A DNA stretch of 40,742 nucleotides from NCBI GenBank assembly GCA_030540695.1, contig JAUNVO010000003.1:1-40742 (forward strand), in the 5' to 3' direction. The position numbers and the translations under genes are program-made. Below the pieces are notes generated by a model. The model did no database searches and had not been told where the DNA came from. It worked only from the letters and a program-made list of their open reading frames with translations. Origin of the DNA: Micrococcaceae bacterium (GTDB lineage: Bacteria > Actinomycetota > Actinomycetes > Actinomycetales > Micrococcaceae). Numbering within the stretch: the first letter of the stretch is position 1; every line of letters starts with the position of its first letter. Positions 1 to 40,742 of the stretch are shown piece by piece.

Positions 1-1363
1 TGTATTCCCCGGCCAATGCAGTCGAAGGAGCAACAAGGTTGAGGACAGCGTCGACCTTTGCGCTGGTGTTGGGGGTCGTCGTTGAAGCCAGCGTCTGACT
101 CGTGGCAAGCCCAGGGCTATTGGGGTTGACCTTGCCACCCTGTGTCACAGTCCCTACCGGGTTTGTGACCGTGGGGGTCCAGCCCAAGGCTGAACCATCA
201 AATGTTCCAGTCGCCGACTGGAACTGCGAAGTCTTGCCGTTGATGGCCCATCCAGCAGAAACTGTCCTTGTATCTGTGACCTTGACGCCGGGCAAAGCAC
301 CCGTTGCACCGAAAGTTCCGCCGGCCTGCTGTGTTGCCGTGGCCAGTGATGCGGCGCTGGATTCAACGGACCATGAGAATATCTCGGGTTCGGGCTCGAC
401 AGCCACGTCGGGAACCTTGACGTTGAGCTTGACGTTCTTGTCATCGCCCGTTGCTTCGGGCTCAACCGGACTTGCCTTTGAAGTCCAACCGACGGCTACT
501 TCGGTAGCAGCCTTGCGGACATCTGCGCCGCCTCCGGATGAGTACCAGTAGGACTGGGTTCCGGTCTTGCCCTGGAACTCAACGAAATCTGCCGGGAAGG
601 ATCCCCACGTGGCGCCCGTGCTCACTTGAGGGGCTTCCACGGACGTCGGTGCGGCGACACCCAAGTACTCGGGAATCTTGACGAAACCGTCTTCACCTAT
701 TGTTACTCCGGTGAACTTCGCCAAGGTGACCTTGGAGCCAGGAATAGTGACCCACGCGCTGGTGTCCTCCATGGAGGCCCCGTAGCCGCTGGCAGTGGCG
801 GTCAAGGTCGCCGTGCCGTCGCCTTTAACCACTAGTTCCGGGTTGCTCGCGGTCCAGTAGGTCAAACCGCCATAGAAGACGGAGGTAAACGATCCGTCCC
901 ACTTGATGTTGGCAGTTTTTGCGACAGGATCGGCTGTTCCCGTGCCCTTCTTGAGCACGACCTTGTTGTTACTCAGGGCGCTAACACCTGCCGGTGAAAC
1001 ATTTGTACCCGCCCCTGTCTGGCACTTGTTGCCCCAGGTGGAGGCAATGGTGGTTGTGCCCGGGCCGTCTTTCACCACGGAAACATTTCCGTCGGTAACT
1101 TTGAAAAAGCCGTCCGACTCAGTCCAAGCTCGGCTCGAACCGGTGTTACCTGCAGTGCCTGCGGAAAGGAAGTTGCAGCTTCCGTTATAGGCTCCGGCAC
1201 CCGTTTCCTTGTTGAGTCCCCACGTCAAGGAAGCATCGCTAATGGCTTGATCTGCTGCCTGCGCCGGTGCGGCGAATGCCCCCAGGGACAGCACCAGACC
1301 AGCGAGGGTGGCTGTGATGACTGACGTGCGAGTCATGGGGACAGCACGACGAAGTACGGACAT
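1..1363 (-). CDS. Secreted HtaA-like heme-binding surface protein with C-terminal WxL-like domain (3' end runs off the window)
   Basis: Not in the ORF track because it is truncated. Hand translation from ATG 1363 (RBS GGAGGAAAA): signal peptide MSVLRRAVP...AAPAQA, then LTWGLNKE..SCNFLSAG..WDGSFTSVFYGGLTYW..WGSFPADFVEFQGKTGTQSYWYSSGG (paralogous to 1462-2811), then VTDTR..GWAI..F..LGWTP..AGEY. Open to base 1. Confidence 0.85.
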   Translation of the reverse strand, partial: MSVLRRAVPMTRTSVITATLAGLVLSLGAFAAPAQAADQAISDASLTWGLNKETGAGAYNGSCNFLSAGTAGNTGSSRAWTESDGFFKVTDGNVSVVKDGPGTTTIASTWGNKCQTGAGTNVSPAGVSALSNNKVVLKKGTGTADPVAKTANIKWDGSFTSVFYGGLTYWTASNPELVVKGDGTATLTATASGYGASMEDTSAWVTIPGSKVTLAKFTGVTIGEDGFVKIPEYLGVAAPTSVEAPQVSTGATWGSFPADFVEFQGKTGTQSYWYSSGGGADVRKAATEVAVGWTSKASPVEPEATGDDKNVKLNVKVPDVAVEPEPEIFSWSVESSAASLATATQQAGGTFGATGALPGVKVTDTRTVSAGWAINGKTSQFQSATGTFDGSALGWTPTVTNPVGTVTQGGKVNPNSPGLATSQTLASTTTPNTSAKVDAVLNLVAPSTALAGEY

Positions 1364-1385
1364 TTTTCCTCCGAGTGATTGTTGG

Positions 1386-1404
1386 TAAGGATAGGCTAAC
1401 TTAA
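1386..1404. promoter_or_regulatory. DtxR/IdeR iron box
   Basis: TAAGGATAGGCTAACTTAA matches 17/19 of TWAGGTWAGSCTWACCTWA and lies 22 bp upstream of the ATG at 1363. Confidence 0.85.
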
Positions 1405-1461
1405 GTTGTCTAATTTTGCACGAATTGCCAAATGTGAATATGTTGTATTTTTTGTGGGTTG

Positions 1462-2811
1462 TTAACGCTTGTCCTGGCTGAATGGCCAAATAAGCCATCC
1501 CCGGCGGAAACCGACCCAAGAAAAGCCGCCAAGCCCCAGTAGGCCAGCCAGGGACCAAAGCAAGACATCGCGATGGTCAGCGGCGAGCTTCATGGCTTCC
1601 GGGATCAGTGAACCACCCAGCCAGTTTGCGGCCGCCAACGTGGATGCCGTTGTAGTAAGAACGGTTCCGGCGGGAAGTGGGTCTGAACCCAACACCGTTC
1701 CTTCACCTGCTCCACTTCCGATTCCCCATGGGCCATTACGGGAAGACCCGCCAGTTGATAGCAGAGAGGGAGGGAACTTGGCGTCGGTTGAAGGCAATTC
1801 CGCAGCCCACCTCCTACCCTCCGGTGCACTGTCGGGAAGCGTTTCGGCTTCGGCTAAGGGCTCAGATGAGACTTTGGGAACGATGAGATTGTCTGCCGTG
1901 TAGCTTACGTAGAGCGAGGACGGAACCTTGGCCGAATCCCGGAAACCGCCCGATGAGTACCAGTAGGAGCCTTGTCCGGTTGTGGTTTGGAAATCAACGA
2001 AGTCTTTTGGGAACGCGCCCCAAAACTTTCCCGTTCGTACTTGGTCCACGCCTTCGACCTTTACCCCGGAGTATGCAGGTTCGGTAACGATCCCCTTGTC
2101 ACCCAAGGAAACGTTGGGAAGTGTTGCCAAGGTGACAGTTGTTGCCTGCAAAGGTTCCCATTTACTGGTGTCATTCATATCGGATCCGAAGCCGCTGAGG
2201 GTAGCGGTCAGGACCCCTTTGCCACCAGCGACCTTCAGTACGGGGTCTGAAGCGGACCAGTATGTACGACCGTTATACATCGCCACGGTGAACGAGCCTT
2301 TCCAACTGATTTCAGCGGCCCGCTTCTTGGGATTTACTTTTCCTTGTCCGTCAGCGATGACAATCTGGGCACCGGTTCCTGCTTCTGCCACGGATGTTCC
2401 AACAGTGCGCCCCGTAGCATCCTTGCAGCGTCCTGACCAAGAATCAGCGATCCATTTTCCTGAGGCATCAGGTTTTTCAATACGGGTTTTACCGGATTTT
2501 GCGGCGTACAGTCCGTCGGGTTGGGTCCAGTGACGCGAAGAGCCGGAGTCGGCAGCAACACCGGCTGAAAGAAAATTGCAGGTTCCTGGCTCAAATGCCC
2601 CGGAACTTGACTCGGTATTCACGCCCCAGCGGAACTCAGAGTCTTTGACGTCGAATTCGTCAGACTGTGAGGCAGCGCCTGGGATTGTAACGCTGACGTC
2701 TATTGGGCCATCACGCTGATCGGCTATTGCTGGCCCCGGCAAGCCACAGGACAGGGCTGCAAAAAGGAGCACGGCCAACACCGGAGCGATGACTTTTTTC
2801 AGGACCCTCAT
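1462..2811 (-). CDS. HtaA-like surface protein with signal peptide and C-terminal membrane anchor (449 aa)
   Basis: Start reassigned to ATG 2811 (ATGA overlap with upstream stop). MRVLKKVIAPVLAVLLF signal; FRWGVNTE, CNFLSAG, WKGSFTVAMYNGRTYW, WGAFPKDFVDFQ..SYWYSSGG; C-terminal LLWSLAGLLGLGGFSWVGFRR. Confidence 0.8.
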   Translation of the reverse strand: MRVLKKVIAPVLAVLLFAALSCGLPGPAIADQRDGPIDVSVTIPGAASQSDEFDVKDSEFRWGVNTESSSGAFEPGTCNFLSAGVAADSGSSRHWTQPDGLYAAKSGKTRIEKPDASGKWIADSWSGRCKDATGRTVGTSVAEAGTGAQIVIADGQGKVNPKKRAAEISWKGSFTVAMYNGRTYWSASDPVLKVAGGKGVLTATLSGFGSDMNDTSKWEPLQATTVTLATLPNVSLGDKGIVTEPAYSGVKVEGVDQVRTGKFWGAFPKDFVDFQTTTGQGSYWYSSGGFRDSAKVPSSLYVSYTADNLIVPKVSSEPLAEAETLPDSAPEGRRWAAELPSTDAKFPPSLLSTGGSSRNGPWGIGSGAGEGTVLGSDPLPAGTVLTTTASTLAAANWLGGSLIPEAMKLAADHRDVLLWSLAGLLGLGGFSWVGFRRGWLIWPFSQDKR

Positions 2812-4259
2812 ACTCTTTCCCGATTGGTCGTAGGTACCCATTCGGTGCTTGTGCCAGCCGGCAGCGGTGGCTGTTCCGCCCAACGATGCTGCTGTGGCAT
2901 TTCCCGGGGATCCAGCGCGGCGGTGGCACCGAACGAATCTTCATCAGCAGCCTGTTGCTCGTGATGTGCCGTGACGGGTTCGTGCGCTGGTGGCCTGCGA
3001 CGGCGTTGTCTTTGTGAAGCCTTGCGAGGCTTCCGGGTCTGCTTTTTCTTGCGTCGCACCAGCCCGGCAATGAGCGATGACACCACCAGCGCAAGCAGGA
3101 GGGAACCTGCGATGATCACTGCCACCAAGGCCCACCAGACACCGTCGTCTTGTTGATCCTGCGTCTGGGCCAGTGCAGCTGGGTTGGCCATCACGTTGAA
3201 TTCTGTCTCCACCGAAGTGCCCGAACCGGCACCCGTCAACTTGATTTTGTGTGTACCCGGGGCCAAATCAGACGGTATCTGGGCTGCGCCGGCAATTTCA
3301 CCGAAGGAACCGGCTGCGATGGGTCCCGCTGCTGTGACACCGGATGCCAAAGTCGCCACGACTTGCTCCCCTGGAGCGAAGCCTTGGCCTGCAAAGCCGA
3401 GGGTCCGTCCAGCAACGACGGTTTGTTGTTCCACTCCCAATGTAGGCTTCCCGTTTGTAACGGCCCGTGGGACGTCGGCATCGGTCCCAGCCGGCGGTTC
3501 CATTTCTGAGGGGTTGGTGACGGCTGGCGAATCCTGGGCGGGTGAGTTCTCTCGTTGTGCTTGATCTGTGGTGGATCCTGGTAAAGGACCAGGTACCTGC
3601 CGTTCCGGGATGCCTTGCGAAGACGAAGGGGCTTCCGCTTTTAGGGACGGCGAACTTCCGCCAGTCGCCGCAGTGCCGAAGCTCAAGGGTGTGAAGGACT
3701 CATTGTTTCCATTGGCCACGCCGTGTGCACCGAAGGTCATGATGCCACACTGAACTTTCCGGCAGTCAATGGTTTTGCTGGATCCCGAGGCTGTTTCTGC
3801 AGTGAAGGTCGGGCCCGGAATGACCATGTTCAATTTGAAAGACCCGTTCGAACTGATGACTCCGCCGTTGGCGCTCTCGGCGGTACTTGACCCCGGGAAG
3901 GCCACGAATCGCTGGTATCCCTGGTTCTGTTTGGACTGAGAGTCGGCAACATAGAAGAAATCGGAGCCGGTTTTTCCACCCTTGGAAGGGCGCCAAGAGT
4001 TGCTGTTTTCCGCGTGCCCGAAGACCACGTAGATACCGCCGAAGGCATTCTTGATGGACTGTAGGCCCGTGCCACTGACCGTCACGTTGGTGGCGCCGGT
4101 GGCGCTGGCCTTTCCTGTGCCCAGCGAGGACGTGACGCTGACTCGTGCAGCGGCGTCAGCCGGACCTGCCGCCAAGCCAAGCGACATCAAGGCTAGAAGT
4201 ATCACGAGGATGGGTGACAAGATATGCCGTCTGCTTATCGCGGCCAGTGGGATGTTCAT
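2808..4259 (-). CDS. Membrane-anchored surface protein with beta-rich (Ig-like) domains, heme-locus associated
   Basis: Signal peptide ending ADA-A; VTVSGTG..GGIYVVFG; CRKVQC and GAHG; Pro/Ser linker; second domain FAGQGFAPGEQV..DLAPGTHKI; TM helix followed by RRKKK. Coupled to hmuV by ATGA overlap. Confidence 0.75.
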   Translation of the reverse strand: MNIPLAAISRRHILSPILVILLALMSLGLAAGPADAAARVSVTSSLGTGKASATGATNVTVSGTGLQSIKNAFGGIYVVFGHAENSNSWRPSKGGKTGSDFFYVADSQSKQNQGYQRFVAFPGSSTAESANGGVISSNGSFKLNMVIPGPTFTAETASGSSKTIDCRKVQCGIMTFGAHGVANGNNESFTPLSFGTAATGGSSPSLKAEAPSSSQGIPERQVPGPLPGSTTDQAQRENSPAQDSPAVTNPSEMEPPAGTDADVPRAVTNGKPTLGVEQQTVVAGRTLGFAGQGFAPGEQVVATLASGVTAAGPIAAGSFGEIAGAAQIPSDLAPGTHKIKLTGAGSGTSVETEFNVMANPAALAQTQDQQDDGVWWALVAVIIAGSLLLALVVSSLIAGLVRRKKKQTRKPRKASQRQRRRRPPAHEPVTAHHEQQAADEDSFGATAALDPREMPQQHRWAEQPPLPAGTSTEWVPTTNRERV

Positions 4260-5074
4260 ACGAGTTCCTCTACGCGGAAAGTTTGTGCATTAAGGTGGGG
4301 GCGGAGTGGCGCAATGATCAGGCCACCGGATCCGGGGTGTTCAATGACAGCAACCGGATGTCTGTAAACGTCTTCCAGGATTTCCGGCTGCAAGACCTCA
4401 CGGGGCGTACCGACGGAACGTATTCGACCATCCTGCATCAGAACGATGCGATCGGCATATGCGGCAGCAAGGGACAAATCGTGCAACACCACAACGGCGG
4501 TTGCGCCGGCTGCTGCCCTCTGCTGCGTCAGGGTCAGGAGTTGTTCCTGGTATCGGATATCCATCGCGGCGGTCGGTTCATCGAGCATGATGATCTGTGT
4601 TTCTTGGGCCATGGCCCGGGCAAAAGAGACACGTGCTTTTTCGCCCCCGGAGAGGGTCTGAAAGGTTCGCGGTGCCAGCGCCGTGGTATCGGTGATGGTC
4701 AACGCGTCGAGGACGACCTGATCGTCCCGGTGTGCTTCTTCGCTACCAGTCCAGGGCGCACGGCCCATACGGACAACATCAGCGGCACTGAATGCAAAGG
4801 AAACCTTGGTCTCTTGCATCTGGACCGCTCGGACTTTGGCCAATTCCTTGACATTCCATGAGCCTAGGACGCGCGAGTGCAGTTCAATGGAACCGGAATC
4901 AAGGGATACATCGCCGCACAAAGCGCCAAGAAGGGTGGATTTTCCGGCTCCGTTGGGGCCGACCAACGCTACCAGTTCGCCCGGAAACAGTTCCAGGTCG
5001 ATGCCGTCGAGAATTGTTCGTCCGCCCAAGGAAATGTGTGCGGACTTTGCGGCAAGCACGTTCTGCCGGCTCAA
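4256..5074 (-). CDS. hmuV: Heme ABC transporter ATP-binding protein
   Basis: GPNGAGKST, LSGGEKARV, LDEPT, LHDL. TTG 5074 is 6 nt from AGGAGG and overlaps the hmuU stop (alternative start 5080). Confidence 0.9.
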   Translation of the reverse strand: MSRQNVLAAKSAHISLGGRTILDGIDLELFPGELVALVGPNGAGKSTLLGALCGDVSLDSGSIELHSRVLGSWNVKELAKVRAVQMQETKVSFAFSAADVVRMGRAPWTGSEEAHRDDQVVLDALTITDTTALAPRTFQTLSGGEKARVSFARAMAQETQIIMLDEPTAAMDIRYQEQLLTLTQQRAAAGATAVVVLHDLSLAAAYADRIVLMQDGRIRSVGTPREVLQPEILEDVYRHPVAVIEHPGSGGLIIAPLRPHLNAQTFRVEELV

Positions 5075-6213
5075 GACCAACCTCCTGAACCGCGCCGGGT
5101 CCTACGGATCAACCAGAAGAAGAAGGGGCCTCCGACCAAGGCTGTAAGCATGCCGATGGGCAAATCGGCGTTGGTGACCAAAGTTCGTGCAGAGGTGTCG
5201 GCGATCAGCAGCAGGACGGCGCCGCCCAACGCGCTGGCGGGGAGCAGGACATGGTGGCTCGGGCCCATGGCCATGCGCAGGATGTGAGGCACGACCAATC
5301 CCACGAAACCGATGATTCCGGCAAAGGCGACGGCACCCGATGTCAGAATTGCCACCAAAACGATGACTTGGATACGAAGGGTTTCAACATTGACCCCGAG
5401 GTGGCGGGCTGGACGCTCGCCCAGCGAGAGGAGGTCGAGTTTTCGGGTAAAGAAGAAGGCTAGCCCGATACCGAGCACGGTGATGGGCGCGGCAACCAGC
5501 ACATTTTCCCAGCGGGTGCCATTGAGCGAACCGAGTTGCCAGAAAATGATTTGTTCGCGCGAGGTTGAGTCGCCCAAGAACGTCATCAGGGCTATGACCG
5601 CCCCGCCGACTGCATTGATCGCGATACCGGTCAGCACCAGAGTGACGACTTCGGTTCGCCCTGATTGGCGGGCCGTGGCGTAGACAAGACCAGTGGCTGC
5701 CAGACCACCTAGAAAAGCTGCGAAAGCCACCGTCCAGTGCCCTAAGAAATCAAGGCCAAAGACGATGACGATGCAGGCAAAGGCTGCGGCTCCGGAGGAA
5801 ACCCCCACGACACCGGGCTCGGCCAATGGGTTCCCAAAAACCCCCTGCATCAGGACTCCCGAGCAAGCAAGCGCCGATCCGATGACGATGGCCATGACCA
5901 CACGAGGAAAGCGGATCGCCCATAGCGCCGATTCGGCATGGGGGTGCTCGGCCGGAATACCCAGGGGGACACCGATTTTGTGCATGATACTGGAGACGAC
6001 CTCGCCAATACCCAATTGCATTTGGCCCACTCCGGAACTGACCAGGGCTGTAACAACTAGGGCAACGGAAAGCCCGGCGATGACACCACCGACAGCAAGT
6101 TGCCGTCGTGGCGACGACCGTTTTTTTGCCGGCGGCAATGACGGGGTGTTTTGGGCGGTCAGCGCGACTTGGTTGAGCGAAGGCAAGGGCAAGGGTTTTA
6201 GGTTGCTGGTCAC
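5071..6213 (-). CDS. hmuU: Heme ABC transporter permease (FecCD family)
   Basis: IRFPRVVMA, QGVFGNPLAEPGVVGVSSGA, LGERPARHLGV, IGFVGLVVPH, LPIGMLTALVGGPFF. Confidence 0.9.
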   Translation of the reverse strand: MTSNLKPLPLPSLNQVALTAQNTPSLPPAKKRSSPRRQLAVGGVIAGLSVALVVTALVSSGVGQMQLGIGEVVSSIMHKIGVPLGIPAEHPHAESALWAIRFPRVVMAIVIGSALACSGVLMQGVFGNPLAEPGVVGVSSGAAAFACIVIVFGLDFLGHWTVAFAAFLGGLAATGLVYATARQSGRTEVVTLVLTGIAINAVGGAVIALMTFLGDSTSREQIIFWQLGSLNGTRWENVLVAAPITVLGIGLAFFFTRKLDLLSLGERPARHLGVNVETLRIQVIVLVAILTSGAVAFAGIIGFVGLVVPHILRMAMGPSHHVLLPASALGGAVLLLIADTSARTLVTNADLPIGMLTALVGGPFFFWLIRRTRRGSGGWS

Positions 6214-7316
6214 TTGGTTGCAACCGCGGTTTCAGGTGCATATATGGCTACGGAAAGTGCTTCTAGGATGCCAGCTGAATTGGGGCCAAAACTCAGAACC
6301 TGAGAATCAGCCATGTCTACAATGCGTTTTTTTGCCCCGGCTGGGGTGTGGGCCAGTGCTGGGACGCTGGTGCTGATTGCCTCGGCCCCGCCCGTCGACT
6401 CCAGTCCCTTGGTCATCATGATCACTAGGTCTGGTTCCGCTTCCACCATGGCTTCGTCGGTCATTGGACTCATGCCTTTCCAGCCAATTTCGCTTGCAAC
6501 ATCGATTCCGCCCAGTGATTGGATCAGTGAGTCAGCGCCGGATTCCTTGCCAAAGAGGTAATAGACGCCCGATTGCCCCCGTGCGTATAGAAAAAGCATC
6601 CTGAGCCGTTCATCGCCCCTAGGTGCAATGGCGCTGATTTTCGCAACCATTTCGTCAACCTCTTTTTGGGTTCTCTTTGCCAGTCTTTCGCCTTCGTCCG
6701 GTACTCCGAGCGCGGAAGAGATCTGCATGATCATGTCTTCCGTATTCTCCAAGGAACGGTGAGAATCGAGAACGAGAACGGGGATTCCGGCTTCACGCAT
6801 CTGCAAAACGACGTCCCAAGGTCCAAGTGAGGAGTCGGTGATGATCACCGTGGGAGCTAGTTGCAAAATTGCTTCAGCATTTAGCTCGTGGCCGTTCTGG
6901 GTCACCAACGGAAGATCCTTGATTTCGTCGAAATCAGAGGAGGCGTCTCTGCCGATCACATTCTCGCCAAGGCCTAGATCGAACACGATGCGAGAAGAGG
7001 TGCCATAGAGATCAATGGGGAGGATGCGGGATACATCCGAAATAGTGACAGTTGTATCCTGGGCATCTTGGACAGTGACTGGGAGTTTTGTGTCGGGATT
7101 GTTTGCCACCGGGTTCAGTATTGGTTGAGATAACTGCGCGGTGGATGGGCCTTCGTATGCCTTTGGGTCATCAATGAACTTGGCGCTGCCCAATGAAACT
7201 CCGGGGCCACTTATTACTGCACCCGGCAAGGACGAGCATGCAACAAGCATGGTTGCAGATAGCGTCGCTGCCAAGAGCAGTTTCGGCGTCCGGTGACGGG
7301 ACGGTGTGATGCGCAA
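6210..7316 (-). CDS. hmuT: Heme-binding lipoprotein of ABC transporter
   Basis: Lipobox LVAC; TQNGHELNAE (His ligand) and FLYARG (Tyr-x-Arg as in corynebacterial HmuT). TTG 7316 follows GGAGGAAAA. Confidence 0.9.
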   Translation of the reverse strand: MRITPSRHRTPKLLLAATLSATMLVACSSLPGAVISGPGVSLGSAKFIDDPKAYEGPSTAQLSQPILNPVANNPDTKLPVTVQDAQDTTVTISDVSRILPIDLYGTSSRIVFDLGLGENVIGRDASSDFDEIKDLPLVTQNGHELNAEAILQLAPTVIITDSSLGPWDVVLQMREAGIPVLVLDSHRSLENTEDMIMQISSALGVPDEGERLAKRTQKEVDEMVAKISAIAPRGDERLRMLFLYARGQSGVYYLFGKESGADSLIQSLGGIDVASEIGWKGMSPMTDEAMVEAEPDLVIMMTKGLESTGGAEAISTSVPALAHTPAGAKKRIVDMADSQVLSFGPNSAGILEALSVAIYAPETAVATK

Positions 7317-7677
7317 TTTTCCTCCGGTGAGCAACGACAAATTAATCTTGGGGCGGACGTGTTAGATGGATCCTGAGCGCACCCCCAAGAGGTTCGGTAA
7401 AGGTGTCCTAACTTGAAGAGATTACCTTAAGGTACAAAAATCTGCCCCAATCGAAGGGTCTTGAGTTCTTGGCTGTCATGGCGATCTGGAGTTGACGGCA
7501 CGCATTTTTGCCCACCCTTGGTCGCTTCGGGCCATGTCAAACAAGATATAAATATATTTTTCTGTCGCGAATCCATCCCGTGGCATACGCCAAGCGTGGG
7601 TGGTGTTGCCAGTGATGGTGCGTCCACGTGTCGTAAGATAACCACATGAAAGGTATCGTTAATTATTCGAGAGATGG

Positions 7678-7696
7678 TTAGGTTAGGGTTATCTCA
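7678..7696. promoter_or_regulatory. DtxR/IdeR iron box upstream of hmuO
   Basis: TTAGGTTAGGGTTATCTCA matches 16/19 of the consensus, 22 bp before the ATG at 7719. Confidence 0.8.
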
Positions 7697-7718
7697 GATG
7701 ACAACTTAGGGGACATAC

Positions 7719-8387
7719 ATGGCAACTACCGCCGGAACACTCTTTTCTGCGAAGCTCAAGGAAGTAACGCAGGCCGACCATAGCGAAGCTGAAAGCAGCG
7801 AATTCATCACGACGCTCATGGGCGGTTCGAGGAGTTCAAGGGATTACGTGCTATTGCTCGCGCAATACACCTACATCTATGCGGCCTTGGAGTCCGAGGT
7901 GCGTGCTCTGAGCGAACGGCATGAATTGGCGGCGCTCTTCGATCTCCGGCTCGAGCGTGCCGCGCACATCCATGCGGATCTGGCTATTCTTTTACCCACC
8001 CATGGGTTCGCGGACATCCCAGCACCATTGGAAGCCACCGTTGACTACGTCAGGCATATCCGCGACGCGGCCGAAGACCCCGCGCGCATCGTCGCACACC
8101 ACTATCTGCGCTATCTGGGGGATCTCTCCGGCGGGCAAATCATCGGACGGCTGGTTGAGCGACACTACGGGATTACGCCGGAAGCGCTGAGCATGTGGCG
8201 GTTCGACGGAATAGACAAGTACAAGCCATATAAGGACGAATACCGCAGAAAGCTTGATGCCTATGCGGTGACACCCGAGCGGGCTTCTGCCCTGCTCGAA
8301 GAGGCGGCGAAGGGATTCACGCTTAACAAGGCGCTGTTTAGGGATTTGCTCACCCAATCACAGCTGTCGACGTTGATGTCGGCATAA
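7719..8387 (+). CDS. hmuO: Biliverdin-producing heme oxygenase
   Basis: TQADHSEAE (proximal His) and AHHYLRYLGDLSGGQII signature. Confidence 0.93.
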   Translation: MATTAGTLFSAKLKEVTQADHSEAESSEFITTLMGGSRSSRDYVLLLAQYTYIYAALESEVRALSERHELAALFDLRLERAAHIHADLAILLPTHGFADIPAPLEATVDYVRHIRDAAEDPARIVAHHYLRYLGDLSGGQIIGRLVERHYGITPEALSMWRFDGIDKYKPYKDEYRRKLDAYAVTPERASALLEEAAKGFTLNKALFRDLLTQSQLSTLMSA

Positions 8388-8390
8388 CAA

Positions 8391-8464
8391 GCGCCGGCGG
8401 ATTCCAGTTCCGTCGGTGCGGAAGCGGATTTGCGGGGTCTGGTAACACCCCGCGAGTCCGCTTC
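8391..8464. terminator. Tandem hairpins between convergent hmuO and alkA
   Basis: GCGCCGGCGGA-7-TCCGTCGGTGC (8391-8419) and 18-bp stem GAAGCGGATTTGCGGGGT-8-ACCCCGCGAGTCCGCTTC (8421-8464, two G-U pairs). Confidence 0.65.
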
Positions 8465-8469
8465 TTCCG

Positions 8470-9321
8470 TCATCCCACCGAGTCCGAAGCCCAAAGGTGC
8501 ACCATGGCGTATGACCTGTACGGTGCCCAAGGTGCAGCCAGGGCAGTGGCCTCGCGCTCGCTGATCCGGTTCAAGGCCCTCCGTGCGACCAGGTCGCCGG
8601 GCACGAATGCGTCGGGATCGCTGCGGCCGCGCATCTGCAGGTAGTCAGCGGTCCATGGGCCCACGCCGCGCAGAGCCAGAAGTTCGGTGCGGTCCATGGG
8701 TATTCCCGGCGAACCGGAAAAATTCCTGGTGGCGAAGCACTGGGCCATGAGGAACAGCGTGGCGGCGCGTGATTTGGTCAGGCCGATGGATTTGCGCAGG
8801 GTTTCAACGCCCTTGGAAACAACGTTCTCGGGTCTCGGAAAGATGCGCAGGCCCGAGGGTCCGTCACTTCCGTAGGCTTCCAGGAAGCGCCCGCCAAAAG
8901 TGCGCCCGGCCGCCAACGTGACCTGCTGGCCCAGGATGGTCGTGGCCGCGGCCTCGAAACCGTTGAGGTAGCCGACCAAGCGCAACCATGGGCGGTCGTG
9001 CACCAAGGGGGCGAGCAGCCGGTCGTGGGAAAAATGGGCTTGAATCGCGGCCAGGTCGGTGTCCAGGTCCAACCATGCCCGGATCGCAACTTCCATGCGC
9101 ACCAGCTCCCCGGCAGAGGCTCCGGGGCTGGCAACCCGTACCCCGGTGGTGGTGAATTCCAGTTCCACGGCCTTCGGGCCGGTTTCGGTTTCCAGGATGC
9201 GGGTGTGCCGCATGGCCGCTGGTTCGTGGATGTCGAGCGTGGGGATCGAGTGGATGCCCAGGGTGCGCATCATGTGCCCGGGATCCAGCTGGCCGTTTGC
9301 CTTCAGGAAGCGCGTGCTCAT
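8470..9321 (-). CDS. alkA: DNA-3-methyladenine glycosylase II, without Ada domain (283 aa)
   Basis: FEAAATTILGQQVT, LLALRGVGPWTADY (HhH), DAFVPGDL, WAPYRSYAMVHLW. Start at ATG 9321 overlapping the tag stop. Confidence 0.85.
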   Translation of the reverse strand: MSTRFLKANGQLDPGHMMRTLGIHSIPTLDIHEPAAMRHTRILETETGPKAVELEFTTTGVRVASPGASAGELVRMEVAIRAWLDLDTDLAAIQAHFSHDRLLAPLVHDRPWLRLVGYLNGFEAAATTILGQQVTLAAGRTFGGRFLEAYGSDGPSGLRIFPRPENVVSKGVETLRKSIGLTKSRAATLFLMAQCFATRNFSGSPGIPMDRTELLALRGVGPWTADYLQMRGRSDPDAFVPGDLVARRALNRISEREATALAAPWAPYRSYAMVHLWASDSVG

Positions 9322-9914
9322 GACGGCCAGATCCCCGAGCTGCCGCGACGGTGGGAGCCAATCAGGTGGGTATCCACGATGCCCAGGGCTTCCATGAGCG
9401 CGAACATGGTGGTTGGGCCCACAAAGGCAAAACCGCGCTTCTTCAGCGCCTTGGACATGGCCGCCGATTCGATGCTGGAGGTGGGAACCTCTTCCGGGGT
9501 CCTCGGGACCGGGGTGGATTCGGGTTGGAACGACCAGATGAAATCGGCCAGTCCGCCGTCTTCGCGCAGCGCGATCGTTGCCTTGGCGTTCTTGATGGTC
9601 GCCAGGATCTTGGCACGGTTCCTGATGATCCCGGCATTGCCCAGGAGCTGGCTGATCGTTGCATCGCCGAATCCTTGAACGACCTCGGGGTCGAATCCGG
9701 CAAATGCCTCCCGGAAGTTCTCGCGCTTGCGCAGGATCGTGGCCCAAGACAGGCCCGATTGGAATGCTTCCAGGCTCAGGCGTTCGAAGACCCCATGCTC
9801 ATCACGCACCGGCATGCCCCACTCGGTGTCATAGTACGCACGCATCATGGGATCCGTCGCCGCCCAGGCTGGGCGGGCCAGCGCGTCCTCACCAACGATC
9901 AGTCCCATGCTCAT
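9318..9914 (-). CDS. tag: DNA-3-methyladenine glycosylase I
   Basis: YYDTEWG, FERLSLEAFQSGLSWATILRKRENFR, IIRNRAKI, FVGPTT. Confidence 0.93.
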   Translation of the reverse strand: MSMGLIVGEDALARPAWAATDPMMRAYYDTEWGMPVRDEHGVFERLSLEAFQSGLSWATILRKRENFREAFAGFDPEVVQGFGDATISQLLGNAGIIRNRAKILATIKNAKATIALREDGGLADFIWSFQPESTPVPRTPEEVPTSSIESAAMSKALKKRGFAFVGPTTMFALMEALGIVDTHLIGSHRRGSSGIWPS

Positions 9915-9970
9915 GTTCCAATCCTGCCACGCTGCCCTGTTCTTTTGCCTTATCGCTACTGATCGCTATT

Positions 9971-9986
9971 ATCGTAATATGACGAT
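9971..9986. promoter_or_regulatory. Putative ArsR-family operator overlapping the -10 box and start codon
   Basis: Inverted repeat ATCGT-N6-ACGAT; ATCGCTA also occurs at 9952 and 9962; -10 TATTAT at 9967-9972. Confidence 0.5.
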
Positions 9987-10377
9987 GATAGGGCCGGTTG
10001 CTGATGAACGCCGCGACGCGGTTGGATCCCATGCCGAAGCGGCCGCGCTGTTCCACGGACTGGCGGACCCCACACGGCTGATGATCCTGGCCCACCTGCG
10101 TACCGGGGAGCACAAGGTCAGGGAGCTCACCGAGCACCTGGGTCTGGCCCAAAGCACGGTCAGCGCACACCTCTCGTGCCTTCGCGACTGCGGACTGGTG
10201 CTCTCCCGGGCCCAGGGCCGCGCGAGCATGTTCTCGTTGGCGAACCCGCGATTGCTGATGGATTTGCTGGCGGACGCCAACCACTACATCGGGACCAGCG
10301 AGACCCACGAACTGGACACCCACGATTTCACCGAAGTCCACGGTGGAGCCATGTCTTCCGAAGGGGCCGACCGATGA
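9979..10377 (+). CDS. ArsR/SmtB metalloregulator, CmtR-like (132 aa)
   Basis: LFHGLADPTRLMIL..LGLAQSTVSAHLSCLRDCGLV. ATG 9979 is 6 nt after TATTAT (leaderless start). Confidence 0.88.
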   Translation: MTMIGPVADERRDAVGSHAEAAALFHGLADPTRLMILAHLRTGEHKVRELTEHLGLAQSTVSAHLSCLRDCGLVLSRAQGRASMFSLANPRLLMDLLADANHYIGTSETHELDTHDFTEVHGGAMSSEGADR

Positions 10378-11288
10378 GCCACGACCACGACCACGGCTCG
10401 GCAACGACCAATCGGAAGAAACTTGCCTGGGCCTTTGGCATCACCGTAACGATCCTCGTGGCCGAGGTGATCGGGGCGTTCCTCACCAATTCGCTGGCCC
10501 TGCTCGTCGATGCCGCCCACATGCTCACCGACTCCACCGGCTTGCTCCTGGCGCTGACGGCCGCGACCTTGGTCATGCGCAAGCCCACCTCGAAGCGCAC
10601 CTGGGGTTTTCGCCGCGCCGAGGTGCTCTCCGCAACCCTCCAGTCAACGTTGCTGCTCGGGGTGGGGGTCTACGCCCTCATCGACGGCATTCGCCGGCTC
10701 TTTGAGCCGACGGAAATCGCCGGAAGCGGGCTGTTGGTATTCGGCATCATCGGGTTGCTGGGCAACGTCGCCTCGATGCTCATCCTTGCCTCGGGCAAGG
10801 ATGACAACCTGAATATGCGTGCGGCTTTCCTGGAGGTGGTCAACGATGCCCTGGGATCCGTTGCCGTCATCGTTTCGGCCATCGTCATCTCCACGACGGG
10901 CTGGATGCGCGCCGACTCGCTGGCCGCCATGCTGATAGCCGCCCTGATCATCCCGCGCGCGCTCAAACTCCTGGGGGAGACCACCCATATCCTGCTTGAG
11001 TCCACGCCCAAGGGGCTGGACCTCGAGGAGGTCCGTGCCCACTTGGCCGCCCACCCCCAAGTCCTGGCCATCCACGACCTTCACGCAAGCCAGATCGCCA
11101 CGAACCTGCCTATTCTCTCTGCCCATGTGGTGGTCGAGGACGAAGCGTTCCACACCGGTGCGGCGGCCACCTTGCTGGGGGAGCTGCAGTCATGCGTCGC
11201 GGACCACTTCGAGGTGAGCATCGAACATTCCACCTTCCAGATCGAGGCGTTCAGCCACCAAACCCCGGAACATCAGCGACACGCTTGA
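10374..11288 (+). CDS. czcD: Cation diffusion facilitator (Co/Zn/Cd exporter, 304 aa)
   Basis: MSHDHDHG, SLALLVDAAHMLTD, TWGFRRAEVL, NMRAAFLEVVNDALGS, IHDLH, HSTFQIE; ATGA overlap with the regulator. Confidence 0.9.
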   Translation: MSHDHDHGSATTNRKKLAWAFGITVTILVAEVIGAFLTNSLALLVDAAHMLTDSTGLLLALTAATLVMRKPTSKRTWGFRRAEVLSATLQSTLLLGVGVYALIDGIRRLFEPTEIAGSGLLVFGIIGLLGNVASMLILASGKDDNLNMRAAFLEVVNDALGSVAVIVSAIVISTTGWMRADSLAAMLIAALIIPRALKLLGETTHILLESTPKGLDLEEVRAHLAAHPQVLAIHDLHASQIATNLPILSAHVVVEDEAFHTGAAATLLGELQSCVADHFEVSIEHSTFQIEAFSHQTPEHQRHA

Positions 11289-11302
11289 ATAGCCGTCCCA
11301 CG

Positions 11303-11336
11303 GTTCGCGTGATGCCCCGGCCGTGGGCATGCGAAC
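11303..11336. terminator. Bulged hairpin between convergent czcD and vanZ
   Basis: GTTCGC-gtg-ATGCCC-N7-GGGCAT-GCGAAC. Confidence 0.4.
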
Positions 11337-11366
11337 GGTGCCATGGATGATGGGCGACGCACGGGG

Positions 11367-11924
11367 CTAGCGCTCGAGCAGCGTCCCCGGGGAAAGGGAC
11401 GGCTCCGCTGGGTGCTTACCCCTGGCCCAAGCCGCCAACGCCCATCCGAGCAGTGCCGCGGCAAGGCCGCCGACGGTGTTGGTGATGATATCGGTGATGT
11501 CCGCAGCCCTGTTGTTGCGCAACAACAACTGCGTCGTCTCAATGCAGATTGAAATGCCCAGCACCAGCATCGTGGTCTTGAGCACGGAAAGGCGGCGCCA
11601 GAGGAACGCCAGCATCAACCCCAAGGGAGCAAAAAGCCCGAGATTCGCCGCCATCTCCACACCCAGGTCGCGGTCTTGGTGCGCCAGGAACGGCGCCCAA
11701 TTGAACGTACCGGCAGGGATCGAGGGATCGGGCAGCGGAGCGCCGGGAAGAACAGCCACCGCCAAACCCGCGGCCCACAATGCTATTGCCACAGCCAACA
11801 CCCTGCGCTGCGCCCGCTCCTTCCCCCGCGAAGCGAAGTGCATCAACAGCGCCACGAGCCCAGCGGTTGCGGCTAACCCCAGGGAGATAAAGAGTGCGAC
11901 GACGGGAACAGGGAAATAGAGCAT
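11367..11924 (-). CDS. VanZ family membrane protein
   Basis: NWAPF, ANLGLFAPLG, SICIETTQ, RAADITDIITNTVGG. Confidence 0.85.
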   Translation of the reverse strand: MLYFPVPVVALFISLGLAATAGLVALLMHFASRGKERAQRRVLAVAIALWAAGLAVAVLPGAPLPDPSIPAGTFNWAPFLAHQDRDLGVEMAANLGLFAPLGLMLAFLWRRLSVLKTTMLVLGISICIETTQLLLRNNRAADITDIITNTVGGLAAALLGWALAAWARGKHPAEPSLSPGTLLER

Positions 11925-11963
11925 AGGTGCACAATCCTATCCGGTGACCTTGCCAGGGGGGGC

Positions 11964-11981
11964 CTCATACCCGGGTATGAG
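11964..11981. promoter_or_regulatory. Perfect 18-bp palindrome, probable response-regulator binding site
   Basis: CTCATACCC/GGGTATGAG between divergent vanZ and the ABC operon. Confidence 0.65.
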
Positions 11982-12049
11982 CCAAATGATGGAATAAAGC
12001 GTCCCTGCGGATGATCCGAATCCATGGACCGAGAACATATCGTGGAACC

Positions 12050-12802
12050 ATGACCATTACTGCACCGCATACCAGCACCGATATTGCTGTCCACGCCACC
12101 GACCTGAAAAAGGTCTACGGCGAAGGAACCACCCGGGTCGAGGCGCTCCGAGGAGTCGACGTCGCCTTCGCCCGGGGCAAGTTCACCGCCATCATGGGCC
12201 CATCCGGTTCCGGGAAATCGACGCTCATGCATTGCCTGGCGGGCCTGGACGACGCCAGCGGCGGGCAGATATTCGTCGGAGGGATGGAAATCTCGAAGCT
12301 CAATGACGATGCACTGACCAAGATGCGACGCGAAAAGGTCGGCTTCGTCTTCCAGGCCTTCAACCTCGTTCCCACCCTCACCGCCGAAGCCAACATCCTG
12401 CTGCCGCTTTCCCTGGCCGGCAAGAAGCACGACAAGGACTGGCTGGCCTCGATCGTTGCCACCCTGGGACTGGGCGACCGGCTGAGCCACAAACCGCACG
12501 AGCTCTCCGGAGGACAGCAACAGCGCGTCGCCGTGGCACGGGCCCTGCTCACCCGCCCCGAAGTTGTTTTCGCTGACGAGCCAACCGGCAACCTGGACTC
12601 ACGCACCGGTGCCGAAGTCCTTTCCCTGCTTCGTTCCTCGACACGCGAAATGGGCCAAACCATCATCATGGTCACCCATGACGCGGTTGCGGCATCCTAC
12701 GCCGATACCGTGCTGCTGATGAAGGACGGCCAGCTTGTCGGCCGGCTCGAAGAACCGACGGTGGATTCGGTGACCCAGGCACTCTCCGGGCTGGGCGTGT
12801 AA
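12050..12802 (+). CDS. ABC transporter ATP-binding protein (LolD/MacB/SalX type, 250 aa)
   Basis: GPSGSGKST, GFVFQAFNL, LSGGQQQRVAVARAL, ADEPTGNLD. ATG 12050 is 6 nt after TATCGT. Confidence 0.92.
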   Translation: MTITAPHTSTDIAVHATDLKKVYGEGTTRVEALRGVDVAFARGKFTAIMGPSGSGKSTLMHCLAGLDDASGGQIFVGGMEISKLNDDALTKMRREKVGFVFQAFNLVPTLTAEANILLPLSLAGKKHDKDWLASIVATLGLGDRLSHKPHELSGGQQQRVAVARALLTRPEVVFADEPTGNLDSRTGAEVLSLLRSSTREMGQTIIMVTHDAVAASYADTVLLMKDGQLVGRLEEPTVDSVTQALSGLGV

Positions 12803-12804
12803 CC

Positions 12805-15348
12805 GTGCTGCAGCTAGCTTTTGCCAACCTCAAGACCTATTCACGTCGGTTCATTGCGGTGAGCCTCGCCGTCATGATCGGCACCGCATTCCTGGCCGCA
12901 ACGCTGATGGTCAACGCCTCAACCACGGGGACCCTGAAAAACAGCATTGGATCCTCATACTCCAGTGCCGACCTTGTTATCGGAAGCGGCGGCACGTCGG
13001 AGATGACGCCCGAGGACGAGGAAAAACCCGAAACCTACGTCCTGGGGCCAAAATCACTCACGGCCGTGGAAGGGACCGAGGGGGTAGCGGCAGCGCACGG
13101 AATCTCCAGTGCCGCCGTCAGCGTGCATGCCGGAAACCGCGAGTACTACTCCGTGGCCAACACCGCGCCGAAGGATGAAGAACTGCGAAGCACGGTGCTC
13201 GAATCCGGCACCCTGCCCACCGGCAGCGAAGAAGCAGCCGTGGATGCGACCTACGCCAAGGAATACAACATCTCCGTGGGCGACGTGCTCGAGGTGGGAA
13301 ACACCACCGCAGGGGACAAGGAAACCAGCGCGCACGTCAAGGTCACCGGTATCACCGCGGCAACCAATGACCCGTTCACCGGCTCTGCCATGAACCTCAC
13401 CATCAGCAAGTCGTTGCTTGATTTGCTCACCGGCCCGGAGAACATCTCTTACAGCCGCATCATCCTGCGGGCCACGGACGCAACGGACCTGCAATCGCTG
13501 AAGGCGCCGCTGGCCGCTTCGCTTGAATCCACGGGCCTGAAACACTTCGGGGTCAATACCCCCGACGAACAGGTCGTTGAGGACGTCGCAGCCTTTTCCG
13601 GAGGCAATGACCAGCTGACGATCGTGCTGTTGGTCTTCGCGCTCATCGCCCTGGTGGTCACGGGGTTGGTGGTCATGAACACCTTTGCGGTGCTCATCGC
13701 CCAACGCACCCGCGAACTGGCCCTCTTGCGGACCCTGGGTGCGGTGCGCAAGCAGATCCGTTCCTCGGTGCTTATCGAGGCGCTCGTGGTGGGGCTGTTG
13801 GCCTCCGCCGCCGGCGTTTTGCTGGCCACCGGCATCATGGCCGCACTGATCAAGATCCTGGCCAGCACCGTGGCGGAAATGTCCTTCGCGACCCTGGTCG
13901 TCTCGGCGCAGGCGGTTTTCCTGCCGATCCTGGCAGGCACGATCATCACCCTGCTTGCCGCGTGGGTGCCGGCACGCAAAGCCATGTCGGTCTCCCCGCT
14001 GGCTGCCTTGCGCCCGGCCCAGGACGCCGCAGTGGGCAACAAGGCAGGCAAGGTTCGCATCGTGTTCGGGGTGCTGCTGGTCTTGGCCGGTGGCGCGGCA
14101 CTTGCCTACGGGGCGCTTGAGGCAGACATCCTCATTGCCTTTGGCGGTGGGCTGCTCTCCTTCCCCGGAGTGCTGATGTTGGGCTCGCTCTTCCTGCCCA
14201 GGACCGTATCGGCCATCGGCGCGCTGACCTCCGGGGGCACCGTCCCGGGCAAGCTGGCCAGCCTGAACGCCGTACGAAATCCCTCCCGCACCACGGCCAC
14301 GGCAACCGCGCTGCTGATCGGGGTCACCCTGGTTTCCATGATGATGGTTGGAGCGCAGACCGCGAAGCATTCCCTGAGCGAGACCCTGGGCAGCGAATAC
14401 CTGGTCGACGTCGAGGTCGACACCTACCAAGACACCACCTTCACGCCCGCCGCGCTTGAGAAGGTCAAGGCCATGGGCGGCGTCGAGGCGTTGGCGGAAC
14501 TCACCGTGGTCGGCCACGCCGAAACGGGACAGGACGTCTTTGCCGCCGACATCCAGTCCCTGAGATCCGTGCTCAACAGCACTAACCAGGTCCCCGGCAC
14601 CGGCGAGGTCCTGGTCGGCCAGGACAACAAGCCGGGCGCGGCCAAGACACTGCGGGCCACGAGCCTTGACGGGACCGAGGTGCAGCTTCCCATGCTTGTC
14701 ACCAAGTCCAACATGCTCCAACCAGTCATCGGATGGGACACCGCCACCAAGCAGTTCGGCATGAGCCGGGAAACAGCCGCCCAGACACCGAATCCCCGGG
14801 CCGTGCTGTGGGTGAAGGTCGATGACCAGCTCGATGCCGCGGCACTGCGCACGCTTTCGGCGGACATGGCCGCGACGCTTGAGGTCGACGAGTACGCCGT
14901 GGGCGGCGGGGTGATGGAAAAGCAGATGTTCAACACCATCATCGACATGCTGCTGCTCATCGTCTCGGGACTGTTGGCGGTCGCCGTGCTCATTGCCCTG
15001 ATCGGGGTGGCCAACACCCTGAGCCTCTCGGTGCTCGAGCGGACGCGGGAAAACTCATTGCTTCGTGCACTGGGCCTGACCCGTTCACAGCTCAAGGGCA
15101 TGCTGGCGACCGAGGCAGTGCTGATCGGAGGCGTCGCAGCCCTGCTGGGCGTCCTGCTCGGATCGGCCTATGGCCTGCTCGGGGCCCAATCGGTGATGGG
15201 GGCCTTTGGCACCATGAGCGTTTCCATCCCGTGGTTGCAGCTGGCCGGGGTGATCGGCGTCAGCGTGGTCGCGGCCCTTGCCGCGTCGATCGTTCCGGCA
15301 CGCCGTGCCGCGAAACTGGCTCCGGTGCAGGGGCTGGCCAGCGAGTAG
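12805..15348 (+). CDS. FtsX/MacB-like ABC permease with two repeats (847 aa)
   Basis: QRTRELALLRTLGA and ERTRENSLLRALG FtsX motifs; two large extracytoplasmic domains. Confidence 0.9.
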   Translation: MLQLAFANLKTYSRRFIAVSLAVMIGTAFLAATLMVNASTTGTLKNSIGSSYSSADLVIGSGGTSEMTPEDEEKPETYVLGPKSLTAVEGTEGVAAAHGISSAAVSVHAGNREYYSVANTAPKDEELRSTVLESGTLPTGSEEAAVDATYAKEYNISVGDVLEVGNTTAGDKETSAHVKVTGITAATNDPFTGSAMNLTISKSLLDLLTGPENISYSRIILRATDATDLQSLKAPLAASLESTGLKHFGVNTPDEQVVEDVAAFSGGNDQLTIVLLVFALIALVVTGLVVMNTFAVLIAQRTRELALLRTLGAVRKQIRSSVLIEALVVGLLASAAGVLLATGIMAALIKILASTVAEMSFATLVVSAQAVFLPILAGTIITLLAAWVPARKAMSVSPLAALRPAQDAAVGNKAGKVRIVFGVLLVLAGGAALAYGALEADILIAFGGGLLSFPGVLMLGSLFLPRTVSAIGALTSGGTVPGKLASLNAVRNPSRTTATATALLIGVTLVSMMMVGAQTAKHSLSETLGSEYLVDVEVDTYQDTTFTPAALEKVKAMGGVEALAELTVVGHAETGQDVFAADIQSLRSVLNSTNQVPGTGEVLVGQDNKPGAAKTLRATSLDGTEVQLPMLVTKSNMLQPVIGWDTATKQFGMSRETAAQTPNPRAVLWVKVDDQLDAAALRTLSADMAATLEVDEYAVGGGVMEKQMFNTIIDMLLLIVSGLLAVAVLIALIGVANTLSLSVLERTRENSLLRALGLTRSQLKGMLATEAVLIGGVAALLGVLLGSAYGLLGAQSVMGAFGTMSVSIPWLQLAGVIGVSVVAALAASIVPARRAAKLAPVQGLASE

Positions 15349-15363
15349 GGGAGTGGTTGGCGC

Positions 15364-15930
15364 CTAGCCGAGGGGGCCTTGCTCGAGATCGAGCAAGGCC
15401 CTTTTGGCGTCGGCTCCGCCCAAGTATCCTCCGAGGGCCCCGTCGCTGCGCAACACCCGGTGGCAGGGGAGAACCAGCGGCAGCGGGTTGGTGGCACATG
15501 CGGTTCCCACGGCGCGCACTGCGGCCGGACGACCGGTGGAAGCAGCAAGTTCCTTATAGCTCATGGTGTGCCCGTAGGTGATCGCGGGCAGTGCCAGTTG
15601 CACCTCGAGGCGGTATCCGCTGCTGAGCCTATGGTCCAGCTCCAAGGTGAAATCTTCTCTGCGGTGTGAGAAGTACTCCTCCAGCTGGCGGGCTGCGCCA
15701 TCCAGGGGTGCATGGCGTTCAAGGATGCGCACCCCCACCTTGGCAGCAAGGGCGTCCAGCACGGTGTCGAAGTCCTCGCGGGAAAAAGCCACCCTCACCA
15801 TGCCTTGTTCGGTGGCGGCCAGCAGCAACGTGCCCAGCGGGGAGTCAAACAGCCGGTAGGAGACATCCAGCAGACCCTCGGCCGCGGCCCGGGTTGCCAA
15901 GTCGCGTTTCAGGGTTTCGAGCTCATTCAT
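15364..15930 (-). CDS. ogt: Methylated-DNA--protein-cysteine S-methyltransferase (188 aa)
   Basis: DSPLGTLLLA, YGHTMSYKELA, AVRAVGTACATNPLPLVLPCHRV, GGYLGG. ATG 15930 overlaps the sigma stop. Confidence 0.92.
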   Translation of the reverse strand: MNELETLKRDLATRAAAEGLLDVSYRLFDSPLGTLLLAATEQGMVRVAFSREDFDTVLDALAAKVGVRILERHAPLDGAARQLEEYFSHRREDFTLELDHRLSSGYRLEVQLALPAITYGHTMSYKELAASTGRPAAVRAVGTACATNPLPLVLPCHRVLRSDGALGGYLGGADAKRALLDLEQGPLG

Positions 15931-16406
15931 GGGGTTTCCTCCGGATTCTGGTGTTTCTGGCGCAGTGCCTTGATCCCGTCGGCCGCGGCCCGGCGCAGCG
16001 AAGCCGCGTTGCCACCCAGGTACGCCGGGATCTCCGCGTAGGGAAAGCCGAGCAGATAGTGGTAGCCGATGACCTGGCGCTGCAGCGGGGTCAGGGAGTG
16101 CAGTGAATCGATGAGTTCGGTGCAGCCGAGCCCGTCGGGGAGCGCCGCCATCTGAGGGAGCGTCTCCACGGGTACCGGGTGTCTGGCACGCAAGATGTCG
16201 ATGGCCTTGTGCCGGGCGATGGTGATCAGCCAGGCCTCGACGTTGGCGCCTGTTGCCAGGGATGGGTAGCCGCGCAGTGCCGACAGAAACGTTTCGCTCC
16301 AGGCGTCCTGCGCGTCGTGTCCCGGGCCCAGCACTGCGGTGCACATGCGCAGCACCGCAGTGCCGTGCCGGCGCACCACCAACTCGAAGGCGGGGTTCGT
16401 TGTCAT
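15927..16406 (-). CDS. ECF RNA polymerase sigma factor (159 aa)
   Basis: Region 2 FELVVRRHG..DAQDAWSETFLSA..WLITIARHKAID; region 4 LHSLTPLQRQVI..GFPYAEI. Confidence 0.85.
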   Translation of the reverse strand: MTTNPAFELVVRRHGTAVLRMCTAVLGPGHDAQDAWSETFLSALRGYPSLATGANVEAWLITIARHKAIDILRARHPVPVETLPQMAALPDGLGCTELIDSLHSLTPLQRQVIGYHYLLGFPYAEIPAYLGGNAASLRRAAADGIKALRQKHQNPEETP

Positions 16407-16418
16407 CTTCACACCCTG

Positions 16419-16446
16419 TAAACGGTCCGCATGGACATTATGTGAG
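16419..16446 (-). promoter_or_regulatory. Putative ECF-type autoregulatory promoter
   Basis: Minus strand CTCACA-N16-CGTTTA in the 43-bp gap between the jetC stop and the sigma ATG. Confidence 0.5.
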
Positions 16447-16449
16447 GTG

Positions 16450-19400
16450 CTAACCCAAAATGATGCTCGTGGCCACCGCCGGGGAACGTCCCGAGGCAAC
16501 GAATCCCGAGACGTTGGACTCGGGGTGCTTGATGATGTCGCAGACCGATCCCAGGTGCCTGGAGAGATCGATCTTGTCCTCCGGGGCCGCGAGCAGCAGC
16601 TGGAAACCGAACTCCTGCAACGCATTGATGCCTGCTGCGGCATATTCGGAATTCGCCTGGATGAAGGCTTCATCGATCATGACTGTTCCGTAGGCGGTGA
16701 ATCCGGCGGTGGCGAAGCCCAACTGGTAGGCCAGTGCGGCACCCATGATGAAGGAGGTGAACCGTTGACCCTCACCGCCCGAGAGGGTGCCCGGTTCCAG
16801 CCCGGTTTCGATTTCTCCGTTGGGTTTGTGCTCGTTGCAGCTGATGCTTACATGCTGGCGCACGTCGAGAACGGTGTCACGCCACGCGGCCCGCGAGGAA
16901 TCATCCAGCGCGTCAACCAAGGCCTCCAGGGCCTTGTAGCTTTCACTCAGTGTTCCTGCCCCGCGTGAGGAATAGGCCCCCGCAAGGGCTTCCTTCAGTG
17001 CTTGTCGGAAGGCCCGGGCCTCATCCGGGATCGTGGTGGAAACCTCGAGCGCCAATTTGGAACCGTGTTCAAAGGGAACGTCGGACAGGATCTGGTTCAG
17101 CGGGGAAATTCGTTCCACGATCGAGCGGCGTTCCTCCTCCAGCAATTGCAAAAGGTCCGAGAAGCGTTCGTAGGACCGGTTGGAGAAGTATTCCCGGAAC
17201 TCCTCCTCATGCTGGGGAAGGCCTTGTTCGATGATGCCTTGGTGCAGGGATACATAGTGCTCGGCGGATTCGACGCCGGTTCCGAAGCTGGCGGCCGCCG
17301 AGTTTCCGAATTCCCTGGCAAAGGACTTGAACGTGTCCTTCAGGGAGGATTCCAGCGTGTAGGCCTCGCGCTTGAGCGCCGCCCCGGACTCGGAGAGGGC
17401 AAGCGCCAACGCGTTCAACGCGGCTTCCAATTCGGAGGTGTCCACGTGGGAGCCCTCGTCCAGGCGCTTGAGCAGCGGGGCGAGCTGATCGCTGGCGGAG
17501 AGCTTCTGGACTGCCCAGTCCTCGGTTTCGGTGTTGCGCACCGCGGCGGATCGCAGCGCCGAGCGGGACCGCTCGAGCGAGGCCGAAAGCGTGGCTGCCT
17601 CGGCGCGTGCCACGGCCAGGGCCCCCACGCATTCCTCAAGTTCCCCGCGTGCGCCATCCAGGGCCCGGCGCACGTGGGACAGGTCCCCGGATTGAGCCAG
17701 TGCCTCGGCCATGCGGGCTTCGAGGTCCTGGAGCAGGTGCAGCGCACCGGATGCATCGAGGGAGGCGAAGCTGCGATCGTCGCTGGCCAGCGTACCCAGC
17801 AGTGAAAGCTTGCTGGTTAGCTGCTCCTTGGCCGCAGAGCGCTCGTCGGCGACCGCGGAGGCCCGGGCGATCTCGGCTTCGAGTGCTTCAAGGGTTGTCT
17901 GCAGCTCGGAGATCTTCTCCGCGTTGGTGAACCCGAGTAAGTAGTCGGAGGCGGCAACGGGACGGGTGTCGCGTTCAAAGGTGCCTGCGCCGGTCTTGAT
18001 GGTTCCGGCCAGGGAGATCGCCTTGTCGTGGATGTGGAGTCCGCCGTCGGTTTCCACGCAGGCCAGGGGATAGTCGGCGGCGATCTTGGCACGCAACCAT
18101 GAGCCGGGCGCCGAATGCTTGAAATCAAGCTTGCCGACCAGGTCGCCGGGGCCGGGGACGACCTCGCGAGGGGTTCTGGAGATATCCATCCAACGGATCC
18201 GTCCCAGGCCCGAGAGGGAATCAATGGCACGGGTGACCGACTTGTTGTCCTCTCCGCGCACCAGCAGCGTGGTGGCCAGTGAACGCAGTGCCTTTTCGGC
18301 GGCCGGCCGCCATTGCCCGTGGGACGGGGAAAGATCGATCAATTCGCCGGCAAAGGGGAGATCCCCGATATCCAGGTTGGTTGCGGCGGCAATGGCACGC
18401 CTGGCGGCAATGGAGCGGTCATCGATGTTTGAACCGCGCTTGGCGTAGGAGTCGATTTGGAGCCGCAGCTTCTTGGCCCGGTCCTTGAGGTTCATCACCC
18501 CCGCCATGGCCTCGTACTCCATGGTGCGGGCGTCCTTGGCGATGGAGGCGAGGTTTTCCGCGCTGACCGCAGCTTGCCGGCGCATGGCTTGCAGGCCGGA
18601 TGCGGTGAAAGTGAAGTTCAGGCCCACGGCCTCGAAGTTCTCGCGCAAGGTGCGCAGCACCGACTCGCGCTCCGCCAGATTCCTGCGAGCGGTCTCGGCC
18701 TCGCGTTCGAGCATCGCCACGCCTGCGCCGCCGCCGGCCTCGTGTTGCTCGGTCAGTGAGGCGACCTTGGCTTCAAGGGTGCTCTTACGTGCCGCATTAT
18801 GGCTGATCAACGCGCTATTGGCCTCGACCGCCGAGGCGAGCATGGTGCCTTGGCCTTCCAGTGCACGGGTCGCCAACCGGGCGCCAAAGGCAGGAAGCTG
18901 CTTCGAAACCAGTGCATCGAGCGTGGCAAGCTCGGCGTTCAGCTCGTCGTGGCGCAGTTTTTGCTCGGGCACATCGGCCAATGCGTCGCGTTGGGCGCGG
19001 GCCTCCTCGAGCTGGCGATGGATCCCGCGCAGGTGGGAGAAGTCTTCGATGGCACCGGCGGCTGCCTTCATGGTGGCGGGGATTTCCAGGACCTCGTAGC
19101 GAAAGAACTGGTTGACGCCCTTGTCCAGGCCCTTGCCGTTTTGCAGCGTGCGCAGCAAGGAAAACGCCTTGTCGTTGTCGATGCCCAGGCGCCGGCGGAA
19201 CTTCTCGGCAAAGGTGCGATGCACATCGAACGCTTCGAAACCAGGCAGGGATTTCTGCAGCGACGACGGGGTGAAGCGCCGCGCCCCGTGGCCTTCCAGT
19301 GCTTCGGTGTCCAGGGCCCGGTTGCCCATGACATAGTGCTTGCCTACCTGGCCTTCCATGCCGTTGGCCGGCAGGTCGAAGATCGCACCGATGCATACGG

Positions 19401-19773
19401 AGGACCCCAGCCCGTCTTCGTATACCAGGGCCATGGCGCTCCACGTGGCTCCGGGGCGCTGGTAGAGGGTGCCGGCCTCTGTCTTGAACCGGCGTCCGCG
19501 CATGTAGGAGTATGTGGTGCGCCGGTCCTTGCGGGTGGATGCTTCGTGCGCCGATTCGTTGAGCCTCGGTGCGGCGTGGAAAATGTGTCCGATGCCGTCG
19601 AACAGGGTGGATTTGCCCACCCCGGGGTGCCCTGTCAGCAGTGTTCCGGCACGGTCAACGTGCAAGGTGTGCAATCCGTGGAAGGTTCCCCAATTGATGA
19701 CCTGGATCCGGGTCAGGCGGTGTTGTCCGGGATTCAGCGCGTCGGAGAGCGGGAGGGTCATTTCAATGCTCAT
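16450..19773 (-). CDS. jetC: Wadjet/Mks SMC-like ATPase (JetC/MksB, 1107 aa)
   Basis: IQVINWGTF, Walker A GHPGVGKST, long coiled coils, hinge region LPFAGELI..WRPAAE, LSGGE signature, Walker B VMIDEAF. Confidence 0.88.
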   Translation of the reverse strand: MSIEMTLPLSDALNPGQHRLTRIQVINWGTFHGLHTLHVDRAGTLLTGHPGVGKSTLFDGIGHIFHAAPRLNESAHEASTRKDRRTTYSYMRGRRFKTEAGTLYQRPGATWSAMALVYEDGLGSSVCIGAIFDLPANGMEGQVGKHYVMGNRALDTEALEGHGARRFTPSSLQKSLPGFEAFDVHRTFAEKFRRRLGIDNDKAFSLLRTLQNGKGLDKGVNQFFRYEVLEIPATMKAAAGAIEDFSHLRGIHRQLEEARAQRDALADVPEQKLRHDELNAELATLDALVSKQLPAFGARLATRALEGQGTMLASAVEANSALISHNAARKSTLEAKVASLTEQHEAGGGAGVAMLEREAETARRNLAERESVLRTLRENFEAVGLNFTFTASGLQAMRRQAAVSAENLASIAKDARTMEYEAMAGVMNLKDRAKKLRLQIDSYAKRGSNIDDRSIAARRAIAAATNLDIGDLPFAGELIDLSPSHGQWRPAAEKALRSLATTLLVRGEDNKSVTRAIDSLSGLGRIRWMDISRTPREVVPGPGDLVGKLDFKHSAPGSWLRAKIAADYPLACVETDGGLHIHDKAISLAGTIKTGAGTFERDTRPVAASDYLLGFTNAEKISELQTTLEALEAEIARASAVADERSAAKEQLTSKLSLLGTLASDDRSFASLDASGALHLLQDLEARMAEALAQSGDLSHVRRALDGARGELEECVGALAVARAEAATLSASLERSRSALRSAAVRNTETEDWAVQKLSASDQLAPLLKRLDEGSHVDTSELEAALNALALALSESGAALKREAYTLESSLKDTFKSFAREFGNSAAASFGTGVESAEHYVSLHQGIIEQGLPQHEEEFREYFSNRSYERFSDLLQLLEEERRSIVERISPLNQILSDVPFEHGSKLALEVSTTIPDEARAFRQALKEALAGAYSSRGAGTLSESYKALEALVDALDDSSRAAWRDTVLDVRQHVSISCNEHKPNGEIETGLEPGTLSGGEGQRFTSFIMGAALAYQLGFATAGFTAYGTVMIDEAFIQANSEYAAAGINALQEFGFQLLLAAPEDKIDLSRHLGSVCDIIKHPESNVSGFVASGRSPAVATSIILG

Positions 19774-20429
19774 GGTTCTTCTGTCTCCAACTCGAATTCT
19801 TCGGTGTCAGGGGCACCAACGCGTTCAATGGCCTTGATATAGTCGGGGATTTCCTCGATGGTGGCGAAGGGCAGGGCCAGCGCCAGGGCGCCGGAGACCT
19901 TGTACTCGTCCACCAGCTCGGTGGGCAGGACGAGTTTGAGGTTCAGCAGCCGGGTGAGGGCCGCATCGGTGTTCTCCTCCAGCCGCTTGTCATCGGTGTC
20001 CCCGGGCAACCGGTGCTCCAGCAGGATATCCCGGGCGGCCTCGCGGGTGATGACTGCATCGGTGCCGGATCCGGCATGGCGTTCAAGGAGCAGGCGAAGC
20101 CGCAAGGCCAACAATGTCTCTTCGCGTTTCAGGGCGCGGCGCGGCGCAATGGCGGTGGTGTGCGCCGCGTCGAGCTCCACCGGACTGAGCACTGCGATCT
20201 TGCGGTTGGAGTCGATCTCCAGCGCCAGGAAGATCTCGGCGACGTACGCGGCGATCTCGGCACGGCGATCGAGCACCAGTTGCCACAATCGTGGTTCAGC
20301 GACACCGTCAAGGTAGGGACCGCGCAGCAGCCGGACCAACAGTTGGCGAAGGGGCAGTTCGAAGGAGCCGGTGTCACCGTCAAAGAGGCGACGCTCATCA
20401 AGGGCACCGGAGGGAAGGGGGCTGCTCAT
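19770..20429 (-). CDS. jetB: JetB/MksE KITE subunit (DUF4194-like)
   Basis: LFDGDTG..RQLLVRLLRGPYL..W..; RRALKREETLLALRLR; size and position between jetA and jetC with ATGA overlaps. Confidence 0.82.
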   Translation of the reverse strand: MSSPLPSGALDERRLFDGDTGSFELPLRQLLVRLLRGPYLDGVAEPRLWQLVLDRRAEIAAYVAEIFLALEIDSNRKIAVLSPVELDAAHTTAIAPRRALKREETLLALRLRLLLERHAGSGTDAVITREAARDILLEHRLPGDTDDKRLEENTDAALTRLLNLKLVLPTELVDEYKVSGALALALPFATIEEIPDYIKAIERVGAPDTEEFELETEEP

Positions 20430-21886
20430 GCGGGATCCTTTGTGAAGCTCATGGCCGGCACCGAAGCGGTTCGTGTGGTGCCGTCGACCTGGGTGAAGCT
20501 GATCTCCTCGTAGCGCGACTCATCGATGTGGTCCCCGCCGTTGCGGGCGGTTTCGATGAGGAACCTGATGGAGTTCAGGTGCCGGTGTTGCTCCGGGAGG
20601 CTGTTGTAGGTTTCGCGTAGCCCCACGCTTCCCCCGGCCGCGGCCCGGGCCGCGGTGATGGCGTTTTTCAGCACGGGGATGTCTGGGCCCGGGGTAGAGG
20701 GGGTGCGACGGATATCGGCGACGGACAACGGCGGCGGCGCCGCCAACCTCGGCGGGGCGACGTGCTCGTCCGGGTCATAGATTCCCAGTGCGGCAATGGA
20801 CGTGAAGCGCGGGGAATAGAGCCGGATCGGTGACACCGGCGTGCGCGAATGAAGGGCCCGCGAAGACGCCACGGCGATTTCCGCCGAGCGCACCGCTTCG
20901 CGAAGGATCGCCGCTTCCTTGAACTCGGCCGATTGCACGTAGGCGTGGAGGGACTCGGAAAGCCTTCCATAGGATTGATGGACTTCGGAAGCCTGACGGC
21001 GCAGCTCGCGCAACAGGTTTGCCAGCGTGTGGCGTTCCTGGGCGTCCAGCCCGTCCACGAAGTCGCGTTCAAGGACCTCGTTGACCGCCTCGCGGAAACG
21101 TGCCTGGGCCTGTGGGGAGTTCAGGAATTCGGTGAAACCTCGGAAGGTGTCGCCTTGGGGGGTGCTGCGCAGCTGTTTGTCGCCCTCCAGTACGGCTCCG
21201 ATGGCAACGCCCTTGACCGAGGAGGATTCCATGATTTCCCCGCGCAGGGCGTGGAGCATTTCCTGGACCCCGTCGCGCATGGCCTTGAAATCGGCGGGGA
21301 GCCCCGAGGCCATGTCGAGCACCGAACGGGTCGCCGCCACGGCGCCATCGCGCGGCAACACCGGCGGCGCACTGCCATCGCGCAGCGAAGCGATCTTTTC
21401 CTGCCGCTGGGCAATTTCCGATTCGAGGGCGCGGATGCGTGCGGCCGGGTCGGGATCGGTTTCGTGGGCCAACGATTCCAGGGACACCAACAAGGTATTC
21501 AGCCGTGAGGAGTTCAGGTTGGTCCTATCCCCGGAGAAATCGGCGAGGAATTTTAAGACACGTGCGGTCTGCGCCGTTGGCTCATAGGCGAAGTGGCCGT
21601 CAACCAAGGGGCGGGCAAGGAACTGGCTGCGCACCCAGCCATCGGCATACTGCGCAGCCGTCATCGAATCATTGAACGAAGGATCCTCGGAGCGCACGGC
21701 CTTGAGAAAGGATTCAAGGGAGGCGTGGAAGACTTCCAAGCCCACCCGGGGCTTGGCGCTGGTGAATTCAGCGCGGAGGAATGCCACGGCCCATGGGGCG
21801 CTGGAGAGCAGCTTCCAGGCTGCCGAAGACCTGAATTGTTGCGTCTGACTCCACAGCGGGCTGGCCTGGTGGGTAGGTCGCATCAC
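20426..21886 (-). CDS. jetA: JetA/MksF kleisin subunit (DUF3375-like)
   Basis: AWKLL..APW..FL, W..QFL, NSSRL, ETDPDPAARIRALE, LPADF, STPQGDTFRGFTEFL. Confidence 0.82.
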   Translation of the reverse strand: MMRPTHQASPLWSQTQQFRSSAAWKLLSSAPWAVAFLRAEFTSAKPRVGLEVFHASLESFLKAVRSEDPSFNDSMTAAQYADGWVRSQFLARPLVDGHFAYEPTAQTARVLKFLADFSGDRTNLNSSRLNTLLVSLESLAHETDPDPAARIRALESEIAQRQEKIASLRDGSAPPVLPRDGAVAATRSVLDMASGLPADFKAMRDGVQEMLHALRGEIMESSSVKGVAIGAVLEGDKQLRSTPQGDTFRGFTEFLNSPQAQARFREAVNEVLERDFVDGLDAQERHTLANLLRELRRQASEVHQSYGRLSESLHAYVQSAEFKEAAILREAVRSAEIAVASSRALHSRTPVSPIRLYSPRFTSIAALGIYDPDEHVAPPRLAAPPPLSVADIRRTPSTPGPDIPVLKNAITAARAAAGGSVGLRETYNSLPEQHRHLNSIRFLIETARNGGDHIDESRYEEISFTQVDGTTRTASVPAMSFTKDPA

Positions 21887-22055
21887 GGTCCTTCTGCTGG
21901 GGATTGACCAAACAATCCTAGTCCATCGGCGCGCCCGTTTAAGGTTGACCGGGAACGGGGTAGGGTCTGTTGAACCACACCTGCAGCTACCTGCGCGGCG
22001 GTAGTGCTTGCCGCGCGATTCCGGTCAACCCGGAAGAACACGTGAGGGGAAAGTG

Positions 22056-23363
22056 ATGAAACCACATATCCGCCTGGCCACCGCCGCGGCCTTCTTGAGT
22101 ACCGCGGGGCTCATCCTTTCCGGATGCACGACGCCTCCCTACATACCTCCGAGCCAGTACGATCCCACCTCCATCGGTTCGGCACCGCAGTCCCTGCCCA
22201 CCCCGGAGGCCGAAGACCAAGGCCCCACTGAAGCCGAACAGATCCAGGCTGCACGGAAAATGGCCGCGGGCTACGACTACGCGGGAGCCCAAAAGGCCGT
22301 GGCTGCGCTGGAAGGGGAGGCCGCGGACGCTGCACGAGCTGACTTTGACGAGGCCAAGGCCAAGACCGTCGTCTGGGAAGACAACTCGAACATTTCCCAT
22401 CTCTTTGTCCACTCGCTGGTTGTCGACACCAAGCGTGCCTTTGACGGGGATGACCGCCAGCAGGGCTACCTGGACTACATGGTTACGCTGGATGAATTCA
22501 AGAAGATGATTGCCGAGCTGTACGACCGTGGGTTCGTCTTGGTGAATCCCGCTGACATCGCCGGACTGGATGCCAAGGGAAAGATGACGTACAAGGACAT
22601 CCACCTGCCCAAGGGCAAGACCCCGCTGGTGCTCTCCGAGGATGACGTGAGCTACTACGAATACATGGAAGGCGACGGATTCGCCACGAAACTGCTGATC
22701 GACTCCGACGGCAAGGTCAAGAACGAGTACGAGGATGCCGCGGGCAAGAAGCACATCGGTGCCTACGACATGCCCCCGGTGATCGATGAGTTCGTGGAAA
22801 AGCATCCGGACTTTTCCTACCGTGGTGCCAAGGGCATCCTCGCGTTGACCGGTTACAACGGGGTACTGGGGTACCGGACCTCAGCGAGCGAGTATGCCGA
22901 TTCCAAGACGCTGGAAAAAGACATCAAGTCGGCCACCGAAGTTGCGGACGCCCTGAAAAAGGACGGGTGGGTATTTGCCTCCCATGCGTGGGGACATATT
23001 GACATGGGCAAGAGTTCTGTTCCGCGCGTGAAGAACGACCTGAAGCTGTGGGACACCGAGGTGCGCCCCATCCTCGGGGACACCGACCAGTTTATTTACC
23101 CCTTCGGCGCAGATATTGCCAGTGTCCAGAAATATGCCGGGACAAGGTACGATTTGCTCAAGAAATATGGGTTTGACTTCTTTTACGGGGTGGACGGAAC
23201 CACTCCGGCCTGGATGCAAAAGGGCGACAAATACCTGCGCCAGGCACGTATCAACATCGATGGATTGCAGTTCGCCAAGGAGAAACGCGGTGACCGGCCT
23301 GTGCTCAAGCACTTCTTCGAGGTCAAGGACGTCATCGACGCCGACAGGCCCAAATCAAAGTGA
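22056..23363 (+). CDS. Lipoprotein, polysaccharide deacetylase-like (CE4/NodB fold)
   Basis: Lipobox LSGC; PLVLSEDDVSY, FASHAWGH, FIYPFG; RBS GAGGGG before GTG 22053 / ATG 22056. Confidence 0.75.
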   Translation: MKPHIRLATAAAFLSTAGLILSGCTTPPYIPPSQYDPTSIGSAPQSLPTPEAEDQGPTEAEQIQAARKMAAGYDYAGAQKAVAALEGEAADAARADFDEAKAKTVVWEDNSNISHLFVHSLVVDTKRAFDGDDRQQGYLDYMVTLDEFKKMIAELYDRGFVLVNPADIAGLDAKGKMTYKDIHLPKGKTPLVLSEDDVSYYEYMEGDGFATKLLIDSDGKVKNEYEDAAGKKHIGAYDMPPVIDEFVEKHPDFSYRGAKGILALTGYNGVLGYRTSASEYADSKTLEKDIKSATEVADALKKDGWVFASHAWGHIDMGKSSVPRVKNDLKLWDTEVRPILGDTDQFIYPFGADIASVQKYAGTRYDLLKKYGFDFFYGVDGTTPAWMQKGDKYLRQARINIDGLQFAKEKRGDRPVLKHFFEVKDVIDADRPKSK

Positions 23364-23373
23364 CGGCGCTGAG

Positions 23374-24372
23374 CTACCAGCCGGCCGGGAATTCCTCGCT
23401 GTCGACGGTTTTTTGCTGGTGGGAGTTGTAACGGGCTCCGGCAACCGTTGACTGGTTGATGATTGCCCCGGCCTCGGCCACTTGTTCGGGGGAGAGCAGC
23501 AGGCCAAGTGCCCCGAGGTTTTCGGCCAAGTGGTCGCTGCGTTTGGTACCGGGGATTACGTGGACATGCTCGCCTTGTGCCAAGACCCATGCCAGGGACA
23601 AGGCCGCGGCCGTGGTGCCCAGGCGATTGGCCATGAGGACCAACCGGTCAACCAGCTCGAGGTTGTGCGGGTAGTTTTCGGCCTTAAAGCGCGGGAGGAA
23701 GTGCCGGAGGTCTTCGGCCGGCAAGGAAGCGGGATCGCGCATATTTCCCGAGAGGTAGCCGCGGTAGAGCGGAGAGAAAGCCACGAATGCGGTGCCCAGC
23801 TCGGCACAGGCCTCAAGGATTCCAAGCTCCGGGTTGCGGGTGGCCAGTGAGTATTCGTTTTGCACCGCGGCAATCGGATGGACTTGGTCGGCGATGCGCA
23901 GCGTGGAAGCCGAGATCTCCGACAAGCCGATGCCGCCAATTTTTCCGGCGGTCACGGCCTGGGCCAGTGCACCCACGGATTCCTGGACGGGGACCGCGGG
24001 ATCCAGCCGGTGCAGGTAGTACAAATCAATGTGGTCGGTTTGCAGGCGTTGCAATGAAGCATCAACCTCGGCCCTCAGGGTTTGGGGCCTGCCATCGATC
24101 TTTCCGCGCCCGTCGACCAGGGCCAGTCCGCCCTTTGACGCCAGAAAATACTCGCCACGTCGTTTATGCAGGTGCTGACCGATGAGGTTTTCGCTGCGGT
24201 GTCCGCCGTAAAGGGTAGCGGTGTCCAGATGGTCGACGCCCGAATCCAGGACCTCGTTCAGCAGTCGTCCGGCCTCCTCGTCGGTGGGGAATTCGGAGTA
24301 GCCATGGGTGATGTTCATGGCACCGAATCCCAGCGGGTTGACGTTTCTGGAAGCCAATACGCGAGTTGTCAT
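23374..24372 (-). CDS. Aldo/keto reductase
   Basis: LGFGAM, LDTATLYG, SLQRLQTDHIDLYYLHR, IGLSE, QNEYSL, IPGTK. Confidence 0.92.
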   Translation of the reverse strand: MTTRVLASRNVNPLGFGAMNITHGYSEFPTDEEAGRLLNEVLDSGVDHLDTATLYGGHRSENLIGQHLHKRRGEYFLASKGGLALVDGRGKIDGRPQTLRAEVDASLQRLQTDHIDLYYLHRLDPAVPVQESVGALAQAVTAGKIGGIGLSEISASTLRIADQVHPIAAVQNEYSLATRNPELGILEACAELGTAFVAFSPLYRGYLSGNMRDPASLPAEDLRHFLPRFKAENYPHNLELVDRLVLMANRLGTTAAALSLAWVLAQGEHVHVIPGTKRSDHLAENLGALGLLLSPEQVAEAGAIINQSTVAGARYNSHQQKTVDSEEFPAGW

Positions 24373-24454
24373 GGCTTAATGTCTAGCATGCGCCGCCGTG
24401 CGCCCGGACATTGCGGTGAATCATTGTGTCGATTCCAACAGAGCGGCTCCCAAG

Positions 24455-27400
24455 TCAAGCACCCAGCGCCAGGAAAGCACCGAGCTGAGAGAACGCTTCC
24501 GGGGTGCTTGGCAAAAAGTGTGTGAGGGCGGGCGATCGCACGATCACCGCACGCCATTGCCCGCGCGAGACCGCGACGTTGATCCTGTTGCGGTTCAATA
24601 GGAAGTCGATGCCTCGGGCGGCATCGTCCGCGGAGGAACAGGCCATGGAGACTATCACCACCGGGGCTTCCTGTCCCTGGAACTTGTCAACGGTCCCGAC
24701 CCTCACTTCTTCGAGCCCGGCGGCGTCGAGTTCGGTGCGCAACAGGTTGACTTGGGCGTTGTAAGCAGCAACCACCAAGACGTCTTCGGCGCACAGTGAC
24801 CGCGGTTCCTTGCCTTCGCCCTCGATCCAGGACAGGCCCATGTGGGCGTGAACCTGATTGATGACTTCGCGAGCTTCTTCCACCGAGGCGGTGGTGTTGC
24901 CCCGGTGGTCCACCAGGGCGGTGCTGACCCCGGCAGGCAGGCCGGACAGCGAACGTTTCGAGGCTGCCGCCGCTGAATGAAGTTTGGAGGAATAGCTCAG
25001 CGCGGAGACCTTTGCACAGAGTTGGGGGTGCATGCGCCACGAGTCGGCCAGGAAATAGCCCAGTTCCTCGGGCAGGGTGGGGTGTCCGGTGCTGAGCCAG
25101 CCAAGGGCCGACTCATCCACCGGCTGGGGATGGGATCCCTGGGTGACCTGCGGAAGCTGCTGCGGGTCACCGAGCAGCAACAGCCGGGTGGCGGCGCGGG
25201 AAACCGCCAACGTGTTGGCCAGCGAATACTGGCCCGCCTCATCGATGACCAGTAAATCCAGCGACCCTTCCGGCACCCTCCTGCCGGTCATCGTCCACGC
25301 GGTGCCCCCGATCAAGGCCCCGTCCGGGGAATCAAGCAATTCCTGTACCGCGTCGTCGGTGGTGCCGGACCAGGGGACCTGGGTCTTGTCCCCGCTCTTG
25401 AGCTTCTTTGCGACCTGTTCGGGGTGCACTCCGGCGTTGGTGATGGCCTTGGTCAGCACATTGTCGATGACCGCGTGTGACTGGGCCACCACTCCGATCT
25501 TCCACCCTTGCTTCACCAGTGCGGCAATGACGTGGGATGCCACGTAGGTCTTTCCGGTGCCCGGGGGCCCTTGGACAGCGAGGTACGAGTGGTCGAGGTC
25601 GGTCAGCGCCTCGACGATGGCGCCAACGACGTTGGGCTGGCCGTCGATCAAGGTGGGCCTCGGCGGCGCGGTGAGGCTCTTGAAACGCGGGGCCGACTTG
25701 CGCAGGATGTCGATGCCAGGATGCTTGGGCAGGGCGGGGAGGGCGCCGCCGACCATCCGGGCGAGCTCCGCCAGCGAATCGCGCAGGGACGTGGTGTTGA
25801 TGGGTTGGTCGGGGGTCAGCGCCAACGGCAGGGCGCCGAATGGTGCGACCTTTTTGCTGGACTTCTCGGCAATGACGAACCGTTCATCGTTTTCCTTCAC
25901 CACCGCGTTGAACAGGCCTGCGCGCTGGGCATTGCTGGGTTCCAGCTCCGGTGGCAGCGGTGCGCCGTACATGGCGAACCATGAGCTGCTGAGGCGGAAG
26001 TCCGAACCCTCGGCCATGGTGCCGGAAAGTTCGGTGAGACGGGTCTCGACCTGCGCCCGGGCAGAGGCCTTGTGCCAGTCCTCGATGATCCGGGCGTCAT
26101 CGACGAGGAAGACGTTGCGGGTGTCGGCCCAGGAATCGAAGGGAGCCTCGAGCCTGTCGAAGTGTTCCCACCAAAACTGCTTGGCTTCGCGGCGGTGGTA
26201 GCCGGTGGCCGCGGCGACCATGGCGATGGCCCGCTCATCGTCTTCCAGGATCCTGTCCTGTGGCAGGGATCCGAGGTATTCACGCAAGGCGATTTCCTCG
26301 GGGCTCGGCTCAACATCGTCAAGGCCGGGCAATTGCGCCTCGTCCACCCATGGTGTGTGGGGTTCGTGAGGGACCAGGGTTTGCAGCCAATCACGCAACC
26401 GCAAGGTCGAGAGGCAGTCATATTCGTTGTAGTCGCGGATGGATTCCAGGATCCGTTCCGCTTGCGCACGGTCGACGTCGAGCTGCTCGCGGTATTTGGC
26501 ATAGGCGACCACGGAGGATCCGGCGTCCAGCACCTCTCCGCCGCGCAGGTGCTCGCCCATGTAGAGCGGTTCGAGTTTCTTGATGGAGTAGGAGCGCTCG
26601 GAGATCAGCAGCGAGTGACGGACGGTGTCGTAGAGGTCGATGAGCAACCCGTCGCGCAACCACTGGTCAATGGTTTCCTCGCAGGCCACATGGCGTAGGG
26701 AAAGATTCCGCAGTGCGCTCTTCTCGTAGGGGGCGTAATGATAGATCTTCATCTTCGGGAAGATGGCCCGTCGAGCCTCGACGTAGGCGACGAAGTCGGT
26801 GAAGGCCTTGTGCTCTTCCGCCCGGGAATGTGCCCAGAACGGTTTGAATACCGGGTCAAGGGTGTCGATTTCGATGACTCCGAAGAGGTATTCCAGGCCC
26901 CAGGAACCATCGAATGGATCCTGCCACAACGGGTCTCCCTCGAAGTCAAAGAAGATGTCCCCGGCGTCGGGTTCCGGGAGCCGGGAAATGGTTTGACCCG
27001 CATTGACCTTGTAGGCAACCCCTCCAATGGTCCCGTCGGTGGCCGCAAGGCCGACTTGCATGCGGGCCTGTTCGGCAAGCTTGTGGTGCGGATCGCGCGC
27101 ATTGGTGTTGCTGGCAGCAAGCTCGTCAATGGTGGTGATTCCGTCTTCGATGAGCTTCTTGCGTTTGCCCGAGCTCATCGAAGCCACCAGCAGCAGATCC
27201 CTGTGCGCTGCCACCTGCTGCGCACAGTAGTCGCAGCGGCCGCAAGCACCGAGCCCCTCCTGGCCCCAGGCGACCGGGGCGCTTGCTGCGCGATGGGCGG
27301 CGGTGAGGGCCTTGAACCGGGTGCGGCGGTCCTGGAATACCGGCAGGAGTTCATGCATCTGGTGCACCGAGTGCTGGTTGTCGCCAAGAACCAATGTGGT

Positions 27401-27919
27401 CTTATTGGCCACGGGGATTCCTGCGGCGAGGAGCTGGTCGCCGTACGCAGCAAGCTGAAGCAGGGCGGTGACGCGTGCATGGCGGGCCAGTTTGGTGTCC
27501 CAGACCGCGTAGGCGCCGTCCTCCTCGCGGACCAGGAAGTCGGCGAAGCCCACGAATTCCCCATCAAAAAAGGTTGCTTGGAAGACCACGTCCGCCCCGT
27601 TGAGCAAAGCCTGGTGGGTTTCTTGGTGGGCGGCCACCAACGAGGCACGGTCACCACGGATTCCTGCGGCAAGCATCTTGACCCCGCGGCCGGTGGCCGG
27701 ATCGTAGGCGCCGAACTTCTCGATCAGCTGCTCAAGCACCTTGCGCTCGTGGGCGTCACCCAACGCAGCGGTTCGTTCGAGCATCTCGTCGGTCTTGAAG
27801 ACTTCCTTGGTGCTTCGCCCCAGCCGTTCGTCCAGCTTGCGCAGCGACGCAAATTCGCAGCTGGCAGCCAGCACGAGGTCCGAGGCGGAGTAGATCAAAT
27901 CCTGATCGAGGAAAAACAC
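24455..27919 (-). CDS. TM0106-family RecB-like nuclease / RNase H-like / SF1 (Dna2-Nam7-like) helicase fusion (1154 aa)
   Basis: GTG 27919 after AAGGAG. YSASDL..C, GFADFLV..WDTK, QLAAY, CGRCDYC, FFDFEGD, YNEYDC, QGPPGTGKT, DEAGQ, GDPQQL, TVDKFQGQE, NRINVAVSR. Confidence 0.88.
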   Translation of the reverse strand: MFFLDQDLIYSASDLVLAASCEFASLRKLDERLGRSTKEVFKTDEMLERTAALGDAHERKVLEQLIEKFGAYDPATGRGVKMLAAGIRGDRASLVAAHQETHQALLNGADVVFQATFFDGEFVGFADFLVREEDGAYAVWDTKLARHARVTALLQLAAYGDQLLAAGIPVANKTTLVLGDNQHSVHQMHELLPVFQDRRTRFKALTAAHRAASAPVAWGQEGLGACGRCDYCAQQVAAHRDLLLVASMSSGKRKKLIEDGITTIDELAASNTNARDPHHKLAEQARMQVGLAATDGTIGGVAYKVNAGQTISRLPEPDAGDIFFDFEGDPLWQDPFDGSWGLEYLFGVIEIDTLDPVFKPFWAHSRAEEHKAFTDFVAYVEARRAIFPKMKIYHYAPYEKSALRNLSLRHVACEETIDQWLRDGLLIDLYDTVRHSLLISERSYSIKKLEPLYMGEHLRGGEVLDAGSSVVAYAKYREQLDVDRAQAERILESIRDYNEYDCLSTLRLRDWLQTLVPHEPHTPWVDEAQLPGLDDVEPSPEEIALREYLGSLPQDRILEDDERAIAMVAAATGYHRREAKQFWWEHFDRLEAPFDSWADTRNVFLVDDARIIEDWHKASARAQVETRLTELSGTMAEGSDFRLSSSWFAMYGAPLPPELEPSNAQRAGLFNAVVKENDERFVIAEKSSKKVAPFGALPLALTPDQPINTTSLRDSLAELARMVGGALPALPKHPGIDILRKSAPRFKSLTAPPRPTLIDGQPNVVGAIVEALTDLDHSYLAVQGPPGTGKTYVASHVIAALVKQGWKIGVVAQSHAVIDNVLTKAITNAGVHPEQVAKKLKSGDKTQVPWSGTTDDAVQELLDSPDGALIGGTAWTMTGRRVPEGSLDLLVIDEAGQYSLANTLAVSRAATRLLLLGDPQQLPQVTQGSHPQPVDESALGWLSTGHPTLPEELGYFLADSWRMHPQLCAKVSALSYSSKLHSAAAASKRSLSGLPAGVSTALVDHRGNTTASVEEAREVINQVHAHMGLSWIEGEGKEPRSLCAEDVLVVAAYNAQVNLLRTELDAAGLEEVRVGTVDKFQGQEAPVVIVSMACSSADDAARGIDFLLNRNRINVAVSRGQWRAVIVRSPALTHFLPSTPEAFSQLGAFLALGA

Positions 27920-28017
27920 GGGACGGGTGCTCCTTTGGGTTTGGCTTAGCTTCGAAACTAGCACCCGTGAGCCACTGATTGCTGGTGCCGCAGTGCCGGG
28001 CCCCGTGATGGCAACGT

Positions 28018-28054
28018 CATGGGCCCCGGCACGTGGTGCGTGCCGGGGCCCATG
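28018..28054. terminator. Perfect 16-bp stem-loop downstream of the APC permease
   Basis: CATGGGCCCCGGCACG-TGGTG-CGTGCCGGGGCCCATG, 13 bp past the stop at 28068. Confidence 0.75.
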
Positions 28055-28067
28055 GTGCGGTGTGCCG

Positions 28068-29594
28068 CTAGTTGCCGACCCTGGCCGCGCGCAGCCTTTC
28101 GGCGACTTCGATGGCGTCGGCGGTGGGTGCCGTCGACTTCTTGTCCGGCTGGGCGACAAAGAGGTAAAGCGCCCCGGAGCCGGCCACGACGGCCAGGCCG
28201 ATCAACACGATCCAATCGGCAACGAAGTCGCCGGTGTCTCCCGGCTTGGCCAGCAGCACCATGGCGAACAGGCCGTAGGCCAGGGCCAGGATGTTCACGA
28301 TGAAGCCGGCTGAACCCAGGCTGAAGGGTCCGGCGGGCTTCCAGCCCTTGAGCCGCTGCCGCAGTGCGGCAAGGACGACGGCCTGGAACGAGACGTAGAT
28401 GCCCAGGATGGCAAAGCTGGTCACCTGGGTGAGCAGCGACTCGGAACCGAAGTAGATCATGATGCAAATCAGCAGGGGAATGGAGCATGCCACGATCAGG
28501 GCGTTCGTCGGGACCTTGGTGCTCGGGGAGACCTTGGAAAGCCACCGGTGTCCGGGGACCATCCCGTCGCGGGCGAAGGAGTACATCAGGCGCGAGGCGG
28601 CAGCTTGAAGCGAGAGCACGCAGGAGAGGAAGGCCGTCAAGGCGATCACCAGAAAAATCTTCGCGCCCAGAGGGCCCAAGGTGGATTCGAGTATCGCGGG
28701 GATGGGGTCTGCGTCATCCCCGTTGACGATTGATTGCAGGTCCGGGGCCGCCAAGACGTATCCGCCGAAGGATAGCAGGGCCGAGACGCCGCCGACCAGG
28801 ATGGTCATCATCATGGCCGTGGGAATGCGGCGTGCAGGATTGCTGACTTCCTCTGCCACGTCTCCGCAAGCCTCGAAGCCGTAGAAGAGGAACAATCCGG
28901 CCAAGGCCGCACCCATGAAGGCCGCCGCGTAGTTGCCGTCGCCCTCGACGCCCATGGAGTCAAGGAAGATGCTGAAGGGCTGCTTGCGGGCAAAGACCAA
29001 CAGGTAAAGCCCCACGGCGATCACGCCAATGAGCTCGGCGGCAAGTCCGATGCGGGCCACCCTGGCCAAGGTCTTGGTGCCGGTGAAGTTCAGCACCAGC
29101 GCCACCAACAGCAGGGCGATGGAGAAGATGAAGGTGGTGCCGCGGGTAAGTTCAACCCCGAAGGTGCTGGCCACGAAGCCGGATCCGAATTGTGCCACGG
29201 CGGTGATGGTGACGACCATGGCCCAGATGTAGATCCAAGCTGCCATCCATGCATAGCGGCGTCCCCAAAGGCGTCTTGTCCAAGGATAGATGCCGCCGTG
29301 GATCGGATATTGGGAAACGACCTCGCCAAAAACCAGGGAGACAAGGAACTGTCCTCCGGCCACGATCAGGATCCAGAAGATCGAGGGCGGGCCGCCGGTT
29401 GACAGCGCGATGGCGAAAAGCGAATACACCCCGACCAAGGGGGAAAGGTAGGTGAAGCCGAGGGCAAAGTTTGCCCACAGGGACATGGAGCGCTCAAAGG
29501 ATTGCTCGTAGCCCAGGACGGCGAGGTGATTGCCGTCTTCGATGTTTTGGTTGCTCATGGCGTGTCGGACCTTCATTGGCTGCAAGTGGGACAT
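28068..29594 (-). CDS. APC-family amino acid/polyamine permease
   Basis: LGYEQSFERSMSLWANFALGFTYLSP, YPIHGGIYPW, FYGFEACGDVAEE, RLMYSFARDG; about 12 TM segments. Confidence 0.9.
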   Translation of the reverse strand: MSHLQPMKVRHAMSNQNIEDGNHLAVLGYEQSFERSMSLWANFALGFTYLSPLVGVYSLFAIALSTGGPPSIFWILIVAGGQFLVSLVFGEVVSQYPIHGGIYPWTRRLWGRRYAWMAAWIYIWAMVVTITAVAQFGSGFVASTFGVELTRGTTFIFSIALLLVALVLNFTGTKTLARVARIGLAAELIGVIAVGLYLLVFARKQPFSIFLDSMGVEGDGNYAAAFMGAALAGLFLFYGFEACGDVAEEVSNPARRIPTAMMMTILVGGVSALLSFGGYVLAAPDLQSIVNGDDADPIPAILESTLGPLGAKIFLVIALTAFLSCVLSLQAAASRLMYSFARDGMVPGHRWLSKVSPSTKVPTNALIVACSIPLLICIMIYFGSESLLTQVTSFAILGIYVSFQAVVLAALRQRLKGWKPAGPFSLGSAGFIVNILALAYGLFAMVLLAKPGDTGDFVADWIVLIGLAVVAGSGALYLFVAQPDKKSTAPTADAIEVAERLRAARVGN

Positions 29595-29669
29595 GGTGTG
29601 GATCCATGGCCTGGCCAGCGCCTCGGACCCACCTCGTGACCGTCGTCACAACAGCTAGGCTACACGCTT

Positions 29670-29689
29670 ATCATTCTAAATAGAATGAT
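29670..29689. promoter_or_regulatory. Perfect inverted repeat, candidate operator of the adjacent FadR/GntR regulator
   Basis: ATCATTCTA-AA-TAGAATGAT, upstream of the permease and overlapping the stop of the Cache gene. Confidence 0.65.
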
Positions 29690-30386
29690 TACGTTCCGCG
29701 ATCGTCACCATGAACGACGTTCCTGGAACCGACTGGCCCGAAAAGCCCTTCAACCGGGCTCCCAGGTCCCAGTCGTCGGCCGTTGAAACAACGATGCGCC
29801 CGGTGGATGTCACCAGGGCCGCAGGTTCGGGGATGGTGCGCAGCAGACGCAGGACCTCGGGCTCGATCCGGCGTACCAGGATGTCAAGACCCACGATGCC
29901 CAGGCCGCCGGTGCCCACCGGCGTGGTCAGGGTGAGCATGTAGTCGCAGGTGCACAGGTGATCGACGTAGGGGCCGGTGATATGTCGTGATCCGGTGGAT
30001 TCGGGGACCGAATACCACTCCAGGGAGCTGAAGTCGCGCAGGTAGTCGGCATACTCCCGCGCGCCGAGGTCCAGCCGCGTGACTTCGGTGGTGGTGCCCA
30101 GCAACGGGTTCTCCGCCAGTGGCCCGAGCCACCAGGCGAAGTGCATGGCCTGTGCGCTGCTGGCGCCGGGGGTGGGTGGTGGTCCCGGAGCGCCAATGTA
30201 TCCCGCACCCACCACCGTGGCGTCCTCGGACATGAGCAGGTCCTGGACAAATCCAAGGACCACGCCGTCGATGTCGAGGCCGCCCGCCATGCCCTGCTCC
30301 ACGTGGGTGCGCAGTTCATCGAGCGTCGAGAAGTATTCGTTGAAAAGAGTGCCGAGTCGTTCGGCGGTCTCCTGGGCGGGGTTCAT
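29676..30386 (-). CDS. Stand-alone Cache/PDC sensor-domain protein (236 aa)
   Basis: DFSSLEWYSVP..ITGPYVDHLCTCDYMLTLTTPV..GIVGLDI; no signal peptide or TM; ATGA overlap with FadR. Confidence 0.72.
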   Translation of the reverse strand: MNPAQETAERLGTLFNEYFSTLDELRTHVEQGMAGGLDIDGVVLGFVQDLLMSEDATVVGAGYIGAPGPPPTPGASSAQAMHFAWWLGPLAENPLLGTTTEVTRLDLGAREYADYLRDFSSLEWYSVPESTGSRHITGPYVDHLCTCDYMLTLTTPVGTGGLGIVGLDILVRRIEPEVLRLLRTIPEPAALVTSTGRIVVSTADDWDLGARLKGFSGQSVPGTSFMVTIAERNHSI

Positions 30387-31135
30387 GCCGCGCGCTCCAA
30401 TCGTTCCTTGGTCTTCAGCAGCCACGTGGTGAGCATCTTCAGTTCCTCGCGTACCGTGCGGCGTGCCAGTTCACCATCGCCTTCGGCGATGGCGCCGGCG
30501 ATACGGTGGTTGCAGTCGTTGACGGCTTCGCGGATTCCGCCGTCCCCGAGCCCCAGCCACAGGAGCTGGCCAAATTCCGCCTGGAAGCGGATTTGCTCCC
30601 GCACCAGGCGCGGGGACTGCGAGATCACCGCGATCTCCAGCAGGAAGCCGCCCTGGTTGCGGGCGGCGGCTTGCGCGGTTGAGTAGTCGGCGCCGCGGAG
30701 CCATGCGCTCAGTCTCGACGATTCCTCCGGCGAGGCCAGTTCGGCTGCCCGTTCAGCTGCGCCGGCGCACAGCGTGGACTCGTAGGTGCCCACGTCGGCC
30801 AGTTCGATGCGCGAGATGCCGCGCAACCGGGCCGTGAGCACCTGCTCCGGGGTGTCTGGGGATGCCAGGACGAAGGATCCGCCGTCCCTCCCGCGCCGGG
30901 TCTCGACCAGGCCCGCCCGCCTGATTTCACTCAAGGCCTCGCGGGCCGTGACCAGTGCCACCCCAAAGCGCTTGGCCAGCTCCGCCTCGGTGGGCAGGCG
31001 CTCGCCGGGGGAAATCACGCCGAGCAGGATGGCATCGGTCAGGCGCCGGGCCACCTGGGTTGAACGGGCCGCACCGTCCAGTGGGGTGAAGACGGCACTG
31101 CGCGGCCCTCGCGGAGCGGAGAGACTTTGGGTCAT
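30383..31135 (-). CDS. FadR/GntR family transcriptional regulator
   Basis: PGERLPTEAELAKRFGVALVTAREAL..VETRRGRDGGSFV, followed by an FCD-like C-terminus. Confidence 0.9.
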   Translation of the reverse strand: MTQSLSAPRGPRSAVFTPLDGAARSTQVARRLTDAILLGVISPGERLPTEAELAKRFGVALVTAREALSEIRRAGLVETRRGRDGGSFVLASPDTPEQVLTARLRGISRIELADVGTYESTLCAGAAERAAELASPEESSRLSAWLRGADYSTAQAAARNQGGFLLEIAVISQSPRLVREQIRFQAEFGQLLWLGLGDGGIREAVNDCNHRIAGAIAEGDGELARRTVREELKMLTTWLLKTKERLERAA

Positions 31136-31195
31136 GGCCCCAACTCTATCTGGATGGTTGGAGTCGGGTGTGGCCGACGCAACAAAGGCCCTAAC

Positions 31196-31221
31196 TTAAC
31201 TAAGTTATATAACCGAGTTAT
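31196..31221. promoter_or_regulatory. Tandem MarR operators overlapping the -10 box
   Basis: TTAACTAAGTTAT followed directly by ATAACCGAGTTAT (each TAAC-N3-GTTA); -10 TATGCT at 31219-31224. Confidence 0.7.
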
Positions 31222-31230
31222 GCTTGTTGT

Positions 31231-31671
31231 ATGCCTTCCGAACTCGGCCCAGTCCTTTTCCAGCTGCTGGCAGCCACCCACCGCCTCTCACGCAGTGCCG
31301 CCGTGCGCCTGGAGCACGGGCTCTCCGCCTCGCATTACCGGACGCTGGGAATCCTGCGCGACATCCATGCCATGCGCATCGGCCAATTGGCCGAGCAAAA
31401 CCGCATCTCGCAGCCCGGAATGACCAAGGTCGTGGCCGCGCTTGAATCCCAGATGCTGGTCGAACGCGTCCAAGACCCCGCGGATTCACGGGCCTGGCTC
31501 ATCGAGATCACCGACGCCGGGCGCGAATCACTGATGCGGCGCGGCCAGGATCTGGCCATGGTCCTGAAGGAAGACTTCATCAACCTCACCACGGAACAGA
31601 TCGCGGTGCTGGCCCAAGCGGCGCAGATCCTCGATTCCCTTCCCGCTGCAGAAACCGGAGACAGCAAATGA
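31231..31671 (+). CDS. MarR family regulator
   Basis: RIGQLAEQNRISQPGMTKVVAALE..VERVQDPADSRAWLIEITDAG. Confidence 0.92.
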   Translation: MPSELGPVLFQLLAATHRLSRSAAVRLEHGLSASHYRTLGILRDIHAMRIGQLAEQNRISQPGMTKVVAALESQMLVERVQDPADSRAWLIEITDAGRESLMRRGQDLAMVLKEDFINLTTEQIAVLAQAAQILDSLPAAETGDSK

Positions 31672-32876
31672 AACAGCCCAAAGCCGTATGGGCGGTCGCC
31701 TTTTCCTCGATGATTGCCTTCATGGGCATCGGACTGGTTTCCCCGATCCTGCCCGCCATCACCGAAGAGCTCGGTGCCTCAACCACCCAGACCTCGCTGC
31801 TGTTCACTTCCTACCTGGTCATCACCGGGGTGGCGATGTTCTTCACCTCGTTTATTTCCTCCCGCATCGGGGCACGCAAGACCCTGATGATCGGGCTGAC
31901 GATCATCGTGCTCTCCTCATTCGGGGCCGGCGCCTCGGGAACCATCGAAGGAATCATCGCCTTCCGCGCCGTCTGGGGACTGGGCAACGCAATGTTCATC
32001 TCCACCGCACTGTCGACCATCATTTCCGAATCCAACGGAAACCCGGCCTCGGCCATCATCCTCTACGAAGCCGCGCTCGGCATGGGCCTGGCCATCGGAC
32101 CGCTGGTCGGTGGGGCGCTGGGCTCCATCGCGTGGCAGGCCCCGTTCTACGGCACCTCGGTGTTGATGACCCTGGCATTCATCCTGCTGGCCGTGCTGAT
32201 GCGCGGGCCGTCGATTGCTCCGGCGCCCACGAACTTCAGCGCCCCGTTCAAGGCGCTGGCCAACCCCGCACTGCTGGTCATGGCACTGGTTGCCTTCTTC
32301 TACAACGTCGGTTTCTTCGTGATCATGTCCTTCACGGCCTACCCGCTGCATTTCACCGCCATGGGCATCGGGCTGGTGTTCACCGGCTGGGGTACTGGCT
32401 TGGCCTTGACCTCGGTTTTCGGCGCACCGGCACTGACCCGGATCTTCAAGAGGACCACCGTCCTGATCGGGACGCTGGTGCTGCTCAGCGTCACGCTGGT
32501 GCTTTTCGCCGTGCTCATCGATTCGCCCCGCGCACTGGTGGTGATGATGGTGGTTGCCGGCCTTGAGCTGGGCATCATGAACACCGTGCTCACCGAGGTG
32601 GTCATGGAGGCCACAGACCTGCCGCGCTCGGTGGCCTCAAGCAGCTACTCAGGCATCCGCTTCCTGGGCGGGGCCGTCGCCCCGCCCGTGGCCGCGGCCC
32701 TTGCGGCAGCCAGCACCATGGCGACTCCTTACATCATGGGCGCGGCCTCCGTGGCACTGGCGGCGATCCTGATCGCCATCTTCAAATCACACCTGGCCCA
32801 CGTGGATCGGCACGAACCCACCGAGGTGGCAGAATCCGTCCTCGAGGCCCAGGCGATCACTGTAGGGGATAGCTAG
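31668..32876 (+). CDS. MFS efflux transporter
   Basis: FMGIGLVSPILP, SSRIGARKT, FRAVWGLG, GLAIGPLVGG; about 12 TM segments; coupled to MarR. Confidence 0.9.
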   Translation: MKQPKAVWAVAFSSMIAFMGIGLVSPILPAITEELGASTTQTSLLFTSYLVITGVAMFFTSFISSRIGARKTLMIGLTIIVLSSFGAGASGTIEGIIAFRAVWGLGNAMFISTALSTIISESNGNPASAIILYEAALGMGLAIGPLVGGALGSIAWQAPFYGTSVLMTLAFILLAVLMRGPSIAPAPTNFSAPFKALANPALLVMALVAFFYNVGFFVIMSFTAYPLHFTAMGIGLVFTGWGTGLALTSVFGAPALTRIFKRTTVLIGTLVLLSVTLVLFAVLIDSPRALVVMMVVAGLELGIMNTVLTEVVMEATDLPRSVASSSYSGIRFLGGAVAPPVAAALAAASTMATPYIMGAASVALAAILIAIFKSHLAHVDRHEPTEVAESVLEAQAITVGDS

Positions 32877-34644
32877 CATCCTTGATGGTTGCCTCGACCC
32901 GGGTATAGGCATCGCGCGCAATGGCCTTCCAGAAGCGCAGCGCGGCCCCCGGGTTCTCGGCTTCCAACGCGGTGATGGCCTCCGCGGTAAGCACCTTGAG
33001 GTGCAGCTGGCCCATGGACGTGACCCGGGTGGACTGCTCGCCGTCCGAACCCAGTGCGATTTCCCCGAAGGTCATGCCTGCCGAGAGGGTCGAATGCCGC
33101 ACCGGCTTGCCCTCTTGGACGCTGGAAGTGAAGACCTTGCCGCTGAGGATGAAGTACACGCCGCCAAACTCCTGCCCGGTACGCCGAACAATCCGCCCGT
33201 CCTCGATCTGGGTCTCTTCCATCAGCGATTCAAGCAACTCGATGTCTGCGCCGTCCAAGGGCGCCAGCGCGGCGAAGTCGCGCACCGCGACGGTCTCGGG
33301 CATCATTTCCGGGGTGCCATGACGCTGCAGCAGCGTTGATTGGGCCCATTCGACGGCATTGTTGCGGCTCGAGAATGAACGCAACGACTCAAGTGCCTCG
33401 AAGTGCCTCTCCTGCACCAACGCCAGGGTCCGGCCCTCGGCGGAGAGCTCGCGGTGCAGCTGGAGGATCATGTGCACGGCGATGGTGTCGACTTCGTCGA
33501 CCCGGCGCAAATCCAGGATCACCAGTTCCACACACTCATCGAGCTCGCTGACCTCGCGGACCATCGACTCGGTGCCGGCAAAGAGCAGGTCGCCGGCCAA
33601 CTCAATGATGTGTGCGCGTTCGCCGAACTCCTCCAGCAGGTTTTCCGCGGCCTCGGTATGGCGGATGTGGGAGGGCACCTGGGTGATGTCGTAATTCTCG
33701 CGGATCGCCGAGCGGCCCAATCGGGCCGCGCGCACGAAATGCAGCCCCATGTCCGAGCTGATCCGCTCGCTGGCCGCAACCCCGCGCACCGAGGAGCCAT
33801 GCTCGTCCAGTGCGGGGGAGTAGATAGCCAGGCCCAATTGGCCCGGAAGCACGGCGATCAGCCCGCCGCCGACACCGGACTTGGCCGGCAACCCCACCGC
33901 GGAGATCCACGCCCCGGCGTCGTCGTACATCCCGCAGGTGGTCATCACCGAGAGCGTGCGCTGCACGGCGTCCTTGCTCATGACCTGCACCCCGGTGGCC
34001 GGTTGGGTGCCGCCGTTGGCCAAGGTCGCGGCCATCAGCGCCAGGTCATGGGTGTTGAGCATCACCGAGCAGGCACGGAAGTAGTCTTCCAGCACCGGGG
34101 TCGGGTCGGTTTCGATGATGTCGAAGGAACGCAACAGGTAGGCCAGTGCGCGGTTGCGGTGCCCGGTCAGTGCCTCGGAGGCATACAGCGACTCGTTGAG
34201 TTTCAGCCTCCGGCCGGCGGCAGCCGAAAAATGGTCCAGGATGCGTTCGAACCGCGGGGTGTCCCGGTCCCTGATCAACGAAATCGTGGTGATCGCACCG
34301 GCATTGATCATCGCGTTTGCCGGGCGGCCGCTGTCCCTGGCCAAGGAAATCTCGTTGAATGCATCGCCGCTGGGCTCCACATCGATCTTCTCATCGACGG
34401 CATCCAGGCCGATGTCATCAAGGGCCAGGGCGTAGGAGAACGGCTTGGAGATGGATTGGATGGAGAATTCCAGCCCGGCGTCCCCGATTTGGTAGACGTG
34501 CCCGTCGACGGTCGCCATGGCAATGGCGAACTTCGAATTATCGGCGTCGGCCATTGCCGGGATCCCCTGGTAGGGGGTGCCGGCGGTCAGGCCAACCAAG
34601 TCGTTATACAGATCGGCGAGATAGATGTCGATGGGGGAGCGCAT
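32857..34644 (-). CDS. glsA: Glutaminase with C-terminal STAS and cNMP-binding domains
   Basis: FSIQSISKPF, VEPSGDAFN, NAMINAGAI, CGMYD, AKSGVGGG; GDLLFAGTE..VILDLRRV (STAS); YFILSGKV..GMTFGEIAL (cNMP). Confidence 0.9.
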   Translation of the reverse strand: MRSPIDIYLADLYNDLVGLTAGTPYQGIPAMADADNSKFAIAMATVDGHVYQIGDAGLEFSIQSISKPFSYALALDDIGLDAVDEKIDVEPSGDAFNEISLARDSGRPANAMINAGAITTISLIRDRDTPRFERILDHFSAAAGRRLKLNESLYASEALTGHRNRALAYLLRSFDIIETDPTPVLEDYFRACSVMLNTHDLALMAATLANGGTQPATGVQVMSKDAVQRTLSVMTTCGMYDDAGAWISAVGLPAKSGVGGGLIAVLPGQLGLAIYSPALDEHGSSVRGVAASERISSDMGLHFVRAARLGRSAIRENYDITQVPSHIRHTEAAENLLEEFGERAHIIELAGDLLFAGTESMVREVSELDECVELVILDLRRVDEVDTIAVHMILQLHRELSAEGRTLALVQERHFEALESLRSFSSRNNAVEWAQSTLLQRHGTPEMMPETVAVRDFAALAPLDGADIELLESLMEETQIEDGRIVRRTGQEFGGVYFILSGKVFTSSVQEGKPVRHSTLSAGMTFGEIALGSDGEQSTRVTSMGQLHLKVLTAEAITALEAENPGAALRFWKAIARDAYTRVEATIKDASYPLQ

Positions 34645-34649
34645 GACTC

Positions 34650-35390
34650 CTAGCCTAGGGGGTCGGCACCCGTCGTGTCCGCGATCGCCATGATGGGTTT
34701 GGTGGTCAGCGCCTGCCCGATGGCCGCGCCCAGGATCTTGGCTCCCTCGACGTTGGGGTGGATACCGTCATTGCTCAGCCCGGGAAGGAACGTGTTCGCC
34801 TCGCTGCGCAGCCCCGCCGCCGCATCGACGAACATCCAACCGTGCTTGTCGGCCAGGGTGCGCAGGAAGTTGTTGTAGGCGATGGTCGACTCAACTGCCC
34901 CGTCACGCGGGGGGACGCTGCTCAACAGCACCACCGGGGCCTGCACGATTGCCGGAAGCCGGGCCAGGTTCGTGGAGATCGTCTGGTGGCCGGTGCCGTG
35001 CGCCAGGTCGTTGGTGCCGGCCAGGATCACCAGTGCGTCGGCCTTGCCGTGACGCAGGGCGGCAGCCATGTCCCCGCTCTGCGCCCCGCCCAGCGCCCAT
35101 CCGCCGGTCCACGCCAGGGTCTGCGGTGCTCCGGGGGCGTTGACGAAATTAACCCATGAGGACTCCCCGAGCTTTCCCGAAGACACCGTGGCGCTGCCGG
35201 CGGCGGTGATCGAATCCCCGGCAACCATGAAGGTCACCGCGGCTTCGCCCGCGGGCACGGCAAAGGCCTGCGGCACCGGTTGATCGGCGTGCGGTCCCCC
35301 GCTGAGGCCCAGCAGGCCGGCGATGACCGTCATTGATGCGAGTACGAGCAGGGTTTTGCGAGATCCCAAGTTTGTTGCCCCTTTCGGCAT
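34650..35390 (-). CDS. Secreted SGNH/GDSL hydrolase
   Basis: VAGDSIT, LAGTND, DGIHPN; N-terminal hydrophobic segment. True start may be TTG 35369. Confidence 0.85.
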   Translation of the reverse strand: MPKGATNLGSRKTLLVLASMTVIAGLLGLSGGPHADQPVPQAFAVPAGEAAVTFMVAGDSITAAGSATVSSGKLGESSWVNFVNAPGAPQTLAWTGGWALGGAQSGDMAAALRHGKADALVILAGTNDLAHGTGHQTISTNLARLPAIVQAPVVLLSSVPPRDGAVESTIAYNNFLRTLADKHGWMFVDAAAGLRSEANTFLPGLSNDGIHPNVEGAKILGAAIGQALTTKPIMAIADTTGADPLG

Positions 35391-35423
35391 TAAGCCTAGT
35401 GGGCGAGCCGTGCCCGTACGGAC

Positions 35424-36995
35424 TCAATCCTGCAACGATTCCTTTTCACGCAGGATGAAACGCTGCAGCTTCCCCGAGGGCGTCTTGGGAAGCTCGGTGA
35501 CGTAGCTGATCCGCCGGGGGTAGGCGTGGGCGGCATAGCGGTCCTTGACCAGCCGCTGCAGTTCCAGGGTGAGGTCTTCGCTGCCAACGGCCCCGTCCTT
35601 GAGGACCACATGGGCCACGAGCACCTCACCACGCAATTGATCAGGAACACCGATGACGGCGGATTCAAGGACGAGGGGGTGTTCGGCCAGCACGGACTCG
35701 ACCTCGAACGGGCCGATGCGGTAGCCGGCCATGATGATGACATCGTCATCGCGTGCGGAAAAGAAGATGTAGCCGTCTTCATCCATGGTCCCGGTGTCCC
35801 CGGTGAGGTACCAGCGGCCGTCCGCGGAATAGCGTTCGGCGGTGCGTGCAGGGTCCCCGGTATAACCGTTGAACCAGAGCATCGGGGAGGTGGGCACGTT
35901 CAGGGCGACCCGGCCGCGGGTCCCGGGCGGAGCGCATTCGTCCTGGTCCGGGAACAGCACGCAGGCGGAGTATCCGGGCATGGGACGGCCCATGGAACCT
36001 GCCTTGATCCCATCGATCACTTCCGGGGCCCAGCCGTTGATGATGCACATGCCCATCTCCGTCTGCCCGTAGTGGTCGCGCACCGGAACCCCGAAGGCCT
36101 CCTGGAACCAGGCGATGGTGGTGGCATCGAGGGGCTCACCGGCCGAGGACGCCTTGGTGACGTTCAGTCCGGGCACGCCATCGGGCTTCGCGGCGCGCAT
36201 GGAGCGCACGATCGTCGGGGCAGCGGCGAAGTTGGTGACCTTGAACTTCGCAAGCACCTCCCAACACAACTCGGCACTGAAACCGGCCTTGAGCAACAGG
36301 TTTTGGTGCCCGGCATAAAGCGGGGCCAGGATCCCGTAGTACAGCCCATAAGCCCATCCCGGATCGGCCACGTTCCAGAAGGTGTCCCGGGCCTCGACGC
36401 CGAGTCCGTAACGGAAGTAGGTCTCGAAGGCCTCCAGTGCGCGCACCGGGACCGCGACCCCCTTGGGGGTCCCGGTGGTTCCGGAGGTGAAGATCTCCAC
36501 CAGCGGGTCATCGATTGATCGGGTTGCCGGGGTGAACCCCGTGGGCTGGGCATCGAGTTCCGCCACCAGTTCCGCGGTGCCCAACACCGGGTAGGGCAGC
36601 GAATCGACCTTGTGGGCCTGCTCGGCATCGGCGACGATCATTTTCGCGTCGGCACCGGCCACCCGCACTTCGATGGCGGGGGTGGCGAAGGCGGTGAACA
36701 GCGGGACATGAACGGCGCCCAGTCGCCAGAGCCCGAGCAGCGTGTACAGCAGTTCGGCGCTCTTGCCCATGAGCGTGGCAACCCGGTCCCCGGGCTTGAT
36801 CCCGCGGGAGGCAAAGAGCGCGGCGGCACGTTCGGAGCGGTCCTTCAGCGTGGCGTAGGTAAGCTCGACGAAGCCCAGATCCGCATCGATGACGGTGAAG
36901 GCGACCTCGTGGCCCGGGTGCCTGTCACACAACAGGACCGCCGGCTGCACGTCGCGCGGCAAGCTGGAAAGAACTGAAAGGTTGAACGACTGCAT
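35424..36995 (-). CDS. AMP-dependent acyl-CoA synthetase
   Basis: FTSGTTGTPKG, ADPGWAYG, SAGEPL, YGQTE, YLTGD, LPKTPSGKLQR. Confidence 0.92.
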   Translation of the reverse strand: MQSFNLSVLSSLPRDVQPAVLLCDRHPGHEVAFTVIDADLGFVELTYATLKDRSERAAALFASRGIKPGDRVATLMGKSAELLYTLLGLWRLGAVHVPLFTAFATPAIEVRVAGADAKMIVADAEQAHKVDSLPYPVLGTAELVAELDAQPTGFTPATRSIDDPLVEIFTSGTTGTPKGVAVPVRALEAFETYFRYGLGVEARDTFWNVADPGWAYGLYYGILAPLYAGHQNLLLKAGFSAELCWEVLAKFKVTNFAAAPTIVRSMRAAKPDGVPGLNVTKASSAGEPLDATTIAWFQEAFGVPVRDHYGQTEMGMCIINGWAPEVIDGIKAGSMGRPMPGYSACVLFPDQDECAPPGTRGRVALNVPTSPMLWFNGYTGDPARTAERYSADGRWYLTGDTGTMDEDGYIFFSARDDDVIIMAGYRIGPFEVESVLAEHPLVLESAVIGVPDQLRGEVLVAHVVLKDGAVGSEDLTLELQRLVKDRYAAHAYPRRISYVTELPKTPSGKLQRFILREKESLQD

Positions 36996-37083
36996 TAAGA
37001 CCCACCTTGGACGACGATGCGCTGATTGCTTCCCCGTGCCAAACTACCAGCGAGCGGGGGAACACTGCCTGTTTTACGTGAAG

Positions 37084-37380
37084 CTACCCGCGCCGGCCTG
37101 CCACCGCGGAGGTGAGCACGACGACCGCGGCGAGCGTATTGACCGCCGGCCAGGCGCCGAGCTTCTTGGCCAACGGGTGCGAGGCACCGAAGGCGGCCAG
37201 GTAGAGCCCGGTCAGCGCGGCCGCCTTGGGTGTCCCGACGTTGGCCTTCCAACCCAGGAAGGCCCCGGTTCCCGCAGCGGCGAGCACGGCCCCTCCCAAC
37301 GGACGGTTCTTGGTGGCGCGGGCGGTTGCAAAACCGCCAATGAGTCCGGCTCCGGCAAGTGCAGAGGGCAAGAAAGACAT
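37084..37380 (-). CDS. Small integral membrane protein (98 aa)
   Basis: RBS AAGGAG before ATG 37380; Gly/Ala-rich hydrophobic helices; FGASHPLAKKLGAWP. Confidence 0.7.
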   Translation of the reverse strand: MSFLPSALAGAGLIGGFATARATKNRPLGGAVLAAAGTGAFLGWKANVGTPKAAALTGLYLAAFGASHPLAKKLGAWPAVNTLAAVVVLTSAVAGRRG

Positions 37381-37714
37381 GGGGGAGTTCTCCTTTTTCT
37401 CCAAGCCTAACCGCTGGGGCCAGGGGACATAGGCATATGGGTCTCGCCGGTAACACCCCGCTCCAGCGTGCTTCTTTCGGCGTTCGTGATCCCGGATCAG
37501 CTGATCCCCGCTGCACCGTCTTCACGGGAATAAACGGGACGATTTACGGCACAACCTGGTCCCCGCTGCCGCGATTGAGTCGCATGGAGGGTGTTGGCGG
37601 GGGGAACCAGCAACGCAAATGCCGGTGGAGGACTGGCCCCGGTTCCGCGCCGCGGACCAGGGTTCGGTGCATACCGGTAGGTCCCCGCCGGGCCTCGCGG
37701 CATAAGGTTGGTGG

Positions 37715-38446
37715 ATGGAAATGGTTCAACGGTGGTGGCAGGCGGTGCTCGCCGGCTTTGGCGAGGCCGAGCCCTTGGTGTTGACGCCCCTGCCGGTGCT
37801 GGGCCTCCTGGCCTTGTGCGTGGCGCTCACGGTCCCGCGGGCCTCCTGGCGCATCTTCGGGCTCTATGTCACTTTTGTGCACGAACTGGGCCATGCCTTC
37901 GCGGCGCTGGTGACCGGGCGCTTCGTCCATGGACTGAAGATCCGGCTGGATCATTCGGGTGAACTGGTCAGCAGCGGAAAGCCCGGATTCTCCGCGGTTT
38001 TCAGCGGATTCTGGGGTTACCCGGCGCCGGCTGCCGTAGGGCTGGCGCTGGTCGCCGCAACGTATTTCGGCCACGCGTCGGCTGCGCTGTCCGTTGGGGC
38101 TCTGCTGTTGCTGGTGTCGCTTCTTTTCCTGCGCAACTGGACGGGCATCGCCATCGCCTTGGTGTCGGCGCTGTGTGCCCAGATCCTGGTGGTCTTTACC
38201 CCGCCGGCAGCCACCAGCTGGGTGGTGCTGGGCCTGGGGCTGATGCTGCTGGTCGGAGGGGTGCGCGACCTCTTCAAGGTCCTCGGGGTCCACACCCGCA
38301 GGCGCGAGCTCCTCGGGTCCTCCGATGCCTACCTGTTGGGGCAACGAAGCTGGCTCCCGGCATGGTTCTGGTTGTTGGGTTTCACCGTGGTGGTGGGTGG
38401 CTCCGTGGTGCTCTCCGGGTGGTTGCTCTACTTGATGATGGGCTAA
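37715..38446 (+). CDS. M50B-like membrane metallopeptidase
   Basis: TFVHELGHA (HExxH), GYPAPA, SDA; multiple TM helices; TAAGGT 6 nt before the ATG. Confidence 0.85.
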   Translation: MEMVQRWWQAVLAGFGEAEPLVLTPLPVLGLLALCVALTVPRASWRIFGLYVTFVHELGHAFAALVTGRFVHGLKIRLDHSGELVSSGKPGFSAVFSGFWGYPAPAAVGLALVAATYFGHASAALSVGALLLLVSLLFLRNWTGIAIALVSALCAQILVVFTPPAATSWVVLGLGLMLLVGGVRDLFKVLGVHTRRRELLGSSDAYLLGQRSWLPAWFWLLGFTVVVGGSVVLSGWLLYLMMG

Positions 38447-38535
38447 ATCCTTCGATCCCCTCACATCGTCCGTGGTCTCCGGTAGGTTGGGAACCACACT
38501 GAATCACCGTTTTGCCAAGGCAGGGAGGGTGCCGG

Positions 38536-40281
38536 ATGGGAGTCCACCGCTGGATGGGATCCGGACAGGAACTCGCCGTCCACCTCCTGCAACCGCGGCG
38601 GCTGCATTCGGTTGTGGTGACCCGCAGCGCGCGAGATGACGCGGCGGGGTTCGACGCCGAGGCGATCTACGAGGAAATCAAGGACTGGGCCGAGGTCATT
38701 GTCGTTCCCACCGGCCGGATCACCTACGGACTGCGCGACAGCCTGCCTTCCGGGTGGGAGGTCTTCGGAACCGCGGCAAGGGTCTATCCCACGGGGTCCG
38801 GGCCACACGGGATTCCTCCGGGAAGGCCGCACGTGGTGCGTGCCGGTGATTCCATTGACCGGCTCAGCACCGAACTGATCGATGAGGTGCTTTTCCTTCC
38901 CGATCCACGGACCTTGGTGGCCTCCACGTCCCCGCGACCCGGGCCCGGGGCCCGGGCGGCGGACCCGGTACGCGCCGTGGGCGCACCGGGAACGCTGTCG
39001 TTGGGTACCGGAAGCCATTCCATGCTGGTCACCGGTGTGGTGACGGGTTTCAAGGACCAGGGGTTCACCGCGCTGATTGCCCTGGACAACGGGGCAACCA
39101 GCGAGATCCATAGCGATGACATCTACTCCCGGGTCCCGGTGGGATGGATCCTGGACACCGGAACCCGGGTGGCAGGGGTGCACGAGCCCGGTGCCAAGGG
39201 GCTGTCCATCGGAGAATCGCTGCTGCACCCACGCCTGTTGCAACACTATTCATGGGGCCAGATCATTCCCTGCCTGGTCGTTGAGGCGGGCAATGAATCA
39301 GCGGTGCTGGTTCCGGTGCCGGGAGAGAGCATCTCGGTGAGCCGGGCCGATGTCTCGTCCAACGAACTTGACGACGTCGACTCCTTGCTTGCCCCGGGGC
39401 AAGTCGTTGCCGCCCGCCTGGTCAATGCCGCCGGCCTTCGCAAGCTCGTGCTGGTGGACGTGGATGACGATGAACCCGTCGCTGAAGCACCGCCCCTTTT
39501 CCGTGGCGGGGGCCCATGGCTGGTGATCGACCGTGACCACGTCCCGGAACCAGGGGATCCACCGAGCACCAAAACCCCCGCGGGGCTGCCGGTGCTCGCC
39601 ACGCCGGAAAAACAGCGTGAGGCCCTGCGCAGTGCGTTGTTGCAGATCGATGCGCTCAAGTCCGAGGCCAAGGCCCTGCGCCAGGCGCAATCGGGAACCA
39701 GAGCCGACGAGCTGGCGTCGGTGATGGAGCAGAAGGACCGCTACCGTGCCGAAAACGCCAAGCTGCGAACCTTGTTGCGCACCAAGTCCGAGGCCCTGAA
39801 CCAGAACCAGCGCATCGCGCGCAAAAAAGCCCGGACGACCGAGACCACGGCATCACCGGAGGCGCGGGACAAGTTCACGCGCGCCGAGGAGGCGCTGCGC
39901 CACGAACTCTATCTGGAATGGGTCCAGCGAATCCCGGCAAACGAGAAATCCTTGTATCCCTGGAACCCCGGTTTTGTCGTGGGCCCGAAGTTTGCCGCTT
40001 CCTTCTACTCTCATGGTCCGGCGCTGCGCGGTAAAACATTGAAGGCACTGATTCAGCTGTTGACGGGCCGGGCGGAGAGGATGGCCGCGCGTGAGGTGCA
40101 TCCCAAGCGCACCGGCCCGGGTGGGGAGGACCCGCAATCGATCCGGGAGGACGGTGCCACATGTTGGAGGATGAGCGTGGAAAGCGGGGTGGCGGGTGCC
40201 CGCCGGGTGCACTACTGGAAACTGCCAGACGGCCGGTTCGAACTTCACGAGCTCGTATCCCACGACACCTTTGAGCTGTGA
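38536..40281 (+). CDS. Uncharacterised multidomain protein (~581 aa): N-terminal alpha/beta domain, two S1/OB-like repeats, coiled coil, RelE-like C-terminus
   Basis: Long ORF; RBS AGGGAGGG before ATG 38536. The CDS is well supported; the domain calls are by eye only. Confidence 0.7.
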   Translation: MGVHRWMGSGQELAVHLLQPRRLHSVVVTRSARDDAAGFDAEAIYEEIKDWAEVIVVPTGRITYGLRDSLPSGWEVFGTAARVYPTGSGPHGIPPGRPHVVRAGDSIDRLSTELIDEVLFLPDPRTLVASTSPRPGPGARAADPVRAVGAPGTLSLGTGSHSMLVTGVVTGFKDQGFTALIALDNGATSEIHSDDIYSRVPVGWILDTGTRVAGVHEPGAKGLSIGESLLHPRLLQHYSWGQIIPCLVVEAGNESAVLVPVPGESISVSRADVSSNELDDVDSLLAPGQVVAARLVNAAGLRKLVLVDVDDDEPVAEAPPLFRGGGPWLVIDRDHVPEPGDPPSTKTPAGLPVLATPEKQREALRSALLQIDALKSEAKALRQAQSGTRADELASVMEQKDRYRAENAKLRTLLRTKSEALNQNQRIARKKARTTETTASPEARDKFTRAEEALRHELYLEWVQRIPANEKSLYPWNPGFVVGPKFAASFYSHGPALRGKTLKALIQLLTGRAERMAAREVHPKRTGPGGEDPQSIREDGATCWRMSVESGVAGARRVHYWKLPDGRFELHELVSHDTFEL

Positions 40282-40502
40282 ACCACGTGGTTTCTCGTTC
40301 CCGGCCGGAACATGGCCTGGGGAGGCACCGGGTCAACGTGCGGTGGCAACCCTTCGGTCACCGAACCATGGAGGAAGTGCCAGGCAAGCGCCGAGCGGAT
40401 CGCCCGCTCATCGACGCCATAGGTGCGGGATATTTCCGCAAGCGACCACCCCGCGGTCCGCAATTCCATAAGTGTGGGATATGCCGGGGTCTTGTTGGCC
40501 AT
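40245..40502 (-). CDS. Small helix-turn-helix protein (85 aa)
   Basis: Strong RBS AGGAGGAGG; LRTAGWSLAEISRTYGVDERAIRSAL HTH pattern. Confidence 0.6.
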   Translation of the reverse strand: MANKTPAYPTLMELRTAGWSLAEISRTYGVDERAIRSALAWHFLHGSVTEGLPPHVDPVPPQAMFRPGTRNHVVHSSKVSWDTSS

Positions 40503-40668
40503 GATTGCCTCCTCCTGGCTACCTTGCGCGATAGGACAAGTGAACTATACGAGCCAGACAGTTTGGTCCCGGCGGGCGAAACGGCACGACGGCGGACACG
40601 AAAGAAAAAGCCATGCTCGCCTAGTGTTGGTGGCAGAGACCACATTGCACGTCCAGAAAGGCCCCGCC

Positions 40669-40742
40669 ATGGCAATCTTTGAATACACGACGCAGCTGCC
40701 CCATCCACGTGAAACCGTTTTTCGCTGGTTCGCCCGGCCCGG
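40669..40742 (+). CDS. 5' fragment, probably TIGR01777-family oxidoreductase with N-terminal SRPBCC domain
   Basis: RBS AGAAAGG; MAIFEYTTQLPHPRETVFRWFARP runs off the window. Confidence 0.5.
   Translation, partial: MAIFEYTTQLPHPRETVFRWFARP

What the first reader, a model, noticed from the sequence alone, without database searches (positions are those of the whole stretch)
38536..40281. Unnamed protein with S1-like repeats, coiled coil and RelE-like end: candidate single-gene defence or translation toxin
Seen: two OB/S1-like segments (VTGVVTGFKDQGFTALIALDNGATSEIHSDDI; GQIIPCLVVEAGNESAVL..VSRADVS..LLAPGQVVAARLV), a coiled coil (about 39610-39840), and a C-terminal HPKRTG..REDGATCWRMSV..ARRVHYWKLPDGRFELHELVSHD. 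The last pattern (Arg-bearing beta-meander ending in His-Asp) resembles RelE/ParE-fold RNases. Inference: a self-inhibited sensor-effector in which RNA-binding or ribosomal-S1-mimic domains gate a ribosome-associated RNase, for example in abortive infection.
Basis: inference. Interest (0 to 1): 0.72.

Follow-up and report, generated by a model that had tools for sequence, protein, structure and literature searches.

The report
HEC-07-like antiphage RNase with S1 domains
This unnamed gene encodes a protein predicted to join a cysteine-free thioredoxin-like domain, two ribosomal-protein-S1-like domains, a coiled coil and a RelE-type RNA-cutting domain; it is likely a new actinobacterial variant of the one-gene antiphage system HEC-07 that would shut down translation in an infected cell.

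Summary
The 581-aa ORF is real, under purifying selection, and has no Pfam, NCBIfam or PADLOC name. It belongs to a large, patchy Actinomycetota family (1,809 clusters at 50% identity) that also occurs on 12 large plasmids. Predicted structures confirm two S1/OB folds, a coiled coil and a C-terminal RelE fold (YafQ Z 9.5) with near-invariant His522, Arg545 and His576. That domain is homologous to the thioredoxin-like domain of HEC-07, a single-gene thioredoxin-like/RelE system reported to protect E. coli from phage. The query differs from HEC-07: it lacks the N-terminal AdoMetDC-like domain, adds an S1 pair, and uses another RelE subfamily. That subfamily also ends a BREX-embedded ATPase partner and an Hhe/Mokosh-like helicase. 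Thioredoxin-like plus RelE is the core; some relatives lack the S1 pair. Against: this locus is housekeeping, the position is stable within genera, and defence-neighbour enrichment was not significant (10 of 47 vs 2 of 20). Toxicity, self-inhibition, ribosome dependence and phage protection are untested. Verdict: new variant of a known kind.

The parts
38536..40281 (+). Whole gene, 581 aa: thioredoxin-like - S1 - S1 - coiled coil - RelE-fold RNase
   Evidence: dN/dS versus nearest named relative 0.06/0.45
38536..38904 (+). Thioredoxin-fold domain without CxxC (aa 1-123), homologous to the HEC-07 thioredoxin-like domain; likely sensor
   Evidence: VIA Z about 10 to thioredoxins; CxxC in 0 of 169; hhalign 96.9% to HEC-07-like L205
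38905..39021 (+). Low-confidence Pro/Gly-rich linker (aa 124-162)
   Evidence: pLDDT <50 at aa 130-159
39022..39219 (+). S1/OB domain a (aa 163-228); weakly closest to RpsA domains 3-4; conserved Arg at 178
39238..39522 (+). S1/OB domain b plus acidic DVDDDE and GGxPWL motif (aa 235-329); acidic; closest to RpsA domain 1
   Evidence: VIA Z 10.4; family median net charge -7; 15.8 bits to RpsA D1 versus 4.3 and 7.2 to later domains
39604..39840 (+). Coiled-coil helix (aa 357-435), least conserved folded part
   Evidence: mean pair identity 0.21
39862..39963 (+). Helical cap ahead of the RNase (aa 443-476; F447, W462), shared with the same RNase subfamily in other architectures
39964..40281 (+). 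RelE/YafQ-fold RNase (aa 477-581); H522 (codon at 40099), R545 (40168), H576 (40261)
   Evidence: nine His/Arg/acid positions jointly kept in 151 of 169

Best explanation
The gene is likely a one-gene antiphage (or anti-mobile-element) sensor-effector of the HEC-07 type: a predicted cysteine-free thioredoxin-like domain would sense infection and, through the coiled coil, would release a C-terminal RelE/YafQ-fold RNase that likely cuts mRNA and stalls translation. Shown by calls: the domain order, conserved catalytic-type residues, homology of the first domain to HEC-07, no shared partner gene, patchy and plasmid-borne spread. Inferred: RNase activity (H576 as general acid and H522 as base, by register with YafQ H87/H50); restraint in cis, since no antitoxin travels with the gene; the phage trigger; growth arrest. 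The S1 pair is an optional add-on that would either dock the protein on the ribosome or RNA, or act as bait for phage proteins that target ribosomal S1.
For: (1) HEC-07 profile PDLC04161 hits the thioredoxin-like domain of family members: E 6e-13 and 5.5e-12, 8e-16. The family profile reciprocally hits HEC-07-like proteins at iE 6e-20 and 1.5e-18; hhalign gives 96.9% and 94.9%. HEC-07 is described as AdoMetDC-like + thioredoxin lacking CxxC + RelE with a conserved late His, and is among seven of nine candidates that reduced plaquing (10.1101/2024.01.29.577857, sections 6 and 9). HEC-07-like loci appear from sequence to keep a coiled-coil-like stretch between the two domains. (2) The same RNase subfamily ends a 351-aa protein lying behind an NsnB/HEC-03B-like ATPase between PglX and PglZ of a BREX locus (hhalign 98.6%), and ends about 1,700-aa helicase-nucleases that hit PDC-S37/Mokosh/Hhe models. 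(3) The RNase is the best conserved domain (pair identity 0.45 versus 0.35); its model range 36-139 maps to YafQ 3-91, which puts H576 on H87 if the end is ungapped. (4) Spread: 51 of 300 Micrococcaceae, 12 of 18 in the own genus; 4 of 400 phylum matches, only 2 of them this family; 12 plasmids of 149 kb-1 Mb; clean absence with no replacement in 5 of the 6 congeners lacking it that were examined. (5) Some relatives sit beside Wadjet, DISARM/McrBC, Azaca and Uzume genes, and 4 of 47 contexts hold ARG + ARPP + Nudix-regulator clusters predicted to be antiviral (0 of 20 controls).
Against: The query itself gives no PADLOC hit at E<=1 and only E 0.0026 per genome with the HEC-07 model, at a threshold where 8 of 14 control genomes also ring, so the link runs through relatives. 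Its RNase does not align with HEC-07-type RelE (hhalign 0.1%) and the Menshen NsnC model misses it. The window locus is housekeeping (M50B peptidase upstream, epimerase downstream) with flat GC. The position is stable across Paeniglutamicibacter, Promicromonospora and Nocardioides, and 17 of 18 genomes of one genus carry it. Defence adjacency under a pre-set rule: 10 of 47 versus 2 of 20, p 0.49; 8 of 41 without hand-split contexts, p 0.47; with ARG clusters added 12 of 47, p 0.20. Several of the 10 are generic matches (Fic, kinase, DEDDh, subtilase). No domain shows elevated dN/dS. The RNase helices are not basic family-wide (median -1; query +5), unlike the 16S-contacting patches of YafQ.
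Confidence: 0.6

Rival explanations
1. A domesticated stress or translation quality-control RNase: the S1 domains and coiled coil place it on stalled or hibernating ribosomes, where it trims mRNA, with no role against phage.
For: Single copy in most carriers, long-term synteny among housekeeping genes, purifying selection in all domains, S1b most like RpsA domain 1, no significant defence enrichment.
Against: Found in only 51 of 300 family genomes and about 2 of 400 phylum genomes; repeatedly lost without trace; plasmid-borne; both core domains have defence-system homologues.
Confidence: 0.2
2. A RegB-plus-S1 enzyme in one chain: the S1 pair presents a specific RNA motif to the RelE-fold domain, giving a sequence-selective, non-lethal mRNase that needs no inhibitor.
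For: T4 RegB shares structure with RelE/YoeB and its smallest activator is an S1 bi-module (PMC3014915, passages and section 10). The query has exactly two S1 domains, and its family lacks YafQ-type basic helices.
Against: RegB is a poor structural match (Z 3.1 versus 9.5 for YafQ). The S1 pair is dispensable, acidic, and lacks the aromatic FGAF residues seen in RpsA D3/D4.
Confidence: 0.1
3. A selfish or plasmid-competition toxin (addiction or exclusion of rival elements) that was later stranded on chromosomes.
For: 12 large plasmids carry it, several beside HipA, Fic or SocA-type toxin-antitoxin genes. S1-less forms occur on 6 of the 8 plasmid loci examined.
Against: No cognate antitoxin gene is shared across contexts; chromosomal copies are easily lost, which an addiction module would resist.
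Confidence: 0.1

Closest known systems
HEC-07 (Payne et al. 2024, bioRxiv 10.1101/2024.01.29.577857; PADLOC PDLC04159/PDLC04161)
   Same: Single gene; thioredoxin-like domain lacking CxxC (homologous by profile); C-terminal RelE-fold domain with a conserved His near the end; similar length.
   Different: No N-terminal AdoMetDC-like domain; two S1 domains inserted; the RelE domain is another subfamily (HPxR...R...ARRLHYW...HD against GHxGxHL) with no profile match; not shown to protect.
Menshen NsnC PB-BECR1 RNase (PMC12065111)
   Same: YafQ-like fold with an H-R-H set in the place of YafQ's H-D-H; a relative of the query's RNase lies behind an NsnB-like ATPase.
   Different: No NsnA/NsnB partner and no inactive PIN domain here; the PADLOC NsnC model does not hit; the paper's alignment could not be read, so identity with PB-BECR1 is inferred.
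YafQ (DinJ-YafQ type II toxin-antitoxin; PDB 4q2u; PMC4652777)
   Same: Best structural match; H576 in register with H87 and H522 within a few residues of H50.
   Different: 581-aa fusion, no DinJ-like gene, extra helical cap, basic ribosome-binding patches not conserved.
Cami1 (PDB 8phb)
   Same: Sensor-fused C-terminal RelE domain (Z 5.5).
   Different: Cami1 is a CARF protein of type III CRISPR systems (recalled); neither feature is seen here.
T4 RegB with ribosomal protein S1 (PMC3014915)
   Same: RelE-like nuclease working with an S1 bi-module.
   Different: Two separate proteins, phage-encoded nuclease, weak structural match (Z 3.1).

Membership tests
RelE/ParE superfamily (YafQ-like) | RelE fold | tested here: met
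   VIA Z 9.5, rmsd 2.3, 87 aligned to YafQ, on a model with pLDDT 94
RelE/ParE superfamily (YafQ-like) | Catalytic His/Arg at YafQ-equivalent places | tested here: met
   H522 98%, R545 100%, H576 99% of 169; register inferred from aligned ranges, not a residue-level superposition
RelE/ParE superfamily (YafQ-like) | Basic surface patches for 16S rRNA binding | tested here: inconclusive
   Helix 1-2 net charge +5 in the query, family median -1
RelE/ParE superfamily (YafQ-like) | Ribosome-dependent mRNA cleavage | not testable with these tools
   needs biochemistry
Type II toxin-antitoxin (DinJ-YafQ, RelBE) | Adjacent co-inherited antitoxin gene | tested here: not met
   No shared neighbour across contexts; the small convergent ORF is also in genomes lacking the gene
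HEC-07 | Thioredoxin-like domain lacking CxxC, homologous to HEC-07's | tested here: met
   (via family profile; direct query hit weak)
HEC-07 | N-terminal AdoMetDC-like domain | tested here: not met
   The protein starts with the thioredoxin fold; matches begin at HEC-07 profile position about 165-180
HEC-07 | C-terminal RelE-fold domain with late conserved His | tested here: met
HEC-07 | RelE domain of the HEC-07 sequence family | tested here: not met
   No profile hit; hhalign 0.1% against 7 HEC-07-model loci
HEC-07 | Phage protection | not testable with these tools
   plaque assay needed
Menshen (NsnABC) | NsnA-NsnB-NsnC operon; inactive PIN plus effector | tested here: not met
   No such neighbours; NsnC model gives no hit in 5 of 5 genomes
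Redox-active thioredoxin | CxxC active site | tested here: not met
   0 of 169; no Cys in the query domain

The most novel reading that the evidence does not exclude
The S1 pair is an integrated decoy of host ribosomal protein S1: phage proteins that bind or modify S1 (ModB-type ADP-ribosyltransferases, RIII-like binders) would hit the decoy and trip the fused RNase, a guard/decoy immune receptor for the translation machinery. This fits S1b resembling RpsA domain 1, the loss of RNA-binding aromatics, and the gene's recurrence beside ARG/ARPP clusters predicted to counter viral ADP-ribosylation (4 of 47 contexts versus 0 of 20, p 0.31). Against: no well-conserved Arg at the ModB-type loop position, and no such cluster at this locus.
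Probability: 0.12. Interest if true: 0.82.

Novelty: new variant of a known kind. Interest (0 to 1): 0.52.

Why it matters
If right, a large unannotated Actinomycetota family (1,809 clusters) joins the antiphage repertoire although defence-island screens and current HMMs miss it. It shows the HEC-07 thioredoxin-like module swapping RNase effectors and gaining S1 domains. HEC-07's trigger is not given in the sections read; natural forms with and without S1, and with doubled thioredoxin-like domains, offer a ready series for finding what this module senses and whether ribosomal-protein mimics serve as immune decoys.

Tried and rejected
Sequence libraries: no significant Pfam, PADLOC or NCBIfam match for the query; none for 34 C-terminal domains in Pfam; PDB sequence searches gave only coiled-coil or chance hits; the Atlas gave only unnamed clusters and one S1 cluster. 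Complex prediction of the thioredoxin-like with the RNase domain: no answer, score 0.08, used neither way. No RNA holder was listed. No relative found in IMG/VR by pattern or in 50,697 phage records; the viral fold search had no E<=0.001. Short RNase-only hits (61) lie mostly on short contigs and look like fragments; a stand-alone form is neither shown nor excluded. The promoter/terminator scan was at chance level. The convergent small ORF was rejected as an antitoxin. Redox thioredoxin was rejected (no CxxC). One search used an irrelevant family and is not used. Earlier scan findings: nothing returned. Literature: searches found no paper describing the thioredoxin-S1-S1-RelE architecture; the library is open-access only. 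PMC12458937 (passages) and PMC7781912 (no term found) added nothing.

Full report
Observation. The ORF at 38536-40281 (+) encodes 581 aa and holds all quoted motifs. It has a Shine-Dalgarno-like AGGGAGG, homologues with the same start, and dN well below dS in every domain (0.06/0.45 overall and 0.03/0.65 in the RNase against the nearest named relative). Pfam, PADLOC and NCBIfam give no significant match. A profile of 17 homologues finds 1,809 clusters at 50% identity; the Atlas look-alike clusters are commonest in Actinomycetota.

Anatomy. AlphaFold2 gives confident domains without confident packing (pTM 0.39). Residues 1-123 match thioredoxins (Z about 10), with CxxC in 0 of 169 aligned proteins. 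Residues 163-312 are two S1/OB folds. Against the host's own RpsA, S1b scores best on domain 1 and S1a weakly on domains 3-4, and the FGAF aromatics of those RpsA domains are replaced; S1b is strongly acidic. Residues 357-435 form one long helix. Residues 442-581 folded alone (pLDDT 94) give a helical cap plus a RelE fold, best matching YafQ (Z 9.5) and an H. pylori toxin (4ls4, Z 9.1; its name HP0894 is recalled), with RegB far down (Z 3.1). H522, R525, R537, R545, R557, H559, E569, H576 and D577 are jointly kept in 151 of 169. The aligned ranges put H576 on YafQ H87, the proposed general acid, and H522 near H50 (PMC4652777, passages); this register is inferred from range ends.

Architectures. 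Of 237 stored proteins, 206 are Trx-S1-S1-RelE, 16 have a doubled Trx, 6 lack both S1 domains and 9 are partial. On an RNase tree of 54 dereplicated rows (labels of several rows set by hand; rows of unknown architecture dropped) the 12 S1-less rows need at least 3 changes, with weak deep support. So Trx plus RNase is the core and the S1 pair is optional.

Link to known defence. The HEC-07 profile hits the Trx domain of relatives (E 6e-13, 5.5e-12; 8e-16), and the family Trx profile hits HEC-07-like proteins (iE 6e-20; hhalign 96.9%). The query alone scores only E 0.0026 per genome, which is within control noise. Payne et al. (10.1101/2024.01.29.577857; passages and sections 6 and 9) describe HEC-07 as AdoMetDC-like, thioredoxin without CxxC, and RelE with His543, and report protection for all candidates except HEC-01 and HEC-09; no HEC-07 mutant is reported in those sections, and the supplements were closed. 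The RNases differ: no profile match between the two. The query's RNase subfamily instead recurs in a 351-aa protein behind an NsnB/HEC-03B-like ATPase inside a BREX locus and at the end of about 1,700-aa helicase-nucleases that hit PDC-S37, Mokosh and Hhe models. The Menshen paper (PMC12065111; passages and section 18) describes a YafQ-like PB-BECR1 effector with an H-R-H set, which fits H522/R545/H576, but the NsnC model does not hit and the supplement with the alignment was unreadable.

Distribution and context. Carriers: 51 of 300 Micrococcaceae, 12 of 18 in the own genus, 17 of 18 in another genus and none in many. The phylum sample gave 4 of 400, of which one is the BREX-embedded protein and one a doubtful E 7e-4 match. 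Twelve plasmids carry it; no phage does. Here it lies between an M50B peptidase and an epimerase, a position kept across the genus. In 5 of the 6 congeners lacking it that were examined, those genes adjoin with only a small ORF between them, and the label needs about 4 changes on a weakly supported tree. A rule set beforehand (PADLOC E<=1e-20, at least half the profile, about 5.5 kb) gave 10 of 47 contexts against 2 of 20 control windows (p 0.49). Six of the 47 were split by hand after seeing their content (8 of 41 without them), two were added because the ORF caller missed the gene, and several passes are generic. Clear cases are Wadjet, DISARM with McrBC, Azaca, Uzume and a DrmD/Tiamat-like cluster. 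Four contexts hold ARG, ARPP and a Nudix regulator, a cluster that Iyer et al. predict counters viral ADP-ribosylation (PMC9503650, passages and section 31); 0 of 20 controls do (p 0.31). Enrichment is therefore suggestive at most.

Mechanism. Most likely (0.6) a HEC-07-type single-chain sensor-effector: the Trx-like domain senses, the coiled coil relays or oligomerises, the RNase cuts mRNA and arrests growth. Restraint in cis is inferred only from the lack of an antitoxin. Ribosome dependence is open: the fold favours it, but the basic helix patches of YafQ are not conserved. Rivals are a domesticated translation quality-control RNase (0.2), a RegB-plus-S1 sequence-selective mRNase (0.1; PMC3014915, passages and section 10) and a plasmid-competition toxin (0.1). 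The boldest reading is an S1 decoy: T4 ModB modifies S1 domains on an Arg in the strand 3-4 loop (PMC10468400, passages), but the family has no well-conserved Arg there.

Verdict. Not a member of HEC-07 (first domain absent, different RNase family), Menshen or type II toxin-antitoxin, but it likely works like HEC-07. Searches found no description of this architecture in the open library. New variant of a known kind; interest 0.52.

Noticed in passing
window 40245-40502 (-): Small conserved ORF (PAYPTLMELR motif, HTH-like by eye) convergent on the gene and overlapping its 3' end by about 37 nt; present in carriers and non-carriers of the genus; no PADLOC hit.
   Followed up: partly
L148:2089-7239, L149:3120-8315, L151:2093-7216: About 1,700-aa helicase-nuclease ending in the same RelE subfamily, with a divergent neighbour giving weak ZorA hits; candidate defence locus.
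   Followed up: partly
L203:7179-18301 (G514:C37): BREX locus (PglXI, PglZ, BrxA) with an embedded NsnB/HEC-03B-like ATPase and a 351-aa RelE-ended partner that no PADLOC model names, next to a PDC-S06 gene.
   Followed up: partly
L012, L051, L055, L163; L014, L015: Gene recurs beside ARG/phosphatase, ARPP, Nudix regulator and vWA-like genes; TY-Chap2 lies just upstream in L015 and within 3 kb in L014.
   Followed up: partly
L012 and L015 (one Zafaria contig): Two divergent copies about 12 kb apart, one beside Uzume and the ARG cluster, one at the Paeniglutamicibacter-like position.
   Followed up: no
L113, L114 (large plasmids): Homologues sit in gene-dense, phage-like stretches with RNA ligase, Thg1, LigA, HNH and WhiA genes.
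   Followed up: no
window 24455-28159 (-): 1,234-aa nuclease/SF1 helicase; a relative lies directly upstream of the gene in L056 and L071, ahead of Wadjet genes.
   Followed up: no
L205-L213: HEC-07-model matches in 9 of 201 Actinomycetota genomes, some in unusual lengths or with divergent RelE ends.
   Followed up: partly
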